From assembly GCA_964473825.1 (NCBI GenBank), contig CAYYQL010000005.1:64759-128758 (forward strand): a DNA stretch of 64,000 bases. The letters are read 5' to 3'. This document shows, piece after piece, positions 1-64,000 of the stretch (position 1 is the stretch's first letter; the number at the start of each line of letters is the position of its first letter). The position numbers and the translations under genes were made by a program. This DNA is from an uncultured archaeon. Its GTDB lineage: Archaea; Asgardarchaeota; Thorarchaeia; Thorarchaeales; Thorarchaeaceae. Under the pieces are notes generated by a model that was given only the letters and a program-made list of their open reading frames with translations, did no database searches and was not told where the DNA came from.

Positions 1-311
1 CTGTATGGGCCGGATGTAATGCCGCGGATTGGTCGTTCGACGACCACCTCAGAGATACTGGATTGAGGGAGATGCCCGAGCTGTTATAGACCTCGAAGAA
101 GCGATTCTTTGATGCATGATCCGCAAAGGTCAGAAACCATGGGACGCGATTCCACTCTTCGTCGTAAGAAACCGTGTCACCTGCGAGGTCCCTACACACG
201 CCACCAGCCTCCTCCACGATGACCTGAGGGATACCAAAGTCGTGCGGACTGGTCGTTTGCTACAGGAAGACCTGAGCGTCCTCCCTCGCGATGACGACCA
301 TCCCGTGATGT
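1..311 (-). pseudogene. C-terminal fragment of inositol monophosphatase/CysQ-family gene
   Basis: Minus-strand translation ...SPHDFGIPQVIVEEAGGVCRDLAGDTVSYDEEWNRVPWFLTFA matches the C-terminus of the 8664-9505 gene. Homology stops at about 311; in-frame TAG at about 260. Confidence 0.8.
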
Positions 312-708
312 GACGTCATAGTATCTAGGGATTACAGGCCGATGAATGGAGCTGCACAGAATCTCGTGCGAGCTCGGAGCGGAAGAGCTAGGAACCAGTC
401 TCGACATCCATTGTGTCACTACCACAACAACCTAGACAAACGCTGCAGTTGTGTAGTGACGGAATCCCCTCGAGGACTAAAGACCCGCTGCCATCAGAGT
501 AGATTACTAACAGACTTGATATTGTTGATGAGTTTTGGTCTGTAGAATAAAGATAACCCCGAGGAAATAGGAACCGACACCCCCACTCTGAAACTCTTGT
601 GTGGCGGATAAGACTTATGAGGATTACAAAGATTCAACCATCTAATCAGCCAGCTATAAGTCTGGCCCTCTCGATGCCCCAGGAGCCCATGATGAGGAGA
701 AACCAATA

Positions 709-1743
709 ATGGACGAGATTGTAGCAATATTACCCGTCGCCGGCAATGCAACACGTCTAAGGCCAATCACCGATCATAAACCTAAGGCGCTGGTTGAGGT
801 CGCGGGAAAACCGGTTATAGAACATATCCTGCTCAACTTGGCACATAGCCAGATTAGAAAGCTAGTTCTTGTCGTCGGCCACCTTAAAGAGGTCCTTATT
901 GATTGGATCGAGGCCAATTTTGGCAATCAGTTCAACCTGAAGTTCGTTGAACAGAAAGAGATGCTCGGACTGGGACACGCAATTCATGCAGCAAAGGCGT
1001 ATCTTAAGGGGGAGGTGCTGATAATGCTAGGAGATGAAATCTTCTCACGGTCATACTCAGAGATGATCAGGGAATCCAGGAGTAGCGACCAGCTAGACGC
1101 CGCTGTGGGAACCATGGTAGTTGACAACCCCTCGCACTATGGCATGCTGGCCCTCGACGATCGAGGATATGTCACAAGGATGGTTGAGAAGCCAAGTAGT
1201 TTCGATGGAAATCTCGCATTAGCGGGGGTCTATTACTTCAAAAGGGGGGAAGACCTTGCAGATGCTCTGGAGTCGTTAGTAAGCAGAGACCTGAATGGTG
1301 GAGAGTATCAGCTCACCGATGCTCTCGATGTGATGGCGACGAAAGGCACCCGATTCAAGACCTTCTCCGTGGGAGAAGGATATGACTGCGGTAGACCTGA
1401 ATCCCTACTACTTAGTAATATTCGCATGCTTGCTGGAAATCATAATGTGGACAGAGAAACTAGAATAGTCGCTTCAGAAATCATTCCACCATGCATCGTT
1501 GCCAAGAACGCAGAAATATCGAACTCGACAGTCGGTCCATTCGTGTCGATTGGAAATGGTGCTAGAGTACATTCATCAGTTCTGTCGAATGTAATAGTGG
1601 AGTCTGAAACACCAGTGGAAGATGAAAGAGTAAGTCATAGCATCATCTCTAATTCGCTAACAGTCAGCCTAGATGATGAAAACATCTCTAAGATAGACTC
1701 GCTCAGCCAGAAACTCTTGGAAGAGCATAGTACCTCAGCCTAG
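709..1743 (+). CDS. Sugar-1-phosphate nucleotidylyltransferase (glucose-1-P thymidylyltransferase-like, long form)
   Basis: ILPVAGNATRLRPIT-KPK, EQKEMLGLGHAI, VEKP and EYQLTDAL motifs; hexapeptide-like C-terminal tail. Confidence 0.92.
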   Translation: MDEIVAILPVAGNATRLRPITDHKPKALVEVAGKPVIEHILLNLAHSQIRKLVLVVGHLKEVLIDWIEANFGNQFNLKFVEQKEMLGLGHAIHAAKAYLKGEVLIMLGDEIFSRSYSEMIRESRSSDQLDAAVGTMVVDNPSHYGMLALDDRGYVTRMVEKPSSFDGNLALAGVYYFKRGEDLADALESLVSRDLNGGEYQLTDALDVMATKGTRFKTFSVGEGYDCGRPESLLLSNIRMLAGNHNVDRETRIVASEIIPPCIVAKNAEISNSTVGPFVSIGNGARVHSSVLSNVIVESETPVEDERVSHSIISNSLTVSLDDENISKIDSLSQKLLEEHSTSA

Positions 1744-2128
1744 TCTCAGAGCCATGGTTCGGGGCAATGAGAACGGGCCCTTCCAGCGTCAAGAGTCTTT
1801 CACTTTGGGCGCACGATTAGCGAACAGTTTCAGGAATAAAGGCCGGAATGAACTTGAAATAGGTCCAAGCGTCTGTGGTTTGTTTGCATTGCAATGACGC
1901 ATTTCCAGTCTCAAGATGTATACGCACAGCGTCGCGGCTCTTGGCGACGTACTTGTTGTGTTTCCCGTATCAATCCATCTCTGCCGAGAGTACAGCACGC
2001 GGCTCCCCGCCCCATCTCTAGTTGTCAGGACAAGAGAGATTACGTGCTCAGGAATCTTCCAATAGTCACCTTTTTAATCTCGGCTCAGTCTGCAGGACAA
2101 GATTCCCTACAGAAGGGATTGAAATTAG

Positions 2129-3133
2129 ATGGCTGTAGGCATTTCACTCGTCGGAGCTGGTCATTGGGGAGAGAACCATCTGAAGGTTCTAAGGAAATTG
2201 AAAGACTCCGGCCTCATAGACCCCCTTGTTGTCTGCGATGCTGACACCGAGGTTGGCAAACAACTTGATGAGGATGGTGAAATCCAGTTCACGACAGATA
2301 TCAATGACATCCTCTCAGACGACGAGATTGTTGCTGTTGATATCGCCACACCAACCATGACTCATTTCGATCTTGGCAAACAAGTCTTGGAATCGGGAAA
2401 GGATGTGCTCATTGAGAAACCGCTGGCATATACGACTGAGGAATGCGATGAGCTGATATTGCTTGCAGAGAAAAATGAAAAGATACTCATGACCGGCCAC
2501 ATATTCCGGTACCATCCTGCTATTCAGATGTTAGTAGGGCAAATAGCAAACGGGAGATTTGGTGACATTCGGAGCATCGATATATCAAGACTCGCTCTGC
2601 GGGCACCTAGGACTGATATGGGTGTGCTCCACGCTCTGGCGATTCATGACATAGACTTAGCGTGTTATCTATACGGGAGGTCCTCACCGGTTTCTGTCTT
2701 CACCATGGCGCAGTCCTTCTATACGAATAACCCAGACGAGATGGCAGTCCTACTCATGGACTTTGGAGAAGGACGGATGGCTAAGATTGAGTCTAGTTGG
2801 CTCAACCCAGTGGCTCATAAAACCCGAACCCTTGAACTGATAGGATCTGAGGGGAGTGCATTCATCGACTTTCTAGATCCTCAAGTTCTCAGGGTGTTCG
2901 ATAGAGGGATAGTACGAAAGGACTCTGATGGAGAGATTGCAGTGACAGACGGCGATATCGCAGTAATGACTACAGATGCAGATATGCCTCTGGATATCGA
3001 GCTGAAACACTTTATTGATTGTGTCATCGAAAGAAAGACACCGCGGACAGATGGGTATGTTGGGCGTAACGCCGTCCGCATGATAGAGTGTGCCTTCAGG
3101 TCCTTGGAAGAGGGCGTTCCAGTCAGATTCTAA
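2129..3133 (+). CDS. Gfo/Idh/MocA oxidoreductase (WbpB-like)
   Basis: VGAGHWG Rossmann motif, KDVLIEKP, HDID; in an operon with an acetyltransferase and an aminotransferase. Confidence 0.9.
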   Translation: MAVGISLVGAGHWGENHLKVLRKLKDSGLIDPLVVCDADTEVGKQLDEDGEIQFTTDINDILSDDEIVAVDIATPTMTHFDLGKQVLESGKDVLIEKPLAYTTEECDELILLAEKNEKILMTGHIFRYHPAIQMLVGQIANGRFGDIRSIDISRLALRAPRTDMGVLHALAIHDIDLACYLYGRSSPVSVFTMAQSFYTNNPDEMAVLLMDFGEGRMAKIESSWLNPVAHKTRTLELIGSEGSAFIDFLDPQVLRVFDRGIVRKDSDGEIAVTDGDIAVMTTDADMPLDIELKHFIDCVIERKTPRTDGYVGRNAVRMIECAFRSLEEGVPVRF

Positions 3134-3145
3134 GGAGAAAGAGGA

Positions 3146-3814
3146 ATGAAAGAATTCAGTGATTGTACCCTCCATAGCACGGCAATCATCTACGATAATG
3201 TAGAACTGGGTGCGGGTGCTGTTGTCGGACCGTACGTTATCATTGGAGAACCTCCAAAGGGTGCCGACCGCGGAGATCTGAAGACAACAATAGGTGTCGA
3301 CTCCGTCATCAGATCGCATTCAGTGATATATGCGGGGAATGCGATTGGTGATAACTTCCAGACCGGACACAAGGCCAATATCAGGGAGCTCAACAAGATA
3401 GGCGACAATGTTTCCATCGGTACTCACTCCATAGTAGAACACCATGTTGATATCGGAAATCACGTCCGCATTCATTCAAATGCATTCATTCCTGAGTTCT
3501 CAGTCCTTGAGGAGGGAGCCTGGATTGGACCAAACGTCGTGTTCACAAATGCTCGACATCCACTCTGTCCTGATGCAAAAAAGTGCCTAGAGGGGCCCAC
3601 AATCAAGAGAAGGGCAAAAATCGGTGCCAACGCAACCCTCGCACCGGGCGTGGTGATAGGTGAGATGGCTCTGGTCGGAGCTGGAGCGGTAGTTGTACAT
3701 GATGTTGCGCCTCGCGCAGTTGTTGTTGGAAACCCCGCAGAAACAATCAAGACAATCGATGACCTTGAATGCGACTATGATATTCGAGAGAAGCCTTATG
3801 ATGAGTGTGATTGA
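3146..3814 (+). CDS. Hexapeptide-repeat N-acetyltransferase (WbpD-like)
   Basis: Left-handed beta-helix repeats, IGPNVVFTN, IGANAT, VVVGNPA. Confidence 0.9.
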   Translation: MKEFSDCTLHSTAIIYDNVELGAGAVVGPYVIIGEPPKGADRGDLKTTIGVDSVIRSHSVIYAGNAIGDNFQTGHKANIRELNKIGDNVSIGTHSIVEHHVDIGNHVRIHSNAFIPEFSVLEEGAWIGPNVVFTNARHPLCPDAKKCLEGPTIKRRAKIGANATLAPGVVIGEMALVGAGAVVVHDVAPRAVVVGNPAETIKTIDDLECDYDIREKPYDECD

Positions 3815-4920
3815 AGATGGACTTGCCAATACCTAGAACGAAGGTAGGCATTGACAAGGAAGCAAAAGACGTGCTTCTGGAGATTATTGATAGCGGGCGT
3901 TTCATCAAAGGACCCCATGCAGAATCCCTGGGCGAGGAATTCGCAGCATACTGTGGAGCAAATCACGGGGTCTGTACTAGCTCGGGATCCACCGCGCTAT
4001 ATGCTGCGCTGAAGGTCGCAGGGATTGGATTAGGAGATGAAGTAATCACTGTCCCGAACACATTCATTGCGACGGTCAATGCCGTGATACTCGCTGGAGC
4101 AAAACCGGTGTTTGCGGACGTGGATAGGAGTACCTTCACCTTGAGTATGGATGCTCTTGAGGCAGCAGTTTCTCCGAGAACTAAGGCAATCATCCCCGTG
4201 CACCTCTATGGCCTCATGGCGCCCATGCCAGAAATCATGGACTTCGCCGAAGACAGGGGGATTACTGTGATTGAGGATGCCTGTCAGGCCCATGGGGCCG
4301 ATATCAATGGGAGAACATCTGGATCATTCGGACACATGTCTGCATTCTCATTCTATCCGTCGAAGCTACTCAATACTGCGGGAGATGGAGGAATAGTAAT
4401 CACGGATGACGAAGATGCAGCAACAAAGATATCTAGATTCGTCAACCATGGGAGAAAGAGTCAGTATGAGTACTCAGAGTTCGGGTTCAACTTCAGGCTT
4501 AGTGAGTTCCAGGCAGCCATCGTCAGGATACATCTTAGGAGTCTGGACAAAGAGATAGCAGATAGGAGGCGTATTGCAGGGTTCTATGATGAACACCTTG
4601 AGGACATAGATGGAATCAAGCCCCCCCACGTGCCAAACGGCTACGGTCATGTCTACTACTTGTATACAACCCTTACACAAAACAGAGATGCGCTAATTCA
4701 GCATCTGGACGAGAAACAGGTTGGAGCCTCGGTTGAATATCCGGTGGTGCTACACCAACTGGACTATGTCAAATCACTCAACCCTGCGATTCCTGAGGGA
4801 GGTCTTGAGAACTCGGAGAAATGTCTTGAGGAGATATGCGCGCTTCCTATGTTCCGTAACATCTCAGAAGAAGAGCTGGGGTATGTAATAGATGCAATCG
4901 AAGAATTCTACGCAAAGTGA
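3811..4920 (+). CDS. DegT/DnrJ/EryC1/StrS aminotransferase (WbpE-like)
   Basis: SSGSTAL, TFIAT, VHLYG, IEDACQAHG, FSFYPSK (PLP lysine). Confidence 0.93.
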   Translation: MKMDLPIPRTKVGIDKEAKDVLLEIIDSGRFIKGPHAESLGEEFAAYCGANHGVCTSSGSTALYAALKVAGIGLGDEVITVPNTFIATVNAVILAGAKPVFADVDRSTFTLSMDALEAAVSPRTKAIIPVHLYGLMAPMPEIMDFAEDRGITVIEDACQAHGADINGRTSGSFGHMSAFSFYPSKLLNTAGDGGIVITDDEDAATKISRFVNHGRKSQYEYSEFGFNFRLSEFQAAIVRIHLRSLDKEIADRRRIAGFYDEHLEDIDGIKPPHVPNGYGHVYYLYTTLTQNRDALIQHLDEKQVGASVEYPVVLHQLDYVKSLNPAIPEGGLENSEKCLEEICALPMFRNISEEELGYVIDAIEEFYAK

Positions 4921-4934
4921 GGTATGAATGTAGT

Positions 4935-6281
4935 ATGAAGATACTTATAATCGGTGCGGGATATGTTGGACTCTCAACTGGAGTGGTTCTTGCGGAGGGG
5001 CACAACGTTCGACTTGTGGAGATAGACAAGGAGAGAGTTGACGCCATAAACAAGGGAGAATCGCCAATCTACGAGCAAGGCATCGACGAGCTGTTGATGA
5101 AGCAAATTGAGACGGGTAGTCTGCGAGCCCATCTTCCAAGTGAAGATTTAGGCAGGACAGATGCAGTCTTGATCTGCGTGGGCACCCCGTCTAGTGCGGA
5201 CGGGTCAGTGGACCTATCCCAAGTGACCAGCGCTGTGGATTTTATCATGGATCGTCTGGAGGAGCTGCTCGGCGATTATCTTGTCATAATCATGAAGAGC
5301 ACAGTTCCACCTGGCACCACCAGATCTTACGTTAGGAACCGTGTCAAAGAAAAAAATCTGTTGGACAGGATCGGAGTGGTTTCCAATCCAGAGTTTCTAC
5401 GAGAAGGTACTGCTCTAGAAGATACTAAGAAGCCCGATCGAACAGTGATTGGCTGCACAACTTCAAAGGAGTATGAAGTGGTCCGAAGCATCTATTCGGA
5501 AATTATCGGTGAAGGCCGCTCGGTCTACGTTCGGACGGGTATTGAGTCTGCCGAGTTATGTAAGTATGTGAGTAACAGCTTTTTGGCCACAAAGATATCG
5601 TTCTCTAATGAGATGGCTAATATCGCAGAACGTATCCCAGGCGCTGATATAGATGAAGTCATGAGATGCGTTGGACTTGATAGCAGAATATCCCCACGAT
5701 TCTTTGGAGCAGGCGCGGGATACGGCGGGTCGTGTTTCCCGAAGGACACCCTCGGACTGATGCGGCTTGCTGCCAGACTCGGAGAAGATACTCGCATCCT
5801 AGACGCTGCGGATAGTGTCAACAATGCACGACCTGAGAGGCTGGTCACAATGCTGGAAGACCTGGTGGGTGACATTTCTGATCGGAGGATTACAGTCCTA
5901 GGACTTGCCTTCAAGCCGGGGACAGATGACACAAGATATTCACCTGCACTCAAAGTTGTTGACATCCTCTTGACTAAGGGAGCAGACGTAATTGTTCATG
6001 ATCCCCTTGCTGAGAGGATTGTTCAAGATATCACCTTACCCAACAAGGTGAAGGCATCAAGCAGTCTAGAAGAGTGCCTGACTGGCTCAGAGGGCGCAAT
6101 TCTTGTCACCGACTGGCCTATGTATAAGGACACCGGCCTTGAGGAACTAACCAGAACCATGAAAAAACCAATTCTTGTGGATGGAAGAAGGGTTTTCTCG
6201 GATCAGGAACCCCCAAGGGCAATCAAGTATGTAACCATCGGCACAAGCCGAGAGATGGTAGCCAAAGAAACTGATGAGTAA
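4935..6281 (+). CDS. UDP-glucose/GDP-mannose 6-dehydrogenase family
   Basis: GAGYVG, CVGTP, KSTVPPGT, NPEFLREG, GYGGSCFPKD, LAFKPGTDDTR. Confidence 0.95.
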   Translation: MKILIIGAGYVGLSTGVVLAEGHNVRLVEIDKERVDAINKGESPIYEQGIDELLMKQIETGSLRAHLPSEDLGRTDAVLICVGTPSSADGSVDLSQVTSAVDFIMDRLEELLGDYLVIIMKSTVPPGTTRSYVRNRVKEKNLLDRIGVVSNPEFLREGTALEDTKKPDRTVIGCTTSKEYEVVRSIYSEIIGEGRSVYVRTGIESAELCKYVSNSFLATKISFSNEMANIAERIPGADIDEVMRCVGLDSRISPRFFGAGAGYGGSCFPKDTLGLMRLAARLGEDTRILDAADSVNNARPERLVTMLEDLVGDISDRRITVLGLAFKPGTDDTRYSPALKVVDILLTKGADVIVHDPLAERIVQDITLPNKVKASSSLEECLTGSEGAILVTDWPMYKDTGLEELTRTMKKPILVDGRRVFSDQEPPRAIKYVTIGTSREMVAKETDE

Positions 6282-6736
6282 GGATAGTAGAAGGTAAGGT
6301 CGGCAAGGAGGATATGTTATACCCAGAGCCCGCAATAGCTATTCCGCTGGAAGATCGTAACATTATACTCAACTCAGCGGATTCGTTGGGGGAATACTCG
6401 CTTAGTTGGAGCATAGGATCATGAATTGTTCTGCAGAGAACGCTGGCAAGTAGTTCTAACCGCTTCTCTCGGTCGTGGTTTTGCTGCGACCACAGGACTT
6501 CGCAGCGCAATCCTGCTGCACCTGTTATCTTGTGGTACGTTACGTGCGTGATAATGATATTTGATTATACCGATTGCGTGGGTGTACAGAAGATTGGATG
6601 CAGAGATATCGCGGTGGATGCCCTTGACAGGGCTCTCTAACCGTGGTGCGGGGAACCGTAGCTACTTGGTCGGTTGTGCGTTCCAACTGGACACGAGTGA
6701 TGTGCACGTTCAGTCCTCATTCAGGAGAGGCTAGAC

Positions 6737-7474
6737 ATGTTCTGGATCCTCTTCCTCGTGGGGCTGAGCTGTGGCTTTGTCGACACCGCCCTCGCGATGG
6801 GCTACGGCGTCACCAGTGCAACAGTGCTGCTTATGTTTGGTATGGCCCCAGCCCTTGTCAGTGCCTCCGTTCATGCAGCCGAGGCCATCGTGGACTCAGG
6901 TTCTGCCTACTTCCATCACAGGCTAGACAACGTGGACAGACACCTCCTTCCGACCCTGCTGATTCCAGGCATAGCCGCATCGGCCCTTGGAGCACTCGTT
7001 CTCAGCTGGCTTGCGCTCGAGTTCGCCAAGAGCTACATCAGGGTAGTCCTGATCGGAATGGGTATCATCGTTGTCGCACGCCACATCCGAAAGAGCAAGG
7101 AGATTGAATATGCTCTCTCAAAGAAGAGAGCAGGAGTAGCGGCGTTCATCGCAGCATTCCTCGACATCACAGGCGGTGGCGGATGGGGGCCGGTCATGAC
7201 GCCGACGTTGATCCTGAACGGGGCCGAGCCAAGGAAGGCCATCGGGACGGTTGAGTTCACTGAGCCGTTTGTCTCCCTCACGGCAGTGCTCGTGTTTGTG
7301 TTCACCCTCAGCCTCGATGCTACGTTCCTGTGGACGTTTCTGCCGTTGTTGATTGGTGGCCTGATCCTGACGCCTGTGGGAGCTTAGATTGCCGGCAAGA
7401 TTCCCACACGGACGCTCGGTCTGCTTGTTGGGGCGTGGCTCATCATTCTGAACATCTACGGGCTGCTGGCCTAG
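6737..7474 (+). pseudogene. TauE/SafE (TSUP) family transporter with one in-frame TAG
   Basis: GFVDTALAMGYG and GGGGWGP motifs. After the TAG at 7385-7387 the frame continues IAGKIPTRTLGLLVGAWLIILNIYGLLA (last TM helix) to a TAG at 7472-7474. Confidence 0.8.
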
Positions 7475-7523
7475 TCGATAGACTCAATCATGAATCAATC
7501 TGCGAGAGGCCTTCAGCAGAGAT

Positions 7524-8357
7524 CTAGTCATCCTGTCCCGTGGCTATCTTGCTCCCACATCTGGGACATCTAATCCAACCGGAAGAAATCCATGCCACAG
7601 TGTCATTCTGCAAAGATTGGCCGCATCTATAGCACTTCTCAGGAATCGACAGTGTCGAATTCAGCTCCATTTCAACTGATGTTTCCTCCTGTTCTACGGA
7701 TTCAGTCTGTGGAAAACAGTCTGTCTTCTCTGAAGCCTCAGATGAAGAAGAAGCGGGAGTTGCTTCAGGACTCCTCTCGTTTGAAGAGGAATGCACCTTC
7801 CTCGAAATAGACTGTTCTCGTTGATCTTGAATGGGAGTTTCTCTGCTCTTCGCACGACTTCGGCTGATTCTATCTTGAGTTTCGTCAAGCAGTTTCTTCG
7901 TGGCACGGGTTGTGACATCGCCGACTTTCTGCCCCAGTTTATCTGACATTTTCCTACCCAGCATTCCTCCCGCTTCTGCGCCAAGTCGAGATATCTGTCC
8001 TTTCGCCTCTTCTGAAAGAGCCTCAGGTGCCCCTTCCAGAGCGCGTCCAACGAGATCTGAAGCAGTGGATTTCATAGCGTCTTCTGTAAGCGTCCTTGCA
8101 TGATCAGACACCATGCCAGCAACTCTGGAACCGGCTTCAGAGGAAAAGCGGCTCTTGAATGAGTCAAGTGCTCTGGACAGAAGGCCAGGCCCTCCACCCT
8201 GGTCCTTGACGCTCACTTCTTGCGGGGCCTCAGAGTGACTCTTTGATGCTCTCTTCATATAGAGCTTGATGAGGATCAGAATCGCGAATGCAGCCATGAT
8301 GGGCAGAAGAAACACAAGTACCATCAACATGGATTCTGGAATAGGAATCTGGAACAA
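7524..8357 (-). CDS. Hypothetical protein: N-terminal TM anchor, helical/low-complexity middle, C-terminal zinc ribbon
   Basis: Hydrophobic N-terminal helix and CYRC...CPRC. A TTG start at 8357 has GGAGG 6 nt upstream; the ORF track starts it at 8447. Confidence 0.7.
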   Translation of the reverse strand: MFQIPIPESMLMVLVFLLPIMAAFAILILIKLYMKRASKSHSEAPQEVSVKDQGGGPGLLSRALDSFKSRFSSEAGSRVAGMVSDHARTLTEDAMKSTASDLVGRALEGAPEALSEEAKGQISRLGAEAGGMLGRKMSDKLGQKVGDVTTRATKKLLDETQDRISRSRAKSRETPIQDQREQSISRKVHSSSNERSPEATPASSSSEASEKTDCFPQTESVEQEETSVEMELNSTLSIPEKCYRCGQSLQNDTVAWISSGWIRCPRCGSKIATGQDD

Positions 8358-8663
8358 TAAATGCCTCCTGTACGAAACTGACAGAAACGGAATTGGGTTG
8401 CTTGGTAAAGAGTAACAGAAGCCACAGAGCACCACAAGACGTAACATTGTCCTTTCACCCTCTTCTAGGGTAGTGAATGTAGTCTGCTATTAATCCTGTC
8501 TCGGTGGACTGAGGTCGGGTCCATTGGGTGGCGAACATGAGCATGTCACCAAGTTTCTACATAAGTCCCCATAATGAATCATCCCTCTCAGGCCAGGTAT
8601 GCACGTTGTCTTTCGCAAACTTGGGAATGCTAAGTGTCGCGAAATAGTTGGCGCCCAACCATA

Positions 8664-9505
8664 CTACTCGAGCATACTGGAGGGATCATGTTGCTCGAAA
8701 AAGCGGTCTCTGGCTGTATGGTTGGCAAAGGCCAGAAACCACGGTACACGGTTCCACTCTTTATCATAGGACACTGGGTCGCCGTGGAGGTCTGTGCAGA
8801 TGCCGCCCGCCTCCTCCACGATGACCTACGGGATGCCAAAGTCGTGGGGGCTTGCCCTGTGATACAGGAGGACCTGAGCCTCGCCTTTCGCGATGGCGAC
8901 CATCCCGTGATGTGCTCCAATGGTTTCGAGGGGCTGTAGACCGAGCTCTTCGATGAGGGGTATGAACTGCTCCGCAAGTCGCTGGATGTAGTGGTCCGCA
9001 GGAGGGTGCTGTCTCGTGAAAGGTACCTCTTCTCCAAGTGCGGTCTCGACCTTAACCCCTTTGCCCCTCTGAGCAAGATAGAGCCGGTCCTGGGAGGGGA
9101 AGTAGACTGCTGAGGCCTCGAATCGCAAATCTTTTGAGAAGGCTGCACCGATAGCAAAGCCATCCCTGCCGTTCAGGTATGAGAATGTACCATCGAGGGG
9201 GTCAAGATGGTAGCAGTAGGAGGTTGCATCTCCAGTGAATATCTGAGTGCGCGGTGTGGCCTCCTCGGCGTTGATGCGGAAATCCCGACCGTGGATCTGG
9301 AGAATCTGAAGGGCGACCTCCTGCACGAGTCGTCGGCAACGGTGTGAGCAGTGGACTTCGAGTCGGCCAGGTTGTCCGGGAGATCTGACTGCTTCGGGCG
9401 ATTGTCGATGGGGCCTTGCAGGGCGTTCAGAATGATTCCGCCCGGGACGATAATTTCACGGAGTGTTACTAGTAGCTGTTCCTTGTGTTTCATTTGTAGT
9501 GACAC
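8664..9505 (-). pseudogene. Inositol monophosphatase/CysQ-family phosphatase, frameshifted and with an in-frame stop
   Basis: T-AD, AEE, LDPLDGT and HDFG...EEAGG motifs. Frameshift at about 9328; TAG at 8826-8828 where the paralogous fragment has CAG. Confidence 0.85.
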
Positions 9506-9573
9506 GTTAGCTCACTCCGGTTACTCAAAAACTGTGTCCATTAAGAATCGATTGGCAAGGGACTACATTCAGT

Positions 9574-11253
9574 CTAGGTCAGCATATCGAGAAACAAAAT
9601 CCAGAGGTTCTCAGTTGCGGGCCAAGAAAGCACTACGGCGAAAAGCACTATGCCTAGAGCCATAAGACACAACGAAATCAGTCTCAGATTCCTAGTTAAA
9701 CGGCGATAGGGTGTGGAACGAATTGAATCGTTGAGGACTGTTGCGATTGTCTGACTGACACCTATGATAACCAGAACCCCGTACTGCTCAAAATCGATCT
9801 GTAGACAGAGGCTTGAAAGCAGCACGAGTATCAGTCCAAGCCATAGTAGGGCATGCCAGACAGACATGGCGATGGTGATATGCCGTTCCACGCCGAGTGT
9901 GATTCTGAGTATGTGTTCCTCCGGACAAGGTTCGCTGATGTCCACATCTTCGTCAGTTGGCCGTTTTGCATATATCGCGAGTAAGTTCTCATCCAACCGT
10001 GCTCGGGGTGTAAATGAAACCCGTTTCCTTCCACTGTCCATATCTTGAGAGAAACCCGATTGGGTAAGCAGTTCTTTGCAGTTTTCCTCATCCTCTTCGC
10101 CAGGGTGGATGATATTGAAGTATCGAGTGGATATTGGGGAGCATTTCTCTTTTCCAAGTACCCGGAGTGCCCGGTCCTGCTTCACGAACACTCGATGCTT
10201 CTCATGATAGAGGAGTTTTAGCTCTCTTGGAGGAAGAATCTGGGAATGAAAAGAATAGTTGGTTCCGAACATGGGCAAATACGAGGGGAAGTCAACTTCA
10301 TTCTCTACTGTCATATTCCACCAGTGCAAGTTACTTGATTTCTTAGGTATGAAATGAGTACTACATACCTGCAATCGGCGCATATCTCTTGATTGGATTG
10401 GCGCACTTAGATAAAGCAGCGGCACAAATCTCTCGTTTACAAGTTGCAGGTTTCTTACAATGTAGTCCGCGAGCAATGATGGCAGCTTAGCATCCAGCAA
10501 ACACTGACACCTTTCCTTGGACTTCGTAGTGTCAAAATCTGGATAGGCTCTTTTGATTACGGATTGACACTTATCCTCGACATTCTGGTCTTCCCCTTCG
10601 AACTCATACTCGGACTTGAGCTTCAAGAACTCCCGAAGTGTCATTTCCTCGAAATCTCCCTCAGTGCTGAGACCGATTCCTGCGAGATAACGAATTTTAT
10701 TTGCCATAATCCCATTCATAGTAAAAGATTTCACCACATTCATGATATCAGAATGTGGATGACTCCGATTCCGTCTATATTCGCACTTGGAGGATGTGCA
10801 GAGTTTTTCAATGAGTGAGTGTAGGGTTGTCTCCGTATTCAGGCCTCCTTCGGAGGAGCCGAAGAGATAAGGCAGAACATTGATGCAAAACTCGTGATAT
10901 TCAGTGGACTCCTTTGGGTCGTCGGCTGCTATTTTCTCCATATGATATTCCAGTGAACGATATAGAGATAGATAGGTCAATAGGAGATTCCGGATGGGAG
11001 AGGGGATTGAGGTCGCAGATCCTCCACCTGAATCTTTGCATTGGAAATTCACAATACAACCTTTCTCAAAGGTTTCGGAGGGCACGATGTGACACGCCTT
11101 GGGACCACGGTTCACCACAGTTAGGACAGTGGTCAGTTCGTACATTCTCAGGTCAAGAAAGTCATATGTACGGCGGATTCTACGAACCCGGATACCGACG
11201 AGCTCGTCGAGCAGGTCTCGGGCGAACTCATGCTCCTCTTGCATATGCCTCAT
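9574..11253 (-). CDS. Hypothetical protein, large soluble domain plus three C-terminal TM helices
   Basis: Long ORF with a hydrophobic C-terminus. Start at 11253 or 11244 is preferred because 11433 would overlap the divergent HD gene; a TATA-like element lies at about 11281-11296. Confidence 0.75.
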   Translation of the reverse strand: MRHMQEEHEFARDLLDELVGIRVRRIRRTYDFLDLRMYELTTVLTVVNRGPKACHIVPSETFEKGCIVNFQCKDSGGGSATSIPSPIRNLLLTYLSLYRSLEYHMEKIAADDPKESTEYHEFCINVLPYLFGSSEGGLNTETTLHSLIEKLCTSSKCEYRRNRSHPHSDIMNVVKSFTMNGIMANKIRYLAGIGLSTEGDFEEMTLREFLKLKSEYEFEGEDQNVEDKCQSVIKRAYPDFDTTKSKERCQCLLDAKLPSLLADYIVRNLQLVNERFVPLLYLSAPIQSRDMRRLQVCSTHFIPKKSSNLHWWNMTVENEVDFPSYLPMFGTNYSFHSQILPPRELKLLYHEKHRVFVKQDRALRVLGKEKCSPISTRYFNIIHPGEEDEENCKELLTQSGFSQDMDSGRKRVSFTPRARLDENLLAIYAKRPTDEDVDISEPCPEEHILRITLGVERHITIAMSVWHALLWLGLILVLLSSLCLQIDFEQYGVLVIIGVSQTIATVLNDSIRSTPYRRLTRNLRLISLCLMALGIVLFAVVLSWPATENLWILFLDMLT

Positions 11254-11387
11254 CAAACTCAAACAGGATTCGCTTTGGTGATATGTATATTTTTCGCAAA
11301 GGCGGGTATCTAATAGATGCAATATTATTTTGATAGGGATAAGACTTACATATCTGAAGCACAATCTTTCAAAGGAAGTGGCTTCAA

Positions 11388-12692
11388 TTGACGGAGGGTT
11401 TTGTGGTAGAACCAGTTCATGGAGCAATATCAATCCCCGCGTGGCTCGATGAGATAAAAGACCGTCCCATCGTGAGAAGAATGATCAACATCCGTCAATT
11501 AGGGCTGAAGGCATACATAAATTTCCCTGGAGCCATTCATACGCGATACCTGCATTCGCTTGGTGTCATGCACCTTGCAAGACAGTTGGTAGATTTGCTC
11601 TTAGACTCCGATGTCAACACAAATGCAAAGGACTACCTCAAATCGAATAGACTTGCCATAGAGATTGCGGGATTCTTGCACGATGTCGGCCACGGCCCGT
11701 ATTCGCATCTGCTAGACTATCCAATGCAGACTGTTCTTGACAAAAGCCACGAAGACGTGACAATTGAAGTCATAGAGAGCATGGATTCCGTGATTGAGGA
11801 CACCGGATGCAGCAAAGAGCAAGTCAAGAAAATAGTGAAAGCCGAGTCCTCTTATCCTTACATCCACGAGATTGTGAACGGGCAAATCGATGTTGACAAG
11901 CTTGACTATATGCTAAGAGATGCATATCACACCGGTCTCAGGTATGGATTTGATCTCAGATTCTTCCTAAAGGAGATGACCATTGTCGGAAAAGGGAGCT
12001 TGGAGAATCTGCACTTGGGAATGAGGAAAACCGACGAGGGCATAGCTTGGACTGAAACGTTCCTCCTGAATTGGCGCACCCTCTACACCGTACTCTACTA
12101 CGCGCGACCTGCCCGGATTGCGGAGAAGATGCTAGAAAAGGCAATCCTAAAAGCACTGGAAGACAAAGAATTCAGACAAGACCTTGATGATGTTGAAAGG
12201 TTTTCGAAAATCGATGAAGCCGGACTAAGAACAAAGCTTGAGGATCAAGGGGGAATACCTGAAGAACTAGCCAATCGAGTCTGGTTGAACAAGATATACG
12301 AAGACCGAATTGATGATAATTTGTTGAAATGGCTACTCGATGAACAAGAGTTTGATTTGGACGAGCCATTTCTGAGTCACGTTATTAAGAGCTCAGAGAA
12401 CGTATCAGAAACCCTGACGAAGATACTCAGCGATGAGGTTGGAGAAGAGTACTCAGTGATATGCGATATTGTTTCCAGCCGAATCCCGAAGAAAGTTCGT
12501 GTGGAAGATAAAAGCAATAAGGAGGGGTATGTAAGTGTGGATGATGTATCCCCGGTGGTCAGGGCAATACAGTCACAACAACGTACGATAATGATTTATT
12601 ACAATCCCGATATCACATTGCCCTCAGCATTCCATAGGAAAGGGGAAATCAAGAAAAGGATACAGGAGGAGATTACCGATTGGCAGAACTAG
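11388..12692 (+). CDS. HD-superfamily phosphohydrolase (SAMHD1/YwfO/dNTPase-like)
   Basis: EPVHG, IRQLG, HTRYLHSLG, LHDVGHGPYSH, DVDKLDYMLRD. Confidence 0.93.
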   Translation: MTEGFVVEPVHGAISIPAWLDEIKDRPIVRRMINIRQLGLKAYINFPGAIHTRYLHSLGVMHLARQLVDLLLDSDVNTNAKDYLKSNRLAIEIAGFLHDVGHGPYSHLLDYPMQTVLDKSHEDVTIEVIESMDSVIEDTGCSKEQVKKIVKAESSYPYIHEIVNGQIDVDKLDYMLRDAYHTGLRYGFDLRFFLKEMTIVGKGSLENLHLGMRKTDEGIAWTETFLLNWRTLYTVLYYARPARIAEKMLEKAILKALEDKEFRQDLDDVERFSKIDEAGLRTKLEDQGGIPEELANRVWLNKIYEDRIDDNLLKWLLDEQEFDLDEPFLSHVIKSSENVSETLTKILSDEVGEEYSVICDIVSSRIPKKVRVEDKSNKEGYVSVDDVSPVVRAIQSQQRTIMIYYNPDITLPSAFHRKGEIKKRIQEEITDWQN

Positions 12693-13057
12693 AGAGAGCA
12701 ACTGATTCACAGTATGTTCTTGCGGCACTTGATGCTTATGCTCAGCCCGTGGAGGAACATGCTTTTCAGCAACTTATGTCGATGTTTAAGGACAGATGTG
12801 CCGATTTGGGATTCGAGTTCGCATCCCGCCGCAATCAACCTTATTCAGAGCATCTATCAAGAGCGCTTGATGCGCTGAAGGGGTTCTTGCTTGTTCATGA
12901 AAACTGGGAACGTAACAATGGACGGTATGTTTATCATATTCGAATCACGCCAGAAGGCAAGGAATTCTTGGATCGGTCATTGAGACATGTGAAGGACCGT
13001 AGGCAAATAGAAGTATGCAAGAAACTCGCTACGGGCTTCAAGAAAGCGAAGTCATGA
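12680..13057 (+). CDS. Small winged-helix protein, YwgA-like
   Basis: Overlaps the HD gene stop. The FQQL...FEF...PYSEHL...Y-I-ITPEGKEFL pattern resembles YwgA-type proteins. Confidence 0.65.
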   Translation: MAELERATDSQYVLAALDAYAQPVEEHAFQQLMSMFKDRCADLGFEFASRRNQPYSEHLSRALDALKGFLLVHENWERNNGRYVYHIRITPEGKEFLDRSLRHVKDRRQIEVCKKLATGFKKAKS

Positions 13058-13480
13058 AACCGTTTCAGCTTAGTGAGTAGTTTATTGGCTGCTAACTCGT
13101 GCTGTTCGTTCTGTTTCTCGCTCACGCCATCGTTTCAAACTATCAGACCGATATACCGAACCACCTTTGATGCAATAATTGGCACTAGATTCTTGGGACA
13201 ATAAGCACCTTCTTACTCGGTAATGTTTCTCAGTTTCTTCTAGAATTACATTCCAGCCTAGCGCCATTACCACTATCTCGGAGGGCTCAATTAATCTAGC
13301 TCTTCAATCGTCTTTCTGGGAACCAAGGTTTCTCTGAACAAGAGCGTTGTAGAAGCTCGTCTTGAAGCCACCCGGAGAGAGAAGCAGAAGCGTCTATACT
13401 CTCACACTACTTCTCGGTTCGGTCACATTTGTTCTATTAGCCACCCAAGAGCCGCCTTCTACAAGTCTATGGCAAATACC

Positions 13481-13815
13481 TCGGCATGCCGCTGGATGTA
13501 AAAGTCCGCCAGAGGGTTCTGCCTGGTGAAGGGTACCTCTTCTCCCAGTGCGGTCTCGACCTTCATTCCTCTGCCCCTCTGAGCGAGATAGACCCGGTCC
13601 TGTGCGGGGAAGTAGACTGCTGAGGCCTCAAACCGTAGATCTCTGGAGAAGGCTGCGCCGATAGCAAAGCCATCCCTGCCGTTCAGGTATGAGAATGTGC
13701 CATCGAGGGGGTCAAGATGGTAGCAGTAGGAGGTTGTATCTCCAGTGAATATTTGAGTGCGCGGCGTTGTCTCCTCGGCATTGATGCGGAAATCGCGACC
13801 GTGGGACTGCAGAAT
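13481..13815 (-). pseudogene. Internal fragment of inositol monophosphatase-family gene (direct repeat of about 8971-9305)
   Basis: About 330 bp of ungapped, high nucleotide similarity to 8971-9305, including the LDPLDGT codons. Confidence 0.9.
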
Positions 13816-14013
13816 GAACCTAGATATGCATTAACTTAGCGCCTTAATATCAAGAAAATGTAGACGAGCAAGGCATTGTCTGATGATTGATCTTCAATGC
13901 ATCAAGGATTCTTTCTCAGGATTCCGTAGAGGATTTCGCACTGCGGGGGAACGAGAGATGTGATTACCAATGCTTTGGATTAATCTTCAGGATTATAGTA
14001 AAGAGTACAAGCT

Positions 14014-14445
14014 TCAGCAGGCATGATTCGGAAAGAAGGCTCTGAGCCAAGCATCAAGGGAAACTATCCGTGCTAGGTCGCGACTTACTTCCGACCCAAG
14101 AGCATCAGCAGATCCCAATAGTTGATCTACTGCCTCGATGTTGATGTATCGGCCCAAGAGAGGGTGAGGATTGTTTACTATCGCCTCGACTGGATGAGAT
14201 CTGGCATCGTTTATCCATTTGGTTTCGGGAGCGGCAAAGCCAATTTTATCTGTTCTCTCAAGAATCTCTTTCGGCAGAGTATTAGACATGGCTTTTCTGA
14301 AAATCCATTTTGTGATTCCATTATGAATTTTGAAATCAGCCGGCAAAGCCAGCAAATACTCGACAAGTCGAAAATCCAGAAACGGCAATCTGGTTTCAAT
14401 AGAGAATGCCATAGCGCTACGATCCTCCCATCTCAACAAGTGCAC
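14014..14445 (-). pseudogene. asnB: C-terminal fragment of asparagine synthase (glutamine-hydrolysing)-like amidotransferase
   Basis: LLRWEDRSAMAFSIETRLPFLD and KWIFR...KIGF; most of the N-terminal part is missing. Confidence 0.88.
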
Positions 14446-14447
14446 TA

Positions 14448-15122
14448 GTGAACATTGCGCGGTATCTTATGGTGCCTAGGCCGATATTTGCTTCCACATG
14501 CAGTGTGTATGGATTCAAGACCCACAAGGTTTCGGAGGACGAACCACCAAGCCCATTGTCCCTCTATGCTGAAACCAAACTCATGTCCGAGAGAGCAGTC
14601 CTTGCCGACGGCTCAACAGGATTCTGCCCCACTGTACTGAGATTTGCCACGGTCTATCGGACCTCGCCGCGAATGAGATTCGACCTATTTGCGAACCTGC
14701 TGGTTGCAAAAGCAGCACTTGACGGAGAAATCACTGTCTACGGCAAGGGTAAACAGAAGCGACCCTTTGTACATGTGCGAAACATTGCCAGAGCTATAAT
14801 TGCCATACTAGAAGCGCCCACAGCGGCAGTCTGCAATGAGGTATTTAACGTGGGCTCGGAAGAGCAGAACATGTCGATAATGGAACTAGCCAAGGCGATC
14901 AAGACAGAAATTCCGGATTCAGCCATCAGAACCATAGAAGAGAAGGAAGATGACAGAAGATATTTGGTTTCTTTTGACAAACTGAAAAGAACCCTTGGAT
15001 TCGAACCTGAAGAGGACTTTGCGGAGTCTGTGAGAGAGATTCACAAATTCATTGAGGATCAGAGAATCACAGACTACACAGAGAAGGAGTATAGCAACTA
15101 CAAGAGCTTGCAAGAGTCCTGA
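14448..15122 (+). pseudogene. NAD-dependent epimerase/dehydratase, 5'-truncated
   Basis: FASTCSVYG, YAETK (YxxxK), SPRMRFDL; lacks the GxxGxxG N-terminus present in its paralog at 20293. Confidence 0.85.
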
Positions 15123-15171
15123 TAGAAACCGTTTTTGAAGACCGTTCTCCTTCTGATTTCTTATGCACAAC

Positions 15172-16341
15172 CTACATGAATTCTTCTATGGCATTTACCA
15201 TGTACTTGAGCTCTTCGTCCGTCAAGTCGGGATATACCGGAAGAGTTAGAACCTGGGATGAGAGTTCTTCAGTTACCGGCAGATCAACATCTGAATACCC
15301 TTGATTTCGGAATACGGAATAACTATGGACAGGATCGAAGTAGACCTTGTTGGAGATGCCTCTCTCTCGAAGGTACTCCATCAGTTCGTTCCGTTTCTGT
15401 TCTCCTTCCAGTATACGGAGGGTGTACATCTGATACACACAGAAGTAGTCATCATTGGGCGGGGTAAAGACCTCTATTCCTTCAATCCTGCCTAGATTTT
15501 GATTCAGGTATCTGGCATTCTCTCTCCGTTTCTGAATGTTTTCGTCCACTCTCTTCAGTTGAGACAGGCCTAGTGAAGCTAGGATGGTCGACATACGGAG
15601 GTTATGGCCGACTGATACGTAGTCCAGACCTATTGAGTGGGAGAAGTAGTCGCCAGACATTACACGTCCGTAGGACCGAAAGAGAGCCAGTTTCTCAACG
15701 AGGGCCTCATCATTAGTCACTACACATCCACCCTCGCTTGTGGTGAACACCTTGTTGTGGCAGAAGCTGAACATCCCCGACTCTCCGAGTGTTCCGACCT
15801 TTACGCCTTTGATCTCTGCACCGAAGGATTCAGCTGCATCTTCAATCAGAATCAAGTCACGTTCATCAGTGATCTCCTTCAGTTCGTTAATCCTGCATGG
15901 CATGCCACCATAATGGATTGGCATGACTGCCTTCGTCTTTCCAGTTATCTTTCTCTCGACCGCAGTAGGATCAAGCCCAAAGGAATCCTCTTCAATGTCA
16001 GCAAATATGGGTCTTGCTCCAACATAGAGGGGAGCATACGGGGTGGCAATGAAGGTGAATGAGGGGACGATAATCTCGTCACCAGGGCCAAAGCCATGTG
16101 CGTGCATGAGCGCCAATAGAGCGGAGCCCCCTGAGTTGAACACCATACAGTGGCGAACACCAAGGTAGTCTGCAATTGCCTCCTCAAACTCCTCAATTTC
16201 AGCCCCCGTACACCAGTAAGCACCAGATCTGATGACCTCGGCCACTGCCTCAATATCTTTCTCGTCCCATTCTATTCTGAAGAGAGGTATCTCCATCGTA
16301 TGTTCATCTTCCTTTCCTTTCAGATTCTGGTCATCTGGCAT
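15172..16341 (-). CDS. DegT/DnrJ/EryC1/StrS aminotransferase
   Basis: FNSGGSAL, SFTFIAT, IEDAAES, SFCHNKVFTTSEGG. Confidence 0.92.
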   Translation of the reverse strand: MPDDQNLKGKEDEHTMEIPLFRIEWDEKDIEAVAEVIRSGAYWCTGAEIEEFEEAIADYLGVRHCMVFNSGGSALLALMHAHGFGPGDEIIVPSFTFIATPYAPLYVGARPIFADIEEDSFGLDPTAVERKITGKTKAVMPIHYGGMPCRINELKEITDERDLILIEDAAESFGAEIKGVKVGTLGESGMFSFCHNKVFTTSEGGCVVTNDEALVEKLALFRSYGRVMSGDYFSHSIGLDYVSVGHNLRMSTILASLGLSQLKRVDENIQKRRENARYLNQNLGRIEGIEVFTPPNDDYFCVYQMYTLRILEGEQKRNELMEYLRERGISNKVYFDPVHSYSVFRNQGYSDVDLPVTEELSSQVLTLPVYPDLTDEELKYMVNAIEEFM

Positions 16342-16343
16342 GA

Positions 16344-16742
16344 TTATTCAAGCTCTCTTTGAACTTTTGCTGGAACACCGTAGGCAAGCACGTTTGCAGG
16401 CAAGTCATCAGTCACGAAACTGAAGGCGCCCACGATTGTGTTATCCCCAATTGTCACGCCAGGCATAATAACGCTGTGAGTACCTATTCTGACATCCTTG
16501 CCTATCACAATCATGCCCTCTCGGTTGTCAATGGTCGAATGGGAATAGATTGAACAATGAGAACCTATCTGTGTCCCGGTTCCAATCTTTACACCAAAGC
16601 GGGAATTGATGTATGTGAAAGCGCCAATGTCTGTGTTCTCACCCAACTCAAGATTCTGGTGATGCTGACACATCCAGTTCCATTTTGTCATGTTTTGTTC
16701 GTCGAACTCAGGATACTGCCAATCTTCAAACTCTCGACCCAT
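16344..16742 (-). CDS. Hexapeptide-repeat acyltransferase
   Basis: IGTHSVIMPGVTIGDNTIVGA, GVPAK. Confidence 0.88.
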   Translation of the reverse strand: MGREFEDWQYPEFDEQNMTKWNWMCQHHQNLELGENTDIGAFTYINSRFGVKIGTGTQIGSHCSIYSHSTIDNREGMIVIGKDVRIGTHSVIMPGVTIGDNTIVGAFSFVTDDLPANVLAYGVPAKVQRELE

Positions 16743-16760
16743 TCTAACACCATCGCATCT

Positions 16761-17918
16761 CTAGTATGTTATTCTCTTCTGAAGGAGCTTCTTACTGAGT
16801 TTAATCTTGCTGAGCACATCAACAATTCTCTCGGCCGCCGTTCCATCTCCATATGGTAATTTGCGTTAGTCTACCAAGGAAGTCCTCATCTGTCAACGAT
16901 TTCCTGATCCCCCTGACTATATCTTTCTTGTCATAGTCAACGTCGATTACGTTCGAGGCTCGCTCCTATCCTTCTGTCGAGTGCCGACGCAGACATAAGG
17001 AACTCCCAGCGAGGGAGCCTCTATGATTCCACTGCTTGAGTTACCGACTAACGCAGAAGAATGGCTCATTAGCGAGATGTAGTCCAGGTGAGAGAGATTA
17101 CAAAAGATGTGCACGCGTACATCGCTGTCAAAGGTTTCTATCACATCCACTATCTTGGTTCCTCTAGGATAGTCATTTGGATAAATCACGACTATGTCCA
17201 GTCCTCTCTCACGACCTACTTCAAGACTCGACTCGAGGACAAGTGCAATCTGCTCTTCAGCATCTTGCCATTCAGTGGAAGTTGGATGGTAGACGAGAAG
17301 GAGATACGGTCTTCTCGGCAGGTCAAGTCTCTCGGAGAGCTCTTCACGAGGGCGAGGCTCAACCGAGAGAATTGTGTCGAGTGTCAATGAACCCACGTTG
17401 TGCGTCCTCCACTCCTCTTCTCCAATTCCAAGGACGCGCTCCTTGCTTTGCTGAGTCTGGACGATGTGAAGGTGTGATAACTTCGTGATCGCATGTCGGA
17501 CAACGTGATCAAGGTCCCCAAAGCCCATCTCTCCTCCTGCGACATGCGCAACTGGGATGTTCATTGCAGTAGATGCAATGGCTGCAGCAAAGGGTTCAAA
17601 CCGGTCACCGAACACAACAACTATGTCGGGCTTGTCCCGCCTGAATACGTCTGCAAAGCCAATGACCCTCTGGCCTATCGAAACGGCCATATCATATTCA
17701 CTCTGCATGGCCTTCAAACCCATATCAACGACAGCAACAATCTTGTAGCCATCCTGCTTAATCTCTTCGATAGAATTACCGTATTCCTTCAGAAGGTGCA
17801 TACCTGTTGCATAGACCAGCAGTTCTAAATCTTCATGTGCCTTAATCGCACTCATAAGCGGACGAAGATAGCCGTATTCCGCTCTCGTCCCAGTTATTAC
17901 TGCGATTCTCCGCTTCAT
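16761..17918 (-). pseudogene. neuC: UDP/GDP-N-acetylglucosamine 2-epimerase (hydrolysing), NeuC/LegG-type, two 3' frameshifts
   Basis: TGTRAEYG, GDRFE, RHAITKLSH, GNSSSGIIEAPS. The C-terminus (RERASNVIDV...PYGDGTAAERI...KRITY) is recovered only through frameshifts at about 16965 and 16865. Confidence 0.88.
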
Positions 17919-17940
17919 ATAGCCTGCTCCTAATTCAATC

Positions 17941-18989
17941 TCACTCGAACATTTCCCAAGTAAGCACGGTATCTTCTTCGAGGTCCACCAAAGTGGTCTT
18001 GCCAACTACCGAGTCCAATTCCTTTGGTGCAATACCACTGCCCGGTCGCTTTATGGAGACCATATCTCCGGAAATCGTCGCGCCTTTAGGTATCGACACA
18101 GCAGCTGCCAGACTCTTCCCAGCAATACGTTTCATTCTCTCTTCCTCGGCCGTAGGCTGTTTCACTCCATTACCCAGCGCTGCTTCGGTATTACGGATGA
18201 CAGCCACCAGCTGAGCAAGCTCCTCCGGTTCTAATGATGCTTTGTGGACTGGCCCGGGCAGCTCGTTATCGAGTGTAAAATGCTTCTCTATCACGCTAGC
18301 GCCACAGCTGCAATCGAAGCAAGAAGGCCCATTGTGTGGTCGGAGAATCCTACCGGTAAGTCAAGAGCCTCATGCATGGTTCTCATTGCTCTCAGATTAA
18401 GGTCCTCAATATCTGCCGGGTAGCTCGTCACGCAATGTAACAATATGATCTGATCATTTCCCTCTTTGCGTATCGCATTGACTGCATCCCGAACCTCCTG
18501 TAGATCTCCCATGCCCGTCGAAAGGATAATGGGCTTTCCGTATCTGGCAACCATTCTCAAGAAAGGAATATTTGTGAGATCTCCTGAGCCTATCTTGTGG
18601 GCTGGAACCAGAGGGTTGAGGAACTCAGCCGCATCAGATGTGTGCGGTGTCGAAAGGAATAGGATACCATTCTTATGACAGTAGTTCTTCAGCTCAAGAA
18701 AGCAGCTGTAATCAAGCTCAAGACCTTCTACCATATCATACTGACTCTTCGGTCCCTTTCCCTGCCCCTTCTGATATTCCGCCATATCAGCCCCCTTCGT
18801 GACCAAGTCAGCAGCCTTGAAGGTCTGAAACTTCACCGCATCCACCCCAGCACCTGTTGCGACATCAACGAGCTGCTTGGCAAGTCCCAGGTCACCATTA
18901 TGATTGACACCTGCCTCAGCAATGATAAGCCCTGGTTTCCCGTTTCCAACGGTCCTATCGCCTATCTCCAGCTTCAACATTTCGTCCAA
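17941..18989 (-). pseudogene. neuB: N-acetylneuraminate/legionaminate synthase with SAF domain, frameshifted
   Basis: IIAEAGVNHNG, VKFQT, KIGSGD, LHCVTSYP, SDHT; frameshift at about 18295 just before IEKHFTLD. Confidence 0.92.
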
Positions 18990-19003
18990 ACACCCTATCC
19001 ATT

Positions 19004-19551
19004 CTATTCGAATGCGAATCGACCCGTTTTCAACAGGAACTCAACGAAGGCGAAGTCTATCGCTCTATCGATGTCAACCGATGAAACCTCATCCATCACA
19101 TAGACCCGCTCCGGGTCACAGTGCAGTCCAGTTGTCCTTAGCAAGTGGTCGCGGTCATAGACGTAGATTGATCCATTGATTTCATACACTTTTGGAGCAG
19201 CCTATCTGCTGAAGACTTCTGCATCCAGTCGCTCCGAGATATGAGCATTGCCGTCCTGGTCAAGTTCAACCATATTGAATTAGGGGTTCTTCTTCGCTTC
19301 CGTGACACTGTAGAGAACTTGAGCGTCCTCCTCCATGAACTGAGCGAGAGCATTGTCTAAGTCCTTCGTTGTTCCTAGAGGGGATGTCGGACCCAAGTCA
19401 ACAACTGCATCATATCTCTGTCCTTCCTCATTCTCGCAGAACCTTATTGCGTGCTGAATCACTGGTATTTTTTTGGAGCGGCATCGGTGGCGAGAGCAGA
19501 AGGTCGCAAGAAGGGAACATCGGCCCCCGCTTGGGCTGCAATCCGTGCTAT
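19004..19551 (-). pseudogene. neuA: CMP-nonulosonate synthetase (acylneuraminate cytidylyltransferase) remnant
   Basis: GADVPFLRP-LATD, PTSPL, KNP*FNMVE, NGSIYVY, SVDID. N-terminus deleted, plus frameshifts and an in-frame TAA. Confidence 0.85.
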
Positions 19552-20121
19552 TCCACCTTCACCCGTCGTCAAGACCTTGTTTCCACAGAAGTTAAAGACT
19601 GCAGCGTCCCCGAAACTACCGACTTTCTTCCCCCCAGTGATACAGCCCAGAGATTCAGCTGCATCCTCAATCAGAGATAGATTCTCGTCTCTGGCGATTT
19701 CAGTTAGCTCTCGGATCTGGCAAGCCCCACCCCCGTAGTGAATCGGGACTAGTGCCTTTGTCCGAGGAGTAATTCTTTCCATAACGTCATTAGGATCGAG
19801 GCTGTAGGTCCCATCTTCTATTTCAGCGAAGACCGGTTTAGCGCCCACATTGACAACCGAGTTGCAGGTCGCGATAAAAGTGAAGGACGGAACGATTACT
19901 TCATCGCCCGGAGATATCCCCAGCGCCTTGATAGCAGCAAACAATCCCGAGGTACCAGAGTTGAAGGCAATTCCATAGTTGCGATTTGAATACTCGGAAA
20001 CCTTTTTCTCGAAGTCCGGCACAGAGGGGCCTCCCGTCCAAAACATTCCTCGGCGGATGACTCTACTCACGGCTTCTTCATCCCAGTACACTTTGTAAAG
20101 AGGGACCCGCCATTCACTCAA
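19552..20121 (-). pseudogene. DegT-family aminotransferase, N-terminal half fused to the neuA remnant
   Basis: FNSGTSGL, IEDAAESLG, NKVLTTGEGG, then an abrupt switch to NeuA sequence. Confidence 0.85.
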
Positions 20122-20292
20122 TCATCTGCACATCCTGCAGACTGGAGTGTGAGATATCTTTATGAAACTTGTTTATGACTACTGATACGTCACATGGAAA
20201 AAGGGACAGAGAAGGGTAGCAGGGAGAAACCGTTTTTAGTCGAAGACTGGAGATTCGGACCAGCAAATACATATTGAAGCCCTTGAGATTCA

Positions 20293-21339
20293 ATGTACAG
20301 TATAGGAGACGCTACATCTTTGACATCAATAGATAAGAATGATATCGTATCGGGCAAAACGAGCATACTAATCACTGGAGGGGCAGGATATATCGGATCC
20401 GTTCTGACTCGAATCTTGCTTGAAGAGGGACATCATGTGACTGTCTATGACAAGATGCTATTCGGTAATGATTCAGTGGAAATTCTAAAACATTTTTATC
20501 CGCATTCCTTTGAGTTGGTCAAAGAAGATATAAGAAATCAAAAGGCCATCGAAGAGAGCATGGAGGAAAAGGACGCGATCGTTCATCTGGCAGCAATTGT
20601 GGGCGACCCAGCTTGCTCTGTGAGAGTACAAGAGGCAGTGGAAACAAACTATGAAGCAACGAAGGCCGTTGCGAGTCAGGCGAATGAACTAGGCGTGCCA
20701 CGACTGCTATTCGCATCAACATGCAGCGTCTACGGTGCAAGCGAAGATTGGCTTGATGAGGAAAGCGAAACGAATCCACTCTCGGTCTATGGCAGAACGA
20801 AAGTCAACGCAGAGCGTTTTCTCTTGGACAACCATATGAAAAACACGGACTCGATTGTCTTGCGACTCGGTACGATTTTTGGCCTATCACCCAGAATGCG
20901 ATTCGATCTCGTCGTCAATCATCTGGCGAGAAAAGCTGTCTTTGATGGCAAGATCAAGATATTTGGAGGCGGGCAATGGAGACCTTTCGTTCATGTAAGA
21001 GATGTCGCGCAAGTATTCTTTGAGCTACTTAGTAGACCCACTTGGAGCGATATTTCGGCTCAGGTATACAATGTCGGGTTTAATGAAAGCAATTACATGC
21101 TATCCGGCGTGGCTCGTAGCTTCCAGAAGGTATTTCCAGACCTAGAAGTTGCCTATGTGCCTGAAGCAGAGGACAAGAGGTCATATAGAGTCAGATTTGA
21201 TAAGATTCATGATGCACTTGACATCGAAGGGCCGAAAAGCTTGGAAGAAGGTGTTGCCGAGATAAAGAATGCCTTCTTGAACTGCTGCATAGTGGACCCC
21301 ACCATGCCTAAGTACTATAACTATAGGGCGTGGAGTTGA
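20293..21339 (+). CDS. NAD-dependent epimerase/dehydratase
   Basis: ITGGAGYIGS, HLAAIVGD, FASTCSVYG, YGRTK. Confidence 0.93.
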   Translation: MYSIGDATSLTSIDKNDIVSGKTSILITGGAGYIGSVLTRILLEEGHHVTVYDKMLFGNDSVEILKHFYPHSFELVKEDIRNQKAIEESMEEKDAIVHLAAIVGDPACSVRVQEAVETNYEATKAVASQANELGVPRLLFASTCSVYGASEDWLDEESETNPLSVYGRTKVNAERFLLDNHMKNTDSIVLRLGTIFGLSPRMRFDLVVNHLARKAVFDGKIKIFGGGQWRPFVHVRDVAQVFFELLSRPTWSDISAQVYNVGFNESNYMLSGVARSFQKVFPDLEVAYVPEAEDKRSYRVRFDKIHDALDIEGPKSLEEGVAEIKNAFLNCCIVDPTMPKYYNYRAWS

Positions 21340-21382
21340 TTATACGAAGTTCCCAAATACAGAGTGTGGGTGTATTGGAACA

Positions 21383-22042
21383 ATGAAAGAGAAACGCATA
21401 GTGATTGTTGGAACAGGACGTTTCGGTGCAGAAACTCTGGAACTGGCAAGACAGATTGCTCGATATCGGAAGAACATCAAGATTCTTGGATTCCTAGATG
21501 ACTACACTGAATCCAGAATGGTTTCAGCCTATCCCGTTCTTGGTGGCGTAGATGAAGCAAAGGAGTTGAGTGACGAAGAAGATGATGTGAGAGCAGTAGT
21601 AGCTATTGGAAACACAAGAAGAAAAAAGGGGGTTGTTGAAAGATATCAATCTGCAGGGCTTTCCTTCACGAACCTAATCCATCCCACTGCGATAATCCCC
21701 GAATCCGTAAGGATCGGAGAGGGGTGTATTGTCACTGCGGGATGCATATTCACTGTGGACATCGAAATTGGAAACCACGTAATCTTAAACCTTGGAACAA
21801 CTGTGGGGCACGATGCAAGAATAGGAAGCTACTGGACATTCAATCCACAAGTTGCCATAAATGGAAAAGACAGAATCGGGGAAGGGGTCTATCTTGGAAC
21901 AGGCGCCAAACTAATTCATGAAGTTTCTATAGGTGAATGGAGCCTAATAGGAGCAGGAGCTGTGGTCGTCAGTAATATCCCAAAAGGGGTTCTAGCGGTA
22001 GGTGTCCCTGCCAAGCCAATAAAGGAGAGGGCATATATCTAA
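21383..22042 (+). CDS. NeuD/PglD-family sugar acetyltransferase
   Basis: GFLDD, VAIGN, NLIHPTA, VGHD, GVPAK. Confidence 0.9.
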   Translation: MKEKRIVIVGTGRFGAETLELARQIARYRKNIKILGFLDDYTESRMVSAYPVLGGVDEAKELSDEEDDVRAVVAIGNTRRKKGVVERYQSAGLSFTNLIHPTAIIPESVRIGEGCIVTAGCIFTVDIEIGNHVILNLGTTVGHDARIGSYWTFNPQVAINGKDRIGEGVYLGTGAKLIHEVSIGEWSLIGAGAVVVSNIPKGVLAVGVPAKPIKERAYI

Positions 22043-22292
22043 CGATGCCAGTTGTACCAAAAATGCTCAATTGGACCCATGTGGATGACTACATCCGTTT
22101 GGTGGCGCACGAGGAGAATTGGGAGGGCAGAATGACTGAACGCTGAAAGGGCTGTGTTGTTAGTTTTAGGGAGAGGCCCTCTTGTATATTCGGTAGGATA
22201 ATATAGATGAATAGAAGACACAATCATAGTGTATCTCACAAGATAGATTGTAACCTGGCAACTAGCAGCGGAAATGGGAGGCTAATCATGAG

Positions 22293-23456
22293 ATGAGAGT
22301 GCTTCTAACAATGAATGCGGAGAGCTATTTCGCACCATTCTGGATTCGTGAATATCTTGACCACGGCGTTTCTGTAGATTTGGCTTCAACCTATTCATTG
22401 GAGAGAAATAAATGGATGAATCAGCAACATCTACAAGATGTGAATACAGACCTTACAGAGATTAATGCAAAGGTACCTCTCCTGAACTGGAAAAGACTTG
22501 ATTATCTGCTGTTAGGTGCGAAATTGGTTACAAGAAGTAGGAGGGAGAACTACGATGCTTTACATGTTCATTCACTTGATATTCGAGGGGTTCTCGCCAA
22601 TTTTTCATCATTCAAAAAGCTCATACTATCACCCTATGGTTCAGATGTTTTTCAAACGAATAAATGGAGAATAGCACCATTATTAGATAATGTTACTGTT
22701 TCGCTTATGAGAAGAATACTCAACAAAGCGAACCTGATTCTACCCACATCAGACCATATGTCGGAAACACTCCAAAATGAGTATGGGGTGAATCCGTCAA
22801 GAATATATACCAAATCATGGGGGGTCAACATTCAAGAATGGAAAAGTGCAATCCCACCCCCGGATTTCATAGAGAACATAACACAAGGAATTGAGCCAGC
22901 AAGAGTGGTCTTTTTCTCATACCGGACGGCAAGAGAGCATTATCGGCTACACTGGTTGCCCATGATTCACAAGGCTTTGGAATCGAGGGGCGTTAAATCT
23001 CATTTCATATATGTTCTACGAGGAGAAACATCAAGAGAGTACCTCGACAGGTTGGTTTCAGAAATACGAGATTTCAGTTTAGATTGCCATTCAACGTTGA
23101 TTTTCAATTCTATCCATCTAAATCAACTAAAAGGTTTGCTTGAATTATCAGATTACTTCTTCTCTATACCAACTTGGGATCAGCTATCTGCAACACTACT
23201 TGAGGGGATGTACTGTGGTTCTATTCCGATTGTGTCACCAATGCCAGCATATGCTGAAGTGTTAGACAGAAGCCGTGCAGTGGTGGCGGACACTATCAAG
23301 GGCTTCATACAGGGAATAGGCACTGCTGTAAAACAGGGAATGCACAAGGACCGTCAGACAATTGCGTCGAACCGACTTGTAGTCCAAATAGACCATGACC
23401 GGGAGAAAAACATGAACATGATTATGGATAGAATAGTGGATACAATTCGCAATTGA
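22293..23456 (+). CDS. Glycosyltransferase family 4 (GT-B)
   Basis: LHVH, SPYGSD, DQLSATLLEGMYCG. Confidence 0.8.
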   Translation: MRVLLTMNAESYFAPFWIREYLDHGVSVDLASTYSLERNKWMNQQHLQDVNTDLTEINAKVPLLNWKRLDYLLLGAKLVTRSRRENYDALHVHSLDIRGVLANFSSFKKLILSPYGSDVFQTNKWRIAPLLDNVTVSLMRRILNKANLILPTSDHMSETLQNEYGVNPSRIYTKSWGVNIQEWKSAIPPPDFIENITQGIEPARVVFFSYRTAREHYRLHWLPMIHKALESRGVKSHFIYVLRGETSREYLDRLVSEIRDFSLDCHSTLIFNSIHLNQLKGLLELSDYFFSIPTWDQLSATLLEGMYCGSIPIVSPMPAYAEVLDRSRAVVADTIKGFIQGIGTAVKQGMHKDRQTIASNRLVVQIDHDREKNMNMIMDRIVDTIRN

Positions 23457-23589
23457 TAGGCAGGCTGATTCTCACCGGTTCGAACCCGGAATGGAAGGGC
23501 ACTCATTGACGTGGATTTGAATGGAGTGTTTCTAACTCAGAATAGCTTAAGGAGAACAACTTCATTTTGTCGTTGCTAGTGGTGCATTG

Positions 23590-24531
23590 CTAGAGAGAAA
23601 CACCTGTGCCGACAGCCAATCTGAATATAAGCCAGTCAGTGGAACAGCCGGGAGGACCAGCTCCCTTTCTGGGGATTCGATAGATATCAGATAATCTTGA
23701 AATCCAAGTATCTTGAGTTCCTACGCCAGACTTGAATCCTGCAAGCTTGACAATTGCAGCTTCTCTTGCGGTGAAGCGGCCGAGTGGATATGCAAAATGG
23801 TCTACAGGGAGCTCGAGTAGATCTTCTAACTCCTCTTTTGAGCCCTCAATCTCTGCCCTGCACGCTTCCAAGGGCAGCATAGTGAGATCGGAATGGTGTA
23901 CAGAGTGGGCTCCGAGAGTCATCATTGAGCATTCTCCAACTTCCCTCAGCTGATCCAGAGTCATTCCGACACTGATTTCATATCCCATTCTCAATGCCTG
24001 TCTTCTATTCTCGGGAATAACAGACTGGCGGCTCCCGACAGGATGTCTACCCCTCTTGTTACGAATAACTCGCAAATCGGTTTTTCGCGAATACCACATC
24101 TCAGCATCAACTAATGCTGAAGGAACATAGCATATTGCGGGTATGCCCAACTCCCGGAGAATAGGATATGCATCATGATAGAATGAGCTTAAGCCATCGT
24201 CAAAGGTGATTGCAACACAGGGATGAGAGGGATATGAGCCAGTCCTGATAATGTCCACCACTTCTTCAATGGACAAGAAAGAGAAATTGTGAAACAAGAA
24301 GTCCATGTGCTTCCTGAAGCTTTCGCGCTGCACATCGTGATACATCAGTACTACAACATGCGATTCACTGCATCTCAAGCGTCCCCCGAAGGCTGCCTTG
24401 AGAACTCCAGTGTGATTTGCCAAGCCAAGTATATGTTCAAATGCGCGTCGCCACATGGCCTCTGCATGTATGGATTCGCCTTTTATTTCCTGTTGAAAGC
24501 ATAGAAAAACGGGCCAAGAGGAGGAAATCAA
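23590..24531 (-). CDS. Polysaccharide deacetylase (CE4/NodB)
   Basis: LMYH, ITFDDG, GAHSVHH, FAYPLG; the true start may be downstream of 24531. Confidence 0.9.
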   Translation of the reverse strand: MISSSWPVFLCFQQEIKGESIHAEAMWRRAFEHILGLANHTGVLKAAFGGRLRCSESHVVVLMYHDVQRESFRKHMDFLFHNFSFLSIEEVVDIIRTGSYPSHPCVAITFDDGLSSFYHDAYPILRELGIPAICYVPSALVDAEMWYSRKTDLRVIRNKRGRHPVGSRQSVIPENRRQALRMGYEISVGMTLDQLREVGECSMMTLGAHSVHHSDLTMLPLEACRAEIEGSKEELEDLLELPVDHFAYPLGRFTAREAAIVKLAGFKSGVGTQDTWISRLSDIYRIPRKGAGPPGCSTDWLIFRLAVGTGVSL

Positions 24532-24560
24532 ACACGCTAAATAGGCAACTCGTGAGTATG

Positions 24561-25545
24561 GGCTCTGTACGAAAAGTCACCCTCCTGCACACTCCAAGAA
24601 GGTGAGTCGCTCTATATTATGAAGCACGACCTTGATTAATAACTCGCGACGTTGTTCTCTGAATCCTCGTGACCTTAGACTCTCCGTGAACCTCACCTTC
24701 AGCATCCCGAACACAGTTTCGGCTAGACTCCTCTTTCCATACTCATGAACCCGCTTCCACTCATCAGGGTCTGCTCGATAGGCACTGATCAACTCCCTGT
24801 ATCCTCGATGGCCTCGGGATCGAGCTCGCAACCTCTTCTTCGGTTCAATGGAGGGGTATGCTCCAAGGTCATGGATGCACTGGACGTTCTGTAGTGAGAT
24901 GTAGGCCCTGTCACCATAGACGGTCTCAAGTCTCCTGCAATCCACCCTTCTCACAAGTGAAACCAGACGTTTGGATCACCACCTGGTCGTGCACTTACTC
25001 TAGCTGCGGTGATTATCAGGGTGTCGGTGTCAACCGCGTTCTGGAGGGCATGGAACCGGCGTCTACGCGTCCTCTTGAACCGGAGGGTCATCCTCTCTCC
25101 ACCAGAGGAGTGAGAGAACCCTGAATAGTCCACAGCAATCGTCTCTGGAGGAGAGCGCCTGCTGGCAAGGAGCTGGCACATCTGATGGAAACGCTGGGGG
25201 TCCAACCGCTTCACTGCCTTCTGGAGGAGAGAGAAGTGAAGGGCTCGCTCCAGTCCAAGTCGCTGAAGCAGGGCAGTGTTGAAGGTGAGAGTCGCAATAA
25301 AGTCACGATAGCCAAGACCGGTGTCAAACTTGAGTCCGAGGAGGACAAAGAGCATGGGAAGAGGGAACTCAACAGGACGTCCATGCCGGAATCTCGTATC
25401 GGGAACAGTATTGCAAAGGCTCATAAGCTCAGCAAGAAGAAAGTGATAGCGGCGAGCTTTGGCCGCGTTGTATGAGACATCGTAGCACATGAATCATGTG
25501 ACGGGGTCAGTTCGCCTCTTAATTCGTGTATTATTCTACAGAGCC
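24561..25545 (-). mobile_element. IS5-family (IS903-like) element, transposase frameshifted
   Basis: Terminal GGCTCTGTA inverted repeats. 9-bp target duplication GTGAGTATG/GTAAGTATG. DDE fragments at 24951-25490 and 24577-24954 (AVD-SG, GDRAY, RSLAET). Confidence 0.93.
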
Positions 25546-25633
25546 GTAAGTATGTGACGGTTCATATATCGCTGAAAGGACTTCTGACCTATCGACGCAC
25601 TAGCTTCATAAGAAAATCTGGTTCCATATCATC

Positions 25634-26557
25634 GTGAGAAAGATAATGACAACTGGAATGAAGGAAGTGCCCGAAGCAACAATAGTTGTGGGATGTCACC
25701 GGAGCGGTACAACAATCTTCTTCAGACTTCTCGGCTTTCATCCATCATTTGGATGGCCATCCCAGTATACGGACAAGCTTCCAAGCGTTCCCGCACTTGC
25801 CCTTTTGTCACGCATCTATGACTTGCCTTTCGTAGGACCTATTCTCCGAAGAAGACAGGAATATTTCAGGTTTCTTCCGAAACCTGTTGAGCCAGGAAAG
25901 ACTTGGTCTAATATCGACCCACAATTCCACATTCTTAGAGTCCAAGGCGGCGGAAGGACTGTCAAACCGTACCAACCCAAGGATGACGTAGTCTGCAAGT
26001 CCAAGGGCTATACAGCATCTCTAGCGAAGTGGCAAGGAAAAAGGAAAGTGGCTCTCAAGTTCACAACTCGACCAGATGTGGGCCATCTGAGATTGCTTTT
26101 CGAGGAACCTCAATTCATTCATGTTAGACGAAATCCTTTGGCCGTTGTCAATTCCTTGCTGAACAAAGTCAATTCTGGCGAATGGTTCGCAGAAGAAGCA
26201 AGACTAAGAATCATGAAATTGTTCCCAGAGGAGTACGTTAGTTATATAGAAACCTCGGAAGATTATATACTGGCATTCCTGTCTTGCTACTACTGCTATG
26301 TTGTCAACTCCCTTGAAGAGAAACTAGAACCACTTTACGGTAGTACATCCATGAAAGTGCTATATGAAGATTTCATAACAAAAACTGCAAGTGTGTTTCA
26401 GGAGGTCACGGAGTTTTTGCAAATCGAGTGGATGAAAGAATATCGTCAGTTCCTGTCTTCTAGAATCCTAGAGAACCGCAACTACAAGTGCCACGACCTT
26501 GACCATGAAACGCGTAGGTTCATCGCCGATACAGTTGACCGGTTCCTAAGGTACTAG
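25634..26557 (+). CDS. PAPS-dependent sulfotransferase family protein
   Basis: 5'-PSB motif GCHRSGTT, 3'-PB motif IHVRRNPLAVVNS, YEDF. Confidence 0.88.
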   Translation: MRKIMTTGMKEVPEATIVVGCHRSGTTIFFRLLGFHPSFGWPSQYTDKLPSVPALALLSRIYDLPFVGPILRRRQEYFRFLPKPVEPGKTWSNIDPQFHILRVQGGGRTVKPYQPKDDVVCKSKGYTASLAKWQGKRKVALKFTTRPDVGHLRLLFEEPQFIHVRRNPLAVVNSLLNKVNSGEWFAEEARLRIMKLFPEEYVSYIETSEDYILAFLSCYYCYVVNSLEEKLEPLYGSTSMKVLYEDFITKTASVFQEVTEFLQIEWMKEYRQFLSSRILENRNYKCHDLDHETRRFIADTVDRFLRY

Positions 26558-26803
26558 AATTATCCTTGCAGGCGTCATGATATGGGAAAGAATGGGAACA
26601 AAGCGGCATTTCAACTGAGATTTTGCTGGAAGACACAGTTGAGTTTTCGACTGTAAGAAAGCTCAAGAATCCATCGTGAACAAGAGAGAGGATTATCCTA
26701 GACGCACAGTCCTACTCTAGAAAGGTCCTCTCAACAAACAGCCAGAAGGAGGAGATGGGACTCAGAGAGCAGTAATCTTCGGAGAGAGCCGGCTAACCCT
26801 TCA

Positions 26804-28738
26804 TCATGGAAGCCTGAAGAGACTCATCTGTTCACCCTCAAAGACCAACTCGCATGCTGCAGGAGCTGAATAGAGGATATTGGAAAACCAAGAGAGGTAC
26901 TGGTTTCTGTAGTTGGGGTTGTATCCAATGGGTGTCTTCTCCACAACGACATGGGTCAACCTTAAGGTTCTTGCCTCCTGAAGTTGGCTCAGGTTTTGAA
27001 GATCAAGGTCCGTCAGTTTGCGGAAGAGATCAATTTCAGGTGAAACACCCGAATAATCGAATGGTATGCCCTTGTATGGCACCCTTGAAAGGTTTATTGT
27101 GATTCGGCTCAGCATCGCTTCGGGGGAAGCCCAACCGAAATAGAAGATTGCATCTTCGTTATCTGATCGCAGTGCGGCATATCCAAATGCTTGAAGGCGT
27201 CTCCCGACGACCGGTGTGAACACAAATACAATATTCACATTCTCTTCTGAAAGATGGCTTGCGACAGCTTGTTCATCGCTTGTTAGGTATCCATAGTCCT
27301 TTTGCAGCATCAATCCATTATAAGAAACTAGGGAGAATGAAACAATGACAAGAATAACACCCACAATTGCCTCCCTTCCAGCATTAACAGATGGTTTCTC
27401 TAGAGGAGTCGAAACAATTTTGTACACATGCTGAAGTACTAGGCCAATCAAAACTGCCATCGAGAAAATCACTGCCCAATCATAACCCTCTAGGATGACT
27501 GTAATGTAACTGACTGATAGAATGGAGGCAAAAATGCCCAACACCAGTCCAAGATAACACGAACTGATTCTACTCTCTAAATATGAGAAGCCTTCCACGG
27601 AATAATATGCCGTTACAGGTAGAAAGAGCACAGATGAATATACGCTCACCGGCATAAAGAGAAAGACGGTTGGAATGAGTATGAGTTGAAGGGCTCGTCG
27701 TCTTGATGCTTGCTGCTTGACTCCAACAAGGATGCCAATTGGAAAGAAGATGCTGAAGATTCCCAATCTGAAACCGTAGTCAATAATCAGGTTGACTGTA
27801 GCCCCAAGAAACGTGTCATTCGTAAGGAAAAGCTCCGTAGTTCTGTATGGTGACACTGGAAGCAGTATTAGTCCAAGGAGGTATGCAGCGGCACAACTCC
27901 CGAGGAGCAAAAGTAGATATGCGCCTTGGAACGCAGATTCTTCGTCAAACTGAATTCTATGGAATGATGTAGAAGTACTGGTCCTAACTTGAGTTTGAAG
28001 GGCGTATTTCGAAGCAATACTATGCATGTAATTCAGAATCTTATCAAGGACCCCATATTCCAACAGAAGAGCATAAGCAGTGTACACAAGAAAATAGATT
28101 AGGACGAAAAAGGCAAGCGTATGGAACAAGAGCATAAGAACGAACAAGAGGAATATTTTGAATAGGAGGCGCCTTTCTCTCTTTCTAGTGTACTCTATTG
28201 ACGTTGATAGCAACCAAGGTAATAAAGCTAGTATTGGTGCTCTGGCGGAAACTGTGAATGTCGTTGTGAAAGTGAACATCCGACTGAAAACATAGACAGC
28301 AGTGAAGAGAACAGACTCTTCTTTTCTGGAGAAAAGAGAGGTGCCTAGATGATATGCCCCGACAATCCCAATACAGGTCCATGCAATTGAGATAAGAAGA
28401 GCAATCTGTGCGAATTCCAGGCCGATGCGTATCAGGAATCCCATCAGTACCGCCGTTCCGAGCGGATATTTAGCAAACGGAAAGAATCCAAAGGGTGACA
28501 AAGGGGAAAGCAACCAGTTGATATAGTAACCCTCACTAGCTATGTGGCCCATCCATAAAACGACAAACCCATCATTGCCTACAATCCCCGGAAAACGAGG
28601 AATCCTAAGAACCATAATGATGATGAAGACTAGAAGAAATAGTTTGTTCTCCATAATCCAAGATCCAAGACGATCTAGATAATCCACTGTTCTCGTTCTC
28701 CGTGTCGTCTGTGTTGATATGTGTTTCTCGGCAGTCAA
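26804..28738 (-). CDS. Multi-pass membrane protein, putative GT-C/polymerase-like
   Basis: More than 10 TM segments, first-loop Asp (GNDGF), C-terminal soluble domain; located next to a flippase. Confidence 0.7.
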   Translation of the reverse strand: MTAEKHISTQTTRRTRTVDYLDRLGSWIMENKLFLLVFIIIMVLRIPRFPGIVGNDGFVVLWMGHIASEGYYINWLLSPLSPFGFFPFAKYPLGTAVLMGFLIRIGLEFAQIALLISIAWTCIGIVGAYHLGTSLFSRKEESVLFTAVYVFSRMFTFTTTFTVSARAPILALLPWLLSTSIEYTRKRERRLLFKIFLLFVLMLLFHTLAFFVLIYFLVYTAYALLLEYGVLDKILNYMHSIASKYALQTQVRTSTSTSFHRIQFDEESAFQGAYLLLLLGSCAAAYLLGLILLPVSPYRTTELFLTNDTFLGATVNLIIDYGFRLGIFSIFFPIGILVGVKQQASRRRALQLILIPTVFLFMPVSVYSSVLFLPVTAYYSVEGFSYLESRISSCYLGLVLGIFASILSVSYITVILEGYDWAVIFSMAVLIGLVLQHVYKIVSTPLEKPSVNAGREAIVGVILVIVSFSLVSYNGLMLQKDYGYLTSDEQAVASHLSEENVNIVFVFTPVVGRRLQAFGYAALRSDNEDAIFYFGWASPEAMLSRITINLSRVPYKGIPFDYSGVSPEIDLFRKLTDLDLQNLSQLQEARTLRLTHVVVEKTPIGYNPNYRNQYLSWFSNILYSAPAACELVFEGEQMSLFRLP

Positions 28739-28761
28739 GTTATAAGAATATTGAATCCAAG

Positions 28762-29742
28762 GGCTTTCTAGAAAAAGTCACTTCCTCCTACACTCCATAT
28801 GGTCAGTTGTTCGATGTTGTGGGGAATCCGTTTATCAACAATTCTTGTCGCTGGTGTCCATAACCTCTCGCACTCAACCTCTCCCCGAATCGCTGCTTCA
28901 GCACCCCAAAGACCGTTTCCGCAAGGCTCCTCGACCCATACTCATGAACATGCTTACATTCCTCAGCTTTGGTCTGATACTCCCCAATCAGCTCCTTGTA
29001 GCGGCGGTACCCTCATGACTGGGCTCTTAGTCGCGTCTTTGGTTCGATGGCTGGATATGCCCCCGGTCACGGGTGTATTGGATATTCTCTCGTGAGATGT
29101 AGGCCTTCTCGCCGTAGACCACATCAAGAGCTGTAGGTGTGACTCTTCTCGCAAGAGCTCTCATGTGTTTTGCATCTCCTCCAAGTCGTGCAGTGTCCCT
29201 AGTGGCAAGGACCTCAAGGGTATCAGTGTCCACCGAGTTGTGAAGGGCATGGAAACGGCGTTTCCGCGTCGTTTTGCATCTGAAGCTGATCCACTGGATT
29301 ACTGGAGTGAGAGAACCCTGAGGACTTCACTGCGATCTTGTTGGGAGGGGGACGTTTGCAGGCAAGAAGTTGGTACATCTGTTGGAACGAGTGTGTGTCC
29401 AGTCGTGTTACTGTCTCTTGGAGAAAAGAGAAGCGGCGGGCTCGCGAGAATTCCGGTTTCGCCAGGAGGGTGAGCTCGAACTCAAGATGAGCGATGAAGT
29501 CACGATACCCAAGACCCAGATCAACTTCGAGTCCTAGGAGGACAAAGAGGAGGGGGAGGGAAAGCTCAACTGGGCGACCACGATGATGCCTGTGGTCTGG
29601 GGTCGTGTTGCAAAGTCTGATAAGCTCCTTGAGGAGAAAGTGATAACGGCGAGTCTTGGCCGCATCATGTAATGCATAGTAGTTCATGACTCATGTGACA
29701 CGGTCAATTCGCCTCTGAATTCTCGTGTTATTCCACATAGCC
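28762..29742 (-). mobile_element. Degenerate IS5-family (IS903-like) element
   Basis: Homologous to the other two copies. Eroded IRs (GGCTTTCTAGAAAAAGTC / ...CACATAGCC), flanks GAATCCAAG/AGATTCAAG, multiple frameshifts. Confidence 0.88.
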
Positions 29743-29873
29743 AGATTCAAGCATGCTCCCTAGAAGAAACTAGCAGAAAGAATAATGATTGACATTCTCC
29801 ATTGATGACTGATTCGTGTGATCTGTTGGATTCTCACAGACTCATCAGAAAGAGCATAGGCTATTATTAGTAC

Positions 29874-31388
29874 CTAGTTGCTCCTTTGGTTGCTTTTCTT
29901 CTCGCCTTGAACAATTCCAAGTCCCATTTTGATCAAGCGAATAATTCGTTTCTGCGTCAGAATATCCATTTGATTCACAATGAATATGTATACGAACAAG
30001 GACAACACATGAGGTATCAAGGAAGGTAGACCAACGGTTATAAGAACCTGATAGAGAACGAGTCCCGCCATAAACGCCAGAATGGGAATCATGAAGGAAC
30101 GGGTACGAACCGCTATTGGGTGAGCCCGGTTCCCATAGGAATAATTTGAAGCCATTACCACTAGAGAATGAACAACCATTGCGACACCCGCGCCTATTAT
30201 TCCGATTAGTGGAATTGCGAAATAGCAGATGGTCATAAGTGGCAGAAGAGAGAACACATAGATGAACGCGATGGTTTTCGTTCGCTTTGCCAGATTGAGC
30301 TGAAGCTTCCAAAACTGTGAGAACTCTGAAATCAAAGCGGCAACAACTGTCAAGGGTAGGACTAGAGCTGCAGCAATGTAGTCCGAAGTGGATATCACTA
30401 GCACTAGCTCACGAGAGAAAGCAATTGCAGTCAAAGCCCCCAACATCGAGATGGAAAGGAAGAGTGGTACAAGTTTCGTTGTTAGATCCCGTCCTTTGTC
30501 GAAGTCGCCTAATTCGAAATTCTTAACCTGATAAGCTTGGTATGCAGTGAAAAATGGATTCAAAACTGATGAAAAGAGACTCGCTACCGAAATAGCTACT
30601 GCCCAAGTGGCGGCATAATCGAGTCCATTCCAGAGGGATACGCTGAAAGTTGTGAGAAATGGAACTGCTAAACGAGCTGAATCGCCGACTGTTTCTGGGA
30701 TCCCATAGGAGGCGACTTTCTTGAAACAACCACTACTTGGGCTAGTCAAGCCATACTGACGAACCTTGATGAGCAGAGTAAGAATCACAGGAAAGCCATA
30801 ACCCAATACTACTCCAAGTAAAACTGCAAGAAGGGACTGATAGAAGTACGCAAATGCTATTGTAGTCAGAACTGAGGATAGGCCATAAGCAACATTGAAT
30901 GTCAGAATCTCCTTTGAATTCTGTTCGGAACCAGATGTTGCCAAGACAATTCGCATCAAAGCGAAACTACCTGCTATCAGCAGAGATATAGATGCAGCAG
31001 GAAGATAGAGATTGCTGTCCAAAAACCCAACGCTTCCAATCAAGTGGAGCGCCAGGACTGGTAGCCCAATCAAACAGAGCACAAGGCAACTACCAATGAT
31101 TGCCGTCGACAGGAGTGTTGGACTCTCCCTTGAATCAGAATAACGTAGCTTCTGCAGAAATCTCCAAATTGAAGCAACAAACGTGCCATAAGAGAGAGCG
31201 GCCAGTAGAGTGGCCAGTGAAATCCATAGAGAGAACTCACCATAGACGGCTTGGGGCAGAAGAATTGTGAGAATCTTCATCTGAACCAAGCTCGTCCCTT
31301 TGAGAGATATTTTCGCGATTGTATTCGCGGAGGCGTGAAGGCCAAACTTGTTCCTTAGCGATTCCTCTTTGAAACGGGCGTTCGACAT
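29874..31388 (-). CDS. Oligosaccharide/polysaccharide flippase (Wzx/MOP)
   Basis: About 14 TM helices; LTILLPQAVYG and IPLIGIIGAGVA patterns. Confidence 0.85.
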   Translation of the reverse strand: MSNARFKEESLRNKFGLHASANTIAKISLKGTSLVQMKILTILLPQAVYGEFSLWISLATLLAALSYGTFVASIWRFLQKLRYSDSRESPTLLSTAIIGSCLVLCLIGLPVLALHLIGSVGFLDSNLYLPAASISLLIAGSFALMRIVLATSGSEQNSKEILTFNVAYGLSSVLTTIAFAYFYQSLLAVLLGVVLGYGFPVILTLLIKVRQYGLTSPSSGCFKKVASYGIPETVGDSARLAVPFLTTFSVSLWNGLDYAATWAVAISVASLFSSVLNPFFTAYQAYQVKNFELGDFDKGRDLTTKLVPLFLSISMLGALTAIAFSRELVLVISTSDYIAAALVLPLTVVAALISEFSQFWKLQLNLAKRTKTIAFIYVFSLLPLMTICYFAIPLIGIIGAGVAMVVHSLVVMASNYSYGNRAHPIAVRTRSFMIPILAFMAGLVLYQVLITVGLPSLIPHVLSLFVYIFIVNQMDILTQKRIIRLIKMGLGIVQGEKKSNQRSN

Positions 31389-31688
31389 CTCATTTCGTAC
31401 TCCTTGTCGAAGCTTAGTTCTTGATGTCGTTATTCAGCATTTCCATGTGGTCCCAATGTTCCGAATCAAACCACACAATCGATTCTCTTTTCTGAAACAA
31501 GCAGTGAGTGCCCGGAGGACATTTCGGACGTGAGTTGAAATCTCATTTGACTAGGTCATTCCACTTGTATCGTAGAAACCTGAGTTTCCCTGTTTGGCGA
31601 TAGAAACGGGAACTATTACAAAAGAGTTCCCTTGGTCGCAGACTATCGAGCAAGCTTTATTACATGATGGCGTTTTGACTCGACATGA

Positions 31689-32099
31689 GTGAACATGGTT
31701 TCTGAGAAGAAATCGAAGTGCGCTTTCTTGGGCGTTTCGGTCATCCTTGCCTCATCCTATGCGATTGTCCTATTTTCGGGTCCAGATCTCTTTTCTGCAG
31801 TATCGATTCTAGGGCTTTCGTGTTTGTATTTAGCTGTCTTAGCAATGGGGATTCTTGTTCCGAGGATAGCAATTTCATCCCGAAGAGAAACCGCCGCCCT
31901 TTTGTTTGTGTTTGATGGGATGCTTTTGCTTGGTTTCCTCGGATCTGCAGTACTCATACCAACACTAAACACGATTGTTCCGCGAGTCTTCTATCAATCA
32001 TATGTAGTCAAGTATCTTTCAGTAACAGGAAGCTGCGGCTTGCTTGGGCTTTATGGAAGGGACATCATGTTGAACTGTGAATGTGATTGCCGGAGTTAG
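31689..32099 (+). CDS. Hypothetical 4-TM membrane protein
   Basis: Hydrophobic ORF overlapping the start of the next gene. Confidence 0.55.
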   Translation: MNMVSEKKSKCAFLGVSVILASSYAIVLFSGPDLFSAVSILGLSCLYLAVLAMGILVPRIAISSRRETAALLFVFDGMLLLGFLGSAVLIPTLNTIVPRVFYQSYVVKYLSVTGSCGLLGLYGRDIMLNCECDCRS

Positions 32100-33823
32100 T
32101 AGCAGTGGCGCGATATGTTCTTTCCGCCTGTTCCATCTTCCTTCTGATACTCTTGTGTTTTTCATCGGGCGTTCCTCTTGGGAAGCATATAGAGCAGTCA
32201 CTTCCTCCTCCCAAGAGCAATGCGAACCCGTTAAACAATCATGAGGCAATGCAGAATGATATTCGTGACTTCCTCGAGCTCTTTTCGTGGATAAGAGAAG
32301 AATCCTCCGCGACGGATGGATCGCTGTATGCGGTGTCTTTTTCCCCACAGGATTCAGATGTGCTTATCAACCATGTATTGGAAATCACTCTCTCTATCCT
32401 AGATCCAAAGGGTGGACTTGCCATAGTAGAAGCTCCGGGACAGGTTTCGGCCAATTCTACTCCCAATGTGTGGAACCTTTTTTTCGGAGTCACTAACGAC
32501 ACAAAACTATTGATATCTACGGATGCTGATTTTCGAGATTCGCATATCTATTCTGTTGGACAAGAGATTGTATTATATCGTAAGGATTACTATCTATCTA
32601 ATCTGAACACAACACTAGTCACCATTTCTTATGCTGGGTGGCAGACCAACTATCCTGCATTGATATCACTTCTGCGCATCTATCACGCAACTGGAAATAC
32701 AACTTTCTTGGAGCAATGTGTTCCCTATGTCAACCACTTTTTGGAACACAGAGACAGCGAAGGCTTATGGAGTAGACGGTACGTACCGGAAGAGGACTTA
32801 GTCTATCAAGGGATGTTCAGTGCCATTCCAATGCACGGACTGTACAAATACTACTTAGCCACCGCGAACGAAACAGTCTATTCTGTGCTACAAAAAGCAG
32901 CAAACAACTATATACATACGACCGAGGGCACAACCAATCATGCAGCAAACTCCGTAATGGGACTCGTCCTTTCCAATATCGTTCTAGGCAAATCCGATTT
33001 CTCCTGGGCTCATAGGAATCTTGACTACCTTCTAGGGCTCTATGAGGAGGATGGTAAGATATCATATACAATGAATCCCGGACCATCCTTTCCAATGTAT
33101 AAACCCTCATACTGGTCCTATGATCTCAAAGTGTTCATGCGGATTGCGGAGATGAGATTTCATAGCAAGATAGAAGAAGCATTATTTCCAGTTCCATATA
33201 AGAAGGCGCTCAATGCGAGCTCAGGTATTCAACAGAGGGTTCATCTCTTAAATGCGATTTCTGTAGCCATCGAACATGGCCATGACGAGCTTATGCAAAA
33301 CTTCACTCATGTTAGCGACGAGGTCTGCTCTGTCAACAGAAGTGATTTTTCCAGTATATTCGATGCTCTCGCCCAACTTGAGTCCTATTCTCTGAAAATC
33401 GCACTTCGTAATTCGAAACCACAAATAGCATACATCTCGGAAACTGGTGCCACGTTTGATGGTGGCCAACATACTAGAACTATTAAGATAAGGTTCTCTC
33501 GCCAATTGTCACATGACTGTATCGCTGTGGCAATCATCTCTTGTTCGGGGCATGAGAGTCAATATGCTTTCAGGGCGATGGATGAGTTCACATTCAGCAC
33601 GGTCATCATAACGCCGGCACAGTCATCTCCCGAACTTGCAATTCTATTAATTAGCAATGGAACGAGTTCATTCTTAGGTCCGAAGTTCACTATTTACCTA
33701 GTACCAATCGAATCAACAGGTTTGACAGTCATGGTAATTGCTAGTTTCATTCTTCTTTCACCAATCCCCATACTTCTCCTGCTCATTGCGGAGATTAGGT
33801 CTAATTCAGAATGTAGATCGTGA
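32087..33823 (+). CDS. Exported, C-terminally anchored alpha/alpha-barrel protein (D-glucuronyl C5-epimerase-like?)
   Basis: N-terminal signal/TM, helical hairpin repeats (LLRIYHATGNTTFLE, GLYKYYLATANETV), C-terminal TM, many N-x-S/T sequons. Confidence 0.6.
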   Translation: MPELVAVARYVLSACSIFLLILLCFSSGVPLGKHIEQSLPPPKSNANPLNNHEAMQNDIRDFLELFSWIREESSATDGSLYAVSFSPQDSDVLINHVLEITLSILDPKGGLAIVEAPGQVSANSTPNVWNLFFGVTNDTKLLISTDADFRDSHIYSVGQEIVLYRKDYYLSNLNTTLVTISYAGWQTNYPALISLLRIYHATGNTTFLEQCVPYVNHFLEHRDSEGLWSRRYVPEEDLVYQGMFSAIPMHGLYKYYLATANETVYSVLQKAANNYIHTTEGTTNHAANSVMGLVLSNIVLGKSDFSWAHRNLDYLLGLYEEDGKISYTMNPGPSFPMYKPSYWSYDLKVFMRIAEMRFHSKIEEALFPVPYKKALNASSGIQQRVHLLNAISVAIEHGHDELMQNFTHVSDEVCSVNRSDFSSIFDALAQLESYSLKIALRNSKPQIAYISETGATFDGGQHTRTIKIRFSRQLSHDCIAVAIISCSGHESQYAFRAMDEFTFSTVIITPAQSSPELAILLISNGTSSFLGPKFTIYLVPIESTGLTVMVIASFILLSPIPILLLLIAEIRSNSECRS

Positions 33824-34036
33824 ACTGACGAAAATCCGAGTGATTGGGAGCTGGTAAGAGTAACAGAGTAGCATCTTCGACTACTAATATACGTCTTCCC
33901 GAAACGAGGTTTTTGGTCTTCTCTGAAGGTTTCGACACGCAATCTCAAGTAAATTCTGTCAAGACTGCAGATGATAGAAGCCGAAATGCCGAGAACTGGG
34001 GTGAACACCAATAGATTTTGTGTTCTTTCACGAACC

Positions 34037-34455
34037 CTAGTTCCGTTTTTCAAAGAATTTGCGACAGAAATAGGACAGATTCACGTTGGAACCAATGAGA
34101 AACCACGGGTCTACTATCAGGCAGTCTGGCGTCCCGATATCAGAGAGGTCGATTCTCTCATAGACGCTGTGATCTGTGGCATCAAATATCACATCTGCCT
34201 GAGGAATCTTCATCTCAAGCCGTTCTGGTTCTACGAAAGGATTGTGTGTTTCTACTCTCTCCACAAACTCGCTCTCAAGTAGGGAGATAATCTTCGTGGA
34301 CATGCTGTCTCTTACATCATCACTGTCACGCTTGAAGGTCAATCCTAGTACTAGGACCTTCTTTCCTCCGAGATTGCCGAGCTTCTTTGCCACGTCCACG
34401 ACGATTTCAAGTAGAGATACGTTGACCAAATAGGAACACTCATAGCAGTCCGCCT
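34037..34455 (-). pseudogene. C-terminal fragment of nucleotide-sugar dehydrogenase (paralog of 37910-39169)
   Basis: VLVLGLTFKRDSDDVRDSMS...LLESEFV aligns with the intact copy. Confidence 0.88.
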
Positions 34456-35745
34456 TGTAGCTTTCATCTATTTTGCTCGTGAGAACACGATCATCCGCAG
34501 AACGGCTATAATCATGATTCTAACTCTTGCTGTGACAGGTTTTTCATGGCATTGAGCATCTTCAACTTGGATCCTGAAAGATATGGCCTCCGTTTTTTGA
34601 CAATTCAGTTCTGCTCGGTATATTGGTGAATCTGACCTATACGAACTTCTTCAAATCGGGGTGATCTTAGTCTTCTTCCCTATAGGAGTAATTACAATAC
34701 TCCATAAAGAGTTCAGGCTCTTGTCAGATACTACAGAAAATGAAGAGAACGGACAAGGTCGACCTCGTACTCAGGTGGTTCGGAACAAGAATCTCTACCT
34801 GCTGCTATTCATCCCGCCGTTCTCGTCCATGGTCCCCACCTTCTACTCTACCACGATTTTTCTGCCAATCCAAATCATATTCTCAGTCCATGGACTTGTA
34901 TACTGCAAGAATTACTTTTCAGATATGCTTCCCATTATGTTTCGTAGGATATTGCCCTTAGCTGTTCTGCTCTTATCAACCATGTATTCTCTTGCATATT
35001 TCTTCCTTATCTTTGAGATTAATCTCTGGTATTTACAGGTGTTTCTCTCAATCGCAATCTCTGCCTATCTAGCCCAGTTCATAATATGTCAGATCCATAG
35101 ACGAAGTTCGAGCGTTCGTTTTAAAAACTCGTTCTTTGCCAGCCATAAATCAGAAGGAAAACTGAAAATCCTCGTCCTAATTCTTGCCATATTAATTTTC
35201 TCAACGACAAGGCTCTGTAAAATAATTCTCATATTGTTCACGAAATGAATTCTGTGAGCAACGAAATGGGTCTCTTCTGATAGTTTTGAGTTGCTCCATA
35301 CAAGTTTTCCTTCATCTAAGCCATGTGAACTCGATTTATTTTACAGGGCCCAACGACAACCGTCACAGGAAGAATGAGAGATATTGACAGCAGTCAATAT
35401 CCTTGGGAGAACCGGTATCTTACATCGGACGAACAAGAAGTTATTGCTTTCTTTGAGACTCAATCTTTATCTGATTTAATCTATGCCAATGTGCCCCGAA
35501 TAGCAAACAGAATCTCTGGAGTTGGCTTCTTGCCAGTTCTTAGCGAAAGAGTATCAATTGGAACTGCCCTCTACTACGGTCTTATTACACTAGATCAAGT
35601 CCATGAGCGTACAGTGTTCTCGTTGTCGGGGTTCACAGGTTTGCAGTTCTACCGATTCAAAGACACCGATCCGACTCGGTCTTTGAAAAACAGCATAATC
35701 GGATTGAATATGTCCTTAGAAGAGGACCTTCATGCACTAAAAGCA
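34456..35745 (+). pseudogene. Fragmented paralog of the 26804-28738 membrane protein, interrupted by an IS (tail continues after 36745)
   Basis: Shared LG--VNL, FFPIG and YLTSDEQ motifs; several frameshifts; 5' part missing. Confidence 0.75.
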
Positions 35746-36745
35746 GGCTCTGTGTGAAAAGTCACCTCCCGGCACACTCCAGGTAGTTGAGTCGATCCAC
35801 GTTATGCAGGATCACCCTGAGGAGCAGTTCTCATCGTTGTTCCAGGTGCTTTCGTGACTGCAGGCTCCCACCGAGTCGCAGCTTCATCATGCTGAACACG
35901 GTCTCCACCAGACTCCGCTGGCCATACTCGTGCACCCGCTTCCACTCAGCAGGGTCTGCTCGATAGTCCCTGATCACCTCCTTGTAGCCTCGATAGCCCC
36001 GTGACTGCGCCTTCAACCTCTTCTTCGGTTCAATGGCCGGGTATGCTCCAAGGTCATGGACGTACTGCACGTTCTGTCGGGAGATGTAGGCCCTGTCACC
36101 ATAGACGGTCGCAAGCTGGGAACCATCGACCCGTCCCAGCAGAGCCACCAGATGTCTCGCATCACCCCCGGGTCGTGCCTTGACTCTGACCGCATGGACC
36201 CTGAGAGAGTCCGTGTCCACCGCTGCGTGGAGGGCCGTGAACCGCCGTCTCCGCGTCCTCTTGAACCGGACAGTCTGCCACTCGCCTCCGGTGGTGTGAG
36301 AGAACCCGGTGGCATCCACAGCAATCGTCTTTGGAGGAGGGCGCCTGCTGGCAAGGAGCTGGTACATCTGATGGAGACGCTGGGTGTCAAGGCGTCTGAG
36401 TGCCTGTTGGAGGATGGAGTAACTTGGCGCTCGTTCAAGACCGAGGCGCTGCAGGAGCTGCGGGTTGGAGGAGAGCTGGGCCACAAAGCTCCTGTAGCTG
36501 AGGCCAGCGTCGAACTTGAGGCCCAGGAGGACAAAGAGCGCAGGGAGGGGAAAGTCAGGAGGTCGTCCCAGGGTGTTGGGTCGGGTGGGGATCATAGTAC
36601 TAAGATTCATAAGCTCATGGAGCAAGAACTGAGGATGACGAGACCTGGCTGTGTCATATGATGCGTAGTAGTTCATGAATCATGTGAACCAGCCAGTCTG
36701 GTCACATATCCTTGTATTACTCTCCTCGACTTTTCACACAGAGCC
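35746..36745 (-). mobile_element. IS5-family (IS903-like) element, youngest copy
   Basis: Perfect 18-bp IR GGCTCTGTGTGAAAAGTC and perfect 9-bp TSD CTAAAAGCA. Transposase starts at 36676; one premature TGA at 35831 leaves about 22 codons untranslated. Confidence 0.96.
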
Positions 36746-37909
36746 CTAAAAGCAGATTATAATATTCGGTACATAATCACTGGAAACCCTTCTGTTCTGT
36801 CAACTGGAGCTCAATAGACTCTGATTCAGTCCTTACAGAAGATTTTCTCGCCGGTCTTCTCTGCGGAGAACCTGCTCCTTTGAAGATTATGTTAGACTTT
36901 CAACAATTGCGGGCCGCTAAATCACAATCCTCTTGAGAGGTTGCTCCTTTCTTGTTCTTCATTAGGTGTACGATTAAAGATAGAGAATATCAATCCAACT
37001 TGACAATACAATGTCAAGGAGTATAGAAGATGAGCCCATGATGTAAATCCTTGTCGATTGAATTCTCTAGTTCCGCTACCCCCCTCAACACCGTGACCAC
37101 GTTTCATCTTCCTAAGTGGTCTAGCGTCGAGAGCTCGCGATAATGGGGTTAGAAATGCAGTTCCTCAAACCCGAGAACATCGCGACTTCCCGCAATCAGG
37201 CTTACAAATCCTGCAACAATTCGGCAAAATCATCTTCAGCAGAAACGGAGGAAGAGTACTAACACGCCCAATCTAGGCAGATATTCAACGAGCTTCGTCA
37301 GGTGAACTCCAATGGGCTACACACCAACAATGGCCCCAATGTCTTTTGGTTTGATGTCATCAACAATGCCAGATGGTTACTCATGACCAGTGCGGAGTCT
37401 CTATGATATATTCAAAGGCCATATACTCGCCATGCCCTCAGACAGAGAAATTGGGATGATGCTATCGGGGTTGTCATCTAATAACCAATAACGCCAGTGT
37501 ATCTTCATAGGAATCATGAGAATCCTCCATCTAATAACGGAGTAGGAAGAGCATGGCAATCATCAGTCTTCAACGCCAGTGGTGTGGTAATATTCACATT
37601 GGATTTGGTCAAGGAGAATTTTCAAAGTATGTGTTGTAGAGGTACGATGAAATTCATTGGTTACCAGCAATATGTTCGAATATTCGGAATTGAGGAACAT
37701 TGATTTGAAAACTTCGCTTTCAGACCAGGGATGATGAAACCAAGAAGATAAGAGAATATGTTTCTTGAGGGGACTACCACAATTTGGGGATGGTTCGGAG
37801 TGTACCGTGTCCAGCAATGCATTCATCTGCTGTAACAGCTAGCATGATTCAGGTATAGAAAGTAAGCGATATCAAACCTGTACGGGAACCGGCTAGGAAA
37901 AGGCGTTAT

Positions 37910-39169
37910 TCACTTTATATCTCGGCAAAAGTATCCATGTCCCATTTGGGGGTTGAGTTGATACCATATGTCCACTATCAAACAGTCGGGACGCGCGGAC
38001 ATCGATATGTCAATCTGGTCATAGGCACTATGGTTCGTGGCAACGAAGATGATATCCGCCCTTGAAATCTTCCCCTGAAGGTCTTCAGGTTGTACGAGAG
38101 GATCATGCGTTTCTATCTCACTGACAAACTCGCTCTCAAGCAAGGAAATGAGCTTCGGAGACATGCTGTTTCTGGTGTCATCACTATCGCGCTTGAATGC
38201 TAAGCCCAAAACCAGAACTCTCTTTCCACTAAGCCCCCCCAGTTTCCTTTTCGCGATTCCCACAGCGATTTCTGGTAATGACTCGTTCACCAAATATGCA
38301 GACATAAGGAGTCTGGATTGAAGAGGATGGCCATTTCCGGCCCTCATCAACAACCAAGAATCTTTGCCAAGGCAGGGACCTCGAGCAAAACCAGATTTTG
38401 CTATGTCTGCGCGGGCATAATTGTGGTTGGTAATCCTCCGGACATTCTCGAAATTCACCCCCAGATTTTCACAGATCGCGAAGAATTCATTTGCTATGGC
38501 AAACTGAGTGTAGCGATAGTTATTCGCGAACAATTTGGCCAGCTCAGCCTCAATTGGCTGAGCTCTGAGAGTCTCAATTCCAAGTCTGGAGAATATCCTT
38601 GATACTCTCTCATATGCTCTCTTGGAATATGTGCCAATTATCTGAGGCAACTCATGAAGTTCAGCAATTGCCTTTCCTTCAACAAGCCGTTCAGGTGCAA
38701 ATGCAAAATCAATATCACCGAACAGCTCAGGCTTGATACTTCTCTGGAAATACTGTCTTACTGCTTCAGTTGTGCCTGGTGCTACTGTGCTTCTGAGAAT
38801 AATAGTGTGTCCCGGCCGGAGATGAATCTTAAGACTCTCAATAACACTTCTAAGCTGGCTCACATCTGGTGACCCTTCATCCGTCAATGGTGTTCCTGGT
38901 ACCACAATCAGACATTCACTCTTGGATGAGAAACCATAATCGGCAGTGAAGAATAGTCTCCCATTAAGAGAATCAATCTGTTGTGAGAGTATCTCTTGAC
39001 ATCCAGATTCATCGAAAGGCATCTTTCCAGACATCAAAAGAGCAACCTTCTCTTTGTCTATCTCAATGCCAACCACTCTGAGCCCTGAATCCGCAAGTGC
39101 AAGTGATAGTGGAAGACCAACTCTCCCACCCGCACCTATAACTGCAACGTCATATTTCCAAGTTATCAG
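37910..39169 (-). CDS. Nucleotide-sugar dehydrogenase (WecC/UDP-ManNAc dehydrogenase-like), probable CTG start
   Basis: In-frame VAVIGAGGRVGLPL lies upstream of the ORF-track start; RSTVAPGTT, PERLVEG, GPCLGKD. Confidence 0.88.
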   Translation of the reverse strand: MITWKYDVAVIGAGGRVGLPLSLALADSGLRVVGIEIDKEKVALLMSGKMPFDESGCQEILSQQIDSLNGRLFFTADYGFSSKSECLIVVPGTPLTDEGSPDVSQLRSVIESLKIHLRPGHTIILRSTVAPGTTEAVRQYFQRSIKPELFGDIDFAFAPERLVEGKAIAELHELPQIIGTYSKRAYERVSRIFSRLGIETLRAQPIEAELAKLFANNYRYTQFAIANEFFAICENLGVNFENVRRITNHNYARADIAKSGFARGPCLGKDSWLLMRAGNGHPLQSRLLMSAYLVNESLPEIAVGIAKRKLGGLSGKRVLVLGLAFKRDSDDTRNSMSPKLISLLESEFVSEIETHDPLVQPEDLQGKISRADIIFVATNHSAYDQIDISMSARPDCLIVDIWYQLNPQMGHGYFCRDIK

Positions 39170-39195
39170 ATGTTCCCTCCAGTTCTTGTATTCGG

Positions 39196-40338
39196 TTAGT
39201 CTTTCGCTAAATCTTCATTCTCAAGGAAACTGTAGAGCCTTAGCAATTTCCTGCTCGTTGTCGCCCAATTGAATCGGGATTCCACCAGTTCACGCCCCTC
39301 TAGCGACATCTTTCGGCGCGGACGTTTCATAAGGGTTTCGATGGCGTTTCTTATTGAGGCTGGATTCAGAGGGTTGAAGTCAGGCAAATCCAAAGCGATT
39401 AATATGTCAGATATTCCGCTATAATGGGGACATATAAATGGAACTCCTAGCGCCGCATACTCGTAGCTCCTGTTTGTCGAAGTCATCAAGTAATTCCTTG
39501 ATGGATGATTTGCGATGACAGCATAATCAAATTTGGAAATCAGGTGCCACATCTCTTGTCGGGACTTTATGTAACCGAAGAATCTAGTTTGGTAAGACAT
39601 TTCATCGGCCTTCGTTTTCAGCACTGACATTTGGGGGCCATCACCCACAATCCAGAACTCGACATCGGTTCCGTTTCGTGCCAGAATCTCAAGAGCGTCC
39701 ATCACTTCTGAATGGCCGCGTGTTTTGTAGAGATAACCGGACATTCCGACTATCATAGGTCCAGTCGATTGTTCATGATATAAATAGTCTATCTCCTCAA
39801 GAGACGGATAATTGTTTAGATAGATAGAGGGACAGGGGCATCTTCTTTGTAGAAACTCAACCTGTGGTTCTGATACACCGACAAGAGCATTTACCTTGAT
39901 ACAGCATAGAATTTCTAGAAAACAAAAGAGCAAATACGCAATGAAGTGTACTCTTTCCCAAGCCGATTCAGGGAAAAGCTCATGCGAATCGTAGATTAGA
40001 TGTAACCGATTCAGTGTTGCTATTACAAAGCCAGCCGGTAGTGCAGACAAATCATGACAGTGAATTGTCGTCATACCATTTCTCCTTGTCCATACCCTAA
40101 TGACGGCAATCCAGAACAGAAGCATCCTAATTGGGTCAATCCGCGACTCCTCAGTCGTATCAAACACTCTGACGACTTCAATTCCGTTTGAGCAGAATTC
40201 CCGCTTCTTCTCACCGGCCTCACGAAGGCAGAAAACTCTGACAGAGTGTCCTTCACGTCTTAGAACTTCTGCCTCCTTTCGCGGACGTACATCATTTGGA
40301 AAATACTTGTAGAGAATGACGTCAATATTCATTTGCAC
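39196..40338 (-). CDS. Glycosyltransferase family 4
   Basis: DVRPRKEA, IHCHD, IYDSHE, NRSYEYAALGVP, FNW. Confidence 0.88.
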   Translation of the reverse strand: MQMNIDVILYKYFPNDVRPRKEAEVLRREGHSVRVFCLREAGEKKREFCSNGIEVVRVFDTTEESRIDPIRMLLFWIAVIRVWTRRNGMTTIHCHDLSALPAGFVIATLNRLHLIYDSHELFPESAWERVHFIAYLLFCFLEILCCIKVNALVGVSEPQVEFLQRRCPCPSIYLNNYPSLEEIDYLYHEQSTGPMIVGMSGYLYKTRGHSEVMDALEILARNGTDVEFWIVGDGPQMSVLKTKADEMSYQTRFFGYIKSRQEMWHLISKFDYAVIANHPSRNYLMTSTNRSYEYAALGVPFICPHYSGISDILIALDLPDFNPLNPASIRNAIETLMKRPRRKMSLEGRELVESRFNWATTSRKLLRLYSFLENEDLAKD

Positions 40339-40641
40339 TCACCAATGCACAGAAACCGAAGGACATCGTTCTTGCGTTCCTTTTATATCTTCAGCAGGCA
40401 AAGTGAAACAGTTCGTCCAGCTTGTGAATGGAATGAATGAGTCGGCAGTCTGTCTTCAGAGGAGTCGGTGACTGCAAGAGGAACTAATTGCTCGACGTGA
40501 GGATTAGACTGGCTCTACTGTTATCGATGGCCACAATCTCTGCCCTTCTTCATCTAGATAGGATGCCAATATTCATTGTCGCAACGTTCTTATTAGCTCG
40601 GTTAAGCCACATTTCATGCCGACGAAGGGGCGCTGTGACTA

Positions 40642-41619
40642 GTGAAGCTAGTAGTGACAATTCCAACCATGAATGAGGAAGAAACCATTGCTGAAGTTAT
40701 CAAAGAGATTCCAGATGAGATTGAGGGTATTGATGAGATTGAAATCATCATCATAGATGGATCTTCGGACGACCGAACCGTTGCTAGGGCCCTACAAGCA
40801 GGTGCAAGCGAAGCATATGTTGACCACGTGAATCGAGGACTCGCTTCCGCTTTCGGTATGGGTCTCACAATCGCGCTCAGACGTGGCGCAGATATTATTG
40901 TAAATACCGATGCAGACATGCAATATGATCAGACACAGATACCGGACCTTGTTGCTCCGATTGTAAACAGGGAGGCGGACATGGTCGTCGGTTCGCGGTT
41001 TGAAGGAGAGATTGAGGAGATGCCTTTGGGCAAGAAACTCGGAAATCAACTTGCCACCTTCGTCACGAGAAAGTTGGCTGGTCAGAAACTGACAGATGCT
41101 CAGAGTGGTTTTAGGGCAGTCCATCGAGAACTTGCACAGAAACTAATCGTGGAGTCAAAGAAGACCTACGTTCAGGAAACGCTCATTCGTGCCTCACGAA
41201 TGGGGTACAAGATTGTCGAAGTGCCGATTCGATTCAGAAAAAGGGAGGGGGAGTCGCGTTTGATTAGTAGTATCTGGACATATGCATTTCGGGTCTTCCC
41301 GGATCTGATGATAACCTATGCTCAGGTAGCGCCGCTGAGACTCTTTGGAATTCTTACATTTCTAGGTATTGCAGTATGTATACCTGCATTCGCTGTTTCA
41401 TTCATCTATCTGCTAGCAGGCGATTTCATCGGTGCATTCTCACTACTGGCCCCCGTCCTGACATTGCTGATTCCAACTAGTGCTATTCTGTTGGGATCCG
41501 CCCTCCTAATGGATCACATCAACAAGACGAGAATATGGATGCTAGAGAATAGATTTCTAAGGAAGGTTGAAGACCATACCGTAGATCTCAGAAAGCTCGA
41601 TTCACGCGGTGAGAGATGA
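40642..41619 (+). CDS. Glycosyltransferase family 2 (polyprenol-phosphate sugar synthase-like) with C-terminal TMs
   Basis: IPTMNEE, IDGSSDDRT, DADMQY, VGSRF, DAQSGFRA. Confidence 0.92.
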   Translation: MKLVVTIPTMNEEETIAEVIKEIPDEIEGIDEIEIIIIDGSSDDRTVARALQAGASEAYVDHVNRGLASAFGMGLTIALRRGADIIVNTDADMQYDQTQIPDLVAPIVNREADMVVGSRFEGEIEEMPLGKKLGNQLATFVTRKLAGQKLTDAQSGFRAVHRELAQKLIVESKKTYVQETLIRASRMGYKIVEVPIRFRKREGESRLISSIWTYAFRVFPDLMITYAQVAPLRLFGILTFLGIAVCIPAFAVSFIYLLAGDFIGAFSLLAPVLTLLIPTSAILLGSALLMDHINKTRIWMLENRFLRKVEDHTVDLRKLDSRGER

Positions 41620-41749
41620 TTCTCGTCCCGAATCAGGAAGGGGCACCACAACGACGCCCCTTTGCTACATCGAGATTGCTATGCGGGTTGGTCTTCAGCA
41701 GGACAAATTATAAGTAGGCGGTATCTAGGAACACAGGTGGAGGATATCA

Positions 41750-43087
41750 TTGCGAGTTGTAGTAATTGGAGCTGGCTATGTTGGACTGACAACGGCTGTC
41801 GTCATGTCGACCGCTCACGAGGTAACAGTCGTCGATATAGAATTGGAGAAAATCAGATCCATCAACGAGGGCAAGGCACCATTCAAAGAAGAAGGAATGG
41901 ACATTCTCCTAAGAGAGGCTATTAAAAATGGAAATCTGAAGGCCGTTTCACCTGAAGAACTTCCGGAGAAGCAGGCTCTAGTTGCACTATGTGTGGGAAC
42001 TCCGCCCACTCAACATGGAACGGTCGATCTGTCACATCTTGAGGCCGCGACCAAAAATGTGCTTGAGTTTCTTCCGTCGCTCATAGATGAGTATTTAGTG
42101 ATAGCAGTCAGAAGTACAGCGCCGCCCGGGACTACCCGTTCGCTGGTTCTAGAACCCGTTCGAAAGTCGTTCTCAGAAGAACAGGTAGGCGTTGTGTTTA
42201 ACCCCGAGTTTATGAGACAGGGCTATGCAGTAGAGGATGTACGCAATCCCGACAGGACAGTAATCGGTTCGGCAGATTCAAAATCTGGGAAGACATACGA
42301 AGACATGTTGAAGCCTGTCCTCACAGACAAGAACGGTCAGGTCCTACATATGTCCCTTGAATCAGCAGAGCTGTGCAAGTATGCCAGCAATACGTTCTTG
42401 GCGACCAAGATTTCCTTCGCCAATGAAATGTCCCGTATCGCGGAGAGACTGCCTACAGTTGATGTTGATGATGTGATGGATGCAGTAGTTGCAGATAGTC
42501 GCATCTCCCCAAGTCATTTGAGACCGGGTCTTGGCTTCGGAGGGACTTGCCTGCCAAAGGACCTGAAAGGTTTGATCGCATTCGCTCAGAAACTGGGCGT
42601 TCCGACGAGTCTCTTGGAAGGAGTCAAGACTGTGAACGCCTCTACATCGATGAGACTCATGAATATCCTCGACTGTGAGAAACTGGACATAAAGGGAAAG
42701 AAGGTAGCAGTTCTCGGTCTCACTTTCAAAGCAGGTACCGACGATACGAGAGAATCACATAGTCTACACCTTATAGAGGAGCTTGAGAAATCCGGCTGCG
42801 ATATATGGGCACATGATCCGATGGTCAATGAGAAGTCTATTAGTCCGAGAATAAGGGCGATGTTCAAGAGATGTCATGATGTTACGGAGTGTACGAAGGA
42901 TGCATATGCGGTCTTCCTGATGACGGATTGGCCGGTCTATGCAGAATTTGGACTCGATAGAATCATGGCCAATACAAATGGGAAGCTGTTTATAGATGCG
43001 AGAAGACTCTTCTCGAACTCCAGTATTCCGGAAGGGATTCAATACAGATGCCTTGGCTCATTCGTGAACACAGAAGCGGGCGAATGA
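41750..43087 (+). CDS. UDP-glucose/GDP-mannose 6-dehydrogenase family (second paralog)
   Basis: GAGYVG, CVGTP, NPEF, GFGGTCLPKD. Confidence 0.94.
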   Translation: MRVVVIGAGYVGLTTAVVMSTAHEVTVVDIELEKIRSINEGKAPFKEEGMDILLREAIKNGNLKAVSPEELPEKQALVALCVGTPPTQHGTVDLSHLEAATKNVLEFLPSLIDEYLVIAVRSTAPPGTTRSLVLEPVRKSFSEEQVGVVFNPEFMRQGYAVEDVRNPDRTVIGSADSKSGKTYEDMLKPVLTDKNGQVLHMSLESAELCKYASNTFLATKISFANEMSRIAERLPTVDVDDVMDAVVADSRISPSHLRPGLGFGGTCLPKDLKGLIAFAQKLGVPTSLLEGVKTVNASTSMRLMNILDCEKLDIKGKKVAVLGLTFKAGTDDTRESHSLHLIEELEKSGCDIWAHDPMVNEKSISPRIRAMFKRCHDVTECTKDAYAVFLMTDWPVYAEFGLDRIMANTNGKLFIDARRLFSNSSIPEGIQYRCLGSFVNTEAGE

Positions 43088-43259
43088 TTCTCTCTCGATG
43101 ATTCGAGGGTGAATCTACCGGAACTAAAGCAAACTGGGTACATGTGTTCTGTAGAAGAGTCCATTATATGACAGTAATGACTCAACTCGATTTAGATGCC
43201 TGAAACATCTACAAAACAGCTATTGCAAACCATACAAACGAGGGCGATGGATTCTTATA

Positions 43260-45929
43260 ATGTGGCTTGCAGCCAGAGTTCTTGATGTGTTAGGTATGTT
43301 TGAGTGGATTGCCATTGTCGAGGAAAGAGTAGTCGGCTCGAAGGCAATCCAATGGTGGAGGAACATCAACCCGTCAGCAAGAATTCTCATTGTATACGCT
43401 GCTTCCACTCTGTCATTTCTCTTCATTTCGCATATCACCGGGATTGCATATCTCAGCCTTTTCGGGATCATACCGGGTTTTCTTTCGTTTGTAGTTATCC
43501 CGGGACTGCTTCTTTCCAACATCCTGATTCCTGATGGCCACGGGAAGCTTTGGCTCACCGTTCTCTTGGGTTTGTTATTCAACTGCGGAGTCATCCACGG
43601 CCTCTTTTTTCTGAGGCTCTTCTTTTCCGTGACAGTTCCATTGGTTGGCTGGTTACTAGCGGCTAACTCCATTCTCACGGTGTCCGTGGGACTTCTTGGA
43701 GTGACCCAAAGGATTGAACTGAGAGATATCGAGCATCTGACGCATGGGGGAGGAATGCGCCTAACATTCCTGCTCCTAGTAGGTCTTGTCATACGATTCA
43801 TTCTTGCAGCAGCGTCTACCGACTCGATTGGCCCGGACGCGTCACTCTACTCCGACTATGCTCGATTCGTGCTTGATGGGCAATTCAATACGAATGTGCT
43901 CACAGACGGTCGATTATACAACCTCGGAAATGGAGTGCAATACTGCTTCCGTCAAGGATTCATATATCTCTCATCAATCTCGTTTCTATTGTCCGAGCCG
44001 ACTGTGGCGGGACCAGTACTGATTCTCATCGTCATTGGTTCTTGCTTGGTCCTCATATCTTACGACATCTCTTCTCATTTCTTTGGTGAAAGAGCGGCTA
44101 TCGTGACAGCAGGATTAGTGTCTATACATCCTCTTCTGGTTTATCACTCTGTTGTAGCATACGGACCTGAGATATGTAGTCTAACCTTCTTCTTGGCCGG
44201 GATGACTCTATTGACAGGACATTCAGATAGCTCAGCGACCAGACTCTTGTTATCCGGATTGATGATTGGTTTCGTCGACATTATTTGGTCACCTAATTTC
44301 CTGTTCCTATCCATGGCATTGCCCGCTCTTCTTCTGATTGCGAAGCCTATGGCCGATAGGTCCAATGAGTTGATATCCGTCGGATTTATTGCTGTGGGAA
44401 TTGCACGAGTGTTCTTCTTGGATCTTCAGATGTTTGCCATAGCCATATCGTCCGTAGTAGTGATCTATGTTCTGATTGCAGCGAAGGGGCACAGGTCTGC
44501 GGTGAGGAACGCCTCTATATCAGTCGGAGGAGTGGTCGGTATGCTTCTGCTGTGGAAATTCCCGATACAAGAAGAATACGCCTCCGGCATATTAACCGGT
44601 TTAAACCTGCACGCGAACGAAATAATTGCTATTCTACAGCTTTCAGATCCTCCCATAAACATCTTCTTCAGAGAAGTCGCTCCAAATGTAATAACGGGAA
44701 TCATGTCCTTCTTCATCTATCATTCCACACCACTTCTCGTCTGCGTTGTTTGCGTTTCGGTTTTCTTGGGGATTAATCGCCGAGTTGCTTTGGGGCTTCT
44801 AGCGATGTGCCTAGTTGGGCTCGTAGGCACTGCATTCGTTATGAATTCGTTGGGCGGTTTCAAGGAGGTCCTGACTCTCCGTTACTTCTACTCCGATTCG
44901 CGCTTCTTCGTGTCAATTGTAACACTTGTTTTGATAGCAACCGGGGGAGCTTTCCAACGGATAACGAGTGACTCGCTCTTCAAAGTGACTCGGAAGGGAT
45001 TCAATGCGCCTTTGTTTTCTCATAAGAGATTAGCGGGCGCCCTCATTTCAATAGCGATAGTAGTAAGTTTCGTTCCGGCTTACTCGATGATGCCGGCCGG
45101 CCTAGAGCTGATAGACTGTGAGGCAAGATACGGCTGGGTCAACCTCGGGCCCGCAGTCGTTTCTTTAACTGATGATGATGCAGTATTCATCGTAGATCGG
45201 GCCACAGAATTCTCATGGTTGACTGCAAGGAGAAGCGCAAAGCCAGCCCTCTCAAGAGGAGGGCTCTCGATGCACCGAGCGTTGACATCCCTTGGGGTGC
45301 GTGCTGCAGCATTTGGAGCGACATACTTCGTCCTCGATAGCTATACGGTTGCATATTATAGGACCCTTGACAATCTCCTCAACCTGCCCCTAGCAGTGAT
45401 GGGTGCAGTTCCCCTCAATCCCAAGGAGAACAACTATACCAAAGACAGATTCGAAGTTTCGTCGCTGATCCTCCAGTATCAGACACCTCCAAATCAAGAT
45501 GGTAACTATGCACGGCTCTTTACTTTCGGAACATCCAACTTCACCCGAACTTCTGAAGTGAACTTCCTTGACGACGGATGGGCAGCAGGAAATGACGGGT
45601 CAATCAATAATGAGAGTGGTCTTGCTCGAATCGAGGTCGGAGAAGGCAGCAACTACACCTTTACTCTCCGCACACACCCTTTTGACCTGAATCTCTCCAG
45701 CACATCTGGCTTCATTCATATGAGATTCCATGAGCATTCAGCGACAGTTGCCAGAGTGGAATTCTACGACGAGAATGGCAATTTCGCGGGATATAGTTCA
45801 GATATGGGAAGCAGTGGTCATTTCCACTTCACTGGCGACTTGGTGCTAGGCGACATCAGGGTGGTTGTCGAGGGCGAATCGGGCGGATACGTCACTGTGA
45901 CCGATATGGCACTCTGGCAGAAGACATAG
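43260..45929 (+). CDS. Large multi-TM GT-C-fold (PMT/GT39-like) protein with C-terminal beta-rich domain
   Basis: IGPDASLYSDYAR loop motif, many TM helices, soluble beta-rich tail. Confidence 0.75.
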   Translation: MWLAARVLDVLGMFEWIAIVEERVVGSKAIQWWRNINPSARILIVYAASTLSFLFISHITGIAYLSLFGIIPGFLSFVVIPGLLLSNILIPDGHGKLWLTVLLGLLFNCGVIHGLFFLRLFFSVTVPLVGWLLAANSILTVSVGLLGVTQRIELRDIEHLTHGGGMRLTFLLLVGLVIRFILAAASTDSIGPDASLYSDYARFVLDGQFNTNVLTDGRLYNLGNGVQYCFRQGFIYLSSISFLLSEPTVAGPVLILIVIGSCLVLISYDISSHFFGERAAIVTAGLVSIHPLLVYHSVVAYGPEICSLTFFLAGMTLLTGHSDSSATRLLLSGLMIGFVDIIWSPNFLFLSMALPALLLIAKPMADRSNELISVGFIAVGIARVFFLDLQMFAIAISSVVVIYVLIAAKGHRSAVRNASISVGGVVGMLLLWKFPIQEEYASGILTGLNLHANEIIAILQLSDPPINIFFREVAPNVITGIMSFFIYHSTPLLVCVVCVSVFLGINRRVALGLLAMCLVGLVGTAFVMNSLGGFKEVLTLRYFYSDSRFFVSIVTLVLIATGGAFQRITSDSLFKVTRKGFNAPLFSHKRLAGALISIAIVVSFVPAYSMMPAGLELIDCEARYGWVNLGPAVVSLTDDDAVFIVDRATEFSWLTARRSAKPALSRGGLSMHRALTSLGVRAAAFGATYFVLDSYTVAYYRTLDNLLNLPLAVMGAVPLNPKENNYTKDRFEVSSLILQYQTPPNQDGNYARLFTFGTSNFTRTSEVNFLDDGWAAGNDGSINNESGLARIEVGEGSNYTFTLRTHPFDLNLSSTSGFIHMRFHEHSATVARVEFYDENGNFAGYSSDMGSSGHFHFTGDLVLGDIRVVVEGESGGYVTVTDMALWQKT

Positions 45930-45954
45930 TCATGGTTGACGGATAACCACTGCT

Positions 45955-46470
45955 TCAGGTATCCCGATTAGAAGTTGAGCTTGCATTTCGATTCCTCAGT
46001 TTCTGACCAAACCCATATTTCATCAGTAGAGCAGTCGCTAAGGCAACGAGGCCGAATAGCGGATAGCCCCAGAAGTCCGACCAGAAGAAGCCAAAATCAA
46101 TGGGAAGTCTCAAAGGGTAGAAGAGATAGAGGCCGCGCTCAGACCATGGATTCATCGTCATATCCAACAGGAGGTGGCTTGCACACCCTACAAGGACGAG
46201 CCGAAACCTCTCTAGTAGAGGCATTTGTTCTAGGTGAAAACAAGAGGCCGTAGCGTAAGAAAGCACCAGAGCTCCCAGTATTGAATGAAACCCTGAGGTC
46301 AGACCAATCCAGTAGAAGTCCGTTGTAGCGAGCAACCATGTGACAGGCCGCTCGATATCAATGATGACAGCTCCAACTACAATCAGCATCTGTTCCATCC
46401 TGCAATCATCTCTCCGGACAAGGAGTGCGAGCGAGATACCGAATAGAACGTGGGTGAGTACATCGGGCAT
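45955..46470 (-). CDS. Membrane-bound metal-dependent hydrolase (YdjM-like)
   Basis: LTH, IDIE, FHS, SHLLLD, LFYP. Confidence 0.8.
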   Translation of the reverse strand: MPDVLTHVLFGISLALLVRRDDCRMEQMLIVVGAVIIDIERPVTWLLATTDFYWIGLTSGFHSILGALVLSYATASCFHLEQMPLLERFRLVLVGCASHLLLDMTMNPWSERGLYLFYPLRLPIDFGFFWSDFWGYPLFGLVALATALLMKYGFGQKLRNRNASSTSNRDT

Positions 46471-46474
46471 TGGC

Positions 46475-46951
46475 TCAGCTCCGCCCCACAAATGCTAGTT
46501 CATCCAAGTCGATAGTGTAAACCCCAAAGAAGAGCATCACGAACAAGACAATGCCAGGAATGGATCGGAGTGTAGAGCTATTGGCTTGGTGTATATAGAA
46601 CTCCTGGACGATAATTGAATTGTTTGAGGCGACCCATGATACTCCGCGGAAAACTACATGGTCACCCACTGAGAGGTCCCCTGTTGGCTCAGCAAACACC
46701 AGCAGAACTCCGTAGGTAGTGTTTCCTATCAGAATGAAGCCCTGACTGGCAATCGAAGTGATGGTCGTACTTGAGGATATCTTGTGTCCCTCGAGTGGGG
46801 ATGGTGCTTCTATGATCCTCCTGATGTCAATGAGCGTATAGCCTGACTGAGAAGTGGAATAGGGAGGCACCAAGCTCACTGTCACTATCAGGCCAAAGAA
46901 GGCGACGAGCAGAATCATGCCCTTCACAAGTTCGCTGCGAGGTCGCTTCAT
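46475..46951 (-). CDS. Hypothetical membrane protein with possible OB-fold
   Basis: TM helices at both ends; VGDHVVFRG segment. Confidence 0.65.
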   Translation of the reverse strand: MKRPRSELVKGMILLVAFFGLIVTVSLVPPYSTSQSGYTLIDIRRIIEAPSPLEGHKISSSTTITSIASQGFILIGNTTYGVLLVFAEPTGDLSVGDHVVFRGVSWVASNNSIIVQEFYIHQANSSTLRSIPGIVLFVMLFFGVYTIDLDELAFVGRS

Positions 46952-47118
46952 GGTTGACTCCAGATAACACCATCCAATTAACCGTTTCCAAAGAACGGAT
47001 TGGCACAAGCATGACTTCCGATATCACAGGAATGATGCCGGAGTGAAATACTCTCTGCAGTGATATGGACCAATATGCTAAATAGCACGGGAGGAACCAC
47101 ACATCCTCGGGGTCAGCC

Positions 47119-48165
47119 GTGGGCCAGAAGAAACGTGTTCTGATGTTGGTCGAGAGGTACATGCCTGCTGTTGGAGGGGTAGAGAAGCATCTAGCGAATG
47201 TCTTAGAAACCCTCAACGACCAATCCTATGAATTCGTTGTCCTCACAGCCAGTCATAAGAGGGGACTTCCACTCGTCGAAAAGGCACCTCATGCAGAGAT
47301 CATTCGTATACCCCACGGTAAAGAGAGAAATCCCCTTGCAGTCTGTCGTTACATCCAGTCGATAAGACATCGGATTGCGCCATACCATGTCCTCCATATC
47401 CACGATGTCATGCCGCTCCTCTTCTGGTGGATTCCCGTTCTATCCCTCGGTATCAGCCGGCCATACATGACCTTTCATGGTTACGAACAAGACCCAGTGC
47501 CAATCTTTTGGAGACTAGTCAGACACGTTTCCGCGAAGATAGCGAAGGAATCATTGTGTATTGGGAGGTTTATCGAGGATATCTATGGAATCGAATGCGA
47601 CCACTTGTCGATTGGAGCAGTCCGAAGTATTGAGAGAGAGTCGCATGAATCAAGTGGGCTCATCTATGTGGGAAGACTGGAACCTGATACCGGGATTATG
47701 AGCTACATCGAAGCATTGAAGATTCTCAGACGGCAATACAATCTTGAGATTCCACTGACAGTCTGTGGAGCTGGCAGTCTTGCAGATGCAATACGGCGAC
47801 TTGCTCGACAAGAGGACCTTGATGTGACACTCAAGGGTGTGGTTAACAATCCAGCAGAGAATATTAACGGAAGACTTGCATCTCTCTCTGCGGGATACCT
47901 CTCAATTCTTGAATCGATGATGATGGGAGTTCCGGTCATCGGAATGGCAAAGACCTACTTGCGACATCGCTACCTTCTGGCTGTACGCAAGGCCGGAGGA
48001 CCTATCTCGATCCAGACAAATGCTTCCGGGATTGCGGATGAAATAGTCCGGTTGTACCAAAACAAGAATCTGAGAAAAACCCTCTCACGAAGAGCAGAGA
48101 GATTCGCGGAAAAACACAGCTGGGAGAAGCTGGCAGACATATACCGTACGATGTGGGCTAGTTGA
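47119..48165 (+). CDS. Glycosyltransferase family 4
   Basis: PAVGGVEKH, YVGRLE, ILESMMMGVPVI. Confidence 0.9.
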   Translation: MGQKKRVLMLVERYMPAVGGVEKHLANVLETLNDQSYEFVVLTASHKRGLPLVEKAPHAEIIRIPHGKERNPLAVCRYIQSIRHRIAPYHVLHIHDVMPLLFWWIPVLSLGISRPYMTFHGYEQDPVPIFWRLVRHVSAKIAKESLCIGRFIEDIYGIECDHLSIGAVRSIERESHESSGLIYVGRLEPDTGIMSYIEALKILRRQYNLEIPLTVCGAGSLADAIRRLARQEDLDVTLKGVVNNPAENINGRLASLSAGYLSILESMMMGVPVIGMAKTYLRHRYLLAVRKAGGPISIQTNASGIADEIVRLYQNKNLRKTLSRRAERFAEKHSWEKLADIYRTMWAS

Positions 48166-48179
48166 TGCTCCGGGTCTTG

Positions 48180-49700
48180 CTACAAAAGCCGCCGCTCCAG
48201 CCAATCTATGGCAGGATGAAGTCTTGAAGGCGCAACCGAGCGGGCGACTCTGAAATCAAGGGAGTTCGGCTCACGAAGGACAAGCAGGAGCAGAATGTAT
48301 ACTGCAAGAGAGATGATGCCCCAGATTGCCATTTCGATAAGTCCATCGAATCCCACGAACCGAAGTAATAACCCCGCAGCAGAAGAGGCAAATACAACTC
48401 GTAGCACTGTGTGTCCCTTGGGAGTCACATTCCTGATATCCAACTGACGCAGTCGGATGAGAGATGCAGCAAACAGAGCAAGGACGTACACAGAGCGGAT
48501 GAGCGCCGCACCGAAGACCCCGAACCATGCGGTCAGGTACCAGCAACCAATGATCTCGAACACGATGATGCTTGACCCAACCATGATAAAGAACCTAGAC
48601 TCCCCAACGGACCTCAGAACAGTGTGCAGGCTATAGGTGAGTCCCCAAAGACAGTAGGCAAAGACCAGGAGGGAGAGAGTGACAGGAGCATCGGGAAAGG
48701 TTGCGTAGGAAACTCCATAGACTTCGCGTAGAATACCATAAGAGTTCAGTGACGCAATGACGGCTACAGGAAAGAGAAGGATGAACACATATCGGAGAAG
48801 CGCAGCTGTGGCTCCGCCCATGGCAGTAGAGGCGCGCCCCTCCCTTTGGCTGTCAACCCTGAAGCGAGTGAGAACAGGATACAGCGAAGTTGAAATCGAC
48901 AGCGAAACAAAGCTCATGAGAAAGAGCATCCCGAGGATGACATCGTAGACCCCGAGGCTGGTTAGGTCTGTCTGGTGGAGTAGGATGATCCGGTCGGTGT
49001 TCTGCATAGTCACATCGACAGCCTGAAAGACCAGATTCGGAAGGGCGAATGCTAGTACAGGACGCATCGCAATGGACTCGCTGTCGGCAGGAAGATCTCT
49101 GAAGGCGGGAAGTATGAAGGCAATGCAGGCCACCAGTTCCCCGACAAGCCACCCCACAACCACTCCGAAGACGCTGAAGTCCACCAGGACTAGGCCGACC
49201 GTTGCAGCCACCCGCGCAAAGTCGAATACAATACGGCCCCCGGCCAAGAAACGGACTTTGTATCGTGCAAGCAGAAATGAATCCAGAAATGCCTCTAGTG
49301 ATGAGAACGGAGCGACAATCAGTGCAAAGAGTAGTATATCGCCACTTAAGACACCTGATGATACCAGCCATGGGGACATCAGTCCGACAACCACGACAAG
49401 CGCAAGCGATGTCACTATGACGATTCCCAGAGAGTGCTTGAGAAAGCCCCTCACTCGACCCAAGTGTCCCTTTCGTACATCCTCGCTGACAACGAGGGGT
49501 GCAGCATGGTTGAGTCCTGCAGTTCCCAAGAACTGAAGAAACCCGTAGATTATGGACAGTACCGCCACCTGCCCCATCTCGGCCTGCAACAAGAGGCGGG
49601 TCAGAATCATGATGTTGACCACTCTGAAGAGGCCCGAAAGGACCGATTGACCCAGTAGTGCAGTGGTTCCACGTGCTGAGTCAACTGGTGCCTCCATCAT
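48180..49700 (-). CDS. Oligosaccharide flippase (Wzx/MOP)
   Basis: ILTRLL...G, TDRIIL...LGVY, FGVFGAA; about 14 TM helices. Confidence 0.88.
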   Translation of the reverse strand: MMEAPVDSARGTTALLGQSVLSGLFRVVNIMILTRLLLQAEMGQVAVLSIIYGFLQFLGTAGLNHAAPLVVSEDVRKGHLGRVRGFLKHSLGIVIVTSLALVVVVGLMSPWLVSSGVLSGDILLFALIVAPFSSLEAFLDSFLLARYKVRFLAGGRIVFDFARVAATVGLVLVDFSVFGVVVGWLVGELVACIAFILPAFRDLPADSESIAMRPVLAFALPNLVFQAVDVTMQNTDRIILLHQTDLTSLGVYDVILGMLFLMSFVSLSISTSLYPVLTRFRVDSQREGRASTAMGGATAALLRYVFILLFPVAVIASLNSYGILREVYGVSYATFPDAPVTLSLLVFAYCLWGLTYSLHTVLRSVGESRFFIMVGSSIIVFEIIGCWYLTAWFGVFGAALIRSVYVLALFAASLIRLRQLDIRNVTPKGHTVLRVVFASSAAGLLLRFVGFDGLIEMAIWGIISLAVYILLLLVLREPNSLDFRVARSVAPSRLHPAIDWLERRLL

Positions 49701-49768
49701 GTTATCAGACCTGTTTTCTGGTTATGGGCAATTCTTTTGAATGTGTTCAGTGCCATGATAGCACAATC

Positions 49769-50986
49769 ATGTTGCGTGTGGTCATCATATCTACCTTGCC
49801 GCCAATCCAAGCGGGAGAATCACCCTATACGGAGAACTTAATCCAAGAGCTCGAACAATATGAGGATATCGAGATTCACGCGGTCAGTTTCAACGAAGCC
49901 GATGACCTAGAGTGCGAGTCGGACCGTGTCCACACCCACAGTATATGGAATCCGAGGAGCCCATTCTATCCATGCATCCTTTCGCAAAAGATCAGAGAGC
50001 TGAAACCACACATCGTACATGTTCAGTTTGGTCCCCACGGGGAGGTCTTTGGAGGGCTGTTCGGAGAGCCAATGCTCCTGCTGCTGCTGCTGCTTCGTTT
50101 GGCTGGCATACGGACAACCGTGACACTGCACAGTACATGGATGCCCGATCAGGTGGAAGAACGTATCCGCTCCTACGGCATCATGGGAAGGCTCTCATTG
50201 TTTGCCCGACCGATGTTCAGGCTGTATAACAGGTTCCTTGATCTGGGAACAACGACCATACAACTGAGCACAACCACCCTGGAGTCTTCGCTGAGAAGTC
50301 ACTTCCTGAAAGAATACAACATCAACCCCGAGAAAGTCCTTGAGATTCCACATCCCTGCAAACCTGTTGCTCAAGTCCCGGATACAAGAGTCGCACAAGC
50401 ACAACTGGGCCTTGAGAACAAGAAAATCACCCTGTCGTTCGGATTCATACGTAGAGGAAAGGGGATTGAAACAGCTATTGAGGCTATGGACAATGTGCGC
50501 TCCGAGGTAGATGATGCGCTTTTGTTGATCGCAGGAAGGCCACTCGATTCTGACGGTGCGAGGTACTTGAAGGAACTGAAGAACCTTCGGAGAAGACTGG
50601 GTCTTGAGGAGTGGGTGCAGTTCAGAAGCAAGTATATCGAAGACGAACTGGTCCCCCACTACTTCGCAGCGGCATCAGTCATTGTTCTACCATACGGGGA
50701 GAGTGTGGGTGCAAGTGGTCCGGCCCACAATTATGCAGGATACGGAATCCCAATCGTTGCATCGGACGCTGGGCTCCATATGAGAGATACGCTGGGCGGA
50801 AGTCTCACCCTCTTCGAGAGAGGTAACGCCACCGAGCTGGCGCAGAAACTCGTTTCTCTTCTTGGTAATCCAGAACGAAGAGAAAGGATAGGAGAAGAGA
50901 TGAAGGAATATGCATCAGAAGAAACTTGGAGTGTGGCCGCCCGGAGAACGCTTCAGAACTACGTGAAGACACTCAGGATCAAGTGA
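49769..50986 (+). CDS. Glycosyltransferase family 4
   Basis: VHVQF, FGFIRRGKGIE, VLPY...SG, PIVASD. Confidence 0.9.
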   Translation: MLRVVIISTLPPIQAGESPYTENLIQELEQYEDIEIHAVSFNEADDLECESDRVHTHSIWNPRSPFYPCILSQKIRELKPHIVHVQFGPHGEVFGGLFGEPMLLLLLLLRLAGIRTTVTLHSTWMPDQVEERIRSYGIMGRLSLFARPMFRLYNRFLDLGTTTIQLSTTTLESSLRSHFLKEYNINPEKVLEIPHPCKPVAQVPDTRVAQAQLGLENKKITLSFGFIRRGKGIETAIEAMDNVRSEVDDALLLIAGRPLDSDGARYLKELKNLRRRLGLEEWVQFRSKYIEDELVPHYFAAASVIVLPYGESVGASGPAHNYAGYGIPIVASDAGLHMRDTLGGSLTLFERGNATELAQKLVSLLGNPERRERIGEEMKEYASEETWSVAARRTLQNYVKTLRIK

Positions 50987-51027
50987 CGTGAAAATCTTCG
51001 CCTAGTCGAACTGGATTCCTGTAGCCA

Positions 51028-52347
51028 TCAGTACCTGGATTTGTGAGAAAATCTGGGTCGGAGAATGCTGGACGGAACTACTGGCCCCCGCGAAAGCTTC
51101 TCACACTCGGACAAGAAATGCCGGGCCAGAACATCCCACGAGTAGTTTCGTTCTATGCACTCTCTTGCTCGTGTTCCAAGTGTTCGCCGCCTCTGCGGAT
51201 CCCGGCAAAGGTCCACCACTGCATCGCACAATTCATCAACTGCTCCGGGTTTGACAAGAACCCCCGTAGACTCATCAAGAGCCTCTTTCGTGCCTGCCAC
51301 ACTTGTTGCAACTACAGCGTTCCCCGCAGCCATATACTCGAACAGTTTCAGGGGAGAGGCAGCATGCGAGACCGGGCTATCCGGAAAGATGCAGAGTGAG
51401 ATATCTGCAGCTGCAGTGAACTTGGGCATGTCTTCAAAGGGATGCAGTCCTGCATGGACAAACATATGCCCCAGGTTGTCACGAATCAGCCTCTTGAGAA
51501 GACCAGTAGATGGATCACCAGCCCCTACCAACAGAATGAGCGAACCGGGAAAGTCCCGATTCAACCGCTTTGCCAGGTCGTAGATTGCTGACACTCCGGC
51601 CCACTCCTCAAGGTGGCCCGTGAAGAGAATGATAGACCTATCACTTAGCCTGTACTTCTCAACAATATCACCGGTCGGCACATCAGGACGGAAGGTGTCA
51701 AGATCTGCTCCATTGGGAATCACTGCTATCTTCTCTTCAGAGATTCCGTACCCGACGAGTAGTCGTTTCAAGAAATTAGTTGCCGCAAAGACACGGTTCG
51801 AGAGCCGATAGAGGAGATTCTCGGCAAGCTGAAGCAGTACAGGCCCCAGACTGGAGATACTCTCGTCGACAAGACTCGCAGCATATGCCGCCATCCAATC
51901 GGGACAACCCATCATGAGTGGACGTAAAGACATCTTGGCAGAGAGAAGCGAGACCACTCCCACAATAGGGGAAGCATGAGCGGCCACAACAACATCAGCT
52001 TGATGTTTCAATACTGAATGTATCCCTCTCAGAATGAAGAGAGCCAAAGTGATGAAATAAGCAATGGGCGGAAATTTTCGCCACAGCGCTACAAGATATC
52101 TGTTCAGAAGGAGGTATTCTGCCGTGATATTCTCCCCGACATTCGGAGGACCGTTCTTCCAGTTCTCTTTATAGGCCCAATCATCAGGTCGATGGCCAAC
52201 AAGATACCGTAGCGGCTGCGTCGCTATGAAATGGACCTTGACTCCTCTCTTCGCAGTTCGTGTGGCAAACTCGAACACCGAACGGTCAGAACCAAGATAT
52301 GGCGGGAAATGTTCCACAAAGACCGCTATCCGTTCGACCTTAGGCAC
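51028..52347 (-). CDS. Glycosyltransferase family 4
   Basis: IPNGAD, SPLKLFEYMAAG, YSW. Confidence 0.92.
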   Translation of the reverse strand: MPKVERIAVFVEHFPPYLGSDRSVFEFATRTAKRGVKVHFIATQPLRYLVGHRPDDWAYKENWKNGPPNVGENITAEYLLLNRYLVALWRKFPPIAYFITLALFILRGIHSVLKHQADVVVAAHASPIVGVVSLLSAKMSLRPLMMGCPDWMAAYAASLVDESISSLGPVLLQLAENLLYRLSNRVFAATNFLKRLLVGYGISEEKIAVIPNGADLDTFRPDVPTGDIVEKYRLSDRSIILFTGHLEEWAGVSAIYDLAKRLNRDFPGSLILLVGAGDPSTGLLKRLIRDNLGHMFVHAGLHPFEDMPKFTAAADISLCIFPDSPVSHAASPLKLFEYMAAGNAVVATSVAGTKEALDESTGVLVKPGAVDELCDAVVDLCRDPQRRRTLGTRARECIERNYSWDVLARHFLSECEKLSRGPVVPSSILRPRFSHKSRY

Positions 52348-52403
52348 TGATTCTGTCCTCTCCTGAGCAGTATCCAGAGTCTACACCTGCCTCCACATAT
52401 AAC

Positions 52404-54482
52404 TTATGTTGAGCTGATTCTTGTGTGAAGAGCATGTTCCTGTCGCAATTCTCGGTCTAGGATGACATACGAGAACAGAGCAAGGGCGACCAGAACTGGA
52501 GCGATGGCGAAGTAGAGGGGGTTGAGTGGCCCGCCATAGGTGGTGTAGAAGTATTCAACGTAGTACGCAGACTTGACTGCTCTCTGTGGATAGACGGTCA
52601 ATGTCATGTTGTAGATCACACCGTTGTCGAACCCCTCGTGCCAGAGAGACAATGCGTGACGCCATAACACAGAGGTCAGATTTGTGAAGATGCTGGTCCG
52701 ATGGATGATTGTGCCACTGATGAAAGTGTGGTTGTCGTTGACGCCCACGTATGCGAGCGAGAGGTCAGCATGCCTGCCAAATGTTGGGTCCCACGTGGCC
52801 TCAATCCGCGTGACGAACTCGGTGGTATCAGTGAAGAACACGTAGATGCTCTTCGAGTACTGTACAGTGACATTCTCCAAGAGGCTCTCATCTGCGACCT
52901 TTGTCGTGTCAAACCAGAAACGGCCCGTTTCACCATCAGTGTCAACTCCCGCATCTATCGAGGCACTAGAGATCCCCGTGCCAGATGTATTCACATGGAC
53001 ACTCCAGCCGCGGACATCCTGCAGCTCATCGCTCCAGATGCGCTCCTCGTGATAGCCGAGAGTTCTGAAATTGTCGTGGGTGTACGAGGGATAGATGAGA
53101 AGAATACACAGAAGTAGAGTGAGTCCCAGCTTCCTGTTCTTGAGGAGAAAGACAAAGGGAACAGCCCACAGCAGGTACCACCCGTAGAAGACATCACGGG
53201 ACAGTGATGCGAAGAGCAGAATCGTGGCCGCAACCAGCATGAAGAGAGACTGCACCGTCACAGGGCGGGGTTTTTTGTCCTTCAGCCCGGTGTACCCCAG
53301 TCGGACGATAGAGAGTCCTATTGCTCCCGCCGTTACACCTCTCACAATGCCGACATCCACAGGATAACGCCAGTAGAGCATCCTTGCAGCAGGTAAGAGC
53401 GGATAGATGCCAGCAATCAGGCCCATTGCGATAAGCACAACGCCCAGAGTAATGACGACCAGATTGTAAGATGTGTCGCGGGTCTCCTCTTGAGAAGATA
53501 GGAGCTCCCTGATGACGATGAAGGAACCGATCGCAATCCCAAGCAGAACGAAGGCGGTGACAGGTTGGTTCTCAAGACGGATACTGAACAACGAACCAAC
53601 AAGAGACAGAAGTGGACCTGCGGCATCACCCTGCACCGGCATCCCGAGAGTATCAGTCTGCCCAATCAAGCGGGGGAGGAAGAGAGGAATGAAGGTCACG
53701 GCTGCCGTCAAGACGGTCACCACAGTGAGGCGTAGTCTCTCATACCATCCTCTGAAGTAGAAGAACACGATCGGAAACAGGAGGAGGGGATAGACCTTGG
53801 TGGCCGCAGCCAATCCGAGAAAAATGCCCGTGGGTGCAGCTCTTCGCTGGAGCATGAACCAGATGGCCAGCAGCAGGAAGAGATTGGTCAACGGTTCGAA
53901 GTGCCCGTTCCAGCCGGACTCGATGATCGAAATAGGGAGAAAGGCATAGGCGAGGGCAACAAGGGAGGCGGCTTTCGGTCCATTCAGACGGTCAGCTATC
54001 TTCCACATGACTACAAGCACAGCCCCATCCACCACACTCGCAAGGACTCTGAAGCTGTCAACGGTAGGTGCAACCCACGAGAGTGCGCCAATGAAGTATG
54101 CAAAGACCGGGGGATACGGGAAGTAGAACCCTGTGTATGGTATCTCACCCATCTGCATGAATCGGCCAAAATCTAGGTACCAGAGGGCATCAAGTGAGAT
54201 GTGTTCGCCCATACCTAAGAACATGAGTCGAATCGAGACTGCCATTATGGTGCAGATGGCTAAGGCGGATCTGGTGTTCAGAAGAGGTCTATCTGATATC
54301 CTCTGCGTCTGGAGTACTATTGCCAGATACAGTGCGTAGACTGCAATCCAAGAGTACATGATTATGAAGAACGGATACATCTGGCTGCCCAGACTCCGCA
54401 GAGCCACCACCATGAAGGCATTCAGTGCCACCGACACGATGAACAAGACATCCATCTTGGAGGTCCCGCCTAGGGCTCTCAT
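52404..54482 (-). CDS. GT-C mannosyltransferase-like protein (GT87/PIG-M-like)
   Basis: D-LWY...G-IPY...YPP, GLAAATKVYP, WYLLW; multi-TM with an extracellular beta domain. Confidence 0.8.
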   Translation of the reverse strand: MRALGGTSKMDVLFIVSVALNAFMVVALRSLGSQMYPFFIIMYSWIAVYALYLAIVLQTQRISDRPLLNTRSALAICTIMAVSIRLMFLGMGEHISLDALWYLDFGRFMQMGEIPYTGFYFPYPPVFAYFIGALSWVAPTVDSFRVLASVVDGAVLVVMWKIADRLNGPKAASLVALAYAFLPISIIESGWNGHFEPLTNLFLLLAIWFMLQRRAAPTGIFLGLAAATKVYPLLLFPIVFFYFRGWYERLRLTVVTVLTAAVTFIPLFLPRLIGQTDTLGMPVQGDAAGPLLSLVGSLFSIRLENQPVTAFVLLGIAIGSFIVIRELLSSQEETRDTSYNLVVITLGVVLIAMGLIAGIYPLLPAARMLYWRYPVDVGIVRGVTAGAIGLSIVRLGYTGLKDKKPRPVTVQSLFMLVAATILLFASLSRDVFYGWYLLWAVPFVFLLKNRKLGLTLLLCILLIYPSYTHDNFRTLGYHEERIWSDELQDVRGWSVHVNTSGTGISSASIDAGVDTDGETGRFWFDTTKVADESLLENVTVQYSKSIYVFFTDTTEFVTRIEATWDPTFGRHADLSLAYVGVNDNHTFISGTIIHRTSIFTNLTSVLWRHALSLWHEGFDNGVIYNMTLTVYPQRAVKSAYYVEYFYTTYGGPLNPLYFAIAPVLVALALFSYVILDRELRQEHALHTRISST

Positions 54483-55213
54483 CGCCTGTCGGTTCCCCCT
54501 CGTGCGAAGAAGGCAGCACTTCTCTCGATACCGATACCAAAGAAAAGCCGTACGACAAGCAGCAAGTATTGCACGATAGTGCCGCTGCCCAGTTTGCTCT
54601 CACCGTAAGCCCGGTCACGAAAGACCACGGGAAACTCAGTCACACGAAGCCGGCGATTCCTTGCAACGAGTTCGAGCACGAACTTGTAATCAGCGTAGTC
54701 GAAGCCATGGACAAGAATCTCGGGCGATCTAACGCATACGAAGCCGCTCATGGGATCCTTCAGAGGCACTCCGAGAGAGAGTCGCGCAATCATCGTTGCG
54801 CCCTTGCTTACTGCCTCGCGACTGCCCGGCCATCCCACAATCTTCCCACCGGGAACATATCGCGACCCCACGACAACATCGTATCCTGCCTCCACCAGTT
54901 CAATCATGCCCGAAATGAATCGAGGATGATGGGAGAAGTCGGCATCCATCACAATCGTAATCCCCTCGTCTGCAGCCTCGGCACCGCATCTGACTGCACT
55001 TCCCAGACCGCGCTCGTTGGTTCTCACAATCAGCCCAACATGAGGAAACTCCTCAGCCTTCTGCTGGACCACCTGTTGGGTGCCATCCGAGCTATTGTCA
55101 TCAACCACAATGATTGCGGTGTCAGAAGGGTCAAGGAAAGAGTAGATGGCGTCAATCAAGCGCCCAATATTATCCTCTTCGTTGAGTGTGGGTATAATCA
55201 CGTTCTTCATCAT
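54479..55213 (-). CDS. Polyprenol/dolichol-phosphate mannose synthase-like GT2
   Basis: IPTLNE, VDDNSSDGT, RGLGSA, MDADFSHHP, GSRYVPGG, DPMSGF, GESKL. Confidence 0.9.
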   Translation of the reverse strand: MMKNVIIPTLNEEDNIGRLIDAIYSFLDPSDTAIIVVDDNSSDGTQQVVQQKAEEFPHVGLIVRTNERGLGSAVRCGAEAADEGITIVMDADFSHHPRFISGMIELVEAGYDVVVGSRYVPGGKIVGWPGSREAVSKGATMIARLSLGVPLKDPMSGFVCVRSPEILVHGFDYADYKFVLELVARNRRLRVTEFPVVFRDRAYGESKLGSGTIVQYLLLVVRLFFGIGIERSAAFFARGGTDRR

Positions 55214-55283
55214 TGCTCATCACTCCGAGGTCTCTGTTGCTTCATGTGAGTCGTCGATTCTTCAGGGATATGGCCCAGTCCGA

Positions 55284-56138
55284 CTAGCTCGACTGCAGTT
55301 CAGACCTTGCCTTCTCAAGGCCCTTAAGGTTGTTCACCGGGATCCATGTACCTGCAGGGATATTGACTGCGAACAGCCGTCCCTCTCTTGCCATGACCGG
55401 AGCAACCACGTTCTCAAAGGAGGACTCCACCTCCAGCGAGACCAGGTCTCTGAAATACTCATAGACCTCAGGATCGAAGACCGTTATCCCTGTATGAGCA
55501 GGAATGGCCACTGGGGGGTACTTCGTGATGTCCCGAACCTTACCCTTCTCGATGATCAGGCCAGAGTACTGGAACGGGGTCTCAGGGACCACGACAAAGG
55601 TGGCTATACAGCCGTTCTTGCGGGCCTTCGCCTGTCCCTCGAGAAATACCTCGCCGTAGGGGCGCTCGATGCCCACAATGACATCGTCGGGATTGTGGAT
55701 GATTGAGGTCATCGAGTCGTCTATGCTCCCGTTGTTCAAGGCATTGAGGATAGCACCCGCGTTCCCGACCTTTCTCCCATCGGGGTCCTCCGAGTATCGT
55801 ATGTCCACACCCCATCGCGACCCGTCGCCAAGGTGTTCCTCAACCACATCGGCAAGAAAGCCGGTCAGCACAACGAACCTCTTGATGCCAATCCCTGCAT
55901 ATTCGCGTATGCACTTCTCAATCATGCTCTCTTTCCCATCAAGACTGATCATGACCTTGTTGATCTCATCGCTCTGGGTCTCAGCACGGATCCTCGTGCC
56001 CTTCCCTCCGGCTGGCATGACCACCACCGTGTTAGAGATGAGTTCCTTCACCTCTTCCTCTGAGACCTCGGTCTCGGTGTCAGGTGTGTTCACGCGCTCT
56101 CGCAGCTCGGCCATGATGCTCTCTAAGGTATCGGTCAT
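55284..56138 (-). CDS. NDP-sugar pyrophosphorylase family protein
   Basis: PAGGKGTR, LGDGSRWGVDIRYSED, GNAGAI. Confidence 0.85.
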   Translation of the reverse strand: MTDTLESIMAELRERVNTPDTETEVSEEEVKELISNTVVVMPAGGKGTRIRAETQSDEINKVMISLDGKESMIEKCIREYAGIGIKRFVVLTGFLADVVEEHLGDGSRWGVDIRYSEDPDGRKVGNAGAILNALNNGSIDDSMTSIIHNPDDVIVGIERPYGEVFLEGQAKARKNGCIATFVVVPETPFQYSGLIIEKGKVRDITKYPPVAIPAHTGITVFDPEVYEYFRDLVSLEVESSFENVVAPVMAREGRLFAVNIPAGTWIPVNNLKGLEKARSELQSS

Positions 56139-56193
56139 GGAATATCAAGAGAAAGAGGCGGGTGTGTTGTTGAAAAATCTGTTTACTGCACAG

Positions 56194-56427
56194 CTATTGC
56201 TTCATGTTAGAGGCCAGCTCGGCCATCTCCTCGAACAGTGCCAGGGTCTTCTTGGCCTCCTCGGGCTTGAGTTTCTCGATGGCGTAGCCTGTGTGGACGA
56301 TGACGTACTCTCCCTCCTTGATATCGGGGAGCAGACTGATGCAGACCTGTTTCTTCACTCCTCCGAAGTCAACAGAGGCGTAATCGCCGTCGATGCTCAG
56401 GATAAGACCCGGTACTGCAAGACACAT
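56194..56427 (-). CDS. hypC: Hydrogenase maturation chaperone HypC
   Basis: MCLAVPG, VDFGGV, YVIVHTGYAI. Confidence 0.97.
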   Translation of the reverse strand: MCLAVPGLILSIDGDYASVDFGGVKKQVCISLLPDIKEGEYVIVHTGYAIEKLKPEEAKKTLALFEEMAELASNMKQ

Positions 56428-56526
56428 AGCTGTTCAGGTTGAGCTTCGCATTTCTGCTTTAGAACCTTATGACATGGCACACGCCATGAACTCGGTCAAT
56501 CCTGAGAGCATTGGATGTGCAGAATC

Positions 56527-57630
56527 TCAGCTGACCGGCTCGTACACAACACCAAGTTCATCCGCTTTCTCAAAGGCCCGCTTGAGTTCACTCTGATTGA
56601 CTCGTCGACTGATATCAGGATACTCCTGTGGACGCCGACGAACCTTGTGCTCGGGTCGGTACTGCCCCATGATGTTCACCATGCAGAGAGGCATGTTCTC
56701 AGCAATCCATTCGAGGATCGGTATCGTGCAGCACTCCACATGGTTCGGCATGACCAGGTGACGAACGATGACTTCGCCATGCTCATAGGCAATCTTGTGG
56801 TTCCGCGACACAATGTCGAAGTACTCCGTCACGCCCGAGAGCCGACGACCGCACTCGTTGTTACCATACTTGAAGTCGGGCAGCCAGACATCGATCAGAT
56901 CAGAGAGTAACTTCATGGTCTCCATGGAGCAATAGAGATTCGAATTCCAGAGCTGGGTCACGTTCGAGCTCTGATAGAGCATTGACTCGACAATCGTATG
57001 GGTGTTGGGGATGGGGTCTCCCCCGACGTAGTTGATGTTCAGAGCCCCGTCCTGATAGAGGTGTTCAGCGATGTCAGCGAGTTCCTGAGCGCTCACAACC
57101 CGCCCGGCATTGGGATTGGTAGAGATATCCTCGTTCTGACAAAACACACAACCAAAGCAGCAAGAAGCAAAGAAGATGGTTCCGCTCGGCACAAGGGGTG
57201 CCTCCTCCCCGCTGTGCAGGAAGTACGATGATACCCACGAGTCCGCATCTAGCTTGCACCAACCTTTCTCATCCTTTGTTCTGTTAACACCACACTTCCG
57301 TTCACAGAAGTGACACGACTGCAGGATCCGATGCGCCAGCTCGGCCTTGATGCTGAGGAGGCTTACCCCGTCCACCTCATCCCGTCTGAATTCGATGCCC
57401 TCCTTATCCACAGTACGCACATAATCCTCATGTTCCAGTGAGAGAGCCTTGTGCCGCTCCCACAGCTCATCTGATGAGGCTTCAAGGTCGGTATCGCAGC
57501 AGACATCCTTCGCCAGCAGATACTTGGCCCAGCGTTTGTTGTCGATAATGTCACGATAGCGAGACAGCCTGCGCACTACCTCAGGATTTTTCCACACTCC
57601 GGACGCATCAGGTCGCAGATATCGCCACAT
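56527..57630 (-). CDS. Radical SAM protein, PflX-like
   Basis: CHFCERKC, GEE--LVPSGTIFF, CCFGCVFCQN, DFKYGN, RHLVMP. Confidence 0.92.
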   Translation of the reverse strand: MWRYLRPDASGVWKNPEVVRRLSRYRDIIDNKRWAKYLLAKDVCCDTDLEASSDELWERHKALSLEHEDYVRTVDKEGIEFRRDEVDGVSLLSIKAELAHRILQSCHFCERKCGVNRTKDEKGWCKLDADSWVSSYFLHSGEEAPLVPSGTIFFASCCFGCVFCQNEDISTNPNAGRVVSAQELADIAEHLYQDGALNINYVGGDPIPNTHTIVESMLYQSSNVTQLWNSNLYCSMETMKLLSDLIDVWLPDFKYGNNECGRRLSGVTEYFDIVSRNHKIAYEHGEVIVRHLVMPNHVECCTIPILEWIAENMPLCMVNIMGQYRPEHKVRRRPQEYPDISRRVNQSELKRAFEKADELGVVYEPVS

Positions 57631-57887
57631 AGGGGATAGTAAGGACAGGGTAGTGATAAAAGGTATATGAACGGTGAAACCCACTGCTGACAGAAAGAGA
57701 TGGTGGCGGGGCCGCAGACATCTACAAGAGTCTTGGACAAAGAATGACCTCCATGTTCTGTGCAGTTACTTCCAAGTACCCATCGGGATGTCCGAACAAT
57801 GCTTATTGGTCACGGAAGCACCCTGACTATGTCGGACCAATGCAACCTGCAGGTATGACCCACCTGTAGGAATAGGGGACGTTTTCT

Positions 57888-59321
57888 TTGAACGGCATCG
57901 ATAGACCAGAAAAGACAAACATTAGCAACCTCTCGAAGACGCTCATCGAGACCATGCCCGGAGGACTGAGTATCGACGACACAGAGGGACGACTTGTATA
58001 CGCAAACCCCGCCCTGTGTCAGATGCTTGGATACAGCCTAGATGAACTCGTTGGGCATCCAATCCTGAATATTCTCGCTGGGTGGTCAGATGATACCGTC
58101 CATGAGAAGATACGCAAACGGCAAAGGGGAGAAGTTGAGTACTATGATGCCCAGCTCATTCACCGATCCGGTAGGCTCATTCCCGTTCAGGTCACGGCGG
58201 CTCCTCTGTTCGACTCTGCGGACAACCTTACCAGAACCTTTGCCATCTTCTTGGACCAGAGCGAGCTTGCATCCAGCAGACAGGTAGCCGAACGAAGCCG
58301 GCGGATGTACCGCCAGCTCTTCCACCAGTCTAAGGATGCCATCGTCATCCACGACCCTGACGGTGCCATCATCGATGTCAATCAACGAGCCATGGACCTG
58401 TGGGGCTATACTAGAGCAGAACTTCTCAGCCTTGATGCCCGCACCCTGGTCCATCCCGACTCACTCGAGAGGACCACAGCAGAGTTGGAACACCTTGCAG
58501 AGGAGGGACTCCTCGACACGGAGGTGCAGCTGGTCAGGGCATCAGGAGAGGTCTTCCCCGCAGAGGTGTCCGCAACCCTCATCGAGACAGGAACCGAGCC
58601 AGTTGTGCAGACCATCGTGAGAGACCTCTCTGAGGAGAAGCATACACAGAACATACTTCAAGCTATGAGCAACCGCGCCCTTCTGTATCTCGACATTTTA
58701 AGCCACGATATCTCAAACCAGCTGCAGATTGCCGAGAGTTCAACCGAACTCCTAGGGCTCTGTTGTACTGAGGAGTACCCGAAGGATCTCTTGGATAGCC
58801 TGAGAGGTGCCTTACGTAGGATGGCAGCCATCGTCATCAAGACCAAGGCCACGGGACGGCTCATGTCAGCTACGGTCACCACCAGAGACCTAATCGAGGC
58901 TGTAGAGAAGACAGTTGAACGAGCGGCTGTGGCCTATCCTGAGCTCACCATCACCACTTCCATTCAGGTAGAGGAGGCCTTGATCCGCGGCGACGACCTG
59001 CTTGAACATCTCATATCGAACCTATTGGAGAACGCATACGAGCACAATCCCTCGGATGACAAGAGAGTCTGGGCGACCGTCACACCGAGCTCTGCAGGGT
59101 ATGATGTTCGGATTGCAGACAACGGCCCAGGTATCCCGGATGAGGTCAAAATGGAACTGCTCCAGCCATCACAACGAAAAGGCGGGCTAGGACTACACAT
59201 GTCGCGGCACATAGCTCAGAAGTACGGAGGGAAGCTAAGCATTAGTGACCGTGTGCCCGGTCACCCGGAACAGGGTGCAGAGGTCCGGGTATGGCTTCCT
59301 GCAGCGGCTCATAGTATCTAA
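57888..59321 (+). CDS. PAS-PAS sensor histidine kinase
   Basis: Two PAS domains, H-box SHDISN, NLLENA, DNGPGI, GLGL. Confidence 0.93.
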   Translation: MNGIDRPEKTNISNLSKTLIETMPGGLSIDDTEGRLVYANPALCQMLGYSLDELVGHPILNILAGWSDDTVHEKIRKRQRGEVEYYDAQLIHRSGRLIPVQVTAAPLFDSADNLTRTFAIFLDQSELASSRQVAERSRRMYRQLFHQSKDAIVIHDPDGAIIDVNQRAMDLWGYTRAELLSLDARTLVHPDSLERTTAELEHLAEEGLLDTEVQLVRASGEVFPAEVSATLIETGTEPVVQTIVRDLSEEKHTQNILQAMSNRALLYLDILSHDISNQLQIAESSTELLGLCCTEEYPKDLLDSLRGALRRMAAIVIKTKATGRLMSATVTTRDLIEAVEKTVERAAVAYPELTITTSIQVEEALIRGDDLLEHLISNLLENAYEHNPSDDKRVWATVTPSSAGYDVRIADNGPGIPDEVKMELLQPSQRKGGLGLHMSRHIAQKYGGKLSISDRVPGHPEQGAEVRVWLPAAAHSI

Positions 59322-59342
59322 GATCCATTTACAGCGGGGCGG

Positions 59343-59376
59343 AGCTGGAATGCCGATAGCCCAAGCGTCCCACGTA
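59343..59376 (-). repeat. Remnant of the conserved stalk motif (YVGRLGYRHSS)
   Basis: 10/11 aa and 26/34 nt match to YVGILGYRHSS at 63746-63779. Confidence 0.65.
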
Positions 59377-59643
59377 GGTCTTGCCCATACTGCTGTAGCT
59401 CTGGACCAGCTGACCCATCACTGCACACCTCGAAGGGAATGCCAAGCTCGGGAGGGCCCTCTCCCCTTGTTTCACTTTCCGTGGGATGAGGGAGATGTCG
59501 CAGAGCTATCATGAAACAGCCCCCTTATCTACCCAATGCAGTGTCAGTGTCCTCATTCGCTCAGACATGGAGAACAGCAGGCACAATGCCTATGCAAATT
59601 CAGATAACATCTCACATGTATCATGTTGCACGAGGAATGTCGA

Positions 59644-59880
59644 ATGAAAGTAGTCCGGACAGAGGTGAGTTCTGAAGAACATGCCCTCCTCGTTCAACGG
59701 GCCAAGGAGTCACAGAAGAGCCTGAAGGAGCTCCTCCGAGCCATAATCCGTTCCTATCTCTCATCCGAGGGCGTAGATGCAGATAATCCCTTCTTTGCGC
59801 TGAAGTTCAAGGGGGAGAAAGGTGAGCGCGGGTCGGTTGATCATGATGCAACGCTGTATGGAGAGGGGGATTCTCACTGA
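59644..59880 (+). CDS. Ribbon-helix-helix-type antitoxin (orphan)
   Basis: Beta-helix-helix N-terminus and an S-DHD--LYG tail typical of antitoxins that precede PIN toxins. Confidence 0.7.
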   Translation: MKVVRTEVSSEEHALLVQRAKESQKSLKELLRAIIRSYLSSEGVDADNPFFALKFKGEKGERGSVDHDATLYGEGDSH

Positions 59881-60089
59881 TGCCATCCAGTCTGCCAAGT
59901 TTCCTCAATCTCGCGTTCTATCCTCGATGTGACGTCTTCTGAGAAGGGCCACTCGCCTGCCATGTCCAGCAGACTTGTCTTCTCGTAGTTAAGCAATCGG
60001 CGAATCAGGTCGCTGAACGATTCACCATCTCTCTTCAGAGACTTCAGGTGCTTGTAGACCTCGTCGCTTATCATGATGTTCTTCGCCAC
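59874..60089 (-). CDS. vapB: VapB-family antitoxin (DUF217-like, orphan)
   Basis: KNIMISDEVYKHL--LK--GESFSDLIRRL...L-DMAG-W. Confidence 0.85.
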   Translation of the reverse strand: MAKNIMISDEVYKHLKSLKRDGESFSDLIRRLLNYEKTSLLDMAGEWPFSEDVTSRIEREIEETWQTGWHQ

Positions 60090-60432
60090 TGGAGGCACCT
60101 CGTACACAGTAACACAGAATCTCTAATTATACATAGCTGTACTAGGCCAAGGCTGCTTCTTCTCTGAACATCGTGCTCCCATTGAACTGGAGTGACACAC
60201 GCGCGTGTGCAGAACCAAAGAATGTGCATCTGGTCTGAATGCGTAGTAGCCCATTGAGGGCCATGCGCCAGTCTAGGTTGCGTTTACATTAGCCGCTGCT
60301 ATCGAAGATCATGACCGACTTTACCGTGGGTTTGTGATAAGACAGATTGGTATTTTCCGTCGAAATCGCTCGTTTCCCTTTGCTCCTCGCTGGGCACAGG
60401 CACGTTCCGTGTTCAAGGTTGCGGAGATTGAC

Positions 60433-60473
60433 GTCGCAGACCACGTTGATGTCATGGATGCGCATGTCCACCA
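60433..60473 (-). repeat. Direct repeat of the stalk motif (VDMRIHDINVVCD)
   Basis: 40/41 nt identical to 63699-63739. Confidence 0.92.
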
Positions 60474-60598
60474 GATCATAGTCCCCTCTGTTCTTGAGAT
60501 AGAAGATACACCTGAAGTAGCCCTTTGTACTCCCGACCTCGGAGTTGGTCTAGTGGTTCAATAACGCGCATTGCCTTTTCTCGTAAAAGAAGGTGGTG

Positions 60599-60953
60599 TC
60601 ACACGGAGCTCTTTTCAACGGACGCGCGAACTCGTTCAAGCAAGGGTCTCAGTGCCGGGATGTCTTCTTTTGTCACTAGCCATACCGCCTCGAAATCCAC
60701 ATTGAAGTAACTGTGGATGATCTTATCTCTCATTCCGGCCATCGCGCGCCACGGTATTGACGGGTGCCTAGCACGCACACCCTCAGGTATCTGCTTGGTA
60801 GCCTCTCCAATGACCTCAAGGCACCGGATCACCGCATCTGAGGTCCGCAGGTCATCTGAGAATGCCTCGAATGACATATCTCTGACATAGTCCTCGGCTC
60901 GCTCCATGTACTCAAAGAATGTCATTCAGATAAATCGTTGCGGTTTGCGTCAC
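60599..60953 (-). pseudogene. hepT: HEPN (HepT/DUF86) RNase toxin with a 5' frameshift
   Basis: LEVIGEA, IPW, RDKIIH(SY) Rx4H motif. The native GTG start overlaps the MNT stop and reads TQTATIYLNDIL; an extra base at about 60915 shifts the frame. Confidence 0.8.
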
Positions 60954-61252
60954 AGAGGGACTGCCTCCCTCAGAATGGCACTCCTCAACTCCTCTCTGAT
61001 GTTCTTTCTGGGAATTACATCGACTTGAACACCCAGGATGTCGTTGAGATGGTTCTCAAGACTGACTATATGAAGCAGACTAACTGGACTGGAAAACTCC
61101 ACAAGGACATCCAAGTCGCTCCCCTCGTTCTGTTCACCACGAACGTATGATCCAAAGAGGGCGATGCTCTCCACTTTGTACCGCTGTTCAAGCTCGCGCT
61201 TATGAGAATGGAGGATAGTCCTGAGCTCATCTACAGTCCGCAATGGATTCAC
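60950..61252 (-). CDS. mntA: Minimal nucleotidyltransferase antitoxin (MNT)
   Basis: LFGSYVRGEQNEGSDLDVLVEF (GSx10DxD). Confidence 0.93.
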   Translation of the reverse strand: MNPLRTVDELRTILHSHKRELEQRYKVESIALFGSYVRGEQNEGSDLDVLVEFSSPVSLLHIVSLENHLNDILGVQVDVIPRKNIREELRSAILREAVPL

Positions 61253-61573
61253 CGATTTCAGCTAGCTTCTTGTTCTGATAAATCGTTCCTTGAAAGGGCC
61301 GTAGTGCAGCCTCGGCAGCAAGAGCAAATCAGTCCAGAATCCCATTTCGATTACCGAGATTCACCAGTAAGAACTGCCCCCTGAAGACCTTCTCAACCAA
61401 GTCATCTCTCTGGATTATGCGAGATCTAATCTCGGCTTCTTGCCGACCGAGTTCGTCTGAATCAAGGTCAAAACGGGCTTCGATTCTTCAGAAACTCTCG
61501 GAGGCTACTCTCCGAATGAGCAATACAAGACCACGTGACATAGCATGAGTAAAGGATTGTGCACCACCAGTCA

Positions 61574-62002
61574 TTAGTCAGCATGAGTGTCTTTACCTGC
61601 GGTCTTGGACAGCGATTTGCTGAGCCGCACCACCTTCTTGACTTCTCGGATGTTCGCGACAACCACAAGGATTCCCAAGACTATGGAAAATACGAGGGCG
61701 GGCCAGTACCAGTTGATTAGGCCCGGGTCTACTTGGACAGCTGCAAAGAACCCAAAATGGAACCCTATTACGACCAACACACACCCGACCGCGACCAAGC
61801 CAACTCCAGCAAGGTACCACGCGGCTCTGCTGGTAAGATAGAAGGAGTACATCATACGTCCGATGTTTTCACTATGCCCGCGGAGCCTCGGTGTGGTTTT
61901 CAAGAGAAAGACTTGGAGATACTCGCTAGCTTGATCTATCACTTGACTTCCGACGAAGGCGGTAATCATACCCGTGAACATGAACAAGACCGTAAACAAC
62001 AT
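61574..62002 (-). CDS. 3-TM membrane protein, putative immunity/partner B
   Basis: Intact paralog of 62522-62956, sharing VFLLKTTPR-RGHSE, HFGF, VDP and W-WP. Confidence 0.8.
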   Translation of the reverse strand: MLFTVLFMFTGMITAFVGSQVIDQASEYLQVFLLKTTPRLRGHSENIGRMMYSFYLTSRAAWYLAGVGLVAVGCVLVVIGFHFGFFAAVQVDPGLINWYWPALVFSIVLGILVVVANIREVKKVVRLSKSLSKTAGKDTHAD

Positions 62003-62009
62003 GATTCAT

Positions 62010-62420
62010 CTAGCCTCCAGAGGACATAAAATGCACATACTAGACTATAAACAGTAGTGCCATAATCAGAAAGACGATTACCGACCATACGGATAGCTGG
62101 ACTGCAGCCTTTACAGCGGATGTGCTTGTTCCTAAGAACCACGCTAGTAATCCAAGAAGCAGATTCGCCGATATACCCCCAATTCCCTTCACACCGATGG
62201 GAATGGCAAAATAGACAAGTGCAAGGATTAGAAAGAGTACATAGTAGAACCCCTTCAGGTGTGACCCTGTCAAAGCCTCGCAGGTCTCAAGAATGGCCTA
62301 GGCACTAATCCATCCTGAGAATAGCCCAGCTGTCACTCCAATGAATATATGTCCCATGACCTCTCTGAAGGCGGCCATTAGGCATGTAGCACCAAGCACC
62401 TGTAGATCAGACCAGAACAC
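62010..62420 (-). pseudogene. Degraded hydrophobic C-terminal module B
   Basis: GGISANLLLG...KAAV--SVWS-IVF-IM--LFIV*YVHFMSSGG aligns with the C-terminus of module A; in-frame TAGs. Confidence 0.8.
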
Positions 62421-62521
62421 GATTTCCTGCTATAGTCACTCTTCCTAGCCCTGTTCTCCTCCTTCGATGTCATCGCGAGTGACCAGTTCTTGCACGACTA
62501 TTGGCTGTCTTCGCATATCCG

Positions 62522-62956
62522 TCAGCCAGCAGCAGTTTCATCCTCTTCGGGATGGGACAGGGAACCACTTAGTACTGAAACCTTCTTGATATCTTGTATC
62601 TTCCATATGACAACCAGCACTGCAAGGGACATAACAAACACGAAGCTCGGCCACTGCCAGGTAACCAAGCTAGGATCCACTTCAACAATGGCCATAAAGC
62701 CAAAATGATATCCTATGACGAGCAGCACCCAGCCGAACACAACGAGTCCGATTCCCGTAATGTACCAGTAGGTTCTCTTGTTGCGATAGAACGTATACAT
62801 CATGTGGCCCGTGGATTCGCTATGTCCACGAACTCTCGGCGTGGTCTTCAGGAGAAAGACCTCTAGATACTCAAGAGTCTGCTCTATCACTTCATTGCCA
62901 GCAAATGAAGCAATGATACCACCAATCAAAAGCAGGAGTAACAGCCACATATTCAT
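62522..62956 (-). CDS. 3-TM membrane protein, putative immunity/partner A
   Basis: Starts 1-7 nt after the module A stop (ATG at 62956 or 62950); paralog of 61574-62002. Confidence 0.8.
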   Translation of the reverse strand: MNMWLLLLLLIGGIIASFAGNEVIEQTLEYLEVFLLKTTPRVRGHSESTGHMMYTFYRNKRTYWYITGIGLVVFGWVLLVIGYHFGFMAIVEVDPSLVTWQWPSFVFVMSLAVLVVIWKIQDIKKVSVLSGSLSHPEEDETAAG

Positions 62957-62957
62957 T

Positions 62958-63914
62958 CTAACCTCCATATGTCAGGAAATGAGCCGTATAAACAATGAAC
63001 AGCACCCCCATGATTATGAAGACGATTCTTGACCATACGGAAAAGACCACAGCCGCCTTCATGGCCTCTACGCTTACTCCCAAAAGCCATCCCAGAAAGC
63101 CGAGAAGCACATTGGCAGAGATGCCGCCAACCTTCTTCAGACCGGCTGCGATAAAGAAGTAAGCAAGTGCGAGGGTAAAGAAGAATAGTGCTGCACCACC
63201 TGCAGTCCATTGACCGTTGTCGACCAATCCATGAGAGACCCACCACGCATAGCCTCCTATTGCAAGCATTCCGAGGACGACCGCCCCTATGCCCCAGAAT
63301 CCCGTTGCCGGGTTTTGCGCTACTACACACGTAATCATGAGTGCGTATGTCATAAGCCCAATAGCCAATGAGAATCCAGCAACGGCAAGGGCATTATTGA
63401 AATCTTCCGCAGTTGCCCCCATCGAGTCAGAATGATATACGGTCGTTACTTGAAGGAGGTCCACTGCCATGTGCAGGATTAGGGCGAGTGTATCAGGTCT
63501 GAATGCGTAATAGTGCAATAAGGGCCATGGGCCAGTCCAATTCGCGTGTACGCTAGCTGCTGCAATCTGAAGGTCACTATCAACCTTGCTGAGGGTCTGT
63601 GGTGAGATAGATTGGTCTGTTCCATCAAGGTCATTCGTTTCCTCTGGGTCCTCGCTGGGTGGCGGGTCATCCGGGTAGCTTGGATTGGGCCTGCTGAGGT
63701 CGCAGACCACGTTGATGTCGTGGATGCGCATGTCCACCAACCCATAGCTGGAGTGACGGTAGCCAAGGATGCCCACGTACTGGATCACCCTGCTGGCGTT
63801 GTCCACCTCGACGATGGGATACGCACTCCCCTGACCATCGATGGAGGTATAGATGGCACCCTGTCCGCCGAAGCCCTCGTCCCACCAGAGCTTCCCGGTC
63901 TTGGTGAGGGAGGA
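62958..63914 (-). other. Start-less C-terminal module A: conserved beta-rich stalk, Pro/Asp linker, multi-TM hydrophobic tip
   Basis: The frame is open from 63914 (SSLTKTGKLWWDEGFGGQGAIY...) with no start codon until an internal GTG at 63806; TGA at 63915-63917. Confidence 0.75.
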
Positions 63915-64000
63915 TCAGGCCGTAGACGACTCCAATGAACAATGGGATGAGCCAGGCCTACCAAATAAGGAGCATTGCCACAAAAGCTGTAGTCAGCTCT

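Follow-up and report, generated by a model that had tools for sequence, protein, structure and literature searches.

The bacterial polymorphic toxin systems that carry orphan C-terminal/immunity cassettes (CdiA-CT/CdiI, Rhs-CT/RhsI, MafB/MafI) were defined by Zhang et al. (2012; PMC3482391), in whose survey such systems were generally absent from archaea. In Thermococcales, the VARTIG module contains a large surface protein that recombination has made hypervariable in its C-terminal part; its layout has been likened to that of polymorphic toxin systems, and its function is unknown (Makarova et al., 2021; PMC8416519). Here we analysed a 64,000-nucleotide stretch of Asgard archaeal DNA (the window, by which we mean the whole stretch), at the end of which lies a locus that, like VARTIG, is archaeal and involves a large surface protein with a recombining variable C-terminal part. 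Unlike this system, VARTIG varies an immunoglobulin domain and is without a membrane tail, a one-to-one small membrane partner or such rows of truncated cassettes, and the two differ in lineage and protein families. The system is built from undescribed proteins, and we found no published description of such a system in the literature.

Two further groups of systems are useful for comparison. Pore-forming colicins (A, B, N, E1, Ia, K) have inner-membrane immunity proteins of three to four helices, which recognise hydrophobic C-terminal helices within the membrane; the pore domains are water-soluble bundles (a ten-helix fold) with one buried hairpin, and colicins, encoded on plasmids, leave the cell by lysis. 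The kin-recognition systems IdsD/IdsE of Proteus mirabilis and TraA/SitA-SitI of Myxococcus resemble the pairs described below in being polymorphic and located at or in the membrane, where theirs decide the outcome of cell contact. The variable regions of Ids adjoin membrane segments, and contact in Myxococcus is made through a lectin-like (PA14) receptor. These systems share no homology with our locus and rely on a type VI secretion system or outer-membrane exchange, for neither of which we know of a counterpart here.

A Store of Truncated Copies at the Window End

The window end (59343-64000) belongs to an Asgard (Thorarchaeota-type) archaeon and forms the last part of a gene store. It holds 5'-truncated spare copies of a lectin-like surface protein, with differing tails and a membrane partner for each. 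On the minus strand the order is start-less module A, partner A, broken tip B, partner B and two decayed stalk remnants:

63946..64000, no strand: contig overlap, the last 55 nt of the window's contig (C5) and the first 55 nt of contig C58
63914-62961, minus: module A, a stop-to-stop open frame of 318 aa
63699..63914, minus: module A handle, the final 72 residues of a lectin-like repeat, without start codon
63540..63698, minus: module A linker, Pro/Asp/Glu-rich, residues 73-125
63303..63539, minus: N-part of the module A tail, residues 126-204, with the W-T-G-P-W-P junction, a small beta sheet and the first long helix
62961..63302, minus: C-part of the module A tail, residues 205-318, the last hydrophobic helices, co-transferred with the partner
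62525..62968, minus: partner A, intact, 148 aa, three hydrophobic segments
62013..62357, minus: tip B remnant, matching module A residues 209-318 at 46-49% identity, with in-frame stops
61577..62002, minus: partner B, an intact membrane protein of 142 aa, without intact tip
60602..61252, minus: MNT/HepT pair, nucleotidyltransferase and HEPN RNase toxin-antitoxin genes, inserted in the array
60162..60588, minus: third copy, a decayed A-type module with stalk pieces, linker and junction, its tail lost
59344..59433, minus: fourth copy and last stalk remnant, two pieces of the second lectin-like repeat, 22 aa and 11 aa long

Most of this arrangement had been recognised in an initial annotation of the window, which described a start-less module A, an intact partner A, a degraded tip B resembling A at its C-terminus and differing upstream, a partner B about half identical to partner A, and two further stalk remnants; all of these were borne out. 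No start codon precedes the conserved stalk piece of module A, the earliest candidate being an internal GTG at 63806, and the ATG of partner A lies within the end of module A (11 nt overlap). Partners A and B are 52% identical (E 1.7e-48). Upstream of its matched part, the tip B remnant has no homology to module A, and it looks composite: 62357-62255 (residues 209-238, one stop) is still part of a block common with the sister species G002, and 62232-62043 is the C-part of a B-type tail. The third copy bears stops, frameshifts and deletions, and the two pieces of the fourth were fused by an internal deletion. The adjacent MNT/HepT genes match NTP_transf_2 (E 5.6e-19, 68.8 bits) and HepT-like (E 3e-30, 104.8 bits), both above curated cut-offs.

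A hydrophobic gene remnant had also been read at the window edge; 63918-64000 proved to be intergenic, and the next gene, encoding a 182-aa partner, stops about 68 nt beyond, on C58. The window end is a contig end, and its 55-nt match to C58 occurs nowhere else in the genome. C58 carries the locus onward (182-aa partner, 361-aa orphan, 138-aa partner, 635-aa gene), and the reservoir locus comprises window 59343-64000 and the first 4.1 kb of C58. A search beyond 64000 had been proposed, and there the 635-aa gene, directly upstream, bears the same stalk as module A with another tip (E 3.7e-67; 92.7% nucleotide identity across 274 nt). This match and those among the copies in the window lie far beyond what chance would give. 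The full-length parent that had been anticipated upstream or elsewhere was found only in part: the 635-aa gene is longer than module A and is itself 5'-cut, without signal peptide or N-domain, and no intact parent (delivery) gene was found in this genome's assembly. In consequence, the tails kept in the locus are silent, while its partner genes are still under selection.

Relatives with Constant Bodies and Variable Tails

Relatives were present in 13 of an initial sample of 24 genomes from the same archaeal family; none turned up in 16 genomes from outside that family. The cassette system is seen here in one Asgard family only. The relatives are proteins of 900-1,700 aa with a signal peptide, an N-domain, two to four Concanavalin A (ConA)-type lectin-like repeats, a linker that is acidic and rich in proline, a small beta-structured junction and a variable tail, a bundle of four to five membrane helices. 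Directly downstream of the complete gene lies the gene of a small membrane protein with 2-4 hydrophobic segments, followed by 5'-truncated tail and partner copies; the gene order in G021 and G016 is complete gene, partner, orphan, partner. Large secreted proteins with a constant stalk, variable tips and a small gene behind them had been predicted from the window. A constant body with a variable tail, a small membrane gene directly behind it and truncated cassettes in rows occur in nine relatives and this genome. Arrays reach seven or more units and recur in many genomes.

The conserved junction has the form W-T-G-(P/W)-W-P-x-L-H. Variation is concentrated in the membrane-embedded part, and the exposed lectin-like part is the conserved portion. 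In an iterated profile search all tails merged into essentially one membrane-helix superfamily; their partners fall into 19 or more families, each tail type having one partner type. Every A-type tail that we met sat on a short orphan or in a frame that a contig end interrupts. In the N-domain, which is missing from this genome's copy, His105-Gly-Gly and Cys140 are invariant in nine sequences. Clan CD peptidases have a caspase-like alpha/beta fold in which a catalytic dyad, His-Gly and Ala/x-Cys, follows hydrophobic strands; the N-domain gave no Pfam, PDB sequence/profile or atlas match.

In several respects the locus is laid out like a polymorphic toxin system. The relatives combine a constant 5' body for export or presentation, the export part of which this genome's copy lacks, with a variable C-terminal module; a small gene directly downstream is specific for that module, with one exception; 5'-truncated module and partner cassettes keep a conserved stretch for recombination; and displaced fragments of earlier modules lie beside stand-alone partner genes. 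It is unlike these systems in that domain searches found no part homologous to CdiA, Rhs or MafB systems, the exchanged block starts inside the tail, and the host is an Asgard archaeon. The initial annotation's proposal of a toxin-cassette architecture holds for the layout; the tips are diverged forms of one membrane-helix tail rather than many unrelated toxin folds and activities.

Domain and Fold Searches

Across the window proteins and seven long relatives, Pfam and NCBIfam searches matched no known toxin or immunity family in any part of the system, and no TPS, FHA, RHS or LXG domain. The hallmarks of CdiB/CdiA/CdiI (two-partner-secretion domain, filamentous haemagglutinin repeats, VENN-like pre-toxin motif) had no Pfam or NCBIfam match, and of the Rhs/YD hallmarks (YD/RHS repeat shell, PxxxxDPxGL core end) no RHS repeat was matched, the body consisting of predicted jelly-roll repeats. 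No Pfam or NCBIfam family scored above cut-off for partner A.

The model of the lectin-like repeat (pLDDT 88) matched 171 PDB chains at E <= 0.001, headed by the carbohydrate-binding module CBM2 of the phage J-1 Dit (E 4e-6), the calreticulin lectin domain, galectin, PL7 lyases and GH16 glucanases; TM-scores normalised to the target were 0.43-0.62. The stalk repeat is accordingly modelled as a Concanavalin A-like lectin/glucanase fold, a curved two-sheet jelly roll, this being a match of fold only. The tail model (pLDDT 86) shows a beta sheet followed by long hydrophobic helices. It found no specific solved fold (Foldseek best E 0.26; VIA-align only generic helix bundles, Z up to 10.4), and the colicin pore domain was absent both from the Pfam matches and from the fold-search listing, although an absent fold match weighs little. 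As in pore-forming colicins, one helical membrane domain type has been diversified, here with the last helices co-varying with the partner; unlike the colicin domains, the tail contains four to five helices that are strongly hydrophobic, and there is no sequence match.

Tails and Partners Co-vary, and Partners Outlast Tails

The initial annotation had suggested that tip and partner co-vary, and this was clearly the case among 42 parsed cassettes from 10 genomes. All 42 tails have a small partner gene directly behind them, and tail similarity correlates with partner similarity (Pearson 0.78, a value reached in none of 5,000 Mantel permutations). The correlation with the partner is 0.78 for the C-part of the tail vs 0.60 for the N-part. 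Five of six independent tail types common to several genomes retain their partner family; in the exception, the tail of the C58 gene and that of the main gene of G008 score 0.51 and their partners are unrelated.

Partners also occur alone. At least nine intact partner-like genes lack an intact tail, vs zero to two intact tails without a partner, and in G002 three stand-alone partner genes lie behind cassette A. Partner B and a tip-less, stand-alone B-type partner in G002 are both intact (dS 0.79, omega 0.22), and the comparison of partners B and A likewise gives an omega of 0.22. Partner genes persist under purifying selection without tips.

Exchange of Cassettes by Recombination

The handle of module A is 92.7% identical in nucleotides to the C58 handle of the same genome vs 82.5% to its orthologue in G002, whose handle is in turn 91.6-92.1% identical to other G002 handles. 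Handles evolve in concert, homogenised inside each genome. Between this genome (G000) and G002, the linker of module A has a dS of 1.14 and the tail N-part a dS of 1.38 (omega 0.04), vs 0.185 for the tail C-part and 0.127 for partner A, which is 92% identical to its G002 orthologue (omega 0.28); nucleotide identity stays at 92-95% from the C-part across partner A as far as 62255. The partner and the final ~110 residues of the tail have been exchanged as one block (dS 0.13-0.19 vs 1.1-1.4 upstream), and exchange between lineages is recent. The partner-linked unit begins not at the stalk but inside the tail, near residue 205. In a second pair of genera the partners score 0.82 and the C-parts 0.81, the N-parts just 0.21, and the same C-part and partner are found on different N-parts in different genera.

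A further case of turnover comes from run X3, another sample of the source's study, where a 610-nt contig fuses 63181 to 62232, skipping 948 nt in frame and in register, and the reads give no cover across the skipped segment. This sister population differs by exactly one in-frame 948-nt cassette unit, a result resting on a single contig with a depth of 5.6. Concerted handles, mosaic dS and this one-unit difference show that the copies recombine, in line with the cassette swapping that had been proposed. Selection on tails is purifying, not diversifying (omega 0.04-0.28), with an omega of 0.12 for orphan tail A vs its orthologue. The concerted handles, the transfer of C-part and partner as a block, the one-unit population difference and the tip-less partners under purifying selection are new here.

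Possible Functions of the Cassettes

We consider the chances about evenly balanced that the locus is a polymorphic membrane-toxin/immunity-like cassette system. The tail would be a membrane-acting effector, pore-like or membrane-disrupting, that reaches a neighbour's membrane on contact mediated by the lectin-like repeats. The partner would confer cognate immunity from within the membrane, acting like the membrane immunity proteins of pore-forming colicins, and stand-alone partners may be retained as protection from neighbours' tails. Layout, co-variation, recombination, the immunity-like asymmetry and the folds count for a toxin/immunity-like function. Against it, a known toxin or immunity family was found in no part and the tail has no specific solved-fold match; all tails look like one membrane domain, where classical systems hold unrelated toxins; one tail type (C58 gene/G008) departs from the pairing; selection on the tail is purifying rather than diversifying; there is no intact parent here; the A-type tail was met only on short orphans or in the contig-cut frame; and the X3 joint comes from one shallow contig. 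In addition, the leading signal peptide and the four to five strongly hydrophobic C-terminal helices would be expected to place the tail in the membrane of the producer itself, and we know of no route for it into another cell.

That expected topology would suit a non-lethal identity or compatibility system, in which tail and partner form a membrane lock-and-key that tells kin from non-kin on contact or membrane exchange without killing, as in Proteus IdsD/IdsE or Myxococcus TraA, with the lectin-like repeats making contact. Such a role, which we think unlikely, would also be consistent with tails that are all variants of a single membrane domain and not an assortment of enzymes, with co-variation tightest over the last helices, with near-identical populations that differ in cassette content and with the lectin-like surface body. 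The selected, tail-less partners fit protection from foreign tails better than a matched identity pair, and there is no homology to any known recognition system. Still less probable in our view is the boldest reading, that the tail/partner pairs let Asgard archaea tell self from non-self at the membrane: the lectin-like protein would join the membranes of two cells, and the fit between the tail of one cell and the partner in the other's membrane would decide between tolerated contact or exchange and damage.

Signal peptide and C-terminal helix bundle are equally the topology of an anchored surface protein, and it is conceivable, if doubtful, that the tail is a variable anchor of a lectin-like adhesin whose insertion or stability is aided by the small protein, with turnover reflecting silent-cassette surface variation (pilE/pilS-like) or neutral churn and no role in conflict. 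Strong purifying selection on the tail and the absence of a toxin signature from profile searches would agree with this, and silent 5'-truncated copies are also a hallmark of antigenic-variation loci. Yet the variable part is membrane-embedded and the exposed lectin-like part conserved; a helper has no reason to outlast its tail, whereas tail-less partners are intact at an omega of 0.22; and a general helper would not be expected to come in 19 or more families with one partner type for each type of tail. That a two-gene membrane-protein unit was simply duplicated in tandem and then decayed, without any cassette function, was already disfavoured and seems very improbable. The copies in this genome are indeed truncated or decayed, but handles are alike inside each genome while tails differ, the same type of C-part and partner sits on different N-parts across genera, lineages have recently exchanged cassettes, arrays of up to seven or more units occur in many genomes, and orphan tail A is constrained relative to its orthologue.

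Organization of the locus

Open frames and homology bear out the arrangement of module A, two partner genes, tip B and stalk remnants that the initial annotation had proposed from the sequence.

Features of the locus, in window coordinates
63914-62961, minus strand: module A, a stop-to-stop open frame of 318 aa that begins within a conserved beta-rich domain
62968-62525, minus strand: partner A, an intact gene of 148 aa with three hydrophobic segments, whose ATG overlaps the end of module A
62357-62013, minus strand: tip B remnant, 46-49% identical to module A residues 209-318, with in-frame stops
62002-61577, minus strand: partner B, intact, 142 aa, 52% identical to partner A
60602-61252, minus strand: MNT nucleotidyltransferase/HepT (HEPN) toxin-antitoxin pair, between partner B and the third decayed copy
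60588-60162, minus strand: third copy, A-type, heavily decayed
59433-59344, minus strand: two short stalk pieces, past a VapB-like gene

Module A consists of a handle (the end of a lectin-like repeat), a linker and a hydrophobic tail, and its earliest possible start is an internal GTG at 63806. The hydrophobic gene remnant that had been placed at the window edge does not exist, the segment 63918-64000 being intergenic.

Contig C5, which ends here, closes with 55 nt that recur as the opening 55 nt of contig C58 and have no other copy in the genome. This is the signature of a k-mer assembly break, and the two contigs therefore abut. On one strand, the joined contigs read as follows: C58 supplies the 635-aa gene, then a membrane gene of 138 aa, an orphan of 361 aa (tail 44% identical to module A) and a second membrane gene, of 182 aa; after about 150 nt comes module A. 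The only stretch common to the 635-aa gene, the 361-aa orphan and module A is the 200-274-nt handle (92.6-92.7% identity), corresponding to residues 293-383 of the 635-aa protein. Across window positions 63652-63835, contig depths summed over the source runs reach 179, about threefold the 56 of the flanks, which fits three near-identical handle copies and explains why the assembly broke here.

The initial annotation expected a full-length parent gene. The 635-aa protein begins within the first repeat, and tblastn with four N-domains of long relatives as queries found none in the 95.7%-complete assembly; the "parent" is thus itself a large 5'-truncated copy. Far from the locus, contig C8 carries an isolated fragment of the first lectin-like repeat (7474-7950, minus strand; about 35-39% identity over 50-60 aa). 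On contig C73 (76-4830, plus strand), a 1,585-aa frame combines a signal-like N-terminus and a distant N-domain (about 23% identity, same His-Gly ... Cys pattern) with a different body, and may represent a second family using the same N-domain. Also present in the genome are genes for a true actin (437 bits) and for two Snf7 proteins, which fits its Asgard (Thorarchaeota) label.

A lineage-specific family with variable hydrophobic ends

A search of 1.84 billion representative proteins returned 186 relatives. At the genome level, 13 of the 24 genomes searched from the same family had matches, and the 16 from outside it had none. The long members, of 900-1,700 aa, carry a signal-peptide-like segment, an N-domain of about 450 aa with invariant His105-Gly-Gly and Cys140, two to four beta-rich repeats and a Pro/Asp/Glu linker, after which come the conserved junction W-T-G-(P/W)-W-P-x-L-H and a hydrophobic end that varies. 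The repeat is modeled as a jelly-roll sandwich (pLDDT 88), whose best PDB matches are ConA-type carbohydrate-binding or -cleaving domains: the phage J-1 Dit CBM2 (E 4e-6), calreticulin, galectins, PL7 lyases and GH16 glucanases. In the model of tail A (pLDDT 86), a helix precedes a four-stranded sheet built by the conserved junction, and long hydrophobic helices follow. The model had no specific fold match, the best being claudins in Foldseek (E 0.26) and generic or designed helix bundles in VIA-align (Z up to 10.4).

Searched against Pfam and NCBIfam, module A, both partners, the C58 proteins and seven long relatives gave no hit above cut-off; a holin-like identity for partner B was set aside as weak (E 0.0077, below cut-off). 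The 635-aa protein and an alignment of full-length relatives found no match in sequence and profile searches of the PDB, and all scores in an ESM Atlas search with the N-domain stayed below 0.8, the noise level. Among 5.8 billion proteins, tail A has three relatives and partner A one. Protein-database searches returned no carrier of the A-type C-part (tail residues 205-318) longer than 557 aa and thus no complete gene with an A-type tail. In a relative's genome, L038 (G014 contig C17, minus strand) encodes a protein of >1,660 aa with the same handle, junction and tail and with a partner gene. Its body is different, and DUF2341 and Glce beta-sandwich domains occur in its database relative P0026; more than one body type thus carries such tails.

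Tails and partners form a shared unit

We parsed cassettes in the joined locus and in 20 loci from nine relatives, which together hold 42 intact tails of 140-260 aa past the handle, with two to five hydrophobic segments. Behind each of the 42, at a distance of no more than about 100 nt, lies a small frame that has two to four hydrophobic segments. G021 and G016 show the succession complete gene, partner, orphan, partner. Most tail pairs (824 of 861) have no BLAST similarity; with iterated profiles most tails merge into one superfamily and the partners fall into 19 groups, although membrane composition may inflate this merging. Tail and partner similarities are correlated (Pearson 0.78, reached in 0 of 5,000 permutations), and five of the six tail types common to several genomes keep their partner family. 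Because linked genes are co-inherited, this correlation shows a shared unit, not binding; co-folding of tail A with partner A scored 0.00 and counts neither way on binding.

The one exception to the pairing concerns the tail of the 635-aa gene: its counterpart in G008, at a score of 0.51, comes with an unrelated partner. This closest relative is the tail of the main gene of L040 (G008 contig C119, 2471-5956, plus strand), which is read as two overlapping frames of 717 and 474 aa through either a frameshift or a sequencing error.

Recombination among cassettes

The main addition of the present analysis is evidence of recombination. The handle of module A is 92.7% identical to that of the C58 gene in the same genome. 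Identity falls to 82.5% with the handle of the module A orthologue in sister species G002, a handle that is itself 91.6-92.1% identical to other G002 handles. Judged by these identities, handles evolve in concert within a genome. Compared with G002, dS is 0.185 for tail residues 205-318 and 0.127 for partner A, with 90-95% nucleotide identity continuing to 62255, whereas it rises to 1.38 for tail residues 126-204 (the N-part) and 1.14 for the linker (omega 0.04-0.11). On this divergence profile module A is a mosaic, and the block that moved recently comprises the last helices, the partner and a 270-nt flank. Overall, the partner is tracked better by the C-part than by the N-part (0.78 vs 0.60), and in one G008/G023 pair the partner scores 0.82, the C-part 0.81 and the N-part only 0.21.

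The source is a microbial-mat metagenome, and the runs listed as holding this stretch included no RNA run. Run X3, from another sample of the source study, contains a natural one-unit variant, seen in a single low-depth contig (610 nt, depth 5.6). It joins 63181 to 62232 and omits 948 nt, which hold partner A, the flank and the part of tail A that begins at codon 245. The reading frame is kept across the joint, where Phe245 of A meets its homologous codon in the B frame, Phe22; X3 gives zero cover across the skipped segment, and its contigs over the flanks differ by 0-1 positions each. The unit may have been gained here or lost there. A simple homologous crossover of tips A and B as they stand in our genome is an unlikely origin of the joint, local nucleotide identity being low. 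On the right, the block shared with G002 ends at 62255, at 23 nt from the joint, and this clustering of breakpoints makes the tip B remnant look composite.

Stand-alone partners

Partner-like genes that are intact but not preceded by an intact tail number at least nine in the sampled loci, against no more than two intact tails without a clear partner. G002 has three stand-alone partner genes behind cassette A and a further B-type partner beside a VapBC pair, where the tail is absent altogether. This tail-less gene and partner B are both intact (dS 0.79, omega 0.22), and omega between partners A and B is likewise 0.22. Partners therefore seem useful on their own, and their retention favors an immunity-like role.

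What the locus may do

In its genetic logic the locus corresponds fully to polymorphic toxin loci in the definition of Zhang et al. (2012; PMC3482391), but its proteins are lineage-specific and its variable part lies within the membrane. The same paper describes polymorphic toxin systems as generally absent from archaea and the few archaeal cases as borrowed from bacteria. Full-text searches, which did not extend to the archaeal survey of Makarova et al. (2019, mBio, PMC6509191), turned up no account of this kind of system in Asgard archaea.

We give about even credence to a polymorphic membrane toxin/immunity-like system. Its closest functional picture would be a pore-forming colicin with its immunity protein, a membrane protein that recognizes the hydrophobic helices of the toxin. 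Several points weigh against a simple toxin: all tails belong to one membrane domain, they should insert in the membrane of the producer, their selection is purifying, the delivery route is not known, our genome has no delivery-competent gene, and one pairing is broken. A non-lethal recognition pair, which would also have matched tails and partners, we consider unlikely. A variable anchor with an assembly partner, for which tails in the membrane and constrained sequences are equally natural, strikes us as improbable, intact partners without tails being a feature of these loci. Plain duplication and decay, suggested by the broken copies in the window, is scarcely credible beside the concerted evolution of the handles and the mosaic structure of module A.

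Asgard archaea are the closest known relatives of eukaryotes, and to our knowledge almost nothing is known of competition or mutual recognition among them. If the toxin/immunity reading holds, this would be a membrane weapon that arose within archaea; if the locus is a recognition code, it would bear on how Asgard cells manage close membrane contact. Experimental handles are offered by the exchange unit (the last ~110 tail residues plus partner), by the related pairs A and B for cross-protection, and by the one-cassette polymorphism of the mat population.

Other conflict genes in the array

With the MNT/HepT pair inside it, the cassette array also serves as a small island of conflict genes. 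The VapB-like antitoxin gene at 59877-60107 (minus strand) has no PIN toxin beside it. On G002 contig C21 (L057, 2-663, plus strand), a PIN-domain VapC comes after a near-identical VapB and precedes the stand-alone B-type partner. The contigs of the read table break at 59874/59881 and carry other sequence on both sides, one of which resembles the start of a PIN-domain gene.
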